The notes under the pieces: model-generated
Told to the model about the DNA's origin: nothing
The model's input: only the letters and a program-made list of their open reading frames with translations
The model's database searches: none
Translations under genes and position numbers: made by a program
Source: Blastocladiella emersonii ATCC 22665
Taxonomy: Eukaryota; Fungi; Blastocladiomycota
Direction of reading: 5' to 3'
Length of the DNA: 64,000 nucleotides
NCBI GenBank assembly: GCA_025594325.1
Contig: JANHCV010000003.1
Span: 310,001 to 374,000, forward strand
Shown: piece after piece, positions 1 through 64,000 of the stretch
Layout of the letters: every line of letters begins with the position of its first letter
Position numbering within the stretch: position 1 is the first letter of the stretch

Positions 1-1
1 G

Positions 2-2289
2 GTCTCTCGGCTGCTGCAGCTGCGCTTCGAACTGCTGTCGGTGACCGCGAAACGGCGGCCGTTCCAGTACTCGCAGGTGTCGACGTTCGTGTCCGTGTAC
101 AAGACGCAGGTGATCTCCACGGCGTACCGCGAGTTTGTGGCGAACCAGCGGCGCAAGGGGTCGCACATCGAGGACGTGACGGCGACGCGCAACGCGCAGA
201 TGGAGTTCGAGAAGTGCCAGGTCAGCGCGCTCCGCCAGACGCTGCTCCTCGCCTACACGCGCGCCATGGTCCGCAGCCTAAGGTCCGTGTTTGACCTGCT
301 TGTCGACGAGCGCACCGACGCCCTGTTCGCGCACCGCGAGGCGTTCACGGTCCCGCGCCCGTACATGGTCCAGGCGTACCCGGTCGAGCTCCACGCGAGC
401 GATTTCTCGCACAAGGCCGCGCTGTTCGACGACTTTAACTATGAGTTGTACGCGTGCTCGCTCAAGACGACGGTGCGTCAGCTTCCATGGCTGTTGAGGT
501 TGTAACTGACCTCGTGTGTGTAGGCCGCGCTGATCCAAGCGTGTCGTGACAAGGGCCGCGTGATCCTCGACGAGCGGACGGCCACGGTCGAGGTCGACAC
601 GAACGTGCACTTTGTGGTCCGGCGCGAGTTTCTCGCGCAGGCGGTGCGTCCTCTTGTAACCATCCTCGCTCACGGCCATGATGGCTGACGCGGCGACACG
701 CATAGCTTGCGACGCTCTCGACCAAGCTCACGGCGTGGAACCAGATCAAGTGGAAGGAGTTTGACGAGTTCTACTCGAACCTGCACTCGCTCACGCTCGA
801 CCTGCTCACGCGCCAGCGCAACCTGCTCGAGAGCTACTCGATTGAGCAGTCGCTCACGGCCGGCGTGCGTCCCGCCCCCGTCCCCACCCGCGACCCGCCA
901 CTGACCTCAGCCACCGACACCGTGCGTAGGCCTACGAGCGCGACGTGCGCCTCGGCGCGTCGATCAAGGCGTCCGAGATCTTTCTCGAGCTATCGACGAT
1001 CGGCTCCGAGCTGGCCGAGCTCAAGAAGGCGCGGCGGACCGAGGAGAAGCTGATCCGGGCGCGCGTCCGGCAAGAGTACGAGGAGCTCGTCGGCGAGCTG
1101 TCGTCGCAGATTCACAAGCTCAAGGCGCGGTTCACCGAGTTCCGCATCAACTCGGTCGACGAGGCGCTGTCGGCGCTCAGCGAGGTCAAGAAGGACGACC
1201 TGCTCGCCTTCATCAACAAGGACTACCACGCCAAGGCGCGCGAGACGGGGAACACGATCATCTCGCTGCAGGAGACCATCGACGAGATCCGCAGCGACAA
1301 CGCGGAGCTCAAGCAAGTGGCACGTTTTCGCGGTGGTCGGTGGCCATGGTCTCGTCGACTGACCACTTTGCCCGCGCTCCCTCCCACAGATGTCCAAGCT
1401 CAAGTCCATGTACGCGCTTAAGTCGATGACGTCGCGGTCCGTGTACGCGAAGCGGGTCGCGCACCTGATCGAGGAGAAGCGCGTGGCCGAGGAGCGCCTG
1501 TGGGAGAGCTACCGCGACTCGGAGGCGCGCGAGCGCGTCCTGCGACGCAACCTGATCAAGTGCCAAAAGGACCTGGTCTCGATCCAGACCCAGCACGACT
1601 CGCTCAAGCGCGCCATGCGCGAGGAGCAGCGCGCCAAGGAGCTCCTGCAGAAGGCCCTGTCGGTGCACGTGTCCGAGAACAAGTCGGCCATGGAGATGGC
1701 CAGCCTGCGCAAGGTCGAGAACTTTACCCGGTTCGAGTTCGAGCGCATCCTCGACGAGAACAAGCGGCTGTCCGAGGAGTGCGGCGCCCTCAAGCTCGAG
1801 GTCGCGCGCCTCCAGAACATCATCCAGGCCCAGGAGTGGCGCACGGCTACCAAGCAGCGGCTCCGCATGTCCACGTCGCGCCCATCGTCGCCGAGCCCGC
1901 TGTCGCCAAACATGGCCGCCGCGTCCATGGCCACCGCTGCGTCGCCCACCCCCGAACCGCTCGCGATGCCGCACCTCACCTCGACCTCGCTCCCGCCAGC
2001 CCCGCTGCCGCTACCGCTGCCGCACCCGCGGCCCACGAGCGCGGCGCGCGACTACTCGCCGCGAACGCCCGAGCGGCGGCCGGGCTCGTCGTCGCGCGTG
2101 GCCTCGACGCAGTCCACGCCCACGGACCGGCGGTACGAGGAGATCACGCTCAACATGCGCGACGCCGTGTCGCCGAAGCGGCCCATGACGGCCAAGCGCG
2201 AGAGCGTCGTGGTGCCCGCGCTCCGGCTCCCGCTGCGGCCGCAGACGGCCGTGGTGTCGCGGCGGCACCTTGGAGGCGGGAGTGAATGA
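2..2289 (+). CDS. 5'-partial multi-exon coiled-coil protein, possibly CCDC162-like
   Basis: The frame is open from the window start. Phase-compatible GT..AG introns at 473-523, 644-705, 865-929 and 1317-1389 join the ORFs into one protein ending at TGA 2287-2289. Heptad-rich helices (ELAELKKARRTEEKLIRARVRQEYEELV) precede a Ser/Pro-rich tail. The CCDC162 resemblance is from memory only. Confidence 0.7.
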
Positions 2290-2357
2290 GTGTGCGAAAA
2301 ACTATAGATCACTACTATATCACTACTATTGCACCACCACACCTCTACTCGGAACTC

Positions 2358-4980
2358 TTACAGATCCAGGGTCTTGCCCTGCGCGGCGAGCTCGACGCGG
2401 AGGGGCTCCCAGTCGATCCCCTGCGGACCGGCGGCCTGGACCGCCGCGAGGTACTCGTCGTGGATCTTCTTCTGGGTGTCAAACTCCTTGAGCAGCTTCT
2501 TGCGGCGCGACTTGGGGAGCTCGGCGCCCGCAGCGTCGTGGGTCGGGACGCCGTTCTCATCAACCGCCCCAAACTCGCCCGCGGCGGACCCGCCGGCCGC
2601 GAACATAGCGGTCGGCGCCTCGCGGCCGCGGTACAGGCGCTCGAGCTTCTTCGCGGCAGCCTTGCGCGCGGTCTCGGCCTTGGCGGCGGCCTTGGCGGCC
2701 TCGCGCTTGGCCTTCTCCTCGCGCTCGGCGCGGAGGACGGCCGCGTCGACGAACTTGACGAGGGCGCGGCCGTCGTCGCGGTCGTCGAGGACCACGCCGA
2801 GCTCGGGCAGGTGCACGTCGCGCACCTCGTCGCTGAGCTTGAGGATCGCGTTGCCCGCGGGCGCGCCGGCGGCGGCGGCCGAGCGAGCCGCCGCGCGCAC
2901 CTCGTCGCGGAACTTGGAGAGCACCTGCAGGTACGGCATCACGAGCTCGTCCTTGGACTCGGCACCGGCAGCGGCGGAACCGTCAGCCGAGGCGAACCCG
3001 TACCCGATCTCGGCGCCGGGCTCGGTCAGGCCAAAGATCTTCGTCATGCGCGTGACGTAGCGGGCCGTCTTGGCGAGGAGGTTCGGGTTGGGCGCGAGAC
3101 CCGCGGCGGCGATGCCGCGGAGGTACACGTTGGCCTTGGAGACGAGGTCGAGCAGGGCGGCGACGGCGTCGGGGGTGTTGAGGTTGTCGCAGAGCGCGGC
3201 GTGGACGCGGTTCTGTGCGTCGTTGAGGTGCGCGTACAGGGCGTGCTCGTGGCCGGCGCGGAAGTCGTTGGCGCCCGTGAACTTGGGCGGGTTGGCGCGC
3301 AGGTCGGCGAGGATGGCGCGCACGTTGGTCGCGAAGTTGCGGAACGAGGCCTCGGCGGCCATGGCCTCGGCGGCGGTCGCGTCCTTGAAGTCCATGGTGT
3401 TGATCCAGTGCTGCTGCAGGTACATCATGCGCAGGGTGCCCGGCTTGAACTTGGCGAGCGCCTCCTTGACCGTGGTGAAGTTCTTGAGCGACTTGGACAT
3501 CTTCTGGCCCTCAATGTGCAGGTGGCCGACGTGCATGAAGTAGTTGACCCACTGGCCGCACTCGAAGTGGGCCTCGGACTGCGCCAGCTCGTTGTCGTGG
3601 TGCGGGAACGCGAGGTCCTCGCCGCCCGTGTGGATGTCGAGCTTATCGCCGACAACGGCCGACGCCATGACACTGCACTCGATGTGCCAGCCGGGACGAC
3701 CTGCGCCCCACGGCGAGTCCCACGCGGGCTCTCCGGGCTTGGACGCCTTCCACAGGGCGAAATCGGCGGGCGACCGCTTCTGGCGGGTCAGGTTGGTCGA
3801 TAGGTCGCCCTCGCCCTCGGCCATGAGGGCCTCGGAGTTGGCGGACCACGGCTCGAGCTTGGCGTAGTGGTGGTGCGGCTTGGCGTGGAACGCGCGCGTG
3901 TCGAAGTAGACGGACCCGTCGGCCTCGTACGCGTACCCGTTGGCGATGATGCGCTCCACGTAGCTGACAATCTCGGGCACGTACTCGGACACGCGCGTCA
4001 GCACGTCCGCGGGACGCACGCCGAGCGCGTCCATGTCCTGCAGGAAATCGGCCTCCCAGAAGGCGGCCAGCTCGCGGAAAATGTGGTGGTCGGTCACCGT
4101 CGACCCGAGCGCCACGTCGAGCGCGGGCGACAGGATGTCGCGGGTGGCCTCGAGCACCGCGTCGAGATCGGCGGCGGTACCCGGCGCACGGTGCGCCTGC
4201 AGCGCGTCCCAGGCGGCGGCGGCCTGGCCGAGCTTGAGCGCGTGCTTGTAGTCGGTGACGAGGTCGCCCGTCTTCTGGTCCTTGGCGACGGCATGGAACC
4301 GCGGCCAGTCGTTGGCGGCGGCGTCCCCAAACGCGCGGGCGACGTGGTTCTTCCAGAACTCGAGGATCTCCTCGTGGACCTCGGCCGTCAGGCCCTTGCC
4401 GGCGGCGCGGCGCGCGTTGGCGAACTGGTCGAACAGGTACGTCTGGCGGGCGCGCAGGATGATTTTGTCGTCGATGTCGGTGATGTTCATGACCATGTTG
4501 ACGTGGTAGCCAAAGTACTCTTCGAGGATGCGGCGCATCACGTCAATCGACAGGTACAGGCGCGCGTGGCCAATGTGCGCCGAGTCGTAGACGGTCGGCC
4601 CGCAGTTGTACCACGTCACGGTGCGGCCGTTGGTGGGCGTGAAGACGTCCTGTCGAGCGGGTGGCGGATCAGCGACAGGTCCAACACCTTCTCAGAAACA
4701 AGGAACGCACCTTCTTGCGGGTCAGCGTGTTGAACAGCTTGAGCGCGGGCACCTCGGTGGGCGTCGGGGCGGTCCACGGCGGCATGCGGGCGGCGGCGCC
4801 CTTGAGCGTGGCCGACGGCGGCGGGGCGGTCGGGGCGGCGGACATGGTGGCGCAGGAGCGTCGGAGGGTAGCGCTGAACAGCGGGCGGACGGCGGCGCCA
4901 GCAACAGCGAGGCGAGAGGGGGCCGGGAGACGAAGAGTGGTCGGAGAGCGAGCGACCAGGCGGGCGAGACCGAGATGCAT
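2358..4980 (-). CDS. CARS1: Cysteinyl-tRNA synthetase (class I), with alternative in-frame starts at 4980 and 4845
   Basis: Motifs CGPTVYDSAHIGHAR (HIGH), GRPGWHIECS, HTGGEDLAFPHHDNELAQSEA and KMSKS. One 61-nt intron at 4650-4710 joins KLFNTLTRKK to DVFTP. TAA at 2358-2360. Confidence 0.97.
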
Positions 4981-5206
4981 GGACGCCGGGCGGGATAGCG
5001 GAGACGGCGAGGGGAGCGCCGGTGCTTTGAGGCGCCGCGCCGCCAAAGCCGCTCGCTGATCAGCTCGTACAGCACACGTGATTTGTGCGTGATTGTCTCG
5101 CGAATCGCGTCACCCGCGCGAGTCGCGTCGCGCCGCGTCGTCTCACCGCCACGCCGGCCGTGACTCGTGCTCGCACAAAGAAGCAGCCCATGCATCTCGC
5201 GCACCC

Positions 5207-8037
5207 ATGGCATCGACTTCCGCGGGCGGCGCCACGGGGCCGGGGGCAAGCTCGGCTGTCGCGCCGCGCATCTACATGCGCAAGGTGACGCCCGACGGGC
5301 TCCTGCAGCGCAGCGCCTTCTCCATCACGAGCTCGGGCGGCGGCGCGTGTGCCGTCGTGTCGGGCAAGAAGACGCTCGCGACCGTGCAGCGCGTGGCGCA
5401 GCTGTTCGCCGAGGACGTGGCGTCGGTCGCCGTCGCGAACCAGTCGGCCGCCGAGCCGCTCGCCTCGTTCGTCCAGGGCCGCAACGAGGTGGTCCTCGTG
5501 CTCGGCTTAGCTGGTTCGGGGAAATCGACGTTCCTCGAGGGCATCTCGTCCAAGACGGTGCTTGGCGGGTACCTCGAGGGCGTGTGCCGCGCGCTGTACG
5601 CCCAGCTGCAGCAGGCGCGCGAAGCCGCCGGGTCCACGGCGTCGCTGTCGCTGTCGGTCCACGAGCACTACTCGGAGCTCGTCAAGGACCTCCTCTCAGC
5701 GAAAAAGGACAAGGAGGTCAACGGCGCGCCCGAGTGGAACGCCGTCGCGTGCGCGGGGATGCGCGAGCTCACCCGCCGCACCGTGCCCAAGGTAGCGGAC
5801 GCGCTCGATGCGTTGGGAAAGGTGCGCCAACTTTCGAGGGGTGCGAGAGTCGAACCTAATTGATTTCGAGGTAGGCCAAGCTCGCCCGCTCCAACATCAA
5901 GGGCCGCTCCGACAAAACCGCCGTCGTGTACACGTTCGACCTCGACCAGACCCTGCCCGGCGGCGAGCACCTCGTGTCGTCGCTCCACGTCGTCGAGCTG
6001 TTCGCCGCCGACCGCCTCTCGGTAAACCTGGATGTGCTCGCCGGCAAGGAGGGCGAGGCCGTCGTCAAGAGCGCCCGCGCGTTCCGCAAGGGCCTCGACT
6101 TTCTCGAGCGCGGGCCCGTGGACGATGTACGCTCCTTTCCTCCTCGCACTCGATCCACTCCTAACAACAACCCGTTTCTAGGACACGGCGGCCAACCTCT
6201 TCGACGTCGAAATGAGCACGCTGACGTGGCTCCTGCACCCGCTCTTCGAGTTCAACGCCGGCCTCAGCGTCCTCGCCGTCGCCAACACGGCCAGCGACGC
6301 GACCCAAGTCGCGACCCTGTGCGGCCTCCTCAACAGCATTGCCCGGATCACTACCTACCCGGTCCCCGGCACCGCCGCCCATCTCACCGCGCGCCGCATG
6401 CGCCGCCTCCGCGAGCTGCAGCTCAAGGCCCGCGCCGAGGACTCGCTCGCGCGGTTGTCGCTCGATGGCGACAAGGACGGTGCGTCGTCGTATTGTCGGT
6501 ATGCGCAACGCTCGGAGCTCACTATCCACGAGTGTAGAGCTCGCCAAGCACCTCATCTCCGTGACCCGCGAGAACGACGCGCTGCAGGAATCCATCGCCA
6601 CCCTCTCCGCGCAAGTCGCCGACCTGCAGGAGCAGCTCAAGATTGGCGTCGCCCTCAAGGAAGACACGGAGAGCATGCTGAACCACGCCAACGCCGACAA
6701 GACGAACGTCGCCGTCGAGGCCGCGCTGCTGCGGGACCGGCTCGCTGCCGCGACGCGGGACGCGGACCAGCTGCGCGCGCGCGTCGCCAAACTCGACGCC
6801 GAGCTGACGGGCCTCCGCAACGACCTCGCGCACACGACCGACGTCCTGCACGCCACGGACCGCGCGCTTGGCGAGACCCGCGCCCATGTCGCGTCGCTCG
6901 AGGCCCAGCTTACCGGTACGCGAGCGGATCTCACGGGCGAGGTCGACCAGAGCGAGGATATGAGCCTCGAGCTGCTCCGCCTGTTCAAGCAGCAGAGCGT
7001 CATTGAGCGCGAGCGGAACGCCGCGCAGGAGGCTGCCCATGGGCTCCGCCAAAGGTATGCACGTGTGGCTCGGCTCGCCGTGGTGTCGGAAGCTGACTAC
7101 CCAGAGTGTAGGATTGCCGAGCTCGAGCAGCAGGTCCAGTCCATGACCCGGGACACGCATCGCCTGCAGGGCGAGCTACATGCCACGCGGTACGCTGCAC
7201 GCCCTCGTTCCATCCGCGCGGGCTAACTTCTCGGACCACCAGTGTCAAGGTGTCGCGGGCATCGCCGAGCATCTCCAACGAGGTGGTCGCCGTCATCCAG
7301 CGCGTCGAGATTGAGCTCAAGTCGCAGCTCGACGCGCTGCGCGCCGACTACAATGGCCTTCGTGTCAAGCACCGCGACCTGACGCGCGCGTTCCGGTCGC
7401 GGCTCCAGCAGTGTACGCCTGACTCTGCCCATGCCTTACCGAGGATGCTCACTCGAATCGCGCCGGTAGATGTTGAGAAGACGTGCCAGCTGACCCCGGC
7501 GACCGAGACCCTGACCACACTTAAGCGGCTCATGGACTCGATGCTCAACGACGTGGTCGTCTCACTGATCCAGGACGAGCAGGCCACGTCGGCGTCGGCC
7601 GAGCGGACGCACTCGCTCCTGCAGGCGTCGCACGAGCTCGTTCTCACGCTGCTCCGCCTCACCCGAGTGCTCCAGGTACTGTATACACTGGCCGCTGTTT
7701 CTCGTCTATGCCTGACCCCATGCGCGTGTAGGACAGCCGCCCGTGCCACGCCGACCTCGACCGGCTCCTCGCCGCGCACGAAGCCTTTTCGCAGGAGCTC
7801 AAATCCAGCAGCCCTCCCGCATCCGCCAAGGCGAAGCCCGCAGACCCCGCACCCGCCGTCTCAACCGACGACGCGCGCGCCGAGATCGCGCGGTTCATCG
7901 CGGCGACGCAGCAGGAGATGGAGGAGGAGCGGTCGCGGCTGCTCACGCGGGCCATGGTCGCCGAGTCCGCGGCCAAGGAGTGGGAGGCGCTCGCGCAGTC
8001 ATTGATGAAGGGCGGTGGCGGGAGAGGATACGGATAG
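5207..8037 (+). CDS. CCDC78-like coiled-coil protein with an N-terminal degenerate kinesin-like motor domain
   Basis: P-loop GLAGSGKST and the kinesin-like YSELVKDLL are present, followed by a long coiled coil. The last exon reads IARFIAATQQEMEEERSRLLTRAMVAE, recalling the CCDC78 C-terminal motif. Checked introns: 5822-5874, 6127-6181, 6480-6537; more lie between 7.0 and 7.7 kb. TAG at 8035-8037. Confidence 0.7.
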
Positions 8038-8076
8038 AAATCATTTGTGTGTGCAAGTCGTGTTGGTACATGAAGA

Positions 8077-11000
8077 TCATGGCGCGTTCGCCACGGCGTG
8101 CAGGTCCGACCGCCTCGCCATGGCCTTGAGCCGGTTCTCGAGCACCGAGTTCTGCTCCTGCAGCCGCGCGATCGTTTCTTGGATGCTCGGCTTGCCCGTC
8201 GCCGCCGTACCCATGGTCGGTGCAGGCACAGGTCGAACCGCTGGCGGTGGTGCCGGCCGTGAACCCGCGTGCCTTGACACCCCGATCGTGCTCGCGAGCG
8301 CCGCCGCCGCAGCGCCGTACCCCGGCCCGCTCGAGTAGCCCCCGCGGACCTGCGCCCACGCCGACTGGTCGACGGCCGCCCGCGGGTCCGTCGCGCCGCC
8401 GCCCGACAGCAGCCGCAGCTTCTCCTGCAGGTACGCGATCTTGTCCTCGGCGTCTCGCTGCGCCTCGACCAGGCTGCCTGACGACCGGTGGTGGTGGTGG
8501 CTGCGCCGGTGCGAGGAGGATGAGGACTCGCGGTGCCGGCACGACCGCGACGGGGAGCGTTTTGAGGGCGAGGCAGCGGCGGCGGCAGCGTGGCGCGATG
8601 AGGACGAGGATTTGCGCTGTGGCGAACGTGGGTGCGCTGCTGCGTGGCCGGCGTCGTGTGGGTTCGGCGAGCCGTGGGCCGGGCTCGCGTGGACATGGAC
8701 GTGGACCGGGAGCGCGCTCGAGGGTGGTGGTGCGATGTGCTTCCGAGGTGGCGGCGCGGGTACCGTGTGCATCTCCTCCATCGGCGCCGCAAACCCGACC
8801 GCGGGCGCGGGCCGCATCGCCGTCGACGACCGCACAGCCTCATCGGCGACCTGCCGTAGTGACCGATCGAGCATACTGCGGACATGCGACGCGACAGACC
8901 CGAGGTTCTCGCGCTCGAGCTCGTTGACGAGCGACTTGATCTTATCCATACCCCGCGCGCGCTCCGCGAGCGCCGCGTCCTCGGCCTCCTTGAGCTGCCC
9001 GCGCAGCGCAGCGATCGTGTCCTTGAGCTCCTTTTCGCGCGCGGCCGCGTCGAGCGCTAGGTCCGACTTGAGCGCGAGCCGCAGCGTCAGCGACTCGATC
9101 TGCGCCTCGAGCTTGCTGATCTGCATCGCTGCCTCGCGCGACTGCGCGTGGTGCTCCTTCCACACAGCGCTCGACATGGCCTCGGTCTGCTGCCGCTGCG
9201 CCTCCTGCGCGGGTTGCTCGACGGCGCGCGCCGCGCGGGCTTGCTCGAGCGACTGACGCGTCCGCGCGAGCTCCGTCTGCAGCTGCCGCACCGCGGCCTC
9301 GGCCGAGTCGAGGTCCGACCGCGCCGAGGCGAGCTGGACGGTCGCGACGCGCGAGTCCTCCTTGGCCCGTTCAGCGGTGGCGACGGCCGCGTCGCGCTTC
9401 GTCTCGGCGTCTTCGAGCGCATCGGTGAGCTGCGCGAGGCGGTCCTGGGCGGCGGCGAGCTCCACATCGGCCTTGCGCTTGGCCGTGTCGAGCTCCGTCA
9501 CCTTGACCTCGAGCGCGGAGGCCTGCGCCTGGCTCGCAGCGAGCGCCTTACGGTGTACATCCGCCATGGCGCCCACGGCCTCGACGTGCTCGGCCTTGAC
9601 CTGCGCGAGCTTCTGCGCGGCGGCCTCGCGCTCCGCCGTGAGCTGCTCGATGCGCGCGTGGTACAGGTCGGCTGTTTTCTTGACCGACTGGTGGAGCGAC
9701 TCGAGCCGCCCGTTCTCGGTCGTCAGCGCGGCGACCTGGGCGACCTGCTCCTCGGCCGTCTTGCGCAGCGTGGCGTTGGCGGCCTCGACGCGCCGCGCCG
9801 TCTCGGTCGCGTGCTCGGCCTCGTCGGCGCGCTCCTCGCGCGACCGGCGCAGGTCGCGGACCGTGGATGTCAGCTTCTCGCGCTCCTCCTTGAGCGCCAC
9901 GAGCTCGTCAAGTTGCGTTTCGGTAGTGCGCTGCGCCGCGGCGAGCAAGGACTCGAGCCGCTGCGCCTTGCCCGAGACCTCCTCGAGCTCGCGGCGCGCG
10001 TCGTCGAGCTTGGTCCCCGCGATCGCGCGCTTGGACTCGAGCTCCTGCACCACGAGCGCGAGCCGCTCCGCCTCAGCGCGCGCCGCCGCGAGCTCCGCGC
10101 GGGTCTGCGCGTGCGCGGACCGCTGGCCCGCCTCCTCGTCGCGCAGCGCGGCGTGCATCTTCTCGAGCTTCTCGAGCTTGACCGCCTTCTCCTCGAGCTC
10201 GGCCTTGACGGCGGCGATCTCGACGCGCTGCCGGCTGAGCAGCTGGCCCGACGACAGCTTGCCGTCCTCGATGGCCTGCATCTGCTCGCGGAGCCCCGCC
10301 AGCTCGGCCGCGGCCTGGTCGTGCGCGCGCTGCACGCGCGCCAGCTTGTCGAGAGCCGCCTGGTGCTCGTCCTGCATCGCGGCGGCGGACTTGGCGAGCC
10401 GCTGCTGCTCGCGCGTCGACGCGGCGAGGCGGTCCTGCGCGGCCTCGAGCTGCGCGCGGAAGGACGACTCCTGCGCCTGCAACTCGGCGGCGTGCTGCGC
10501 CGCGGCCGACTGGAGGTCCGACTTGGCCTTGGCCGACTGCTGCGCGAGCTGCGCGCGGAGCTGGGCGAGCGACTCGTCGAGGTCCCCGCGCATCTCGAGC
10601 TCGGACTTGAGCTTGGTCGCCTGCTGCGCCAGCTGCGCGCGGAGCTGCGCGACCGTGTCGTCGAGCCCGGCCCGCGCGTCGAGCTCGGCCTTGAGCTTGG
10701 CGGCCTGCTGCGCGACCTGCGAGCGGAGCGACGCGATCGTCTCGTCGAGCTCGGCGCGCGCCGCGAGGTCCGTCTGCAGCTTGGACGACTGCTGCGCGGC
10801 CTGCGCGAGCTGCGCCTTGAGTTTCTCGACGGCGGCCTCGGCGTCGGCCTGCGCCTGCTGCGCCGCGCGAAGTTTCGGCGCCGCGTCCTCGGAAGCCTCG
10901 CGGAGCGCGACCGCCTCGGCCTTGGCCGCGTCGAGCGACTCGCGCGTGTGCTGCAGGTCGCCCTGCGCGGTGGCCAGCTGCTTCTCCATGCTGCGCATCG

Positions 11001-14000
11001 TGTCGCGGGCCTGGCGCAGCTCAGCGTCCGCGGTCTCGGCGCGGTCGCGCGCTTTCGCCTCTATGCCCTCGAGCGTCGCGAGCTGCGTCGCGAGCGCCTT
11101 GGCCTGCTTCTGCGCGGCAGCGAGGTCGCGACGCGCGGTGCGCAGCTCGGCCTCGAGGTCCGCCTCGCGGTTGATCCGCGCGGCGTTGGCGTCCTCGAGC
11201 TGTTTCCGGAGCGCCGACGACGTGAGCGACGCCGAGTCGAGTTTCTGGTTGAGCAGCAGCAGGTCGAGCGCCTGCGTCATGGCCGAGGGTTCCGAGACGG
11301 CGGACGTGACGTTAGGCGAGCCCGCGACGGACGTCCCGTTCTCGATCTGCGCGGCGAGGAGCGCGAGCTGGTGGTCCTTGGCGTCGATGACGGCCTCGTG
11401 GTTGCGGATCACGTCGCGCATCGCGGCCGACTCCTCGCGGTACGTCTGCTGGAGGTCCGCGAGCTCGCGCTCGACCTTACGGCGCGCGGCCTGCTCGGCC
11501 TCGACGCGCGCCTCGACCTCGGCGACGGCCGCGTCGCCCCGCCGCCCCGCGTACTCGAGGTCGCCCTTGAGCCGCTGCACCTTGATGTCGTACTCGGCCA
11601 GCAGACTGTTCTTCTCCTTGAGCTTCAAGTTCAGCCGCTCGATCTCGTCCGCGTGTCGCTTCGACCGCGTCCGCTCCGTGCTCAGCTGCGCCTGAGCTTC
11701 GTCCAGCTCGTACCGCAGCTTGCCGAGACCGGGCGAGGACGGCGAGGGCGGTGGACGGACTGACTCGGTCTCGAGGTACAGGACGCGCGACTGCAGCACC
11801 GTGACCTCGTGCGCCGTTTCCGCTTCGCGCGCGAGCGACGCGGCGAGCTTGACCTCGAGGTCGGCGATCGTCGCGGCCATGGACGACGTGGCGGCGGACC
11901 GCGTCGGAGACTCGGGGTCGGGCTTGGGCGCGATGGCCGCGGCCGCGCGAGGAACCGCGGGAGTCGCGGGCGTGACGAGAATGGCCTCGTCTGCTGTCGC
12001 GCTCATCGGCACGACTTGTGGTGCGACAGGAGCCGGCGCCGTGGATGACACGCGAATCTCGACGAGCGGAGCCGCCGCGACCTGCTCCAACAATGGCGGT
12101 GGCGGCGGGATCACGACCGAGAGGCCGAGGCCGATCACGGGCGATGGTTCTTGGACGAGCGCAGGCACAACGACGGGGGTTTTGGGCATCAGCGGCGCTG
12201 GAGCTGCCGAGGACGTAGCGGCGGTGGAAGCCTCGGATGGCAGCTCAGAGGCCGAGTGAATCGACTGTTCATCGACGTCGACTGCCGCTTCCACCGCATC
12301 GGCTGCCACGGTCGGGTCCACGGCAGGCATCGCAACCATATCGATACCGGGAAGCACGATCGGCAGCGTGTCGGGACTAAGATCCGGCGGCCGCGGTCCG
12401 GGCGGCGGTGGCGGGATGAACCCGTACGCCTCGTCGTCAAAGTCGCCGCACGATTCCTCGAGGATTGAGCTCTCGTCAGCGACGCTGCTGGTCTCGGCGC
12501 CGTCGGGAGTCGCCTCCTCGTCGACGGTCGAGCTGTGCGGAGAGGCGGACGGGTCGTCGAGCGGGGCAGGACTGGCCGCCACAGCGAGCGACGCGAGCAG
12601 CGACTGCGCGATGACGGATACGGGAACCGGCGACGACGCGACCAGCTCAGTGGCGCCGGCGGGGTCGGCGGCGGGCTCGTAGTCGTCGCTGGCGAAGCTG
12701 TTGTTGGTGCTGCCCGAGTCACTCGCCTCGAAGAGCAACTGCGATGAGATGGGCGACGAGAACGAGACGCGGCGGTCCTTGGTCGTCGATGCCGCCGTGG
12801 CCGCTGCCGTGGCGGGTGGCGGGCTGGGCGGATCGGGCTCTGGCGCCGGCGCGGGAGGTGCGGCACGGGCGAGCGGCGCGAGAAGCGGAGGCAGCGACGA
12901 CGCAGTCGATTGAGCGGCGACCGGCGGTAGAGCTGTCGCAGCGAGCGGCGCGAGCGGGCCGAGCCGCGGACCGAGAAACGAGGAACCAAGCATCGCGGCG
13001 GTCGCGATTGGCTCAACAATCTCGTCGTCGTGGACCACGACCGAACCCGAGGCCGGAACGCCTTGCTCGGCCGTGTCCGGGAGCAGGTCGAGCGGCGAGT
13101 CGTCGACGTCCAAGACGTCGTGGACGGACTCGGACACGACCTCCTCATCGACCTGCGCAGACTCAGACGCGACCTCGCTCTCGATGGCCTCGGACACTTC
13201 TTCCTCCTCCTCGGTCCGCACCCCATCGTCGCCGCCGTCCGAGTCGAGCAGGTCGTCGATATCAAAGCTGTCCTGCGAGTACCCGCCCTCGTCCTCGTCG
13301 TCCGCGGCATCGCTCGTCGCGTCGTGGTCGGCGCGCGACGCGTCGGTGGACCCGCCGTCGTGGCTCGTCGCGTTGGCTGAGGCGGGCTCGGGAACGACGG
13401 GCAGAGACGCCCCTGGTGCGACCGCAACCTCGCTGTTAGACGCCGAGTTGGAGCGTGACAAGAACCCGGTCACGGCGCCGACGGCGGTGCCGAGCGCGGA
13501 GGTCCAGTTTGGGAGGAGCGACGAGACGGAAGACGACTTCTCGAGCGGCGGCGGCGGTGACGGGTCGAGCGCGAGCGGCGGAGGCGGTGGAGGCGGTGGA
13601 GGCGGGAGCGCGGTCATGGGCTCGGCGAGCGGGGGAAGCGCGGTCGCGGCCGTGGATAGTGGTGGCAAGGGAGGAAGCGTAGCCGCGGATGGCGCAACGG
13701 GTGGTAGTGCAGTCGAGGGAGCAGCGTCGGTCTGGGACGGGAGGTTGAGCGACGTCGACGTCGGGGACTGGTCCGATGGAAGCAGCTCCTCGTCGATGGA
13801 GATGACGTCCGAGCTGAGCGTCGACGCCGACTCGCGGACGCGCGGTAGCGCTGGTCCTGCTGGTGCGACCGGAGCGAGCGCAGCAGCGGTGGCGGGACTC
13901 GGCGCAGCGAGCTCGCTGTCGAGGCCGAGCTCGGCCAGCATGTCGTCGATGCCGACGGAAGACCGGCTGCCGCTGGAACGAGTCGCGAAGGACTGCGAGG

Positions 14001-15514
14001 TGCGGGCGTGGCTGGACTAGAATCCCAGAGCGTCAGAATGTGCTGGCCGCCAGAGCCGCGGCAAACGTACATGAGAGTCCTCGCTGACATCGTCCATGAG
14101 GTTGCCGTAGCTGAACCCCGCCGGTGCCGCGGTTGCCGCCGCCGGAGTACTCGCGACCGACGCATCGGCAACGGACGTCGCCGCGGCCGCCGAGGTCGAG
14201 GGCTCCTCCTCCTCCTCCGAGAACAGCTCCTCGGCCTGCTCGACCGTGACCTCGTGTTGCTTCACGGCGGCCGCTGCCGCCACTTGCGACCGCCCCACCC
14301 CTTCCGAGACCGACATCCCCAAATCCGTCGTCGCGAACATGGACCGTTTCGGAATCGCGCGCGCGGCCTCGACCGAGAGCGTCTTGAGGGTCATGTACTC
14401 CTTGAGCTGTTCGTTGTTGGACAGGTAGTCGAGCGGGAGGTTGCCCGCGCGGTCGACGCGCATCGGGTCCGCGCCGTGGTCGACGAGCGCGCGGCACACG
14501 GAGTCGAGCTGCAGCTCGCACGCGAGGTGCAGCGGGGTCCGGTCGGCGGCGGCGTCGGGCGCGTTCACGTCTGGGAACGGCGCCTCGATCAGCGCGACGG
14601 CGGCGGCTGGGCGGCCCAGGCGCAGGGCGAAATGTAGGTACGTGTCTCCGTTCTGGGGGCGGATGAGGTTAGAGCTGGTGGCGGGTATCGTGGGCAAGGG
14701 AGAAAGGTAGCGTACTGAGGTGTGCTGCTCGAGATCGGGGCCGCGCTGGAGCAGGTTCTGGACCGTGTCGACGTCGTCGTTGAAGATGGCGTAGTGCAGC
14801 GGCGTGTAGCCAAACTAGAAGGTGACGGGCGAGGTGGTCAGTCGAGCGACCGTGGTGGCTGCGGGTCCGCGTACCCCGTCGGTCGCGTCCACGTTGGTGT
14901 TGGGCTGCCGCAGCAGGACGTCCTGGAGGTCGATGCGCTTGGCGAGGGCGAGCTATACGATCGAGTCGAGTCGGAAGGTCAAAAGCGAGCCATCGCGGCC
15001 TCGAACAGGATATACGAACGTAGTGCAGCGCCGTCCTTCCATGCCCATCCGCAAGATTCACATCGATCGTCGCGTGCCCGACCGAAAGAAGCGTCTGAAA
15101 CTCCTCACACGTCCCGTACAGCGCGGCGTAGTGGATCGGGCCCTTGCGGTTCTCCTTGTCGGGCTTGTTGATCTTGCCGAGCTTCTTCTCGACGAGCTCG
15201 CGCAGGTACGGTGCGTGCTGCACGATGGCCATGGCGATGGCGGCTTTGCTGCCCCTGGTCGGGAGCAGCAGCGCCTCGTTGGGCGTCACGCGCGCCAGGT
15301 CGAGCGACTTGACGGTGGCGCTGCCGCTCGCGGTGCTGCGCGCTTCAGAGTGCGCGGACGAGTCCGAGTGCGTGGACCGGTTCGACGGTGCGGCGCCGGT
15401 GCGGCGGCCGAAGAAGGAGAAGCCGCTGGTGCTGCTCGGGCTCGTGGGGCGCGGCTCGGCGGCGACGGTGGCCGGGTCCGCGCTGGCGGCGGCCGCGCTC
15501 TTACGGCGAAACAT
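8077..15514 (-). CDS. Large protein with N-terminal ankyrin repeats, an acidic/Pro-rich linker and a very long coiled coil
   Basis: Ankyrin motifs (GPIHYAALYG, GRTALHY, GYTPLHYA, GDTYLHFA, RTPLHLAC) lie in small exons at 14.1-15.5 kb. They splice in frame through four short introns onto the 1954-aa ORF 8077-13941. The start is in ccaccaccATG context. Confidence 0.85.
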
Positions 15515-15884
15515 GGTGGTGGCGAGTAGTGTCTAGTCAATGTGCAAGGAGTCGCTTCATGGAGTGTGCGTGGGTGGGCGAGTTGCGAGTCCTGAGGGTG
15601 CTTGAGGGCAACGGCAAGGAGGCGTGCCCGCGCGACGCGTCGACGCGATCTGCTGTCTCGCACCCGCTCGCTCGCACGTGGTGGCGGAGAAAACTCGGGG
15701 TCGGTTCGTCGCGTCGCGTTTCAAAGCGTGCGAGACGCGGCAACCAAACCAGTGAGGTCAGCTGACGCTGCGGCGCAGCCTGTGAGACAGAATTTTCGAG
15801 GTCGATCGTCTTCACCTTGCGGGGAAGAAATCATCCATTGCGCGACGCTACGCACCTTTACGAATCGAATAACTCGCAGCAACC

Positions 15885-16970
15885 ATGAAAGTCAAGCGCC
15901 AGAAGACGTGCCGGCGGCTCATGCAGCTGTACTGCTCGTCGTTCAACTTTCGCGAGCCGTACCAGCTGGTTGGTGCGTGTTCTCGGCAAGACTCGATGAT
16001 GTGATGGAGTCAGTCGCTCATGCGAAGCTTAAGTGTAGCCGATGGCACGTTCGTGAACGTGGCGCTCAAGTTCCGGATCGACATCCGGACGCTGATCCCG
16101 ACGACGCTGGCGGCCGAGGTCAAGGTGTTCACGACGCCTTGCGTGATCAACGAGCTGCGGCAGCTGGGCGAGGAGTACATGGGCGCGGTCCTCGCCTCCA
16201 AGCGCTTCGAGTCGCGGCGGTGCGGGCACGCGCACGGGACGTCGGCGCACGAGTGCCTGCGCGACCTGATCGGCACCGACAATCCGCACCACCTCATGGT
16301 CGGCACCCAGGACAAGGCCCTGCGCGCGCACCTGCGCACGGTCCCCGGCACCCCGCTCATGTACCTCAGCTCCAGCGTGCTCGTCCTCGAGCCGCACAGC
16401 GCCGAGACGCTCGCGCACGTCGAGACCGCTGAGAAGGTCAAGACGGGTCCCTCCGAGATCGAGCGCAAGCGTCTCGCTCACATGATGACCGTCACCAGCG
16501 ACACCGCCGCCGGCGCCGCGGGCGTCGACGTGTCCCGCCCCGCGATGCCCGCGCGACGCAAGGCAAAGGGCCCGAACCCGCTCGCGGTCCAGAAGAAGAA
16601 GAAGCAGCCCACGCCACCAGCGCCGACCAAGGCCGCGGGTAAGAAGGCGGCCAAGAGCAAGGAGGCTGACGCTGCCGAGTCGGGCAACGAGTCGTCCTCG
16701 GACGCGCCCGCGGCGGGGACCAAGCGCAAGCGCGACGACGCCGAGGCCGAGTCCGCGCCTGCCCCCGTCGAGACCGAGTCTGCTGCGGCTGCCGACGACG
16801 CCGCGGAAGCCGATGGCGAGGCCGATGGCGAGGGCGAGGGCCCGTCCAAGAAGCGGCGGCGGCACAAGAACAAGAACCAGAAGAAGAAGAAGAAGCTGCT
16901 GCGCGAGCTCGCGGCCGAGGGCGAGTCGGGCGAGGCCGCTGTGGCGGCTGGCGACGACGGGGACGCGTGA
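15885..16970 (+). CDS. UTP23: rRNA-processing PIN-domain protein Utp23 (Fcf1 family)
   Basis: MKVKRQK..FNFREPYQLV joined to ADGTFV by intron 15973-16038; TTPCVINEL, RRCGH, GTQDKALR..VPGTP; Lys-rich tail. Confidence 0.92.
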
Positions 16971-17337
16971 TACACGAGGCAATATTAATACATTCATTCA
17001 TACCTCGCTCGACTGATCTCTTCGGTGATCGAGAACTTGGCCGTGATGTCACCCGGCGCGCCTCGTGAGCGACTTGCAAACGCTTTTCACGCGCATAAGC
17101 GCCGAAACGCCCACGACGCCTCCGCCTCGCCGGCCACCGACCCCGCTCGCTGCCCAGGCGCGTCGTCCCTTCCCCCTCCTCCTTAACGCTGTTGGTCCCT
17201 GCAGGGCAAGCCGATCCACGCACTCTCGCTTGCTGCAACGTAATCAACAACCCCCTACCGACTGTGGCGCGCCGCTCGCCACCTCCCCCGACAAGAACCC
17301 GCGAGACCCTGCCAGATCGACCCGCCGCGCGCACTCG

Positions 17338-19863
17338 ATGAGCGCCGTGACCAACCCCGCGTCGCTGCTGTTCGGCGGCTCGCCCGCCGCGCACCGCGCG
17401 CTCAAGGGCGTGTCGGGCGCCGCGCTCGCGTCCGCCGTCCTGTACGCGCTGCGCCAGACCATGAAGAGCCAGCGGCGACCCGCCAACGCCAGCGCGTCGG
17501 CGTCCAAGCCGCCCGCCGACTCGGTCGACCCGAACGCGCCCGAGATGGCCGCGCGGTTCGCGACGCTGCCGCCGCCGGGCCACCGCGTCGCCGTCAACGG
17601 CGAGTTCTTCCGCCAGCTGCGCGCGGTCCTGACCGTGTGCATCCCGGGCCTGCGGTCCAAGGAGGTGCTGCTGCTCGCCCTGCAGACGGCGTTCCTGCTG
17701 CTGCGCACCTACCTGTCGGTCGTCGTGGCGCGCATCGACGGCCGGATCGTGCGCGACCTCGTCGCCGCCAACGGCAAGGAGTTCCTGCGCGGGCTCGGCT
17801 ACTGGTTCGCGATCGCGCTGCCCGCGACCTACACCAACGCCATGATCCGGTACCTGCAGTCCAAGATCTCGATTGCGCTGCGCACGCGGCTCATGCGCTA
17901 CGTCAACGCGCTGTACCTCGACAAGAACCAGGCCTACTACCGCCTGCTCAACCTCGACAACCGCATCGAGTCGCCCGACCAGTACATTGTCACGGACGTG
18001 GCCCGCTTCTGCGACGGCTTCGCCAACATGATCTCGTCCGTCGGGAAACCGCTCATCGACCTCATCATCTTCAACGTCCAGCTCGCCAACCACATTGGCT
18101 GGATCGGCATGACGGGACTCTTCGTCAACTACGTGATCACCGCGCGCCTTCTCCGCGCCGTCACGCCCGCGTTCGGCCGACTCGCCGCTACCGAGGCCAA
18201 GCTCGAGGGCGACTTCCGCACCGCACACACCCGCCTCACGCTCAACGCCGAGGAGATTTGCTTCTACAACGGCGAGGCCCGCGAGCACTCGCTCCTCAAC
18301 GACGCCTACCTCCGCCTCGTCAAGCACGTCAACACCATCTACAAGGCAAGGATCGGGTACGAGACGGTCGAGGGGCTCATCATCAAGGTACGGTTTTCGG
18401 TTGCTCGGACCCGCCGCCGCTCCGACTGACCCACAGCGTCTCTGACCGATTGTAGTACGGCTGGTCCATGGTCGGCATGGGCGTCTCGGCGCTCCCCGTC
18501 TTCCTCCCCGAATACGCCGGCCAGGGCAGCCGCCGCCGCTCCGCCTCGTCCTCGCCTGCGACCACTGCCGCGTCGTCCGTCTCCGAGGACGCGGACGCAA
18601 CCGCGACCAACATCGGGTCCATTTCGGCCGTCGACGCCATGCTGCACGGCAGCAGCAACATGCCCGAGGCCCCCGCGTCGTCGTCCTCGGTGGCCCCGCG
18701 CGCCGCGCGCGACCACACCCAGTCGTTCATCACCAACAAGCGCCTGCTGCTGTCGCTCGCCGACGCGGGCGGCCGCATCATGTTCAGTCTCAAGGAAGCC
18801 GCCGAGCTCGCGGGCTACACGTCGCGCGTCTACTCGCTGCTCTCGGTCCTGCACGGCGTGCACAACGCCGAGTACCCCGCGGCGTCGGACCCGTCCATCG
18901 AGCACTCGCTGGCGGCGGTGCACGGCACCGTGACGTCCGTCGCCGAGCCGACGCTGCGGCTGCAGGACGTGGACGTGGTGGTGCCGAACCCGAACGGCGG
19001 CGCGGGCACGCCGCTCGTCGAGGGCCTGTCGCTCGAGCTCAAGCGCGGCGACCACCTGCTGATCCAGGGCGGCAACGGCCGCGGCAAGACGAGTATCGCG
19101 CGGCTCGTGCGCGGCCTGTGGCCGCTGTACGAGGGCACGCTCACCAAGCCCCGCGACGAGGATATCTTCTACATCCCGCAGCGGCCGTACCTCGTCCTCG
19201 GCACGCTCCGCGACCAGGTCATCTACCCCGACTCGGTCGACCAGATGCGCGCCAAGGGCGTCACGGACGCGGATCTCGTCCGGATCCTCGAGCTCGTCCA
19301 TCTCGCGTACCTTCCGGGGCGCGAGGGTGGGTGGGATACCGTGAAGGAGTACGTGTTTCGAGGATTTCTTGCGTCACCGAAGGTTTGACGACTGACTTTT
19401 GCCGTGTTTAGGTGGAAGGACGTGTGTAGTGGCGGCGAGAAGCAGCGGCTCAACATGGCACGCGTGTTCTATCACCGGCGTCCATTCTGCATTATTGACG
19501 AGGGAACTTCGGCTGTGAGTCCCGATGTCGAGGGCTTGATGGTACGTACCGCTCAATATCTCTCGGATACGTCCAGAACGCTCATCCGGACCTCCCCGCG
19601 CCGTCCCGTAGTACGCGAGCGCCAAGGAAATGGGCATCACCCTGATCACCATCTCCCATCGGCCGGCCCTCGCCAAGTACCACCGCATGGTGCTCAAGAT
19701 CAAGGACGACGGATCCTACGAGGTCACGCAGACGGGTACCGCCGAGGAGGCCATGTCGCTCGAGGCCGAGATCAAGGCGCTCGAGGAACGCATCCGCGAC
19801 CTCCCGCGCCACAAGCAGCGCCTCGAGGAGGTCAATGTCGAGCTCGGGTTGTCGGCGCACTAG
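17338..19863 (+). CDS. PXA1: Peroxisomal ABCD half-transporter, Pxa1-like
   Basis: EAA-like region ([23 protein letters not shown]), [17 protein letters not shown] typical of fungal Pxa1, Walker [23 protein letters not shown] and IIDEGTSA. Introns at 18388-18455, 19349-19411 and about 19542-19610. Confidence 0.93.
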
Positions 19864-20371
19864 ATGTGGAGATGGGAAGGATTTGGTGGGGTGTGCGATG
19901 ATATACACCCTGTGGAACTGCGACGTGACTTGGTTGGAGCGAGGCGCGTTGGCCGCCGCCAGCTCGCGGTGATCCCGGTCGCTCATCTTTCGCGCCGCGC
20001 TCGGTTGCAAAGCAAAGGCGGGCGTTGATGCATCTTTCATGACGCTCGGTACTTGAGTTCCAGAGATCCGTGAGGATCGAGTCGCCGGGTGGTGGAGAGG
20101 AAGAAAAGTGTTGCGCAAGGTCACGCCGCATGAGCGGCGCGTCGTCGCGAGCGGATCGTTCGCAACGTACTGCTGCTCAACCGATGAGAACAAAGAGGCA
20201 GGCACAGGAGCGGGAAACGTAGTCCCCATAGGCGATACGGATCGAGCATATGCGAGCCGCATCGATACAGTGTACATGCGGGGATGGGAGCGGGGGCTTG
20301 TGGCAGCCGGGAGGCTGGTGGCAGCGTTGGCATCCCCTGCGCTTCCGTCCACCGACTTCGCTTTCTCTCGC

Positions 20372-21622
20372 ATGCTTCAAAGCCCGAGCGACGAAACTAT
20401 TCACCACTCCATGCATCTCGATCTTGTGGAAGACATTCTGCTCTTCGCTACGGCGGCCACTTTGCGCGTCCACGGCCACAGCAATGCTGCCTGCAGCTGC
20501 CTCTGCCGGGAGTTAGACGAGACCGGGCGGAGCAAGGCCATCGCCAAACGCTGCTGGTGCCTTAACGCTCCGGCTCGAAGGATTGAGCGCGAGCTGCGTG
20601 CGTACCTATGCGTAGCACCTGGGCTCGTGCGTCTCCAGAGCTTCATCAAACCACTGTTCCCTAGTATGCAGCCGTTCCACGCGTATTCCGACGATCGGCC
20701 TGATAGGATTCACGCGCTCCGGATGCGTTGCGGCTGCTGAATGCAACGAGCGGACACCCCGCACAGTTGCTACGGTCCGAGTTTCAATGATGAGATTGAG
20801 CTCATCAACGCTGCTGCCCGTAGCGGGCGGCCCCGCGTTCTTGGCGACTTGTTCGCCAACCCGCCACGACAACTGGTGACAGTTCTCCGCAACGTCGTCA
20901 AGGAGGCGATGCGCATGGATCGAATCGATGTGCTTGAACTTTGGTTGCAGCACGCTCACCGCGACCTCACCGAAAATTGGCAAGACTACGTCTGGGTCGC
21001 TGGGCAGCACGCAGATACCACCGCTGCGCTCGACTGGTGGAACTCGGCCGCCAGCGCAAGCTTTCCGCTTACTGACTTGCAGTGGACCTGGAGTTTCAGT
21101 GTCAGCGGGTGGACCAACAGTCTCGGCTGGTGGGCCAAACATTATCCCAAGTCGGTCCGCTACTCGGAAGCCGCTCTCGACCTGAACAGCTGCTGCGGGC
21201 AAGACGATGCGGTCCGTTGGTGGCTTCTCGAGGCTGGCCTCGAACCCAAGTATACCGCCAGAGCTCTTGACGACGCAGCCAGGTGGGGACACCTCGGCGT
21301 GGTCAAGGTTTGGTTCAAGTCTGGCATCAAGCTCAAGTACACGTCGACTGCTTTTCTGACTACGGCTCAGAACGCGGAGAATATGGTCGACATTCTCGAG
21401 CTTTGGTGGCAGTCCGCGTACCTCGATCCACGCACCAACTACATCCTGTGTGCGCCGCACGCCAACCGCATGGATAGCGGCATCTCCAAGGACCTCCCGC
21501 TGCCGGTTTCTAAGGCCGCGGCTACTACAGCCACACCTCGACTCGCCATGCCCGTGCTCTCTGCATCACTATGGGAGGTAGCACGCTTAGCAGCTCCACC
21601 CTTCTTGTCGCGACGACGGTGA
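20372..21622 (+). pseudogene. Ankyrin-like repeat protein (YS/YT..ALD.A..W..WW type) with an F-box-like N-terminus, interrupted by an in-frame TGA
   Basis: ORFs 20108-20740 and 20741-21622 share a frame and are separated only by TGA 20738-20740. The downstream part has repeats such as YSEAALDLNSCCGQDDAVRWW and YTARALDDAARWGHLGVVKVWFKSGIKLKY. The upstream part has MHLDLVEDILLFA. Confidence 0.55.
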
Positions 21623-21989
21623 CCGCTGGCCACACCGCGCCGTCCTGTCCGACCTGTACTCGGTTCTCGAGGGGTCAACACTCGGGCTCACCTAGTTCCT
21701 CATGTTGCTGCTCGACTACTTGTCCATCAATCGTTCTCCTTCGTTGCTCTCAATATCCTGCTCCGCGGCGACGCCGCATGACTCGCCTACTCGCTGTACT
21801 CTCACCTTCCCACCAACGTTTCCGGTCTGTCTATCGCCGGCCCCGTTGCCGCGTCATCCTTCGATTACATCCTCGCCATCACCACCCCGACGGTCGCCTT
21901 CTGCTTCACCGTTCTGTCCGCACTGCGCCACTCGCGGCCCACCAACGTTGGCTCGGCCATCTCGGACATCCACAACGGTCACGACGCGC

Positions 21990-22809
21990 GCGCGACTCGA
22001 CCGTCCCTGACTCGGACATCGGGACCCTCGTCCCCAACTACTTCAATAACCTCATGTCGGATCCTGAGACCAACTGGAGCGGCGATGACAGCGTGACCGT
22101 GTCGGGTTGCACCGCCACCATGACCAACTCGACCTGCATCGCCACGCTGGCTTCGGCCCTCTCGTAGTCGGTTCTCGGCCAGAACGTCAAGTCGGTGACC
22201 GAGCCCTAGTTCAAGGTGCTGCCCCAGCTCCCGATCAAGAGCGACATCCCCGCGCGCAACATCGTTTCGCGCCCCACCACCCCGACTGAGCTCGCCGCTG
22301 ACGCCAGTCTCGCGCAGTCGTCAACGAGCTCGGTGCCTCCGACCATCCTGCGCAAAAGCAACAACTCCAAGTCAACGGAGCTGCTCGACGTCAACGCCAC
22401 GCTGCCGCCCGCCATCACGATCCCGACCTACGGCCTCGTCTCGCGCCCCGCCACCCAGACTAGCGGTCTAGACATCAACGTGTCCGTGATCATCTCCAAG
22501 AACTTCACCGACGTCTACGAGACCGACCGCGGCTCGGACATAAGACTGACGGGAACCAGCCCTGCTTTGAGACCCGCGCCGCTGCCTTGAGCGGCCTGCT
22601 GTCGTTCTTGGCCCTGATCAACAACGGCACTAAGATCTCGCCCACGACCGCCTTCTGCGTGTTCGTTCCCGCCCTTCACCACCCGCTCAGCCACCCGCTG
22701 GCGCCTGCGCACGAGGCCGCGCTCGCCCCTCCGGCCCGCGCCATCAAGAAGACCAAGAAGTCGGCGACGGTACACGTTTCCAGCAACATCGGTCGCCAGT
22801 CTTTACCAG
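21990..22809 (+). pseudogene. Degenerate 5' coding exons of a hypothetical gene
   Basis: A coding-like frame (VPDSDIGTLVPNYFNNLMSDPETNWSG..LPQLPIKSDIP) is broken by in-frame TAG at 22165 and 22207 and by frameshifts. It ends at a canonical intron 22810-22867 (gtacgc..ctgac..tag). Confidence 0.5.
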
Positions 22810-22867
22810 GTACGCTCGTTCGGGCCTGTGCGCTGGTCCCGAACCCAAACTGACAATTGATTTCTAG

Positions 22868-24148
22868 ACGGAGGATGAGGTCTTGGTAGCAGACCCTCAC
22901 GTCCAACACGTCAAGCTCCTGGCCAAAAAGTCGCCGGCCGGTATCGGCTCGCGCACGTCGGCGGCCGTCCGCCGCGCCAGGGTCGCGGTGCGCCAGGTCG
23001 CGCAGTCGGCCAAGGACACGGTCCGCAAGACGCTCGGGTCCATCAAAGGCGCCGCCCGCCGCGGGGCCAAGCTGGCCAAGCCGGCCGTCTCGCAGGACGG
23101 GCGGGCCGCTACTGTCGCCAACGTCGCGGCGGCCCTCGAGCTGCAGCACAGCCAAGATGTCGTCGGCGGCGCGCGACAGCAGGTCGACCAGCACCACGGC
23201 GTCGCCCAGCAGCAGATCGACGACGGCCAGGTCCTTGACGAGCAGGCGCCCCACCACGGCGTCGGCACCGAGGAGGACCTCGCCCAGAGCCAGGTCAACG
23301 GCGGCGACGCCGTGCCCGAGCCAGATCACCACGCCGACGGCAGCGAGCAGCAGGAGGTCGACGGCGGCCATGCTCACGGTCACGCTGACGGACAAGCCGG
23401 CTCGGAGGACCCCTTGTCCATGCCCGAGATGCTCGACTTTGCGGCCGAGAAGGGCGACGAGTTCGCGTGCCCGGACCGCGTCGGCGGCGTGGGCGTGCGC
23501 GACGCTGAGGTTGACGAGGTCGAGGCCAACAACGTGTTCGGGCTGGGCCGCGCCCTCGCCGCAAAGCTCCCCAGGGAGTACTGCGAGACCCTCGTGCGCA
23601 TCAAGCGCGACCTGCCGAACGTGCTGATCGACTTCGTGGGCCAGTACTTTGGGTACTCGGCCGCCCCGGGCGAGTCGGTCCTGTCGCACGAGGCCGTGGA
23701 GCGCCTCGCTGCCTTCGTCCGCGTGCACCGCAAAGCGCCCGGCGAGATCGCCCTGATGGGCCTCATGTTCAACACGGCCGTCAGCGTGTCGGACAAGCGC
23801 GAGGTGCGGATACTGTACCGCAAGCAGTACGCCAAGGACATTGCCAACGGCACGGCCTCGTTCGCCACGGCGCTCCGCGTCACGTTCCCGGACCTGTTCG
23901 ACACGCCGGAGCGGGTCGCCGACGTGGTGCCATACCTGCAGTGCCTGGCGCGCGTCATCGATGACGCGTTGGTCGTCGCGGCGGTGACCCGGCGCGAGGA
24001 CCCGGACGTGCCGTCGCGCCAGCTCGCGGCCGCGGCGCTGCTGCACCTGACGGCCAACCAGTTTGTCGTCGCCGACGAGCAGCGCAGCGACGCGCTCATG
24101 GGGATGTACTACCTGATGAAGTTCATCGGCCGCGAGTCCCAGCTGTAG
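22868..24148 (+). CDS. Intact terminal exon of a hypothetical protein (Gln/His/Asp-rich linker, helical C-terminal domain)
   Basis: An open frame of about 426 codons with strong GC3 bias follows a canonical acceptor and ends at TAG. No recognisable family. Confidence 0.65.
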   Translation, partial: TEDEVLVADPHVQHVKLLAKKSPAGIGSRTSAAVRRARVAVRQVAQSAKDTVRKTLGSIKGAARRGAKLAKPAVSQDGRAATVANVAAALELQHSQDVVGGARQQVDQHHGVAQQQIDDGQVLDEQAPHHGVGTEEDLAQSQVNGGDAVPEPDHHADGSEQQEVDGGHAHGHADGQAGSEDPLSMPEMLDFAAEKGDEFACPDRVGGVGVRDAEVDEVEANNVFGLGRALAAKLPREYCETLVRIKRDLPNVLIDFVGQYFGYSAAPGESVLSHEAVERLAAFVRVHRKAPGEIALMGLMFNTAVSVSDKREVRILYRKQYAKDIANGTASFATALRVTFPDLFDTPERVADVVPYLQCLARVIDDALVVAAVTRREDPDVPSRQLAAAALLHLTANQFVVADEQRSDALMGMYYLMKFIGRESQL

Positions 24149-27100
24149 CGGTCCGCGGCCGTTTGTTATTCGTTTTTCTGTTTCCGTTTGGTTGCTCTCG
24201 AGCATTGTACATACACATCTAGTTTTCTCGGACACCACTCGTTCTCTCGTTTGAAAGGGTCCTGCGCGTTGCTGGCCTTGCCGCGGCTGCTCGAGGTGAC
24301 CCGCCGCCACGGCGACGGTTGTGGTCGTCCATTGCGAGCACCTTTCAAGGGTAACGATGTATTGCCGAAAATCCTTAGGGATACATTGCACAAGACCGTG
24401 AAGCGACCGTTTCGGGCCACGGTTTCCCGGTCGAAGAGCGGGAAACCGCCGAAGAAGATTGCGGGTGAGGAGCAAGAGCGCAACAACTCTTGGTGGCCAC
24501 GGCTTTGATCAACTCCTTCCGGTTCTTTGACGCAGCGGAGCCCTTGCCGTAGTCGAGTTGAGACACGAGCTGGCGGTTGCTCTCGACGTCCGGTTGATCA
24601 TGAGCGAGCTCGCGGGGAGGAATGTGGCGAGGGGCACGGTGATGGCGAGCCCGGCAACGAAGAGACTGGCCGGGTAGAAAATGGGGTTCTGCGTTTGCGT
24701 GAGTCTGGCGAGCGGGAGAGACCTTTGGCCAAGCCGTACACGTCGCCGACGACTCAGCGCGAGGACACGGAGCGAGGGACTAGACTCACACCTCGACGTG
24801 GGCGAGCGGCTTCACAAGCGGGAACACCCAGGCGACGATAAGTGTGAGGGCACCGAGGCGAGACTACGTGATGGGCTCTATGGCGGCGTTGGTAATACAC
24901 GAGCCCGCCAAAGGCATCAATCGAGCTCGCCAAAATTGGATCCCGGCACGTAAGAAACTGCTAGCATGAGTCCGTACTCACAGAGTTGCGTAGCGGAAGA
25001 GCAGAAGGTTTTTGAGGAAGCGGTGCAAGACAGGGGTAGCGTGTAACCGGCCGTCGCATTCTCGGTTGCACGGGAAGGGTACATTTTCAGGTGTTGGCGA
25101 ATTCGTAGCACTATGAGTGACCTGAGAGATCGCAGTCCGAGAGCACGGCGCGCTCAAGTTCGGCCTTGCTATACTGCGCCGCCGGTCGGCGTGTGCTCAC
25201 GGACTGTCCAGTACAAGGCCCGCTTAATAAGTTTCAGCAAGTTACGCTAGCGATTCATTGGTTTTAATGGAGTATGGCGCTGTGTCAGTGAGGCCAAGCG
25301 GGGAAGCGAGCTCGAGGCTCAAGCAAGCCCCTTCAGCTCGCCCGTGGCGCACCCCGTAGTCCACGCTATGGCGCAACACGCACTCGTGTCGATGAGCACG
25401 AGGCGATGTATCCCTCAAGGTGACATACGAAGTACGACGAGAAATGGGAGAGATCGACACTGACAGCGCAGCCTGCGCCGTGCGCCTAGCTTCAAAGGAT
25501 GCCCAAGCCAGGTGCCGCTGAACCAAGTCGCGATCCGGGCAGAACCTTGACAGCGTGACATGTGTGCGTTCCATGAGACACCAAATAAAACGTGTGAATG
25601 AAACTGGGAGAGACGAGCTCGAGCTGTCAAGGAGGCGCGACTCGGCCACGCGATGGCCATCGAGACGCGAAGGTGGCGAAGGCCACGGAGACTAGTACCG
25701 CGAGCCAGATCGTAACGTTCTGAGAGCTGCTTGTTGGCGAGAAAAGACCGAGGGACACATATAAAGTAGCAACGCAAGCGCTGTCCAAAAACTGACTCGA
25801 CCCCGTCACTCGCCGCGGAACCCCACACGGCGAGCGAGCGATGACGTCTAACGACACCCTCCTGTCCACGCACCGCGGACGCGCCGCGATGCTCGACGAC
25901 CACCACCCACCAAACGCCCACACGACCTCCGCACCGTTCTGGCGCCAAGTCCCGAACCACTTATGCGCGTGTATGATTAGCACGGCGGGGAAGCGGGCCG
26001 AGGCACCGGAGACTGGTCGCGAGAGGTCCAGCCGCCCGCAACAAAACTGCGTGCACGTCGATGCGCGGAACCGCAACTGACGGCGAGAACCCGGACCCTC
26101 CAGTCAGGTACGAGTCCGGGCACAGTTGGTCACGGACAGCTCGAGGCGCTGCACACACACCTCCACCGAAGGGCACTGCCCGCACGCGCAGAGCACGCGC
26201 AACCGGAACGGGAGCAAAAACGGACCGCGGACTTCAACGAGACCAGACGTCTCTTCAGCGAAGGGTTGGGGAAGTCAGCCGCCCGCCCCCGGGTCGGCGA
26301 CACTCCTTACTACCAACAACGGCAGCCCGCGGCGCAGTGGATCGGCGAGCAGCGAGATGTGTGTGTTGCATGGAGTGGGAGGTGGATCGGAGCGGCCGCG
26401 ACGGGCAGCAGATGCGCGAGAAGAAATGTCGTCACCGTACGCTTGGGATCGAGTTGCATGGGGCGGTGGTGGCGGATGAGTGAGCAGAGTAGTGAAGGAA
26501 GTCTTGCGGGGTTCTGAAGAGCGAGAGAGCGGGGACGGGACCGGGGGCGCGCTTTGTACGCGGGCCGGGAGCACGGGCGAGCGCGGCCCGCGGTCTACGC
26601 GTCCGCCGCGCGAATATTACGGATCCGTTGCGCCAAGTGGGCCTCGCTGGGTGCCCGAGCACCGTTCCGGCGGAACGTTTTTGCGCTGCGAAACGCGCGC
26701 GAAAATGTGTCGCAGCGGCGGCGGGAGACGCGTTTTTCGCTCACCTGAACATCACGTGTGCGTTTGGAGACATTTTTCGCTCGGCACGGACGCCGCCGCA
26801 CGTGTGGAACGCTCGCGGCGCCGATCCACGAGTTTAAGAGGCAAGCGCGCCGGTCTCGCTGGAAACGAGCCTGCCCTATATCACAAGGCTTGCCCAGACT
26901 GCTTTGGTGATGTGGCTCGACGCGAGACTCAGCTGTCGCGCACGGCGCCAAGGACTAGTTCGGGTCGACATGAGGAAGTGCTCGAACGGCGAGGCCGGGC
27001 CACTCTCTCTATGAAGTACTCGAGAGCGGTAGCATCGAAATTGGTCCAATGGTCGCGCTGTGCGGCTCCTATGCGTGCGAGGCTGCAGGACAGTGCCTCG

Positions 27101-28182
27101 TTGATGAGGAGCTGTCAGGCGAGAGTCGGAGGCCAATTTTGAGTGTAGAAGCAAGGACGAGAAGTTTGACGTGAGGTCCGTGGGCTCCTCGGGGGTAACG
27201 CCTGCGAAGCCGAGCAGCACGGGATCCCGTTCTGGGGCCGAATGGGCGGCGGCCCATGGAGTTTGAGGAAGAAGAACCAGAACGGGGGATTGCATCAAGT
27301 GGGTTCGTCAGATTCATGTGCTGCATCGCAAGGCAATCCGTTGACGGGAGCGTGGGCGGGATGCGCGGCGACGTGAGAGTTCTGTTGGTGTGGCGTGGCG
27401 CGCGACCTGCACCACGGGCGCAGCGCGTCTCACTGATGGATACAAACGCGACCCAACCGCTCGAGGAGGTCGACAAGACGCTGTGAAACATCTCCGAGGC
27501 CTCATAAGATCGTCGATCCAAAGAGTGCGGGTAAAACCAAGCGGTTCTCTGTGCTCACGGTCGAGTCGAGCGTGTCGCTTCAAGGAGCATGGGACGGCAC
27601 TGAGCCCAGCGTGCCGTGTCGGTAGGTCTCAGGTAAGAGCTGAAAACAGCATAATGATCCATCTTGACCGATGAGCTCAGGCACGAATAACCGACGCGCG
27701 CTCGCCGCGGGGCTCAGCGCGTGCGAAGGCTAGCCCATGCAGACGGCAGCGCATCTGAACGGTTGCCGCAAGTTGAACATGATCTCTCAGGGCTATTCAC
27801 CGAGTATCGCTTTGGTCGGAGAGAGCGGAAGCGCAGCGAGCGATGAACGGTCATCAGCGAGAAGTGGCGCAACGCGACCGCTCTCGCTTGCCTTCAGCCA
27901 ACCCGTGATGGTCGCCGCCGATCTCTCGAGTCTCCGTCGTGGACCACGCTATGCATCATATCGTGAGGGACTCGATGCACTCGCGCCCCGCGGGCTGGGT
28001 CGCCACCCGGCGGTCTGGACTTGGTTCCGTGGCGACCGATCTTACAGCAGCAGCACCACGCTCGGCGCGAGGCCCGTGGAGAACTGTGCGGCAGCGAGGA
28101 TGGATCTCTATGAGGATTCGACGCGCTGTCGACTAAGTCGCTTCCCCGGTCGCTTCCTCGCTTCCGAACCTCGCACGCCGCC

Positions 28183-28615
28183 ATGAATCATTCGCCCCAC
28201 GCGCGCCCTCAGTCCCAGCGACTTGCTGCATCGCTTCCAGCGCGCATCTGGCGATCCACTCCCTCGATCGACAACGACCGCGACGTTGCGGCGGCCGAGG
28301 CGTTGATCCGCAAGCGGGTCCGCGGTCACTTGCGGTTTCGTTGCCTCAACTTTGCGCTCAACCATTGTACGTCGCTCGGTGTAGGCGCAGCAGCAACTCA
28401 AGCTCGGCTCGCACTACACTGTTCCTGGCATCGCCGCCTCGGAGCTCGCGGCGACGCGCGTGGGACCTGCGCAGCAAGAGGACGGACCAGTCGAGGAGGA
28501 ACTCGAGGAGCTGCACGACGTACTCGAAATCGAGGATCCTGCTCCCACTGCGCCGTTCCAGACATCGCCTGATCATCCGCTCAACGGGCTCGTCGATGGC
28601 CTCGACCCGCTTTGA
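28183..28615 (+). CDS. Small two-exon orphan protein (about 121 aa) with an acidic C-terminus
   Basis: gccgccATG start. A phase-0 intron at 28318-28384 (gtccgc..gctcaac..tgtag, 67 nt) joins ..AEALIRKR to AQQQLKLGSHY..EEELEELHDVLEIED..GLDPL*. Confidence 0.4.
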
Positions 28616-28629
28616 TCACGCTCACTTGG

Positions 28630-31600
28630 TGCGGCTATCATGCGAGTCGGGCAGTGACGCAATCAGGAGGAGAAGAAGTCACAGTCATACAAGAACACGT
28701 CCGTGAGGACAGCAGTGTATTCACGACGCTGTAAGTGAAGATCGCAGAGCACAGGGTGCCTGGGATGGTGAGTGAAGCTGACTGCGCGACTCGGGCTTGT
28801 GCCAAACTGCTTGATTTGTGAACGACGTGCGGGTCGGCGACGAAGAGGGACTGCTTGATGTTCTTGATGAGCAATGAGGAAGGGAACGAGCTTGAGTTTT
28901 TGATGGCCGAGAAGGAAGATGTAGTTGATGCGTGAACTTGATGGTGCCCGGGCGTGATGAGGATTGACACAATGAGCTTGTACTCGAAGCTTGACGAATC
29001 AACATATTGGATGGGTGTCAGTTAAAGGACCATGACGGGACCAGATCAATGCGTAGTACCTTGGTACGGCCACGATGGCTGTGTGTGCTGCTTGCTTGAC
29101 TTGACTTGACTTGACTTGGTGGTGAACTCGTGTGCGTGATGAAGTTGGAGATCTGGAGGGACCCAAGAGCGTGGGCTAGTTGCCTGATCGTGGCGACGAC
29201 GGCGAGTCGAGAAATGCGTACCTGGCTGCCATGTCTGAGAAGTTGACCATGATGGCCTGCTTGCCGCCGCGCCTTGTCACGCTCACGGTGCAGAATCGCA
29301 ACCACGGCCACTCGCTTGACGCCTTGACGCGCTATGATGGTGATATAGCGTGCTAGCGAGCTAGCGAGGTTTTCGACCTTCAGAGACGCGCCAGAAGGGC
29401 GGTGCGTACTTTGACAACGTGTCTGGCACGAGTCAAACAAGTGGCCAAGGTCGCAATCCCGCACCACAAGACGATTGTGAAGAGCTGGCTGGATGGCGCG
29501 GATGTTGCTCTCAAGGGTCTACACGGAGCAGCGAAAGTCAGTTGTCTTGCCTGAGCGTGACAACAACCGCGAGTTGGACGACACGGACACTGCTGTCAAT
29601 CGTGGCCGAGGACTTGACCGTGTGCTGGTTGCTCGCCACTGCCGCGCGCCTGCTGAACCCGCCTCGCGGTGCAGGACCGCGCGACCAGTCGCCCGACACC
29701 CAACGCTATGATATAGCTCGCCGACATTCCGGCACGTGCCAGGAGGGCAGTGCGTACTCTGAAGACGTGTCGGGCGTGTGCGTCAAGCGAGTGTGGTCGC
29801 GATCCGATCCCGCACCGCGAGCCGGGTGCGCGACTCCAACTGCCGTTGAAGCTGTCGCGGATAAACTACACGGACAAGCGAGCGTGAGTTGCCCGACCGC
29901 GACTACAGCAGCGAGCCGAGGGAAAAGTGAACCTTGCTGCCGTGGCCGTGGCCAAGAAGTCGCCCGACCGTGAACTGCCGCACCACGTCACGGTTGCGCG
30001 ACGTCTCAAGCAAGCGAGCAAGTTGGATTGCTGGCGCGGTTGATGATGATGTTCTTGAGAATCTACACAACACGGATCAATGAACGTGAGTTGGCTGATT
30101 GCAGGAGTTTTGAGCGCGAGGGAACAAGTACCTCGATGAATGGCCACAAACGAATCGCCTTGCTGCCCTTGTCGTCGACGTGACGCCAAGCTGCTGTAGT
30201 GGATCTTGAAGAAGCGTCACAATATCAGCGCAAGTGTGAGTTTGCCAATCACGGTGACAGACGGAAGGTTGGAGGAGGCGTACCTGCTGTTGCCAAACTG
30301 AACATGAATTGCTTGCCCTTGCTGGCTGCGACTGCTCGCTCGACGCCATGACGCCTTGATGTAGCCGTTGGCCTTGGTAGCGCTTGCCGGGAGGGCGACG
30401 CGTGCGTCCAGATAGAATGCCGAGCCAGCGGTCCCGGTTGCGACCCCGCACCACAACACAGGCGCGCGTTATGGGCAGGCGGTGCGTGGAGAGTCTCGGA
30501 GAAGCTACACGGATCAGCGAGTGTGAGTTCGTCGCCCAATCATGACAAAAGCAGGCCAGGGGTAGCATACATGTTGATGTGGTCTAGTCAACCATGGACC
30601 CGCGCCGCGCCCGACCCAACCCAAACTTGATGTTGGTGGCGGCGACAGCGCGCAACTTCCCTAGGAAAACGAGCCATCAAGTTGAACGCAAAACGTCTCG
30701 GCGCCAGAGCCTGCAGAACCTATACGGGCAGTAACAAGTGAGATTCCAGATCATAAAAACGCCATGTCTGGACGCCGTGGTACCTTGCGCCGTCACGGCG
30801 GCCGTACACTTCTTGATGCAAATTGTTGAGTCAAGTTGCCGCGTTGCGTCGTGTTGCGGGGCCGCGACCACCCGCTCAACACAGGAGGGCGCCACCTCGG
30901 AGTATAGCATGAATTACAGGTTCCACCACCTGCCAAGCAGTGGGTACTGAGTAACGCCCTCGTCGTGTCAAGCGGACGGCCGCAGCCCCACAGCACAACG
31001 TGACGCGACGCGACGCAACACAATCAAGACATTGTATGACCATAGAGAAGCTACACGGATCGATGGGTAAGTTTCGGTTGATTAAGGTCGAGTTGAGGAC
31101 GAGAGAAATAGTACCTCAGACGATGGCCTGGCCACAATGACCATAGCCAACACGCCACGGAAGCTCGATGACCTGAACAATGAGAACTTGCCGCGTTGGC
31201 CAAGATGGCGCCACGGCACGAGGGCGTGGGCAGCTGCGCGTGGCATGCTCAAGCAATTGTCGGATTGCGCACAATCAAACGCGCGCCGGAGCTACACGTA
31301 TGGAAAAGTGTCAGTTGCCAGATAATGACAACACGAGGGCAGGACGCAGTACCTCAACGCGCTGCGGCCATGGTCAAAATTCGACCAGTCGAATCCCACT
31401 TGCGCCACACCGCCGCGCGCGACAGGAACTTGACACGAGTCAGAGAGCGCGCGAGTACTCGCGACCCAACGCCGTAGCGAGGGCGAAAGCGTGAACTTGA
31501 GCGCGCGCGGCTTGCATGAAAAGCAGCGCCGGTGCGTGTGGAACTTGAGGATGAGGACAATGGAGGGCTTGATGATGATGTCGCCGAGCCGTCATAGTAG

Positions 31601-33210
31601 TAGTTGAGCACCTGACCGATCCAGCTACACGTGATGGGGTTTGAGCGGGTGAGATGTGGGTTGGATCCGAGTCGCTGGAATTCCGCTACCGTACCTGCTG
31701 TTGAGGCACACACCTGGCAGAGGTTGATCAGGGTCACACGCAAGCGTGGCGGCGCAGCGGACGGGTGCACTTGGGGCAGCAAAACGGGGGCGGCGGTTGT
31801 GGACGGCAGGAGGGTTCGAGAGTGATCAGTGCCACCCACAACCGCAAGGGCTGTACTCTGTCCCGTACTTGGCCATCACCATCCCTTCATTAGCCCTTGC
31901 GGCGAGGCCCAGCACTTCTTGCCACGTTGGGTGCTGCCACAACGTGTCTCGCGAGAACAAGCGCATGAAGGGGCTGTGGTGGGTGCCGGCGGCAGCGCGC
32001 GAGGCGCTGCTCCTCGCCTCCAGGAACTAGGGCCAGGCGGCTAGTAGACCCGCCCCCCCAGTGCACACGTACGCCGCGCCGCACCAGGCACACGAGGACC
32101 AACTGCGGCTGTTGCCCGTTGTTGTTGTGACGCGGTCAGTTGAGCTGGCCGACTGCGCACCGTCGATCAAGATGTTGAACCCAAACAGCGCGTCCTTGGT
32201 GAGCCCGAGCAGCTTGAAGTTGACCACGGTGACCTTGCACGACATCGTGTTGAGGTTGAGGCCGAGCTGGTGTGCGACGGCAGCTTGGACACGATGGCTA
32301 GCTAGCATTGATGATGACCGTTGAGCGCAAACCCAATCCGCCTACATGAGGGAACCATGTGGTCAGAGCCACGTCCGCCAGGTCTCGGCCGTGATGTTGC
32401 CGTGCCTGCTGCATTGGCGCACTGCCGAGCTCGAGGTGACTGTACTAGGTGCTGATTTGAGCGGGTCAAGCCGTGCCACGCGGCTGCCGCGTCAGAATGC
32501 GCGGCTGAGGTGACGGCGGGACAGCCTGCGCTGCACAAGCTCGACCTTGGGACAGCTGGCGAAGTCGCAGATTGACACCCACGGAGAATCTACACATACA
32601 ATAGGTGAGCCGCGAGTCCACCAAGTCGCTGTGTCATGAGCCGAGGTACCTTGGCGCGACGTGTCAGTGGCCGGACCCGGGCCGCCACTCAGCACGAAGT
32701 GAACTCAGCCAGATCGTGCGATACGACGGTGGCGCCCGGTACGCTTTGCCAGTGCGAGACGGAGCTCTTCCGACATGTTCTTGACGTTTTTGACGAGCGT
32801 GCAAAGGAGCGTGGCGAGGAACAGCGTGTTGGTGCAGCCAAAGATCAGGTTGACGTGAGGTATGAGAACAGCTTGATCACAATTGCCGAGCTTGGACTTG
32901 TCGTAGCTGGTAGTTCTTGAGCCCGGGACCGACACGTCTACACGCGGGGGACCCGACATTAGCGTCAAGGCGAGGTGGATCCGTGCCACGCCAATGGCGT
33001 AGCCTGTGCGGCGGCACACCGTCGATACAGCTCTGCGACAGCTGGAGCCCGAGGACCGCAGTGGCACTCGATCTGGGCAGCCGGCCGAAGACCTGCTTAT
33101 CGCGTCACGAGCGGCGGGAACAGGCCAACCCATTGCCACCGGCGGTGGGCCGCCGTGCTTACAGTGGCCGAGGCCGGCGCGGTTGTTTTGAGTCGATATC
33201 ATGGAGTGGA
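28630..33210 (-). pseudogene. Intron-dense degenerate gene of unknown family
   Basis: At least 13 minus-strand acceptors (branch site then mostly ..GTGTAG) pair with GTAC/GTAT donors to give 60-70 nt introns, e.g. 32590-32649, 31625-31694, 31292-31352, 31051-31114, 30720-30783, 30505-30570, 30063-30131. The exons hold coding-like peptides but carry indels and stops. Confidence 0.75.
29095..29118. repeat. (TTGAC)n pentanucleotide microsatellite
   Basis: cttgcttgacttgacttgacttgacttgg. Confidence 0.8.
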
Positions 33211-33589
33211 CGGGTGACGACGCGGAAGGAAGTAGGCGTTGAGGGTGGTGTTGGTGCATGGGGGAGCGCAAGCGCGCTCGCGGCGAGTGCGTTGCAGTTG
33301 GGATCATGGCTTGTTTCGTCGCGCAACGGGGAGCGATGGCGAGAAGCATCGGCCACGAGTGGATCTCGCCGGCTCGTTCACGACGAATCGCGCTTCGGCG
33401 AAACGAAGGGAGACACGCGGGAAGGAGACGCGTCGCGCCGTCACGTGGGCGGGCGCGAGACAATATTCCGAGCACGCGTTTTGGAGACACTTGGAGACAT
33501 TTCACTCTTCACACAGCCGGCTCTTGGCACTCAAGGTCAAACTTGAGTCGGCATCGACGATCTTTGAGGTTCCGTCAACGGCAAGCAGC

Positions 33590-33641
33590 GATGGACGCGT
33601 TGCGAACGTCGCGCCGATGGACGCGTTGCGAACGTCGCGCC
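33590..33641. repeat. Perfect 26-bp tandem duplication containing ACGCGT
   Basis: GATGGACGCGTTGCGAACGTCGCGCC at 33590-33615 and again at 33616-33641. Confidence 0.95.
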
Positions 33642-33756
33642 GCGGCTTACCAGCGCTCTCGACCCGCCATGAACTCTCCATGAATCGGGCTTTTGACCCA
33701 CCGCAACTTGCTGCAACCTTATCTTTGAGAGCGTTATGTTCGCCCTCGTGCCAGCC

Positions 33757-35962
33757 ATGACCAACGTTGCGCCACCGGCGGGGACCCGCATCGCGCCGAG
33801 CGAGCGCGACGCCATAACGTGCTTTGGCATGCTCGGTCAGTGTTGATGCACGAGCTGCGACGCCACTAGAGCCTGACGCGCCTCCACCTACTCGGTAGAC
33901 GACGTTGTGTAATGGGCACAGCCTGCTGACCGAGTCCGTGGTCCAGGGCGAGCCGATCCCGCTGCATGCCTTCGAGCTACTCCCGTTCCCGCACCCGATC
34001 CCGCTAGCGGGGCTCGGTCAGGTCCCGGTCCTCGCCTCCGAGCGCGTAGACAGCGTCACGCTCTCGGGCCCGACGACCCGGCCCAGGCCAACTGCTGCTG
34101 CTGCTGCTGCAGGGCAAGGGGTCGGCCGCGCTGAAACTTGCTCGTGCCACGCTGCCCGCCGAGGAGACGCGCGCCGTCGTCGCGCAGGTCGCCTTCGGCA
34201 AGCTCAACGCGTGCCAGTGGGACGACGCACTTGCGCTGCTCAAGAAGGTCCGCCTCGAGCCGCAGTACCTGCTGCACACGGCCGACCGGGACCATTCGCG
34301 GTACGGGCGCGAGAACAAGGAGATTGCCGCGTTCCTCACCGAGGTCAAGGCGCCCGAGTCGTTTGAAGCCATCGGTACGGCGCCACGCTCTCACTTCACT
34401 CTGAGCGGGATCTCACAAGCGTCCGCTCACTCCAGTCAATCTCGCCATGCACAAGCTCTGCGGCGGCCAGCCCTCGTCGCTCGACTCGGCCTGGGTCGCG
34501 TCGCTCCGCGCTTCGCTGGACGAGCGCGTCGACCGGTTCCTGCTCTCGTACCTCGACGCATGGTGGTCCACGTCCGATGCCGTCGACCCGACCGTCGAGG
34601 TCGCGCGGCTGCACCTGCTGCTGAAACTAGACCGCGGCATGCAGGAGGTGGTGGCGCAGGCGCGACTCGTGTGCGACAGCTCGCTGTCCAGCGACGAGCA
34701 CTAGCGGCTCGCCGACGATGTCGCCGCACGCGGTCACCCGTTTGCCGAGTCGCTCGTCTCGCAGTGCGCTGGTGACACACGCCGCGAACTCGACCTGTGG
34801 CAGTCGCTCCTCGACTCGACGCCGCCCGCGACCGCGACCGCCGCGCCAGGCGGCAAACCGCGCTGGGTCTCCGCCCGCGGCGTTGCGCAGCTGCTCGCCG
34901 ATCTCGGGTACGCCGCCGACCACGCGTCCGACATCCAGTGGCTCCTCGCGCGCGACCGCGCCTTCGCGTCGCACGTCCTGCGCACCTGGATCCCGGCATT
35001 TGACGAGGAGCGGCTCGCGGCGCTTGGCGCTCGGCCATGTGGCGCTCGTCGCTTACCTCGAGAACTCGAACGGGCCGCGCGGCGTGCTCGTACCCGCATA
35101 CCTCGCCGAGGGCGACAGCGTCGGCATCTGGCTCAGCAAGTACCGCGCGGCCATTATCGCGTTCTACGTCTTCGTTTCGGACTTTTTCGCGGCGACCTGG
35201 GTCCGAGGTACGAGGGCAGCTACTCGCCTTCCTGACGAGCGTCGCGGGATTGGGCGGCGAGGATCCGGTGGGCAAGGTGCGCGAGTGCCTCGTCCCCGCT
35301 GACGAGATTGCGTTCGAGCTCACCCTGCTTGAGGCCGACCCAACGGCGCGTGCGCCAGTACGTGAACGGGGTCGGCGACTTTGCGTCTGCGCACCGGGTG
35401 TGCGGGACTGAGGAGGTGCCGTTCGAGGTCGTGGTCGACGCGCCTCTCAAGATGGACAGACGGTACGTTTGCTCCAGGCGCTGCGTCCAGCTCATCACTC
35501 ACAAACGACCGGGTTCTAGCGACGCGTACCGGAGCCTCTTCATGCCGTTCGCCGCCAAGGACATGGACGTGGTCGACTTTCGCGCGATTGCCAACGTGCT
35601 GCCCGGCGACTGGGCGCCCAAACGCGTGGCACTGCTCCTCATGCACGAGCTCGTGCAGCTTACGCGCCTCACTGGAGCACCATGGTCAAGTCGCTCGAGC
35701 ATCAACGCAACACGACGGTACGCTGCTCCTTCCCAGCACCCTGGCCATGGCTAACGCTCGTGCCATACTGTAGGCCAAGCCGATCATTCTCGCTGCAGCT
35801 CAGGAGCAGCCTGGTCCCGTCACGCCGCCCGCCAGCTGCTTCGCATTCGGGTGCGCCGTCGACTCGTTCGTCGCGACGCACGCCGGCCTGCAAGTCTGTT
35901 CAACGTCGCGGCGGGTACTGCCAGGTCCGCCCAGCTCCGTGCCCGTTCGAGAAGGGACGTAA
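33757..35962 (+). pseudogene. VPS39/VPS3 (TGFBRAP1)-family pseudogene
   Basis: Reconstructed peptides VRQYVNGVGDFASAHRVC and VDFRAIANVLPGDWAPKRVALLLMHEL..STMVKSLEHQRN fit the clathrin-repeat/Vps39_2 region. There is an in-frame TAG at 34702, several frameshifts, and canonical introns near 34376-34436 and 35719-35773. Confidence 0.55.
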
Positions 35963-36160
35963 GGGCGCGGCCTCAATGCGTTGACACTCACGGCTTGCGT
36001 CGTATGAGTTCTAATTTTTAAGATACCTCTGCCTTACGATTCTCAGCTTCTTCTCCTGTCAACCGGCTGCGATCCGCGTTGATTCGGGTCGCGTTGCGCC
36101 ACCCTCCAAGAATTGCAATGAGATACAAGATACATTCCATGCCACGTCCACCTCTCACCC

Positions 36161-39100
36161 TCACTCGTCATCAAAATCACTCTCATCATCATCATCCCCG
36201 CCGCCGCCACCCGCTTCGAACTCGTCCGAGTCCGAGTCTTCGATCGTGACCGTCGCGACGGGCCTGGCCGCAGCTGCGCGGCGCGTGGGCCGAGCGCGCG
36301 GCGGGCTCGCGGGCTTCGCGGCGACGACCTCGTCGTCGTCGTCGTCCGAGTCGCTGACGACAGCGACCTTGGCCTTAGGCGGGCGCCCGCGGCGCTTCGG
36401 CGGCTCGGCGGCGGCGGGCTTGACGGCGGCCACGACAACCTCGTCGTCGTCGTCGCTGATCACGGCCTTGGCCTTGGGCGGGCGGCCGCGGCGTTTCGGC
36501 GGCTCGTCGGCCGTCTTCGCCGCGGCGGCGACAGCCGTCGTCGAGGAAGACGACGCGGCGGGGGACGAGTTGCTCGCTACACACACGTCCGCGAGAGTCA
36601 GTCTCGATCGCACCCACGAATCAAACGAGGGAGCAACGTACGCTTGCTCGCGGCGGCACCACCACTAGCGCGCGCGCGGATCTTAGCGAGACGCGTCTCG
36701 AGGTCGTCGTCGTCGCCCTCGTCCTGCAGCTTGGCGGCGGGCGGCTTGCGCGTGACGGCCGTGAACGAGAAGAAGTCGTCGATCTTAGCCTGCTTGCCGC
36801 CGCTCGAGCTCGCCGCGGCGGGCTGCTCGGCCTTGACGGGCTTGGCCGCCTTGGGCACCGCCGCCTTGGCCTTGCCCTTGGCGGCGGGCGCGGGCTTGAC
36901 CTCGACCTCCTCCTCCTCGTCGTCGCCACCGGCGGGCTCGTCGGCCTCGCTGTCGGACGACAGCTCGACGATGGCGGCCGACTTGGCCGTGGTAGCGCGG
37001 CGCGGCGCGCGCTCGCGTTTCGGGACCACGACCACGTCCATGGCGTCGTCGTCGCCCGCGTCCGAGTCGTCGCCGTCGCTCTCGGCCTTGACCTTCGGCT
37101 TAGCCTTGGGCTTCGGCGCCGCGGCGGCGGCGGCGGGCTTCTTGGCGGGTGCCGCGCGGGCGCGCTTGGCGGGGGCGGGCTTGGCCTCGAAGTCGTCGTC
37201 GTCGGCGGGCGCGGCGCGCTTCTTGGCCGTAGTCGACGAGGACGCGGCGGCGGCGATGGCCTTGAGGGTGGCGGGCTTCTTGCCCTTGACCTGCTTGGCC
37301 TCGCGCTTCTGGCGCGCGTCCTCGAGGGCGTCGTACTCGGCGACGAAGGCGTCGAGGTCCGTGGTCCACATGTCCTCAGGCGACTGCGACAGGACGAAGT
37401 CGAGCTCCTCCTTCTTGGCGCGCAGCTCGGCCTCCATCTGGTCGATCTTCTCCTGGGTCAGCGTGTACAGGGGCATCGAGAGGAGGTAGTCGTAGTCGGT
37501 GAGCGACGCGGGCACGTTCTCGTCGTCGTCCTCCTCATTGCCGTCGCCCGACCCGGCCCCGGCGCCGCCGGCGGCGGAACCCGACGACTTGTCCGACTTG
37601 TCGCTGCCCTTCTTGATGGGCAGAAAGTCGCGCTTGCGGAGCTCGGCCACGAGGGCGGCCTTGGCCTTGCGCTCGATGATGAGCTTGCGGTCGATGACCT
37701 CGCGGATGAACCGGACCTTGTTCTCCTGGCGCTTGAAGTTGCGGAGGAGCTGGTCGACGAGGTACTCCTTGCGCTTGGCGTAGTACTTGAGGCGGAGGTG
37801 GAAGAAGTCCTCGAGGATGGCCGACGTCGACGGGTACCGCTTGATGCGCGAGTGCTCGTCGAAGCACACCATGTTGGACACGCTGAGCGTGGTGGCGAGC
37901 TTGAACTTCTTCTCGAGCTCCTCGTCCGACATCTTGGCCGCGTCGGGCGTGAGCGTCACGATGAAGTGCACCGTCACGTCCGTGTGGTACTCGCGGTAGT
38001 CGGTGATGCACGCCTTCTCCTTCTCGGTCCCCGCGAGGAACGTCTCGAGCATGTCCTTGAACTTCTCAGTCCACGTCCCGACGGGCAGCTCCGTGATCTC
38101 GAGCGTCACGTCGTCGGGCCGCGCCATGGTGCCGGCGATGCGGTACCGGCCCTCGAACGTGCCGGTGGCGTTGAGGATCGGCTCGATGGTGCCGCGGAAC
38201 CCGTGGTACCACGGCTTCATGGGCTCGACGGGCTCGCCCTTGATGAGCCGGCGCAGGTTGTTGACGACGTCGAGCGGGTGGTGGTTCGGGATCGCCGTGG
38301 ACCAGCCGGTACCGATGCCCGTGGCGCCGTTGATGAGGACGAGCGGGAGGACGGGCATGTACCACTCGGGCTCGATGGACTGGCCGTCGTCGTTGAGGTA
38401 CTCGAGCAGGGCGTCGTCGTGCGGGTGGAAGATGCGGCGGGTGATGGGCGCGAGGGTGGTGAAGATGTAACGCGCGCTGGCCGCGTCGTCGCCGCCGCGG
38501 AGCCGGGTCCCGAACTGCCCGCGCGGCTCGAGCAGGTAGATGTTGTTGCTGCCGACGTAGTCCTGGGCCATGTTGACGATGGTCGACGACAGCGACACCT
38601 CGCCGTGGTGGTACGCCGAGTGCTCGGACACGTAGCCCGACAGCTGCGCGACCTTGATCTCGGCCTTGAGGTTGCGCTTGAAGCAGCAGAACAGGATCTT
38701 GCGCTGGCCGGGCTTGAGTCCGTCGACGACCGACGGGATGCTGCGCTTGTTGTCGGCGATCGAGAACAGCATGAGCTCCTTGTTGATGAACTCCTTGACG
38801 GGGATCGACGGCTGCGAGTGGTCCATGTAGGTGCCGCGCTCGTACGTCGTGAGCCACTGCTTGCGGTCGTCGGCCTTCTTCTTGTTGAAGGCCATGTCGA
38901 CGAGCGCGCGGTCCTCGGCGTCGCACGGGTCGAACGGCTTGCGGTGCTTGGGCAGCGCCGAAAAGTACTGCTTGGCCTCCTCGCGGGTCGAGGTGCCGAG
39001 CCCCTTGTAGTACTTGATGGTCCAGCCGCGCGTCACGTTGTCGTGGGCTTCGCGCCACTCGTCGTACTCGGGCATCGAGTAGAAGGTGAGCTGCTCGCGC

Positions 39101-41174
39101 TTCTTGGTGCACTTGATGATGGGCGTGATGAACTCGCACAGGAACCCGGGGATCTTGAGCAGCGACGGCCAGTACTGGTCGAACAGGTTGATGAGCAGGC
39201 CCTTGATGTGGCTGCCGTCGTGGTCCTGGTCCGTCATGATCATGAGGTGCCCGTACCGCAGGTCGGCCACGGACGTGTACACCTTCCCCTGCGCGAGCCC
39301 GAGGATCTTCTTGATGGCCGACACCTCCTCGTTCTTGGCCACCGTGTGCGACGCCGCGTCGCGCACGTTGAGGATCTTGCCGCGCAGCGGGAACACGCCG
39401 TAGTAGTCGCGGCCGACCACGCTGAGCCCGGACACGGCGAGCGCCTTGGCCGAGTCGCCCTCGGTGAGGATGAGCGTGCACTTGGCGGCCTGGCGGGTGC
39501 CCGCAAAGTTGGCGTCGTCGAGCTTGGCGATGCCCGTGATGCGGTTGCGCTTCTTGCCGTCCGTCTTCTTGAGCTGCTGGCCCTGCTTGGCCTCGGCGAC
39601 CGAGATGAGGCGGTCGAGGATCCCGCACTTGAGCACCTTCTTGTGGAAGTCGTCGGACAGCGCGCACTTGGACCCGAACGCGGACGCGCGCAGCGTCATG
39701 TTCTCCTTGGTCTGCGAGTCGAAGGTCGGGTTCTCGATGAGGCAGTTAACGAACACCCACAGGTTGTTCTTGACCTGCGCGGGCCGGAGCGGCGTGCCCT
39801 TGACCTTCTTCTTGACCGCCTCGACGAGCTTGGCCACGACCTGCGACGTGATGTGGTCGACGTGCGTGCCGCCCTTGGACGTGCAGATCGAGTTGACAAA
39901 CGACATTTGCGAGAACTGGTCGTCGGCGGGCGCCACGGCGACCTCCCACCGCGGCGAGTTGCTCTCGTACACGACGGTCGTCGTGGTGGCGGCGGCGGCG
40001 GGCGCGTCGTCGTCCTCGGCGTCCTGCCGCTGCTGCGCGAGCTGCGACTGGATGTACAGGTTGACGTACGACTTGAAGTCCTTGATCTTGACGCGGTCGC
40101 CGTTGAGGAACACCTTGACGCCGCGCGTGCACCCGGCCATGTCGTAGACGCGCTTCTTGAGCAGCGAGACGATGTCGGCGTCGAGCGCGGTCATGCCGAA
40201 CTTGGCGAGGTCGGGCTTGAAGGTAATCTTGGTGTACTCCTCGTTGCGCTTGTTGTCGGAGACGGCGGGGTTGGTCTTGGCGCCCATGTTGGCCGAGAAC
40301 GTCTGCTTGTATTTTTTCCCGGCGTCGCGGTCGGCCGTCTCGACGGTGAACTCGGTCGAGAAGATGTTGCACAGCTTGGCACCGTAACCGTTGCGGCCGC
40401 CCGTGACCTTCTTCTCGCCGTCGTCGTAGTTGGACGACGTGAGGAGGTGGCCGAAGATGAGCTCGGGCACGTAGACCTGCTCCTCCTTGTGGATCTGGAC
40501 GGGGATCCCGCGCCCGTTGTTCATGACCGAGATGGTGTTGTTCTCGGCGTCGATGGTGACCTTGAGCGTGTCCATGTTCGGGTCGCGGATCTTGTTGTCG
40601 GCGGCGTTGACCAGGATCTCGTCAAAGATCTTGAACAGGCCGGGCACGTAGGTGATGGTGCGGTGCACAAACTGCAGCGACTCGTTGAGCACCCACATGG
40701 GCTGCATGATGGCCTCGACGCTGCCAATGTACGTGTCCGGGCGCAGCAGGATGTGCTCGAGCTGCGTCTTCTTCTGGTACGTCTCCTCGATCGTCTTGGC
40801 CGCGCCGGCGGACCGCGGGCGCGCTGACGTCGGCTCGTCCACGTCCATGGCGTCGTCATCATCGCTATCGACGACGGCGGCGGACTTGGCCGCAGCAGCA
40901 GCCTTGCCGCGCGGTTTCGCGGCCGGCCTGCGAGCCTACACGCCGGACGTACGAGCGTGGTGTCAGCTCAATGATGATCACCCACGCTGATCCCCACACG
41001 GGTTGAACACACCTTGGTCGCCGCTGCCGTAGCAGCAGGTGCAGCCTTCTTGGCGGCGGCCGCGGCAGCAGCCTTGCCCTTGGGCTTGGGCGCGGGGGCG
41101 GCGGCCTCCTCGACAAAGTCGTCGTCGCTGGCGCCGTAGTCGGAGCCCGACTCGGAGTAGTCGGACGTTGCCAT
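36161..41174 (-). CDS. TOP2: DNA topoisomerase II
   Basis: YQKKTQLEHILLRPDTYIGS, GGRNGYGAK, ILTEGDSA, PLRGKILNV, IMTDQDHDGSHI, YYKGLGTS and catalytic ASARYIFT. Introns at 40936-41012 and 36577-36641. TGA at 36161-36163. Confidence 0.99.
36368..36505 (-). repeat. Internal duplication in the TOP2 last exon encoding two AT-hooks
   Basis: EPPKRRGRPPKAK occurs twice, each copy followed by an acidic SD(D)n tract. Confidence 0.85.
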
Positions 41175-41392
41175 GGTGCGTGCTGATTACGTTGCAGAGA
41201 GTGTGGGGAGTAGGGGCCGAGACGTGCCCGTCGTCGTTGAGGGTCGAGGAGAGAGAGGGGGAGGACGTGAGACGAGCGTCGCGGTCGCGGTGGGACCGGA
41301 CTGCGCGCGGCTGCTGCGCGAACACGCTGTGACTCAAAGGCTGCCTGTGAAGATTGTGTGTCTGTATAAAATGTCGCCCCGCTCCCCACTCA

Positions 41393-42295
41393 TTACAGCT
41401 CGAGGACCGCCCGCGCGGCGCGCACGGTCGCCGAGTCGTCCTTGCCGCGGACCGTGGTCTTGGCGTAGATACTCGAGAGCTTGTTCGCAACTGCCTTGTT
41501 GAGCTCGGTCCACGTCGCCTTGTCGGCCGCCGTCGCGGCAGGCTCACGCAGCAGCGCGGCGGTGCACTGGACGACGCCGTAGAGGGCGGGGACAAAGTCG
41601 GGGACGAGCTCGACGGCGCGGCAGAAGTGCTTGAGCGCGATATCCTTGGCCCCGAGCGCGTACTGGATCCCCGCGTAGGTGAGGTGGACCTGGTGCGACG
41701 TGGGCACGAGCAGGATCGCCTCCTCGGCGCAGAACGCGGCCTGCTGGAGCATGCTTTGAGCAGAGTACAGGTCCGCGAGCTCGAGCCACCCTTCAAAGTC
41801 GTTGGGCACCGTGTCGAGCAGCGTGACGAGGGCGTCGATGGCGTCGCGCGCGCGGCCGCGCGTCTTGAGCAGCGCGATCTTGCGCTTGAACGCGCCCACG
41901 TCCGACTCGCGCTGCTCGATCACCGCGTTGTAGCTCGCCATGGCGGTCTCGAAGTCGCCCGCGGACTCGGCCTGCATGCCCTTGAGCTTCAGCACGCGCA
42001 GAGAGCCCGGAAACTGCCGGTCGAGCGCGGCGACGTGCGACGCCGCAGAGTCGAGGTCGCCCATGTCCAGCAGCGCCACGGCGAGCTGCTCTCGCACGTT
42101 CCACACTACACCCACACGCGAGAGTCAGGTCTGCCACTTGACAGATGCGCAGGGGACCAGCTTACCATCGTCGCCCAGTCGGCCCGGGTGCGCCAGCACG
42201 GCGTTGGCGAGCTCGGCGACGCGGAACGGGCGGACTTCCTGCGACGCGCGCAGCGTGCGCAGCTCTGTCCATGCGTCGTTGAAGAAGAGATCCAT
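41393..42295 (-). CDS. EMC2: ER membrane protein complex subunit 2 (TPR protein)
   Basis: VWNVREQLAVALLD..RQFPGSLRVLKLKGM..KRKIALLK..NDFEGWLELADLY..AAFCAEEAILLVP. One 60-nt intron at 42106-42165 (gtaagc donor). Confidence 0.9.
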
Positions 42296-42536
42296 GGCTG
42301 TGTTTGGTTTGTGAGGTCCGGCTGTGGCGAGAGCGAGAGCGGGAGAAGGATCAGCGGGCGCGGGCGCGGGCGCGAGGGCGCCGCCAGCGGGTCGCCTCCT
42401 CTCTCGTGGCGTCGCCCGGCTCACCTGATTCACCGACGCGTCTCGCGCTCGTTGCCAGTCGGCCGTCGCTTCTCTCTCCCCTCCCGTAACGATCGGCGAC
42501 CCATGTATCTCTCAACCCGCACCGAAACTTGCTGAA

Positions 42537-44128
42537 ATGGACACGAAACCCGGCCCCGCCGCCACCTCGTCCGACGTGCAGGTCAACCTCGACCGCCTCC
42601 CGCTCTCCGAGGACCTGCTGCGGTACTACAAGGACCGGATCGAGCACAACGAGTCGGAGCTGCAGGCGTACATCAACGCGCTCGACGCGATCCGCGCCTC
42701 GCACGAGGAGCACCACCGGCTGACGTGGGAGCTGCAGCAGCGCGCCGACGAGGTGCGCGCCCTGCAGACCGCGCTGAGCGAGTCGCAGGCCGCGCTCATC
42801 GACGAGCGCCGCCAGCTGCTCAAGGTGCTCGCGGAGAATGACGAGTTGAGGATCCAGGAGCTCAAGGATCGGCGGAAGATCCGGTACCTCCTCGGGCTCT
42901 GCGGGCAGGCGGTGCCGGAGGATGAGACGACGTACTTCAAGCCGTCCGTGTACCGCGGCATGGTCCGGAGCGCGGGGAACGCTCGGCCGGGGGCTGCTCG
43001 AGCTGGCGGTGCGGCGCGCGGCGGAAAGGGCGGCGACGGCGGGGCCGAGACGCCGCCGATGCCGACGGTACCGCCCACCCTCACACCCTCCCCGCACCAC
43101 CCACTCACACCGTCGGCCCCGCCAGATGGAGGAAGCGCAAGGCTCCGAGCCCGGCCTCGCGTTGCGCGACGAGAACCAGGTGCTCCGCCTGCAAGTCCAA
43201 GCGCTGCGCGCGCAGCTCGAGGAGCAGCAGCGGGTGCACAAGGAGTCGCTCGACAAGCTGGTCGAGGACCGGCGGCTGCGCGCCGACGAGGAGAAGCTGC
43301 GCGCCGCGGCCGACGCCGAGCGCGTGCGCGTGCTCACCGACAAGCTGGCCAAGCACCAGGAGTTTCTGCGGGATAACACCAAGGGTACGACCGCCCCGTC
43401 TCTCGCCCCCGTGGCGCTCGCTGACACGTTGTGTAGAGGTTCTCACGATCCGCAAGTCGTACCTGATGAACGAGCGGCTGCTCAAGGAGGAGCGGGTGCG
43501 GCTCGTCGAGGAGGTGAACTCGCTGCGCGCAAAGTACCAGGAAGTGCGCGGGCGCAGCGAGCAGGTCGAGCGCGTCATCGAGACGCGGGTGCTCAAGAAG
43601 AACGAGGGGCTCCTGCACGAGCTCCGCACCCAGCTCGCCAAGTACGAGCACGAGCTGCGCAACTCGCGGGTCCGTCCTCACCCTCCCCTCCTACGCGTAC
43701 GCTCGCAACTGACACCTTGGCGCGGTGTAGGTCGACCTGGAAGAACGCGAAGCCGGCTCCGCGAAAAAGATCGAGGCGCTGCAGCGGCGGCTCGAGTCGG
43801 CGCGCAACGACTACCGCGCGCTCAAGAAGCGGCGAGACCTCGAGATCGAGGGGTTCACCAACGACATTCTGATGCTGCGCCGGAAAGTCAAGGATCTTGA
43901 GCGCCATATTGTGAGGACGGCCCCGCTGCAGGACGCGGAGCTCGCGGTCCTGCGCATGGTCGAGGACACGGGGCGGCGGACTGCGCAGATCCAGCGCGAT
44001 GTGGTCGGGATCAAGGTACGGGGGATGGGGAAGCGAGGGCGAGGGCGGGACGGGTCTGACGCGAACGACTGGGAGTGTAGCAAAAGGTGCAGGGGATCGA
44101 GGTTGACTTGCACGCGGTCCCGCTGTGA
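42537..44128 (+). CDS. CCDC77: Centriolar coiled-coil protein CCDC77
   Basis: LPLSEDLLRYYKDRI..ENDELRIQELKDRRKIRYLL and IEGFTNDILMLRRKVKDLER match CCDC77 motifs. Four short introns; the last exon is 44081-44128. Confidence 0.85.
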
Positions 44129-44182
44129 CGGACGGATGGATTTCAATCGTACTGTATATATTGCGCACCCTCCCTCACCCGC

Positions 44183-45739
44183 TCAGTTCCCCGCCGCGTC
44201 CTTATCCTTGGCCTTCTCGCGCGACTTTTCGCGGCGGTTGTTCTCATCAAACTTGGCCTTCTTGACGGCCGCGAGTCGGGACTGGTGCCCGAACGCGTTG
44301 GCCGGCCGACGCTTCGCGACGTTGAGCTCCATCGACTCGGTCGCCGCGCCCGCAAAGAACCCGGGCACGCGAATCCGGTAGTGCGACTCGAGGTAGAGCT
44401 GGAGGTCGCGGACCTCGAGCGTGTTCCCCTTGCGGTGCTTGGCGAGGTCGCACGCGAACCTTGTCGTCGACTCGATGAACTCGTCGGCCATCTCCATGAG
44501 CATCTCGTGCACGTCGCCGTCGACGCGCAGCGTCGGGTCCATCTGCGCCACGAGCTCGGCGAGACGGCGCTTGCCCAGGACCTGGTGCGCGTCGGCAGCG
44601 CCTGCGACGACGGCTGGGTTCGTCGAGGAAGGCCCGCCGAACCCGCCGGCGGGCGGACCACCGCTGCCGAGACCGAGACCGAGAGACGTGTCCTTGGGCA
44701 GCGTCGCGGACCGCGACACGCCCTGGCTCGGGACCGTCGACGCGGCGGGCGCCTGTTTCGTGGGTGGTGCGGGCGGCGGCTGCGACGTGGCGGGCGCAGC
44801 GGCGGCACCGGGCCCGCGCGACGCGGTCGAGTTGGTGCGGCCCGGCGGGATCGGCCGCTTGGTCGGTCCCGCGCCGCCGGCACCGCCGCCGGGAGCCGGA
44901 GTCGGCGTGGCAGCAGCGGGCGTGTTGCCCGAGGTAGCGGTTTTGGACGGGTCGGGGGTCGCCGTGGACGGCTGCGGTTTCGGGCCGGCGGTCCCCGCCG
45001 CGGCGGGCGTCTTGGCGGGCGGCGGGACGGCGGGGCCCTTGCCCTTGCCGACGGGCGCCTTGCCGCCAGCGGCAGGACCGTCGCTGGGCGCCGGAGTGAC
45101 GGCGGGCGACGAGGCCATGACGCCGGGCGCGGACGTCACGAACGACGGGGCGGCGGGATGAATGGAGGACGAGGCAGCAGCAGCAGCAGCAGCAGCGTCG
45201 GGTGGGCCGGGGGCGAGGATGATCGAAATCGGGTTGTTGGAGGAGAGAGACACGGGCGGGACGATAGGTTGTGGGAGGGCGGGCACACTCGTGACATGCA
45301 TATCCGCAACCGACGTGGGGGGCGGCGGTCCGCCCTGCTGCCCCTGCGCCTGCGCCTGCTGCCCCTGGGCGGTGGCCTGGGCAGCCGCAGCAGCTTGTGC
45401 GGCGGCCTGCTGGGCGGCGGCGGCCTCGACGCGCTGGGCAATCCCGTTGCGCATGGTCTGGAGGTGACCGCGCGGGATCTCGGCGATCTTGGGGAAGCTG
45501 ATGGCGAGCTTCTCGAGCGACATGACGGCCTTGGCCTCGCGGTCGCGCAGCTGCGCGGCGTGCTCGGGCGGGGTCACGGCCAGGTCGCGGCGGATCGAGT
45601 CGAGCACGTCCTCGAGCCGGATGCGCTGGTCCATGATGGTGATGGTGTGCTGGACTGTCCACGACGTGGAGGCGGCGCCCTGTGGTTGCGGCTGCTGCGC
45701 CGGCTGCTGCTGCTGCTGCGGTGGTGGCGGGGCAGACAT
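44183..45739 (-). CDS. TAF12: TFIID/SAGA subunit TAF12
   Basis: C-terminal histone fold VLGKRRLAELVAQMDP..EMADEFIESTTRFACDLAKHRKGNTLEVRDLQLYLE after a long Gln/Pro/Ala-rich N-terminus. Single exon. Confidence 0.93.
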   Translation of the reverse strand: MSAPPPPQQQQQPAQQPQPQGAASTSWTVQHTITIMDQRIRLEDVLDSIRRDLAVTPPEHAAQLRDREAKAVMSLEKLAISFPKIAEIPRGHLQTMRNGIAQRVEAAAAQQAAAQAAAAAQATAQGQQAQAQGQQGGPPPPTSVADMHVTSVPALPQPIVPPVSLSSNNPISIILAPGPPDAAAAAAAASSSIHPAAPSFVTSAPGVMASSPAVTPAPSDGPAAGGKAPVGKGKGPAVPPPAKTPAAAGTAGPKPQPSTATPDPSKTATSGNTPAAATPTPAPGGGAGGAGPTKRPIPPGRTNSTASRGPGAAAAPATSQPPPAPPTKQAPAASTVPSQGVSRSATLPKDTSLGLGLGSGGPPAGGFGGPSSTNPAVVAGAADAHQVLGKRRLAELVAQMDPTLRVDGDVHEMLMEMADEFIESTTRFACDLAKHRKGNTLEVRDLQLYLESHYRIRVPGFFAGAATESMELNVAKRRPANAFGHQSRLAAVKKAKFDENNRREKSREKAKDKDAAGN

Positions 45740-46033
45740 GGATGGAGTTTAGGGGGAGATTGCGGCGAGTGCGAGTCGCAGGCTGCACGTCGATGGGGGT
45801 TGCGGATGGGGGGATGCAGAACGGGGGGAGACGTACTACCGCTCCTTCATAGTCTGTTACAGGAACTTGTCACTGTACTCGTCCTCCCTGCGTGGCGCGC
45901 GAAAGAAACTCGGAATTCGACGACAAGCGCACAATGCTTCGTTCACGACCATCTGGACTTGAAGCTCGGTATTAGAGAATCTCCATCGGACGAAAGCTGC
46001 GACAGGTCCGTGACGTGCAAAACGTGAGTGGCG

Positions 46034-46085
46034 CCTGAGCAACGTAGGCTACCTGAGCAACGTAGCCAGATCCTGAGTAACGTAG
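46034..46085. promoter_or_regulatory. Three spaced copies of CCTGAG(C/T)AACGTAG in the TAF12-PSP1 divergent intergenic region
   Basis: Copies at 46034-46047, 46052-46065 and 46072-46085. The repeat is directly visible; a regulatory role is inferred. Confidence 0.55.
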
Positions 46086-46367
46086 AAGCGCCCTCGCGTC
46101 GGGGGAAGCGTCAGGTGACGGCGGCGTGACGGTGTGGCGTGCTGAGCTCGACGCGTCGATCTCGCTTCGGCGCAGAGTTCGGCGCTAAACTCAAGCCCGT
46201 CCCGCCCGCCGCGCCCGCCCGCTTGGCTTGCGCTCCCGCGGCGCTCGGTTGTTCATCTGCCCATCACCGCCCACGCACCTCATCTCGCGTGGCTGGCTCC
46301 AGTCGCGTGCCGCATTCGTTCGCTCCCTGCCGCCCGCACCCGCACACACCCAGCTGCCCCCGCCGCC

Positions 46368-48407
46368 ATGGCCTCAAAACCCGCCGCGCCCTCGCCCTCG
46401 GCCCCCGCTCCCCACAGCGTGCAGGCCGGCCTGCTCTCGCCCTCGACGAACACCAAGACCCCGTTCCAGACCCAGACGACGCCGTCGAGCGCCCGAGCGT
46501 ACCCGACCCCGCTGCACACGCCGCCGCACCGCATCCTCCACCCGTACTCGTCGCCCGTGTCCGTGACCATGACCCAGTCGCAGGCCCCGTCGCCCGCGCG
46601 CCGCAACTCGCCGCCCAACCCCATGTCCGCCGCCGCGCCCGCCATCGTCGTGTCCGAGGCCGCCGCCGCCGCCGCCGCGTCCGACCTCACGGCCGCCACC
46701 GACGACGTGTTCGTGCCGCCGCCGCAGCGCGGCCGGTCCAAGTCCATTGCCAGCTACGAGCCCGTGTCGTCGCGCTTCCGCGACTCGACCGAGCTGCACG
46801 CCGAGGCCGCCGCGGCTGCCACGGCGGCTGCCGCTGCCCGCGCTTCTGCTGCCAACGGTAACGGCAACGGCAACGGCGCGCCCAAGGACCTGGCGTCCAT
46901 CTGGAGCCGCGTGCAGCCCGCCAACCACCACGACGAGGGCAGCGCGCCCGCGGCCGCCGCCGCGCCGCCCGCCGTCGCCCCGCGCCAGTTCCCGTCGACG
47001 ACGCCGCGCTCGTCCTTCTCGGGCAACCTGCCGCGCCGCCCCTCGACCGGGTCGCACCTCGGGCCCTGGGAGGGCTTCTCGCGCAACGAGCCGCGCCGCC
47101 CCTCAAACGCCTCGGCCTCGCCCTTCCTCAACCCCGACTACGACCCCGTCGCCCTCTCGGGCGGGAGTCCCCCGTCTCGGTACGCTTATTTCTTGCGAGA
47201 GCTGCCTGGGCCCACCACTCACACGACTTATCGCTCCTGTAGCTCGCGCCAGTCGTCGTTCGAGCCCGCCCCCGGCCCGCGCCGCCACTCGGTCGCCGCC
47301 GGCAACGTGTACGTGCCGCCCGGCCGCTCCCTGTCGCAGGCCGTGGCCAACCTGGCCCTCAACGACGACAAGTCGGGCGCCGCGGGGCCCGGCGGCTTCA
47401 ACGCCCTCATGGAGGAGATCGACGACTACTATGGCGGCTCGCACGCCGGCACGGTCCCGCCCGCGCGCCGCCCGAGCGGCACGGGCGCCTCGCTGCTCGC
47501 CCCGCCCATGCCCGCCCCGCTCGGCGCCGGGTCCGGCTTCAACCCGGGCCGCCGCGCCAGTACCGGCCAGGTGCCCACGCGCATGCTGAACGCGGCGGCC
47601 GCCGCTGCCGCGGCGTCGTCGTCGCAGGCCGCGGGCTCGCTCGCCGACGTCGGCCGCGGGATCCCCCTGCACGTGCTGCCGTCCGACACGCCGCTGTTCA
47701 TTGTCGAGTTCAAGTCGGGCCGGTCGGACCTCTTCTACTACATCGGCGGCGACGCGCAGGACGAGCACATCACGGCGGGCGACCTGGTGATTGTCGAGGC
47801 GGACCGCGGCAAGGACCTCGGCAAGGTGATCCGCACCTCGATCACGCCGCACCAGATCCACCTCCTGCAGGCGCAGCAGTCGCCCGCGCTCGCCGACGTG
47901 CACCGCGTCAACCGCGAGATCCACCCGAAGCGCATCTTCCGCCTCGCCGCCCCCCAAGAAGTGCATATGCTCGCGACCAAGGGCATGGACGAGTACAAGG
48001 CGCTCGCCGTGTGCCAAACCAAGGTCCGCCAGAAGAAGTACCCGATGGAGGTGGTCGACGCAGAGTACCAGTGGGACCGCCGCAAGCTCACCTTCTACTT
48101 TGTCTCGGACACGCGCATCGACTTCCGCGAGCTCGTCCGCGACCTCTTCAAGATCTACAAGACCCGCATCTGGATGTGCGCCGTCTCGGCCATCGGCAAG
48201 GCCCCCGCCATCGTTCGCGGCAACGGCGCCGACGACGCCGGCCTCGGCCTCGCTAAGCGCGTCGCGCGTGGGGACTCGCCCCTCGAGGACGGCGAGCTGT
48301 CGGACGGTAACGGCAACAACGACAAGTCGTCGCCGCTGCTCCCCATGGACGCGCCGCGCCACGCCAACGGCGGCGCCGCACACGAGCCCGTCCCCGCGGC
48401 CGTGTAA
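46368..48407 (+). CDS. PSP1: PSP1 C-terminal domain protein
   Basis: GDLVIVEADRGKDLGKV, PKRIFRLA and MEVVDAEYQWDRRKLTFYF..RIDFRELVRDLFKIYKTRIWM. Probable 63-nt intron at 47180-47242. Confidence 0.92.
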   Translation: MASKPAAPSPSAPAPHSVQAGLLSPSTNTKTPFQTQTTPSSARAYPTPLHTPPHRILHPYSSPVSVTMTQSQAPSPARRNSPPNPMSAAAPAIVVSEAAAAAAASDLTAATDDVFVPPPQRGRSKSIASYEPVSSRFRDSTELHAEAAAAATAAAAARASAANGNGNGNGAPKDLASIWSRVQPANHHDEGSAPAAAAAPPAVAPRQFPSTTPRSSFSGNLPRRPSTGSHLGPWEGFSRNEPRRPSNASASPFLNPDYDPVALSGGSPPSRYAYFLRELPGPTTHTTYRSCSSRQSSFEPAPGPRRHSVAAGNVYVPPGRSLSQAVANLALNDDKSGAAGPGGFNALMEEIDDYYGGSHAGTVPPARRPSGTGASLLAPPMPAPLGAGSGFNPGRRASTGQVPTRMLNAAAAAAAASSSQAAGSLADVGRGIPLHVLPSDTPLFIVEFKSGRSDLFYYIGGDAQDEHITAGDLVIVEADRGKDLGKVIRTSITPHQIHLLQAQQSPALADVHRVNREIHPKRIFRLAAPQEVHMLATKGMDEYKALAVCQTKVRQKKYPMEVVDAEYQWDRRKLTFYFVSDTRIDFRELVRDLFKIYKTRIWMCAVSAIGKAPAIVRGNGADDAGLGLAKRVARGDSPLEDGELSDGNGNNDKSSPLLPMDAPRHANGGAAHEPVPAAV

Positions 48408-49057
48408 CGCGCGCGCAGCCGTGCGGCGCACGAGTAGAGTGAGTGTATAGCATGAGATGATGAGCACCACCCCCACACCACCACCATGTACAGAAATTTC
48501 CCGCAATCCCCCCGCTTCAGTATCTCTTCTCCCCCTTAGTCGGTCGGTCGGCCCGTGTTGTTTTTGCCGTTCATTACACAACGTTTCTTGATCACCTCTC
48601 CGCCTTGTCCTTGTTCGTTGTCCCGCGGCCACGGTCTCGGTGTCGCGACGATGGTTCGCCTTCGGTCGCACCGTGCTTCATGACGAGACGCGCGTAGTCC
48701 TGTCGTCCCCGCACCCGCGTGTCGCGTCGAGCACTCAACGACGCGAAACCGCGGCCCGCACCGCGTCATCCGTGTCCGTCCCGCCGAGTCATGGCAGCAA
48801 CATGCGGTGCTGCACGTCAGGGCGCCTGACACGCGGGTCGACGCGGGCCGTGTGGCTCATGTCCGCCCGGCGACCCGTGAGTGGCCGCCTCATGGTCGCC
48901 AGGAAGGGCTTGACGACGCCGTGGTCCCTGATCGGGTTTCACCGTGCAACTGCGCCACCGCCGCTGTCGCCACCGCCGCACGTTGCCAAGCTTCAGTGAT
49001 TTGAGGAGGGGAGAAGGCGAAGGCCGGAGCGAGAGGCGGTGGCCACGGTCGGCGGGG

Positions 49058-49063
49058 TATAAG
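49058..49063 (+). promoter_or_regulatory. TATA-like element
   Basis: TATAAG in a GC-rich context about 150 nt upstream of the LPMO-like ATG. Confidence 0.45.
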
Positions 49064-49206
49064 ACGCGGCCATCGCCCTCGTCCTCCCCCGCTGCCCTCG
49101 ACAACGAAACACCTCCCAACCAACACCATCAACACTCTTCGAGTGCCGTCGTAGACCGACCGACCTTTAGAAGAACCTGCTAGACAGACCCTGACCCTCC
49201 ACCACT

Positions 49207-50076
49207 ATGATCTCCTCGCCGCTCCGCATCGCGCTCCTGGTTCAGCTGGCCCTGATCCTCGCCGCGCTCTCCCCGACCGCGGACGCGCACTTCACGCTGC
49301 AGTCGCCCGTCGCGTCGCGCGAGAAGCAAGAGTACCCGAACGACAACCGGCGGTACTGGCCGATCGCGGGCGGGTCGACGCTGCGCCCGGTCCTCGACTG
49401 CCTCAAGCTGCCCCGCCGCCAGGTCGCGACGCTCGCCGCGGGCTCGACGCAGGTGTTCGGGTTCGAGATCGGCAACAACGCGCGCCACGTCGGGCCCTGC
49501 ACCGCGCAGCTCATCAACCTCAAGACGGGCGCGACCCAGGACATTGGGAAGGAGGAGAACTGCGTCAACCGCCGCGACGCCATGACCGTCAAGCTCCCGT
49601 CGACCACGTGCGACGAGTGCGTCGTCAAGATCAAGGTCACGGCGACCCACCTCGGCGCTAACTTCCCCGAGTTCTACGACTCGTGCGTCGACGTCAAGCT
49701 GACCGGCGGCAGCGGCACCGCGCCCGGCCCCAACCCGCCCGCGCCCGTCCCGACGGACGTCGACCCGGCCCCGTCGCCCTCGCCCTCGCCTCGCCCCAAC
49801 CCGCGCCCGCGCCCGCCCCGTCCGACGGCTACCCGCAACCCGGGCAAGGGCCAGCAGGACCCGACGCCCACGTCCGCGCCGATCCCGCAGCCTCCCTCGA
49901 ACGGCGGTAACGGCGACAACGGGTCGTGCTCGGCGGCCAACCACGGCCAGATGGTGTGCGGCGCCGGCGGCAAGACGATCCGCCAGTGCGTCTTCGACAA
50001 GTGGGTCGACATCCCCGTCGCCGCCGGCACCAAGTGCGTGCCCAGCGGGAACACGGTGCAGCTCGCGCGGGCGTGA
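49207..50076 (+). CDS. Secreted histidine-brace LPMO-like protein with a Pro-rich linker and a C-terminal CBM19/X278-like module
   Basis: The signal peptide ends A-D-A, leaving His28 as the mature N-terminus. His94 lies in HVGPC, followed by H148..E155-F-Y157..C. After a Pro/Thr linker comes a 4-Cys module (C..GQMVC..IRQC..W..VAAGTKC). Intronless. Confidence 0.8.
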   Translation: MISSPLRIALLVQLALILAALSPTADAHFTLQSPVASREKQEYPNDNRRYWPIAGGSTLRPVLDCLKLPRRQVATLAAGSTQVFGFEIGNNARHVGPCTAQLINLKTGATQDIGKEENCVNRRDAMTVKLPSTTCDECVVKIKVTATHLGANFPEFYDSCVDVKLTGGSGTAPGPNPPAPVPTDVDPAPSPSPSPRPNPRPRPPRPTATRNPGKGQQDPTPTSAPIPQPPSNGGNGDNGSCSAANHGQMVCGAGGKTIRQCVFDKWVDIPVAAGTKCVPSGNTVQLARA

Positions 50077-50624
50077 GCGCGCAGTGGGTGGATGTAGCAG
50101 TAAACAATGAAAGCAGTGCTTTGTGAATTTGCGGGGAGATTTCAGGGGTGGAGAGGAGGTGAAGCGAGTGAGGGCGGGCTGGACCGTGCGGTCGAGACCC
50201 GCGGCACGACGCGTCAGAGGAATGTGATCACGTCGTATCAGTGATAGGCGTCGACGCTTATCACGGAGGAATCGATGAGGGCCAGAGTCATGCTTCAAGC
50301 TTCTCGAACTTAGTCGTAGGCTCCAGCGTCCGCGACCAGTTGAAGCGGCCACGGCTGCTCTGATCCGTCAAGGTGAACCACGCACACATCACAGGCATGA
50401 GCGCGACGTTGGCCAGTACCTCAAACCACATGCTACCCTATAACAAGGTTACGAGCCAGAACCGCAAAACAGGAGATGCTCGACTCAACGCGTCGATCAC
50501 TCCACGTGAGCTCAGCCGATGGGCGCGACGCGCGTCGCTCAGCTGTCATCCGCGCGCGATCCTGCTCTTGCTCTTGAACTCCACCCTCACTTATTGCAAC
50601 GTATCAACGACTGGCTGCATTAAC

Positions 50625-51209
50625 ATGTCCGTCACCGCTGCCACCGACCGCGAGGTGTTCCTCAAGACGTCCGACGGGAAGACGGTCGTCACGACGCTCG
50701 CAATCATTTCCAAGTCGGCCGTCCTCAAGGACGCGGCCGCCGCGTGCATCGCCAAGGGCGCCAAGATCGAGGTCGACCTGCCGTCCATCTCCGAGGTGAC
50801 GCTCCACCACGTCATCGAGTGGCTCGTGCACCACATCGACGAGCCGTCGCTCGTCCCCGAACGCGGCACACCCATCTCGGAGTGGGACGAGGACTTGATC
50901 GCGCGCATCCCGCTGCAGCCCGAGCGCGTGGACCTGCTCAACGCCGCCGACTACCTCAAGATCCTGCCGTTGTCGGACCTCATGATCAGCATCTTTGCGC
51001 GCAGAGTCAACGAGCACCGCAACGTGGACCGCATCGCCAAGAAGCTCGAGCGGCTGCACGCGTACAGCATGCGTTTTGAGGCGCAGCGGATCGGCGTCAG
51101 ACGCCAGCTTGTATCTGACGGTGCCAACCGCGTCAGCGACGTTGGCTCCCGTGGACTCGAGTTCGTCCACGGCGATTTTGGTTTCTCCTTCACCACCACA
51201 GCGGCTTGA
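50625..51209 (+). CDS. Divergent Skp1/POZ-family protein
   Basis: VFLKTSDGK, LPSISEVTLHHVIEWLVHH, ISEWDEDL and LLNAADYLKILPL. The C-terminus does not resemble the canonical F-box-binding tail. Confidence 0.8.
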   Translation: MSVTAATDREVFLKTSDGKTVVTTLAIISKSAVLKDAAAACIAKGAKIEVDLPSISEVTLHHVIEWLVHHIDEPSLVPERGTPISEWDEDLIARIPLQPERVDLLNAADYLKILPLSDLMISIFARRVNEHRNVDRIAKKLERLHAYSMRFEAQRIGVRRQLVSDGANRVSDVGSRGLEFVHGDFGFSFTTTAA

Positions 51210-53249
51210 CTTCCATTTCAACCCCCGTCGAGGACAAGGATCAGATCAAGACAACCGGGAAGCCTCCCTTGTAAGCGCAGCGGCTGCGCGGGCGTCGTGA
51301 AAAGCTTCCCGCGCCGCTCGCGTAGTCCCTGCGGGTACTCTTGACGCTCCTCGAGCTGTGCTTAGCCGCGGGATCCGAACTCTCTTCAGGACTACTTTTG
51401 CTTGACGTCGCATGTCGTTCTCGCGTACGAACAACGATCCGCTTGTCACCTTTAGACTATTTGTCGTATGGGATCGCATGTGCTGGGGGAATATAGAATG
51501 TATCACAACTTTCACGCCGATACTCGATGTGGTGCTGCTGTATTACGACACAGTTCCGGTCTGCCGTCGTCCTGACAAACGTTTCCGCTCGGAGCTGGTG
51601 CAGAACCCCCGGTGGCGAGATGTACCGCGCCTACACAGGTGCCCCGCCAACGTACCAGTCAACCGGTAGCTGTTCATATCTGTCAGCTTCCAAGCCTAGG
51701 CAACGCCGGGCGTTGGTGAATTGGCCTCCACCTCCGCTGGGCGCGTACGTGCAAGTTCTGCATTCCCCCCTTGCGGAACTCCGGATCGATCCCCCAAGGA
51801 CGACTCCAGAGACCCAAATGGTTAAATAGTCACATAAAGTGGAGGGGAGCATGGCGGGTAGCGTCACGCATTCACATCAAGGCCCATGTTGCGGAAATGA
51901 GGAAAGGGTTGATCGTTTTGCCAGTTGCAGACTCGAACGCGATGTTCGCGTCGCACAAGCGCACGTGGTGGGCGCCGCCACGCCTCCAGCCGCCTTCACG
52001 ACTCTCAGCGTCGCGCTTCCGCTCCTGCACCAACCTCATGTAGCGCACTTACGCACAAAAAAAAACTCTATGCAACGAATGGACACGGCGATTTCGGACT
52101 GCATGTCGGCCATGAGTCGCAGCTCGGCCGATTCGCCGACTCGACGACCGCCACTGCAGCTGCTTTGTCGTTGACAGCGAGCTCGCCACACTGCAACGAA
52201 ATTCATTTCGTGGGCACTCTCAGGTTCCAAGCTCCGAGTGCTTGCTTTTATGGTCGCCGCGAGCTGACTATACTGCACAGCCCCGACCTTTGACGAGATC
52301 CACACCTCGAAGTTGCTGATTCCAACCGTCGACACTGCTACTATTCCACGCCACTAAACAGACTATAAGGAGACCGGGAGGCAACCTGGCAATTCTGAAC
52401 CAATCGTTCGAACTCCCGCGACTCGGCCGTGAACGACAACGACGCGGCTAGGATACTGGGGCGCTCGAAACGCTCGTTCTCGTCCACGCTTCTAAACATG
52501 CCTGTTTCCCCGGCATTAATCTCCCGCAACTCCACGGCTTAGACTCGCTTCCATGGAAGCCCTCGTGGCCCTCACGTTTCGTGCGTCCGCCCGCGTGCTT
52601 CCCCCGCCAGTCGAACACCGAAACCAACGACCTTGGGTTAAGCGACGTTGGGCCACCTGGAAATCGGTCGAACTTGCGCTCAAGCAAAGTCAATGAGGAA
52701 TGGACATGGACACAAACTCGAGCCCGCGGATGTACCGCGCCCACCGAACATGCAACATAACTTCAGTGTTCCGGTTTGGGGAGTGTCTCTTGGCTGCTTC
52801 CGTCTAAAATCCCCGCTTTCAACACCCGCATTCTTGTTGCACGACGATGCTTGCAACGAGGTCCCACTCGTTAGAGATTCATCGACTTGCACTCGCTGGT
52901 AGTATTCTGTGGGTCGTGTCACTCAAACCGGCGCCCTCCGAGGCTCCTATCGCTGTCCCCACTCTCGATCCACGGCTGACCCGGCTCGAGACCAGCCCGT
53001 ACATGATCGAACCTGTGCGACGAAGGTTGTGGTTCGATCATGTGTAGGGAATCGAGTGGCATTGAAACGGTCGGTCACGAGAGTTACGAGAAGGCAGCTT
53101 GCTGAGTCGGCCGCCCCACTGCGGCGGCGTGCGGGGCGGTGTAAAGCAACCGAACGTTGTCTAGAGGGTACTTTGGCCACGTCAGCTGCCTCGTCTAGGT
53201 CCTGTGCTGGCGGAGCGGCCTGCGCCAGCACGGACCACCGCGTGGATGA

Positions 53250-53295
53250 GATGGTCCCACCCATGGAACTCTGGGTTCGAATCCCGGCCATTCCA
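53250..53295 (+). other. tRNA-like 3' half (T-arm/B-box), possibly a tRNA-Gly relic
   Basis: T-arm CTGGG-TTCGAAT-CCCGG, then CCATTCCA; upstream hairpin ATGG-TCCCAC-CCAT. No matching 5' acceptor strand or D-arm. Confidence 0.35.
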
Positions 53296-53634
53296 CGTTG
53301 ACGCCTGCGGGCACAGTGGGGCATTGTCTGGTAGCGTCGGTGAATAACACATGGCCGCCGGGGGGAGGAGGGGAACGGGAAGAGGAAGGTGAAGGCGGGA
53401 AGAGGCGGGAAAGCAAGACACACGAGAGAAACGCGCAAGGAAAAATCGACATTTTTGCATACTTTTCTTCTTCGCAATTCATTTATGCGCTTACCGGTGA
53501 AGCGCACGCGTCGTGTTTCAGGTTCGCGGCCGCGTTGCGCCACGCACGCGCGGGTGGCGTTTCAGCGGAACGGGTTCCCACGGTGAGCCGCGGGTTCTGC
53601 TGGCCTCCTCCCCTCACGAACGAGCACGCCCGCA

Positions 53635-56600
53635 ATGGAGACCTCGCCAGACTTGATGCAACGAATGGAACTGAACGCGGACGCGGCAGCACCCGAGACG
53701 GCGGCGGTTCGGGACCCGCGCCCCCACGGCGCCGCGCCCGACCTCGGCCCGCACGACGGCGGCGGCCGTCTACTCGCACCTCGCACACTTGCCATTGACG
53801 ATCCCGCGCCCGCACTGCCCGAGTGCGGCCCGCCGTCCGACACGGCCGAGTTCGATCGGCGGGTCTTTGCCGAGCGCGCGGCCCGCGGCTGGTGGTGCCC
53901 CTTTCCGCACACGCCGACGTCGCTGCTGCTCCAGCTTACCCGTGGCGGCGTCGGTGGTGGGCCCGGACTCGAAGTCGAGGAGGTCCAGCGGATCCTGTCC
54001 AGTTGCTCTCAGACTCGAGGTTTGGCTGGTCCCGACAGCATCGATCCCGCGTCCCTTTTACTTGGCTTGAACGGTGCCACGCCCGTGTCCGCGTCACCGT
54101 CTTCGCCTCCTTCATCGACCTCCACCGCCCCGGGCCGCGCGGACAGCCGCGGACGCGGTGGCGGAGACCGCGAGCGCAGCTACGACGAGCGCACGCACGA
54201 TCACAGCCACGGTACGTGCTACTCGATTTCGCATTGGCGGGGCGTGCCTCGCTCCTGGTTTGCTGCAACTAGGCGGACCCGCAACAGTACTTGTCACGCT
54301 CCAAGTCAACTAACGTTCCCCCTGCTGCCACCCACCCTCTTCGCCCGCCGTGTATTGATTAGACTTGTTCCTCGCCACGTACTTGGTCGCGCCGCAGAGC
54401 CCAAAGCTTCCGCTGCCCGCGCAGCCTGCGACCACGACCACGGGCGCCGACCCGCTCACCGCCGTGCTTTTTGGCGCCGATTTCCAGCGCGACCTCGTCC
54501 CGTTCATTGCCTCGGACCCGGAACCGCGGGCCGCCTTTGCCCACCTCAAGGACCCCGCCGCCGCGCCCTACTTTCTGGTCTCCGTCCGCGGGGAGCGCAC
54601 GCGCCGCGGCACGCGAAAGCTCAAGGCCCTGTACCGGTACACGCTCGATGTGTACCTGCGCGCCGACGTGGCGAGCCGCGACCTGCGCTGCGCCGAGCCG
54701 GGCGTTTACCGCGCGGTCCGCCGGCTGCTCCGGTCGCACCGCCCGATCCCGTCGCGGGCTGCCCTGTCCAACGGCACCTTTGCCGCGCTGCCGCCGCAGT
54801 CCATCTCGCACTGGAAACCGACGTGGTGCCCGCCGCCGCTCGACTCGAAAAACACTCGGCCAACGCTCGCCCTGTGGCTCGTACACCTCGAGAACGACCC
54901 GTACGCGCATCTCCTTGCCACCACTTCTTCGCGACCGCGCTCTGGATCCGGATCGGTGCCCGTGCCCGTTTCCGGTTTCGCGCTGCCCTCGTACAGCTGC
55001 GCGGGCGGCACCTCGCTCGCCCCGCCGCTCGTGCGCCTCGGGCCCGGCGGCGTCCTCTACAACCTCGATCTAGGCGAGTGGGCCGAGACGGACGTGTGGT
55101 GGTCCCCGGCTCCCTCGCCCCTTCCCGCGGACTGGACGACCATGGCCTTGCCCGACACTATGCGATCCGCCCTTCCTCGGCTAACAACAGCACCAACACC
55201 GCTTCCCTTGAACCCGCCAGCGAGCTGCGAAGTACGCGCCGGCGCCATCTTATCGAGACCGTCCGACGAGCTGTTTGCGTCGATTCTCCAGCTCGTCCAG
55301 GTGCGGCCGCCGCAACAGCATGTACTCCCGACAATTGCTTCCGGACTGGATCCAAAGACGAATCCGCTGATTCTATCGCGGGCAACATTACTTGTCATTG
55401 ACCGCGTCCCGCAAGGCTGGCTCGACCTGATCAAGACAAATAGCATGGCCGCTCGTGGCACGAGTGCACGTGCCTTCTCCTCGCTTCAGCAGCCGCTGCG
55501 CGTCGTCGATATTTCGGGTATGACCCAGTACCTTGCCGCGTCGTGGGACGACATTGTGAATGCCGACTTGGTCTTTGTCTCGATGGGCGCTGTCCTGGGT
55601 GCGGCCGAGTACTGGGCCCGCGTTGCTTCTCTGGTCGGGCACCCCGAATCCGGACCCGACGAGTACCACGGCCCCGCTCCGTTTCTCGGACCCATCGATC
55701 ACGACGCTGGCCGTGCGGCAATTTCGCCTGCGCGGCACGAGTTTGCGCTCCGTCTCGCCGAGCACACGGCGGCGCTGATCGCGTCGGGTCCCGCTGCGTA
55801 CGGCCTGACCCGCGGCGAGGTCGTTTTTGAGCGCGTCCAGTTCCACCGCATCTTCTTGTTTGGCTCTCACCTTGCGACGGGCGTGGTTCCAGGAGTCAGG
55901 GATTGGCACGACCGCGTCGGCCAGCACCTCGCGCTGGCATCCGCCCTTGGCCGCAGTCGGGCGGAGGTTCGCCGTCTCGAGGCAGAGGTGGGGGCCAGGC
56001 CGGGTCACGCGGCGCGGGTCGCCGCCGCGAGAGCGGTCGTGCAGGAGCAACTGGAGCAGCTCAAGGACCTGCGGCCGAGCGTGCTGCTGCACCAGATTCT
56101 CGCCGGTTTGCGCGGCGCCTTCAAGTACGAGGTCGTGTCCCCGACGTATTTTGGTACAACGGCCGCTTACACCGTGCCGAGCATGATCGACAGGCTCAGC
56201 GCCGCTGGCCTGCGCACCCTCCTGAGCCATCTTCCGCTGGGCCCGCTTCCGCATCTGCGCGGTGATGCAGACTGGATCGGGTTCGTGCAGCACGCGATTC
56301 GCGCGGTCCCCGAGGGCACGCTGACCGCGTCCTTGCCGTTTGACATGAAGTACCACGTCGGTGCAGTCGCGCCACTTGCTTCCGAGATTTTGGGTGCGCA
56401 CGCGTCGGCTGCTTCCGCCCGCGCCAACTTTGTCGCGGCTTCGCGCGGGTTCACTTCGCCTCCTCGAGGGTACGCTCTGCGCCAGCTCATTGGTGGCCTG
56501 CAGCACCGTGACCACGACCACCAGCTCGCCGCCGCTGACTCGGTCGACCCGGCGGCGGCAGCGACTGCGGCCGTACCAGCAGCTGACCACGCGTGTGCTT

Positions 56601-58081
56601 CGTGCTCGACCACCATTGACGTTGCGCGCGACCCGTTCTCCGTCACGCCGTGCTACCACCTCTTTTGCCGCGCATGCCCGTCGACGCTCCCGCCACCTTC
56701 TTTTCCTCACCCGCGTGCCGACGACGACGCAGTGCCAGCCGCGACCTCGGTACCGGCCACCAGTGCCGCGTGCGCCGCGTGCCGCGAGCTTCTCGAAATC
56801 GACTGCATCAGCCAGTGGTGCCCCGCTGACGCCGATCCCGCGGTCCCCAGCGCTGGCGGTGATCACGCACCGGCTCCAGCGCTCCTCCCGCCGTGTCTCC
56901 ATCTACTCTCCACGCCGACGCCGAGGCCCACGCCGAAACCCGCAGTCAAGCAGCAGCCCGGCCACAACCCGCGCCGCCGCGGGCGCCCACCAAAGCTGTC
57001 GCCCGCGCGCTCTAAGGGCACCACCACCTCGGCGTCGCCCGCGCGCTCCAAGGGCACCACCACCTCGGCGTCGCCCGCGCGCTCCAAGGGCACCACCACC
57101 TCGGCGTCGTCCGCGCGCTCCAAGGGCACCACCACCTCGGCGGCGCCCGCGAGCTCCAAGGGTTTAACCACTTCGGTGTCTTCCGCGCGCTCTGCGGGCT
57201 CGGCGGCCACCCACGACGTGGTCAGTTCCAGCAGCACCGACTCGGCCACCCGCGACGTGGTCAGTTCCAGCGACGGCACCGACGACACTCATCCGACGAG
57301 CAGTGTCGTCCCGCTCTCTGTTCCCGGTGTCACCGCGGCGCGGTACGGCTCCAAGCTCGCGGCGGTCCTTACCTACATTCTTCACCACCACCACAGCAGC
57401 AGTACTAGTAGCAGCCCGGCCACCGCGACTCGCATGGTCGTCTGGACCCAGTTCCCGCGCTTTGCCGCGCTCCTCGTCGCCGCCCTTGCCGAGCACGGGA
57501 TCCGCGGCGTGAACGGCACCGTCGCGCCCGGATCCTCTCCTGCCACTGACGCCGCGGTCACGGTCGCCGTGTCCAAGGCCGCCTGCCTCGAGTTTGAGCG
57601 GATCGCAGTCGCTCCTGCGGCGGGTTCCGAGGCCGCCCACGGCGACGGCGGCAACAACGACGCCGCGACCACCACCGCCGCCCCCGCCGCGGCCGTGATC
57701 TGCCTCGACCCCGAGACGTACCTCCTCCACTGCAGCTTCGCCACGACCGCGGCCACGACCGCCCCCGACCCCGCCGCCATCACGGTCAACCACGTCCTGT
57801 TCGCGCACCCGCTGCTGGCCGAGACGGACGGCGCGGCGCACGACCTCGAGATGCGCGTCCTCGGCGCGGTGCCCCGCGTCCACGATCCAGTTGTTCCGAT
57901 TGCTCCCACCGGAATACTGTCGCCCGCCCCCGATCCGCCTGGCCCACACGACGTGGCCGCAGTCGTACCGGGCGCCCCCATCTCGACTGTTCGCGGAACC
58001 GTTCACGTTGTGCGGTTCGCGGCCACGGGTACCATCGAGGCCGCCCTCACCGAGCAGCGCACGCGCGCGCTGTGGAAGTGA
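53635..58081 (+). CDS. Degenerate SNF2-family (Rad5/Rad16/DNMT5-type) protein with a RING finger, an AT-hook and a repeat linker
   Basis: C3HC4 RING (CASC..TPCYHLFCRAC..CAAC) and helicase-C landmarks YGSKL, MVVWTQF, NHVLFAHPLL and VHVVRFAATGTIE. Walker B is replaced by FGSH. An intron at 54212-54362 would join the first exon in frame to ORF 54365-58081; exon structure at the 5' end is uncertain. Confidence 0.7.
56999..57200 (+). repeat. 36-bp coding tandem repeat (SPARSKGTTTSA) in about 5.5 copies
   Basis: Units start at 56999, 57035, 57071, 57107, 57143 and 57179 and decay towards the 3' end. Confidence 0.95.
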
Positions 58082-58294
58082 TTGATCGATGGGTCTCTCG
58101 CTGTAATTGCTCGCTGCCCGCCGATCCCAATGCACAAACGTTCTCAATGAATGAGCTGGCTGCTCGCCTGGTCCGCCTTTCGACAACAATGAGATTCGCC
58201 AAGAGAGCAATGGGATGGTATACGGTGGAAAACAGAGATGGGAGGGGGGAATGACAAAGCGCGCACACGCTCGCGGGATCGAAAAGGCACAAAC

Positions 58295-59739
58295 TCACTC
58301 TGCAGCGACGACACTGTCCCCCGTCATCGCGGCGGGCGCGTCGACATCCATGGGCATGTCCGCCGAGTCGATGACCGTGACCGTCGCCGTGGACTGCAAC
58401 GAGAGCGGGGTCGTCGGTGCCGCGCGCGCGTCCGAGACCTTGTTGTTGTCGTTGAGCAGCGACAGCGCAAACTTGGCGACCCGCTTCACGGCCGACGCGT
58501 ACAGCGACGACGTGGATCCGAGCTTGGCGAGCTCGCAGAGCGCGGCGCGGGCCTCCTCGTAGGCTGCGAGCCGACACCGCGCGTTGACAAGCGCGCCCGA
58601 CTTGGTCGCGGCCGCTCCGGCAGCAAGCTTGGCGTCGATCGAGATGGACTGGTGGTCGCCCGTCGCCACCCCCACGGCCGCCGTCCCGTGGCAAGACGTC
58701 GGCGTTGGCGTCGAAGCGGTCGGCGTCGTGTCCGCAACGGTGAGCCGGAGACACCGAGCGAGGCCAAACGGGTCGATCGACGCGATGCCGACAAAGATGC
58801 CGCACGACGGGTACTCGCCGATGCAGCACTCGTTGGTCGCCTGGCCGCCGACACCGCCATCGCTGTCGTCGCCCGTCCCGTCCGGGTCGAGCTCAAAGTT
58901 GATGGCGACCGCGAGGCAGGCCGAGCCCTTGACGTCGTCCGGGCCCGTCTTGACGTACTTGCGCGCGGCGCGCCAGACGTCGGGGCTCGCCTGCGCGACC
59001 ACGTGCGGGAAGTGCGCGACGAGTTTGGCGAGCGAGCCGGACCAGCACGGCTGCAGGAGCGCGAAGCACTCGTTCTCACACCCGACGACGTGCTCGGAGC
59101 CGCTGGCGCTGGCGATGGCGTCGTCCTCGTTGCCGCCGTTGCCCTTCTCGCGCTTCTTCTTGCTGTTGCCCTCGCAGCCGAACACACCATTTTGGTACGT
59201 TGCGTGGCCGACCTCGAGACACGTCGCGTACATGATGCACTCGAACATAAATGTCGCTGCCGGCGACGAGGAGGCCGACGAGCCCGCCGCGGTCTTGATG
59301 GTCATGCGCTGCACGGCTCTCGGCCTGGTCGCGTCACCGCCGTTCTTGTTGTCGTCGGCCGTCAGCACCGCCACGGGGATCCACGCGCACGACACGTAGA
59401 AGCGGATGCTCGCGCCCGAGAGTGCGCTGCGCGTGGCGGGGTCCTTGAGCAGCGACACGAGCGCCGCGAAGAGCGGGAGCGCGTCGACGTCGGCCGTCGC
59501 CATGGCGCCGAATATGTCCGCGGCCAGCGACCCGGGTTGGCCGGCAGTCCTGGTGCCGAGCGTCGACGCGGCAAAAGGGCCGAGCCTGCCGATCACGGCC
59601 GCGACGCGGAGCCAGCGCAGGCGCCGGCCGAGAGCAGGACCGCGGCGGGGGGCGCGGCCGCTCTTCTTGCTGGGCGGCAATGACGACGATGATGATGTTG
59701 AGCTCGCGGCATCCGTTGTCGTCGTCGTCTGCAGAATGA
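58295..59739 (-). CDS. Hypothetical protein; probably the terminal exon of the upstream F-box-like gene
   Basis: A 461-aa open frame with coding-like bias and no good ATG of its own. An intron at 59740-59835 would fuse it in frame to the upstream ORF. Confidence 0.6.
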
Positions 59740-59835
59740 CTTGAAAGTGGAAGGAGAGGAGGGCATCGTCGTGTTAGTCTGTGAGTGCCCGTGAACACAG
59801 TTAGCAAGTCATAATGGGCGAACGAACGGCTGTAC

Positions 59836-62068
59836 CTTGGCGCGCGAGGCTCTCGAGGTTGTCGAGACCGAACCTGCTGCACGCAAACTGCAGCGTGGAG
59901 ACCGCGCAATCTGCCAGCAGCGCCGCGTCGACAAAGGCCCGCCACTGCTCCTCGGAAAAGTCCTTGACGAGCTCGGCGGCCAGGTCGCGCTTCCCTGCCG
60001 CCAGCGCCGCGTCGACGACGCGGTACAGCAGGTCCGGGTGCCGGTCGGCGAGCTGGACCATCTTCTGGCCGTGGTCGTCGCCCGCGTCAAAGTAGTCGAC
60101 GATGACCATTGGGTGCGTGGACGCGATGTGGGCGAGGACCGCGAGCGACTCGCCAACGTCGTTGCCCAAGAACAGGAGCTTGGCGATGCGCCGGCGCCAC
60201 TGCGGGAGGAGCGCGTCGAGGTCGGGCACGGCGGGTGCCGTCGCGGCGGTGTTCGCTGCGGCGTCGACGAGCCCGAGCTGCGTCAGAATCTCGGGAGGCG
60301 GCGGCGGTGGCGACGCGGGCACAGCGGATGGTCGTTGCCCCGCCGCAGGACCGGGCCACCCACGGACGAGCAGCCACACGAGCACGTTCACAAAGTCGAG
60401 GTCAATGGAGTGGGACTCGGACTGCTGGTCCGAGGCCGGCGCCGCTCCTGGTGCTGATGCTGGCCGAGCTGGCCGAGCTGGTCCAGCTAGTCGAGATTGC
60501 GGTGAAGAAGATGAGGATGATGGGAGCCGAAAATGCTTCTCAATGTGCGCGAGCAGGAACTCGACCGAGACAGGGTCGGCGATCATGGCGAGGACGGCCG
60601 GGATCCCCGCGTGCGGGTCCGACTCCATAAACTGCTGGAATGGCGTGGCCGGCTTGTCGCGAGCGACGATGCTGCACGCGGCGAGCGCGGGCCAGTTGCC
60701 CTCGACGATGGAGGCGACCACAGCGTACACGGAGAAGGTGCACTCGCGGTTCGGCCACGGCGAGCGCGCGGCGAGACGGGTGGCGGGACTGCCGCCGACG
60801 CCGTTCGTCAGGCTGCCGCCGACGTTCGAGTCGCCGGTCGACTCGTCGCGCGGGTCGGGTATCGCGTACGACGCCGTGTCGGACGCGAATCCCGGGCGCG
60901 GCGGAATGACCACCTCGGGCAGCGCGCCGTTGCCGTCGACGATCATGGACGCGAGGGCCTGCGCGGTCTCCATGTACTCCTCGATCATGCCGGACTCGAA
61001 GTGGGCGTACTCTTCCTCGTCGAACGGATCATCATCGTCATCATCATCATCATCATCATCATCGCCGCCGTTCCCGTTCTCGCCGCCGGCCTGCGCCCTG
61101 CCATGGACGTGGCCGTGGCCGTGTCCGCCTCGGCCTGGCCCGATCGTGACGAGGTCCTGGAAGAAGAGCGGGTGGCACTGACCCGTACACGCCTGCTTCC
61201 CCACGTCGTAGTCGTCCTCGTCGTCGTCTCGGTGCAGCGGGCTCGGGTGGTAGGCGGCAGGAGCCAGGTGCCGCGTCAGCCGCGACATGTCCCAGTCGCC
61301 CCACTCGAGCGACGCGTGGAGGAGCAGGCGACACCGCTCGAAGGCGCCCCCGAGTAGCGTCCCGAGCGAGGACCCGCACGCCCGGTCCTGGATGGCGCAC
61401 TGCACCAGGGACACGAAGCCGCCGAGCATGTTGTGCGACCCGAGCCACCCGAGCAGCGGGCGGGACTGCGACCGCGACTCGGGCAAGTGCGGCACGTCGG
61501 ACATTTGCCCCGCGAGGACAAACTGGCGGATGCGGCCCTTGATGATGGCACGCCTGGCGGCAATGTCGGTGGTATCAGGAGCGGTACCGGTACCGGTATC
61601 GGCGCCGACGTCGTCCTCGAACGTGCGCGCGACGCCAAACTCGCCATTCGACACGAGTACGGCGGGCAGAACGCCGACCCGAACGAGATGGCTGCGCAGG
61701 TCGAGGAGCACAAAGTGCGACAGGTTCTCGACCGCTTCCGCGACACTGACGCTGGCGCACGTCGCGTGGTCGCACTTGGTCGAGAGGGCGAGGCCGCGGC
61801 GAAGCTCGTAGAGGAGCCGCAGCAGACTGTCGGGCAGGGTCCACCGAAAGTAGCGCATGCTGCAGCGGACGTAGATGCGCGCCCCGACCGCGACCGTCGC
61901 GTTCTCGAGGAGCCACTGGGCGATCCGGACCTTGGCCGCCACGTCAATGTCAGCGGCGAGCAGCGCGTGCAGCATCTCGCACGTCGACATGTAGTCGACC
62001 GAGAGCGAGCCGAGGCCGACCAGGTGCTGCATGAGCTCGGGCGGGCACCGCTCGTACAATGTTCTCAT
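59836..62068 (-). CDS. Hypothetical protein with an N-terminal F-box-like motif and a poly-Asp tract
   Basis: gccaccATG start; LYERCPPELMQHLV resembles the F-box consensus L..LP.EL...I. The frame is open for about 745 codons up to a gtacag donor. Confidence 0.65.
61028..61063 (-). repeat. (GAT)n coding microsatellite giving about 12 Asp
   Basis: atcatcatcgtcatcatcatcatcatcatcatcatc on the plus strand. Confidence 0.9.
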
Positions 62069-63434
62069 GGTGGCGCGGGACTCGACTTGGGGTTTGCAGA
62101 ACGAGTTGTGCGTTGGTTGGTCGAAGAAATGGTGCGGAGCTACACGTGCCGAGCGACAGGACCAGCGGGTTAGCAAATCTGTCTTTCCGTCTGCCAGCGA
62201 GCCAGGCAGACTCGAGCGGTCGACCGAGTTCTATTACTGCAGACGCGTACCAATCGCGAGCACGGTCGTAGGCGTGCGAGGAACTTGACGAGGATGCCCG
62301 ATGGACGACACTCAGACGATGCAAAGGTCGCCACGAGATTTGACGGCAATGAACGCGATGGCGCAGACGAGGGTGCAGATGAAAAGCTTGCCGGAAGAGC
62401 TATAAATGATGTGGTGCAATGAGCGGATATGGGACGCGCGGAACCGGCTTCGTGAGTGGACAATCCGCAGAGAGTACAGCAACGCGACAGTCGGCGCGCG
62501 CCGCGTCTTATGAGCAGCAACCGGCGAGCCAGTACCCGTGCATGGACCGAGTCCGCATAGCAATGAGCAAACATGCGTACCGTCGATGGACGAAGATGCG
62601 AACTCGCCGAGCCCTGCGTGGCTGGGCCGGCAGCTGTCAACGGTCGAGCCAAAGCGGGGAGCGCGATCAGAAGGCGACGGGCGAGGCGAACGAGCTGGAA
62701 GTTGCACGGGCGGCCGAGTTTGTGTGGCCGTGCGCGGATGCGCATGCGTGTGTAAAAGAGGAGGGGAGGGTTCGACGACGAGGCAAAGGTCGAGAGGGCG
62801 ATGCGGCAGAGAGTCGAGAGGCGCGCGCGTCGCGGCGAGCGGCGAGCAGCGATTGCGCAAATGCGAGGTAGCAATGAGCAAAAGGGCAGAGTCACGGGGG
62901 CGACGCAAGTCGGGCAGACGAGGTGAGGAAGAGGAGAGTTGGGGAAGCGACGACAGCAGTCAGCTGCGCGTCGACCTGGCGGCGGCGGCGGGGCTTCGGC
63001 GATGGTGGACGCTTCGCGAGGGCGGCCGCTTTCGACAATGTCGCCGTGCTCAAACCCTGTGCTTCATCGCCGTGAATGCCTTGCGTCACGGCAGCAAGTG
63101 GGAGGCGGCCGGGACGCCGTTGCGAGAAGAAACACGCGCCGCCGACGCGCGGGCAACCCGGCCATGTGACGCCCACACGCGCCGCCGCGCGCAAATCGTG
63201 TGGGTCATTTGCACGCGAGTCTGCGTGAGTGGCGCCGCGGTGGTCTCGCGCACCATATGCTCGTTTTCCACTGTACCCATCCCGTACGAATCCCGAAGCT
63301 GAAGAGGACGCGCACACGCACGCACATTGCAACGCATCAACAAACCGCACCCAACTCGCGCAACGGCCATCACTACGCGCCGCTGCCGCTCGACCACCAC
63401 CACCACCACTACCAGCAGCACCTCCCACTCCACC

Positions 63435-64000
63435 ATGCTCGACTTTGCTCTGACGACCGGCGAACCCGCCATCCTGCTGCCGACCGACGAGGTCCGCCTC
63501 GAGACATCGGAGGGAACGATCGTCACCACGACCGTTGCGGTGATCGGGCAGTCGGCGCTGCTCCACAACATGCTCTGCAGCATGCTACCCGCCGCCAAGG
63601 GGCTCGCGATCCCGCTGCCCAACGTGTCCGAGGCGGCGCTCGCGCGCGTGCTCGAGTGGCTACGCGCGCACATTGCCGACGACGGGTACACGGCGCCGCA
63701 CGAGTACCAGAGCCGCACCGAGATCATGGAGTCGCTGCGCAACGCGACCATCTCGGAGCGGGACGAGGCGCTGTTCGAGAAGCTGTCCGACGAGCAGATC
63801 ATCGACCTCGCGCTGGCGGCCGACTACCTCCAGATCCAACCACTCGTCAACCTCGTGTGCTTCGTCATTGCCCGCGAGCTGAGCGCGTGACGCGGCGAGC
63901 AGAAGCTCCGCGACCGGTTCGGCCTGCCCGACGACCTGTCCGAGGAGCGCAAGGCCGAGATCCGCGCCCGGTTCGGCCTGCTCGACCCCGTCGCCAGCAG
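63435..64000 (+). pseudogene. Skp1-like gene with an in-frame TGA before the F-box-binding tail (3'-partial)
   Basis: ccaccATG start; VRLETSEG, IPLPNVSEAALARVLEWL and LALAADYLQIQPLVNLVCFVIA. After TGA 63888-63890 the frame continues RGEQKLRDRFGLPDDLSEERKAEIR, matching the Skp1 C-terminal helices. Confidence 0.75.

Follow-up and report, generated by a model that had tools for sequence, protein, structure and literature searches.

A minus-strand block at 28,641-32,937 of the window, the 64,000-nucleotide stretch of Blastocladiella emersonii DNA analyzed here, alternates exon-like segments with short intron-like units (Table 1). Its GC content is 0.58-0.63, as against 0.65-0.73 in the flanks, and the intact genes nearby are single long open reading frames (e.g., Top2, 1,416 codons). 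Upstream lies a family-homologous stretch, probably what was once the 5' or intergenic region common to the block and a divergent plus-strand companion gene. A "VPS39-like" label for this companion was dropped, as Pfam gave no confirmation and the Vps39_1 gene of this genome is located elsewhere.

The block is one copy of a family dispersed over at least six contigs at 66-78% identity. Two copies on contig C2 (918.8-925.9 kb and 1,479.6-1,485 kb) are co-linear with it and cover window positions 35,902 to ~29,680, and partial copies, again at 66-78% identity, are found on C5, C6, C20 and C21 and at C2:1,570-1,574 kb. The copies sit in low-GC, repeat-rich islands and are mosaics that differ in segment content. 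In alignments, the intron positions of the window copy are shared with its paralogues. We also considered an LTR reading for the direct repeats (545 bp) that surround the C2 copy, and rejected it since they are unique to that locus.

Table 1. Coordinates of the block, its intron-like units and associated repeats (window positions; a dot marks features without strand)
Feature	Position	Strand	Description	Basis or occurrence in other copies
Identical tract	25956..30011	.	4,056 bp; inverted copy at 100% identity on the same contig, ~98 kb distant (C15:439-443 kb)	shoulders only 85-86% identical
Body of the putative relic gene copy	28641..32937	-	14 exon-like segments and 13 intron-like units; 3,425 nt left once the units are excised, 15-22 stops per frame	GC3 weak, patchy
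Terminal exon-like ORF	28641..28989	-	FEYKLIVSILITPGHH...	only in window copy and identical C15 copy; no homologue
Intron-like unit 13	28990..29059	-	70 nt, GTACTACG...AACTGAC...CAAG	hand curation
Tandem module array	29151..31416	-	degenerate array of one exon-plus-intron module (~200-370 nt), eight full or partial modules	profile matches
Intron-like unit 12	29153..29221	-	69 nt, donor GTACGC intact, branch mutated (CTAGC), acceptor CCAG	module alignment and profile
Inverted repeat, module B	29281..29473	.	same inverted repeat as in module A	DNA fold z = -3.8; module profile
Intron-like unit 11	29519..29597	-	donor lost, branch AACTGAC and acceptor CCGTGTAG retained	module alignment and profile
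Inverted repeat, module A	29657..29846	.	imperfect, ~190 nt (hairpin)	module profile also matches reverse strand
Intron-like unit 10	29866..29932	-	67 nt, donor weakened to GTTCAC, acceptor CCGTGTAG intact	strict scan; module profile
Intron-like unit 9	30063..30131	-	69 nt, GTACTT...AACTCAC...GTGTAG, phase-0 join VDDKGSKAIRLWPFIE to ILKNIIINRASNP	
Intron-like unit 8	30215..30283	-	69 nt, donor GTACGC intact, acceptor destroyed (…TTGTGACG)	module profile
Intron-like unit 7	30505..30570	-	66 nt, GTATGC...AACTCACACTCGCTGATCCGTGTAG, family-specific module type	strict scan; module profile
Intron-like unit 6	30720..30783	-	64 nt, GTACCA...ATCTCAC...CCGTATAG	taken directly from the sequence
Intron-like unit 5	31051..31114	-	64 nt, GTACTA...AACTTAC...CCGTGTAG, signals intact	strict scan
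Intron-like unit 4	31292..31352	-	61 nt, GTACTG...AACTGAC...CGTGTAG, signals intact	strict scan; weakly matches module intron profile
Intron-like unit 3	31625..31694	-	70 nt, GTACGG...TCTCAC...CGTGTAG, signals intact	strict scan; conserved in L013
Exon E2	32162..32341	-	best coding-like exon (…HQLGLNLNTMSCKVTVVNFKLLGLTKDALFGFNILID)	local GC3 0.90-0.93; common to six copies
Intron-like unit 2	32342..32405	-	64 nt, donor GT -> GC in window copy, acceptor ATGTAG	six other copies retain GGTACG (alignment)
Intron-like unit 1	32590..32649	-	60 nt, GTACC...GGCTCAC...GTGTAG, signals intact	position conserved in L013 and L011-type copies
Upstream family-homologous stretch	32938..33911	-	codon periodicity absent on both strands	66-76% identity to C2 and C21 copies; GC flat by codon phase

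Splice signals and the module array

The original prediction, made from the sequence alone, drew attention to a recurring CTACAC(G) motif and to an unusual density of introns on the opposite strand, and both observations held up. CTACACG occurs 13 times in the window, and 7 of these, all on the plus strand, fall within 29,519-32,944, where the frequency over the remainder of the window predicts ~0.17 (Poisson P ~6e-10). When we scanned for introns with a strict pattern (GT[AT].., branch YTNAY, [GT]TAG, 45-130 nt), 10 minus-strand units were returned in 28-34 kb, compared to ~0.27 per kb of strand elsewhere (P ~8e-6). Hand curation yielded 13 such units of 60-79 nt between 32,649 and 28,990, in 8 of which donor (GTA type), branch and acceptor (TAG) are all still present; several of the splice signals of the window copy are defunct. 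This density is unusual beside the uninterrupted neighboring genes and the mean of ~1.9 introns per gene reported for the B. emersonii genome (PMC9730499). Likewise, every peptide quoted in the prediction and both of its phase-0 joins were found exactly in the sequence or the list of open reading frames.

Two points had, however, been missed. The GTAC...CTCAC...GTGTAG signal is the ordinary intron consensus of B. emersonii, used species-wide: the pattern GTACG N25-55 CTCAC N6-20 CGTGTAG has 397 strict matches in the genome, compared to 0-1 in a reversed control, and published introns of this species are mostly 60-79 nt long (PMC2773782). In addition, a single exon-intron module has been duplicated in tandem, and this accounts for much of the recurrence of the motif. 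A profile constructed from nine loci (15 modules) matched at 31,416-31,291, 30,973-30,836, 30,596-30,503 and 30,471-30,230, and again at 30,138-30,067, 29,984-29,864, 29,843-29,518 and 29,500-29,151; Tandem Repeats Finder and self-BLAST missed the array, which is visible only with the profile. The introns of the 3' half resemble each other because this half is a tandem array of a single exon-plus-intron module. The motif returns every 200-500 nt, since the long B. emersonii consensus is recognizable after ~25-30% divergence and many of the introns are mutual paralogues. For the intron 3' end specific to the family, CTCACRCTCGCTGATCCGTGTAG, we counted 33 occurrences in the genome, of which 30 lie in family loci, and 0 in the control.

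Each of two modules also contains an imperfect inverted repeat, and no part of the module is better conserved than this hairpin. The DNA fold of 29,640-29,850 has an energy of -70.3 kcal/mol (z = -6.6). A MITE origin for the hairpin was rejected, as all 15 genome matches lie inside family modules with no standalone copies, and as, in unit alignments, the deletion in the short module runs from within the left arm to a point past the right arm. Of 50 predicted pairs, just 4 showed any compensatory change, the main case of which follows the division into subfamilies.

Reading frames, decay and relatives

The exon indels that had been predicted were confirmed as frameshifts. For instance, LARLLETS... 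and ILKNIIINRASNP are read in different frames of one and the same 130-nt exon, and the latter runs into a stop at 30,008-30,006. With the 13 units excised, 15-22 stops remained in every frame, where a functional spliced gene would keep one frame open. GC3 of the exon-like segments was 0.5-0.8, mostly 0.5-0.7, compared to 0.97 (Top2), 0.94 and 0.88 for native genes. Exon B, a 93-nt exon and the last exon together give ~240 open codons in phase 0; this frame is not the GC3-rich one, and such a length is expected by chance at a stop density of ~1.6%.

We then compared the copies with one another. Since substitutions are spread evenly over codon positions (76/86/57 pairwise differences in exon E2, without codon bias), exons have diverged as much as introns, and exon indels (1, 2, 4 and 7 nt) are not multiples of three, the differences among copies reflect neutral decay. 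Splice signals have died in different ways in different copies, by GT to GC in the window copy, by AG to GG in L015 and as TTTAG in L014.

The spliced model was searched exon by exon, and the joined sequence served solely for local stop counts. Pfam returned nothing significant for the ten most coding-like minus-strand ORFs or for plus-strand and flanking ORFs, and nothing relevant for the best-preserved family copy, an ankyrin gene outside the family being the sole match in these searches; Rfam (E up to 1) and a tRNA scan gave no match. Word-index protein searches of the exons, which covered proteins 0.55-1.75 times the query length, found no match either. When a profile of exon E2 was run against 1.84 billion representatives, it retrieved only two B. 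emersonii "hypothetical proteins", publicly called on two other family copies; both (KAI9168404.1 and KAI9155936.1) are short and probably represent pieces of pseudogenes wrongly annotated as proteins. In search of an intact family member, we filtered 12 loci on GC3 and ORFs and translated the exons of the L011 copy, and found none; a protein-level search of the B. emersonii assembly for a functional parent gene recovered decayed copies only. The suggestion that this was once a large conserved gene therefore found no support, as no exon has a relative outside B. emersonii and every family copy examined is decayed.

Competing explanations and a proposed history

Together, these results support the notion, to which we assign a probability of about 0.65, that the block is a defunct member of a repeat family that derives from a gene and is confined to B. 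emersonii, and that it is unprocessed, having kept its introns. A hidden functional gene is not supported, and the finding is largely ordinary; the original description of a relic whose splice signals survive was right in so far as the locus is a nonfunctional copy that keeps its introns. An unlikely, though still plausible, alternative equates the family with a large, degenerate transposable element (~7-10 kb or more) whose internal gene was rich in introns and which spread by transposition, leaving a dead copy in the window. The dispersal of copies over at least six contigs, co-linear across 6-10 kb, would fit this, as would their neutral evolution, as if dead on arrival, and their residence in low-GC, repeat-rich islands. 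Moreover, the copy at C2:910-930 kb is bracketed by inverted segments of ~0.4-0.7 kb (74-77% identity), and other copies lie between long, near-identical inverted repeats. However, Pfam detected no transposase, reverse transcriptase, integrase or helicase domain in the tested ORFs of the window and the best copy, although decay could hide one; shared sharp termini, TIRs, LTRs or target-site duplications were not established, the window copy lacks bracketing inverted repeats, and the copies are mosaics of differing segment content. A related proposal, that the ~200-370 nt module with its hairpin is an actively amplifying cassette or that the whole ~7-10 kb block is an undescribed intron-rich mobile element of Blastocladiomycota, we regard as a long shot; if true, it would mean that this lineage has its own way of multiplying introns and moving them about an otherwise intron-poor genome.

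Transcription and splicing of the locus as a noncoding RNA, with its splice signals and module hairpin kept by selection rather than just by recent ancestry, is very unlikely. The GTA-type donors, branches and TAG acceptors of the 8 better-preserved units, and a conserved hairpin far more stable than shuffled sequence in both modules, speak for it, but the splice signals decay about as fast as their surroundings, introns diverge as exons do, covariation is sparse and largely a subfamily split, and Rfam holds no matching family. Assembly error, raised by the original prediction as a way in which a real gene might come to look damaged, is an unlikely cause of the broken frames, since the frameshift in exon 31,624-31,353 is common to the C2 paralogue on another contig, the 3' 1.4 kb is identical base for base in a second, independent copy (within 25,956-30,011), and the assembly is HiFi-based with Illumina polishing (PMC9730499). 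Coding-like exons do exist (E2, with GC3 of 0.9) and two joins are in phase; with at least 15 stops left in every frame and GC3 far under that of native genes, a protein-coding gene broken in appearance only is nonetheless exceedingly improbable. Equally remote, and largely refuted, is the idea that the introns are introner-like mobile elements inserted repeatedly into the relic gene. They do share extended sequence beyond the splice signals, yet family loci account for 30 of the 33 sites that match the extended 3' end, with no close match among the three outliers; the unit shared in tandem comprises an exon together with its intron rather than the intron alone, and the hairpin sits in the exon-like part, without standalone copies.

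Under the reading of the block as a dead unprocessed copy, the ancestor would have been a genuine gene that was spliced, its exons high in GC3 and its introns short and of the normal type for the species; residual GC3 periodicity and conserved intron positions suggest that it was functional. Its 3' part would have expanded by tandem duplication of a single exon-plus-intron module, after which the sequence and its divergently oriented neighbor would have been copied to at least six contigs, presumably by segmental duplication or ectopic recombination and not by transposition. The copies would then have drifted without selection in low-GC, repeat-rich islands. Annotators should mask both the 28.6-33 kb stretch and the sister copies as decayed repeats of one family instead of mining them for a hidden gene. 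The block also illustrates how the long B. emersonii intron consensus stays readable long after the death of a gene, and how an exon-intron module duplicated in tandem can inflate apparent intron density. The palindromes associated with the family, together with the 4-kb identical tract, have some bearing on how repeat islands become homogenized in this genome.

Comparison with known systems

Degenerate nonautonomous DNA transposons and foldback-like repeats resemble the family in their dispersed, neutrally decaying copies, internal hairpins and, in some cases, inverted-repeat flanks, but a transposase, defined termini and target-site duplications were not found for it. Introners and introner-like elements have a literature on Micromonas, Dothideomycete fungi and others. 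With these the block shares many near-alike short introns and predicted secondary structure nearby; however, its look-alike introns occur only within a single repeat family, accompanied by their exons, and have not spread into unrelated genes. Internal tandem exon-intron duplication in repeat-encoding genes likewise places exon and short intron head to tail, giving look-alike introns at regular spacing, whereas the modules of the relic vary in length (~200-370 nt), contain an internal inverted repeat, have lost their frame and belong to no protein repeat family that we could name.

Compared to unprocessed (duplicated) pseudogenes, the relic differs in that a functional parent gene could not be detected in the assembly, that its copies travel with a fragment of an opposite-strand neighbor gene, and that several of them lie between long inverted repeats. 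As in such pseudogenes, however, introns are kept at conserved positions, paralogues exist elsewhere, frameshifts, stops and dead splice sites have accumulated, substitutions follow a neutral pattern, and copies are connected by patches of probable recent gene conversion.

Splice signals and coding capacity at the locus

The original prediction placed an unusually intron-dense gene on the minus strand at 28,630-33,210, marked by recurrent splice motifs. Of the 13 CTACACG occurrences in the window, 7, every one on the plus strand, lie within 29,519-32,944 (P ~6e-10). A strict intron-shaped pattern detected 10 minus-strand units in 28-34 kb versus ~0.27 per kb of strand elsewhere, and by-eye curation gave 13 minus-strand intron-like units (60-79 nt) between 32,649 and 28,990. 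Together, these counts bear out the claimed recurrence, and the peptides and both phase-0 joins originally quoted are exact in the sequence. Since GTACG N25-55 CTCAC N6-20 CGTGTAG has 397 strict genome-wide matches (52-80 nt) versus 0-1 in a reversed control, and most published introns of this species span 60-79 nt and have canonical ends (PMC2773782), the motif is the normal intron signal of B. emersonii and only its local density is unusual. The published annotation lists 10,031 genes and 19,375 introns (PMC9730499). Genome-wide, the extended consensus GTACG...CTCAC...CGTGTAG makes these splice signals unusually information-rich.

When the 13 units were taken out, 3,425 nt were left, with 15-22 stops in each frame. 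GC3 was mostly 0.5-0.7 in the exon-like segments, where a few islands, exon E2 among them, reached 0.8-0.9, compared with 0.88-0.97 in native genes; the native neighbors are long single ORFs (e.g., topoisomerase II, 1,416 codons). No coding-like ORF of ≥50 codons was found in the family region among copies in 12 loci. Five E2 copies showed 76/86/57 pairwise differences at codon positions 1/2/3, exon divergence equaled intron divergence between copies, and indels of 1, 2, 4, and 7 nt inside exons set copies apart. Splice signals decay with the surrounding sequence, as in a window donor (GT to GC at 32,405-32,404), in other copies (AG to GG in L015; TTTAG in L014), and in three numbered units (Table). 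The frameshift in exon 31,624-31,353 is common to the window copy and L013; it is therefore older than the split of the two copies and cannot be an assembly error, contradicting the suggestion of a real gene damaged in assembly. A (CTTGA)x5.8 microsatellite lies in the 93-nt exon-like segment between units 12 and 13.

Table. Positions of features at the locus and its copies (bare coordinates, window)
Feature	Coordinates	Strand	Remark
Exon E2	32,341-32,162	minus	
Middle part	31,049-32,658		
Short stretch of middle part	31,739-32,091		
Module array	31,416-29,151		
Short module	30,062-29,866		
Unit 8		minus	acceptor lost
Unit 11		minus	donor lost
Unit 12		minus	branch lost
Microsatellite	29,091-29,118		
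26-bp tandem duplication	33,589-33,640		perfect
Companion relic	33,912-35,900	plus	
Identical tract	25,956-30,011		
Tract shoulders	25,050-25,955; 30,012-30,643		
Inverted copy of tract	G000:C15:~439.0-443.1 kb		
L011	G000:C2:920,500-927,500		annotated protein; decayed
L014	G000:C5:693,000-699,000		annotated protein; decayed
L013	C2:1,570-1,574 kb		
L026+L034	G000:C2:1,472.5-1,492 kb		
L028+L036	G000:C6:162-178.8 kb		
545-bp direct repeats	C2:914,516-915,060; 927,482-928,026		
Ankyrin-repeat ORF	L033:7067-8107 (G000:C2:927,067-928,107)	minus	

A dispersed family and its tandem modules

The assembly comprises 21 contigs (32.65 Mb), and the window corresponds to C15:310,001-374,000; window GC is 0.65-0.73, with low-GC islands (0.58-0.63) at ~20-34 kb and 50-54 kb, and the 20-28 kb flank is also made up of other repeat families. 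Paralogues of the locus were found on C2 (several), C5, C6, C20, and C21 at 66-78% identity, and a further, inverted copy lies on C15 itself. Upstream homology runs on to 35,902, and co-linearity with the window extends across ~6 kb in two of the C2 copies. The middle part has one other copy only, L013, apart from a short stretch also matched by the C21 copy L018. One C2 copy is bracketed by direct repeats (95% identical), and a 347-aa ankyrin-repeat ORF adjoins that same copy.

A profile of 15 modules from nine loci (A2) matched eight full or partial modules in this array, where a single exon-plus-intron unit is tandemly repeated in degenerate form. The extended intron 3' end CTCACRCTCGCTGATCCGTGTAG had 33 genome matches versus 0 in the control; because 30/33 were confined to family loci, an introner origin of the look-alike introns was rejected in favor of paralogous introns. 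Every long module carries an imperfect inverted repeat of ~190 nt, folding far more stably than shuffles (z = -6.6 and -3.8) with almost no covariation; neither an Rfam match nor standalone genome copies of this hairpin were found. The short module lacks the hairpin, and its deletion boundaries differ from the hairpin ends. The hairpin is therefore read as an internal inverted duplication and not a MITE.

The divergent companion relic consists partly of strongly coding-like pieces (GC3 0.78-0.9) with frame breaks. It is multicopy (83% identity to C2:918.8-920.8 kb), and ~1 kb present in the C2 copy at the 33,911/33,912 junction is missing from the window copy. A "VPS39-like" label was unconfirmed by Pfam; the genome's Vps39_1-domain gene sits at C1:3,285,528. 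The noncoding stretch between the two relics holds a tandem duplication (CGATGGACGCGTTGCGAACGTCGCGC x2).

Mode of spread and origin

Over a 4,056-bp tract, the window matches an inverted copy ~98 kb away at 100% identity, with shoulders of only 85-86% identity; this pattern suggests either that old paralogues recently underwent gene conversion or that the assembly is at fault. Family copies lie in spacers of large near-perfect inverted repeats: L026+L034 (8.4-kb spacer; arms at least 5.5 kb, 99.9%) and L028+L036 (9.6-kb spacer; arms at least 3.6 kb, 99.75%). Because copy content is mosaic, copies sit in such 99.7-99.9% inverted-repeat spacers, and the identical tract exists, spread by segmental duplication or ectopic recombination is favored. 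The family might instead be a degenerate large transposon, but searches turned up neither a transposase nor common termini nor target-site duplications. Several other family matches occur pairwise as mirror images with the same score (C21:1,641/1,674 kb, C2:1,533/1,600 kb, and C3:1,242/1,245 kb).

Homology searches were run exon by exon or ORF by ORF. Pfam returned nothing for the best ORFs, and word-index searches with the terminal ORF, module ORF, and middle exon, to which only similar-length proteins are visible, were blank. Against 1.84 billion representatives, the E2 profile (A3) matched only KAI9168404.1 (137 aa) and KAI9155936.1 (117 aa), both annotated as hypothetical proteins of B. 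emersonii ATCC 22665 and short spliced calls on the decayed C2 and C5 copies L011 and L014, respectively; these are probably misannotated pseudogene fragments. Of the original interpretation, the relic stands, but the large conserved gene does not.

On the best reading, the locus is an unprocessed copy, now dead, of an intron-rich gene specific to this lineage. The 3' half of the ancestor would have been enlarged by module duplication, and the copy would have spread jointly with its divergent plus-strand neighbor and decayed neutrally afterward. The value of the locus lies mainly in masking and annotation.

Follow-up and report, generated by a model that had tools for sequence, protein, structure and literature searches.

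The gene at positions 49207–50076 of a 64-kb window (the whole stretch of DNA analyzed) from Blastocladiella emersonii ATCC 22665 raises the question of whether its product is a copper LPMO and, if so, to which family the protein belongs and which polysaccharide it would target. The open reading frame, as read from the DNA, starts with an ATG on the + strand and encodes 289 amino acids followed by a stop codon. The frame is colinear with its orthologues from the initial methionine to the last residue and needs no splicing, and the gene is thus intronless, as the original prediction had stated. The TATA-like element of that prediction is also present as TATAAG. The sequence has a G+C content of 66–72%. 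The GC3 value of the coding sequence is 0.97, and its GC1/GC2 pattern is also similar to that of neighboring native genes. An antisense open reading frame (49180–50352; 390 amino acids) was considered and rejected as a consequence of the high G+C content, because the + frame exhibits the GC3 value of 0.97 and has conserved orthologues. On both sides lie common housekeeping genes of eukaryotes, with PSP1 upstream, TAF12-like and EMC2-like genes farther out on the same side, and a gene for a Skp1-POZ protein (Skp1-like) downstream. The window contains a single copy of the family, the 49207–50076 gene. The gene and the parts of its product are arranged as follows.

49058–49063, + strand: TATAAG, a putative TATA-like element read directly from the DNA, 149 nt upstream of the ATG
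49207–50076, + strand: coding sequence for a signal peptide, an LPMO domain, a linker and a Cys module, with no intron
49207–49287, + strand: predicted signal peptide, residues 1–27, with Arg7 in the n-region, a hydrophobic core and the c-region P-T-A-D-A
49288–49722, + strand: compact LPMO catalytic domain, residues 28–172 (145 residues), with six conserved cysteines
49723–49911, + strand: Pro/Thr/Ser-rich low-complexity linker, residues 173–235, assigned from the sequence
49912–50073, + strand: C-terminal four-Cys β module, residues 236–289, CBM19-like and with a predicted fold of the CBM14 type

The predicted signal peptide ends with A25-D26-A27 and is followed by H28-F-T-L-Q-S-P. Cleavage would occur after Ala27, as judged from the -3/-1 rule and from conservation within the family. 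The residue that precedes the first histidine (position -1) is alanine, glycine or cysteine in all 37 homologues that have a presequence, and position -3 is occupied by a small or aliphatic residue in nearly all of them. The catalytic domain is connected to the C-terminal module via the linker, which differs in length and sequence between orthologues. The C-terminal module contains four cysteines (Cys241, Cys251, Cys261 and Cys277), the last of which lies within A-A-G-T-K-C277. The polypeptide terminates in Leu-Ala-Arg-Ala and contains no hydrophobic GPI signal at its C-terminus.

The N-terminal domain was modeled using AlphaFold2 with a mean pLDDT of 92. A Foldseek search with this model yielded 69 matches at E≤1e-3, and all of those listed are LPMOs. 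Structural alignment using VIA-align gave Z values of 10–12.6 to AA10, AA15, AA13, AA16, AA11 and AA9 structures. Nearly all of the LPMO structural alignments begin at residue 28, which corresponds to residue 1 of the mature protein, and a few AA9 rows begin at residue 27. In a search independent of Foldseek, the best 24 of 48,161 PDB chains are all LPMOs or LPMO-like proteins, with X325 (Z 8.8, 11% identity) and AA14 (Z 8.6) at the bottom of this block.

At the sequence level, AA9 (PF03443) is the sole Pfam LPMO model that the protein touches. The AA9 match is below the cutoff (21.7 versus 27.8 bits, E 2e-4) and spans the C-terminal third only (residues 118–173). LPMO_10 (PF03067), the model of the AA10/AA15 type, gave no match to the protein at E≤10. 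The NCBIfam model SCE4755 (NF043005) of bacterial 'polysaccharide monooxygenase-like' proteins scores 23.2 bits, below its cutoff of 75, and matches 19 of the 53 family members. Phmmer, run exhaustively against 1.84 billion representatives, retrieved only 63 relatives. Among 54 aligned family members, 20 match Pfam AA9 (best E 3.6e-17) and 11 match LPMO_10. Several of the distant outer relatives score above the curated Pfam thresholds and thereby provide a transitive link from the family to the curated LPMO families. Moreover, the family profile matches only LPMOs among solved structures, with E values of 1e-6 to 2e-8. The profile of the catalytic domain gives 32.4 bits to the AA11 enzyme AfAA11A (7p3u), 32.0 bits to the AA15 enzyme TdAA15A (5msz), 29.7 bits to AA16 (7ze9) and 27.1 bits to AA9. 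The E value for AfAA11A is 1.9e-8 with the untrimmed alignment and 9.8e-7 with the catalytic domains alone. On this evidence, the 49207–50076 protein is very probably a histidine-brace protein of the LPMO fold.

The predicted active site comprises four elements, which were assigned by alignment to solved LPMOs.

49288–49290, + strand: codon of His28 (mature His1), the predicted first brace histidine, which aligns with the first residue of LPMOs of known structure
49486–49488, + strand: codon of His94 (mature His67) in A-x-H-V-G-P-C, the predicted second brace histidine
49648–49650, + strand: codon of His148 (mature His121), a third histidine of the AA9 type, predicted in the second sphere
49669–49677, + strand: codons of Glu155-Phe156-Tyr157 (mature E128 and Y130), the predicted second-sphere glutamate and axial tyrosine

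The second-histidine motif reads H94-V-G-P-C98, and the third histidine and the tyrosine are located in the stretch A146-T-H148-LGANFP-E155-F-Y157-D-S-C160. All of the motifs listed in the original prediction occur in the 289-residue protein at the residues to which they had been assigned. Conservation was counted over 53 catalytic domains of the family. His1 is invariant (53/53), the position of Tyr157 is tyrosine or phenylalanine in every domain (53/53), and the glutamate is conserved in 51, the second histidine in 50 and the third histidine in 43 of the 53 domains. The motif pattern is far beyond chance, given this conservation and the exclusive occupation of the top of the fold search by LPMOs. 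Three environmental members of the clade described below have lost the second histidine, which indicates that not all clade members would be catalytic.

In the family profile, His94 aligns with the brace-histidine motifs of AfAA11A, TdAA15A, AA16 and AA9; the second brace histidine of TdAA15A is His91 (PMC5823890). E155-x-Y157 aligns with R-E-L-Y of AA11, Q-E-E-Y of AA15 and A-Q-N-Y of AA9. His148 aligns with the histidine of the AA9 'A-L-H' motif and with a gap in AA11 (AfAA11A). Among AA9, AA10 and AA11, the tyrosine and glutamate pair is unique to AA11, and the third histidine of AA9 is missing from AA11 (PMC12186267). The second sphere predicted from these alignments is thus a hybrid that combines an AA11-like tyrosine and glutamate with an AA9-type third histidine. 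The signature is mixed throughout the domain: A-x-H is found as in AA10, AA11 and AA15, H-x-G-P and the third histidine as in AA9, and the tyrosine and glutamate as in AA11, and the C-x-x-C motif and other cysteine positions are common to AA15. The LPMO-fold model and the residue-level alignments therefore support the original prediction of a histidine-brace protein of the LPMO type whose signature is mixed.

The C-terminal module is borderline CBM19 by sequence, and its predicted fold resembles those of CBM14-type chitin binders. The Pfam CBM_19 model (PF03427, cutoff 20.1) gives 20.2 bits for the module alone and 19.7 bits in the context of the full protein. With the isolated tail as the query, a word-indexed search retrieved only the Blastocladiella britannica orthologue, and an iterative HMM search gathered homologous modules from 19 family members. 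CBM_19 matches seven of these 19 modules (E≤1), and CBM_14 weakly matches two. Sequence comparison of the tail with the PDB produced chance-level matches only, and the structural comparison is therefore one with distant folds. The AlphaFold2 model of the tail (pLDDT 81.6) contains five short strands. Foldseek matched it to PAFC and the Penicillium bubble protein with TM values of about 0.6, and superposition on CBM14-type binders and on PAFC and the bubble protein aligned 47–54 residues with rmsd values of 2.1–2.5. A wide VIA search returned 23 chains at Z≥2, with Z at most 4.9, and such low absolute values are expected for a module of about 50 residues. Six of the ten best VIA matches are chitin-binding domains, namely, Der p 23, two Avr4 structures (one with a bound chitin hexasaccharide), Blo t 12, the CBM14 of chitotriosidase and tachycitin. 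The tail differs from CBM14 in that it has four cysteines, compared with the six typical of CBM14, and its scores are marginal. A chitin-binding-type fold of the modeled tail thus has moderate support. The chitin-binding-type tail of the original prediction agrees with the at-threshold CBM_19 score and with the enrichment of chitin binders in the fold search, and chitin binding itself is a prediction.

The protein is most closely related to annotated proteins from Blastocladiella britannica, Sorochytrium, Catenaria and B. emersonii ATCC 22665. In a maximum-likelihood tree of the 53 family catalytic domains, 39 representatives form a clade with support of 100/99 on a branch of length 0.71. H-F-T-L ... 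S-R-E marks this clade, which contains several old paralogue lineages. Its named members come from Blastocladiomycota (Blastocladiella, with three B. emersonii paralogues, Catenaria, Allomyces, Coelomomyces, Paraphysoderma and Sorochytrium) and Sanchytriomycota (Sanchytrium and Amoeboradix) only. Blastocladiomycota and Sanchytriomycota are sister phyla (PMC8371127), and the named members thus fall within one organismal clade. The outer relatives start with H-G-[YFW] and are found in the chytrids Gaertneriomyces and Borealophlyctis, in the holozoan Syssomonas and in a few bacteria. They carry other carbohydrate-binding modules, CBM1 in Borealophlyctis and LysM in Syssomonas. A profile search of a large protein database with the catalytic domain yielded few further named relatives.

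None of the named LPMO families that were tested accommodates the 49207–50076 protein, which is therefore a promising candidate for a new family. The original prediction had suggested that the protein lies outside the ordinary membership of the known families, and this holds: the AA9 score is below the threshold, LPMO_10 and the BIM1-like model do not match, and the families are nearly equidistant. The profile scores for AA11, AA15, AA16 and AA9 lie within approximately 5 bits. Sequence identity to LPMO structures is about 16–24%, with approximately 19% being typical, and the structural Z values of six AA families lie within about two units, with none standing out. The 145-residue domain ranks with the shortest LPMO cores of the match lists. 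AA18 is reportedly listed among the LPMO families as well, with credit to Santos et al. 2025.

The strongest alternative is that the protein is a distant but ordinary member of AA11 or AA15, which would emerge once curated CAZy/dbCAN models are applied; this alternative is a matter of classification and not of function. AA11 (AfAA11A, 7p3u; AoAA11, 4mai; AfAA11B; N. crassa CWR-1) is the best sequence-profile match of the family and shares with it the axial tyrosine and second-sphere glutamate, a hallmark of AA11 (PMC12186267), as well as A-x-H and a C-x-D-V strand past the tyrosine. The similarity extends to the overall layout, which parallels the architecture of X278-bearing AA11 enzymes: a signal peptide, a PMO domain, a disordered linker and a small putative chitin-binding module (PMC9550227). 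Chitin would also be the likely substrate of AA11 and of the 49207–50076 protein alike. However, the Z values to AA11 (10.8–11.2) are no better than those to other families at approximately 19% identity. Moreover, the catalytic domain is far shorter than in AA11, the third histidine has no equivalent in AA11, whose second sphere has tyrosine and glutamate with asparagine, and the linker is Pro-rich, in contrast to the Gly/Ser-rich linker of AA11. AA15 provides the top structural match (TdAA15A; Z 12.5, rmsd 3.2, 136 residues) and shares A-x-H, E-x-Y, C-x-x-C in the strand before the third-histidine position and further cysteine positions. AA15 nevertheless contains two long insertions relative to the 49207–50076 protein and lacks the third histidine, its profile score is no better than that of AA11, and reports of AA15 concern animals, algae and oomycetes but not fungi (PMC5823890). 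AA9 shares H-x-G-P around the second histidine and the third histidine in A-x-H upstream of the tyrosine, but Glu155 replaces the glutamine of AA9 and the domain is approximately 80 residues shorter.

The UniRef automatic name of the Catenaria orthologue, 'Chitin-binding type-4 domain-containing protein', also speaks for an existing assignment and indicates that the LPMO-likeness was already known to databases. A 2019 survey of zoosporic fungi records two AA11 in a single table column, and its text names only Rozella allomycis (PMC6690862). Beyond this survey, the literature search found no paper in the library covered that ties LPMOs or histidine-brace proteins to Blastocladiella, Blastocladiomycota or sanchytrids. 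Given the near-equal profile scores, identities and Z values across the families, the AA9-type third histidine and the long, fully supported branch of the clade, ordinary membership in AA11 or AA15 is unlikely. The protein is of a known kind, an LPMO, and represents a lineage-specific and apparently undescribed variant of that kind, whose second sphere is a hybrid.

Copper binding without clear cleavage of a polysaccharide occurs in some LPMO-like families (X325 and the debated AA14 and AA16 cases). The protein could be a noncatalytic X325/Bim1-type protein whose brace serves to acquire copper or to store it in association with the wall. Like the X325/Bim1 proteins, it is a small secreted protein of a fungus with a histidine brace and a comparable β-sandwich, and the domain is very compact, as is that of X325. 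The original prediction had taken the H-F-x-L N-terminus as a cue for X325/Bim1, X325 is among the structural matches, and an embedding search, useful as a lead only (score 0.84), pointed to clusters whose members have LPMO_10 and BIM1-like domains. The cue is not borne out by the remaining evidence. The BIM1-like model (PF20238) matches neither the protein at E≤10 nor any of the 54 family members at E≤0.01, and X325 ranks structurally beneath all of the catalytic families. The protein ends in a folded Cys module, in contrast to GPI-anchored Bim1, and X325 has an aspartate carboxylate at the fourth copper position (PMC10952591), whereas nothing in the 49207–50076 sequence points to an aspartate as a fourth copper ligand. 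In addition, the second-sphere glutamate and axial tyrosine of LPMOs are conserved in the family, and a carbohydrate-binding-type tail suits an enzyme that works on a polymer. The X325/Bim1 reading was rejected on the basis of the missing Pfam match, the lower structural rank and the lack of a GPI-type C-terminus, and we regard it as improbable, somewhat more so than ordinary AA11 or AA15 membership.

The horizontal origin that the original prediction had allowed for, such as acquisition from bacteria with SCE4755-type LPMO-like proteins, is highly improbable: the weak SCE4755 similarity, the few bacterial sequences among the distant relatives and the lack of an intron are outweighed by the native codon usage and native neighbors, the restriction of the named clade members to two sister fungal phyla with old paralogue lineages, the position of the bacterial sequences outside the 39-member clade in the tree that includes them, and a search with the core motifs that gave pattern matches in prokaryotic genomes but no relative among 185,579 prokaryotic species (bacterial and archaeal, one genome each).

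The reading that we favor, with somewhat better than even confidence, is that of a secreted copper LPMO of a divergent family, tethered to a putative chitin-binding module and predicted to target chitin, most plausibly that of the organism's own wall. Signal peptidase would cut after Ala27 and thereby place His28 at the N-terminus. Based on the alignment and the predicted fold, the amino group and imidazole of His28 would form, together with His94, the T-shaped brace that holds the copper ion. Tyr157 is placed by the alignment at the axial position, and Glu155 and His148 in the second sphere, where they may position H2O2 or O2. By analogy with LPMOs in general, reduction of Cu(II) to Cu(I) would be followed by C1 or C4 oxidation of a crystalline polysaccharide and chain breakage. 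The flexible Pro-rich linker would tether the small disulfide-bonded β module and thus direct the enzyme to chitin. The chitin would be that of the organism's own wall during germination, growth or zoospore discharge, or that of chitinous detritus; this choice of substrate draws only on the tail and on the chitin wall of the organism.

AA15 enzymes function in the remodeling of endogenous chitin in animals. More tentatively, and with less than even confidence, the 39-member clade may represent a new AA family that is ancestral to Blastocladiomycota and Sanchytriomycota, with a minimal 145-residue core and a Tyr-Glu-His second sphere undescribed for AA9, AA10 and AA11. Such a family would perhaps be a fungal counterpart of animal AA15 that remodels the organism's own chitin wall instead of digesting biomass.

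The characterization of new LPMO families has time and again broadened what is known of the substrates, taxonomic distribution and biological functions of these copper enzymes, as illustrated by the role of AA15 in animal development (PMC5823890) and of AA11 in the control of cell fusion in Neurospora (PMC9550227). The clade has one of the smallest natural LPMO cores. Recent mutational work identifies second-sphere residues as determinants of redox potential, oxidase activity and peroxygenase stability (PMC12186267), and the clade, which mixes the residues named in that work, constitutes a natural experiment on them. Many of the named clade members carry a chitin-binding-type tail. Blastocladiella is a classic developmental model, and the combination of chitin-walled zoosporic fungi, the only source of named members, and chitin-binding-type tails makes a role of LPMOs in fungal wall remodeling testable in this organism.

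The coding frame of the LPMO-like protein on the plus strand is accompanied by two further features of the DNA:

49180-50352, minus strand, antisense ORF of 390 aa that spans the entire studied gene
50074-50130, A/T-richer stretch just 3' of the stop codon, with G-T-A-A-A-C-A-A-T-G-A-A-A-G around 50100-50113

Because the plus frame of the gene exhibits a GC3 of 0.97 and has conserved orthologues, we take the antisense ORF to be a by-product of high G+C. The A/T-richer stretch could be the polyadenylation region.

B. emersonii contains at least two further paralogues of the family, P0007 (H9P43_003272) and P0018 (H9P43_004785). P0007, which is located beyond the window on a contig that, like the one carrying the studied gene, is 2.64 Mb long, retains the catalytic domain, and its alignment with orthologues reveals a basic Cys-free stretch at the C-terminus in place of the Cys module. 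This stretch could represent a frameshift or a mis-called tail.

The catalytic residues are altered in part of the core clade. In the alignment of 53 catalytic domains, three environmental core-clade members lack the second copper-binding His of the brace, with L, L and R in that column, and the Glu residue is replaced by Gln in two core-clade members. In P0039, the second brace His, the Glu and the third His are all lost. By their position in the tree, the three altered members are most likely the P0039/P0040/P0045 group, of which P0039 alone is individually displayed in the alignment, and this group is likely to be a non-catalytic offshoot of the core clade. Two other core-clade homologues, P0033 and P0036, may be adjacent paralogues sharing one environmental contig; they are candidate neighbours because they are sisters in the tree (support 100/99) and the longest source contig is 23,015 bp for both (JGI).

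Among the outer relatives, CBM1 is present in P0047 from the chytrid Borealophlyctis and LysM in P0050 from the holozoan Syssomonas; the LPMO-like catalytic scaffold is therefore joined to different targeting modules. In the P0048 cluster of distant relatives (16 metagenomic members, 422 aa), the LPMO-like domain is fused to TPR repeats. Some fragments of this cluster, which is presumably bacterial, bear the database name TadD/PilF, and P0048 forms one group in the tree with a Candidatus Accumulibacter protein.

The CBM19-like tail of the studied protein (49912-50073, plus strand) is weakly similar in sequence to bubble protein/PAFC, and its predicted fold resembles the same proteins with a TM of about 0.6 (PDB 6trm / 1uoy). 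The tail also resembles CBM14 chitin binders. Together, these likenesses hint that CBM19, CBM14 and antifungals of the bubble-protein type are structurally related.
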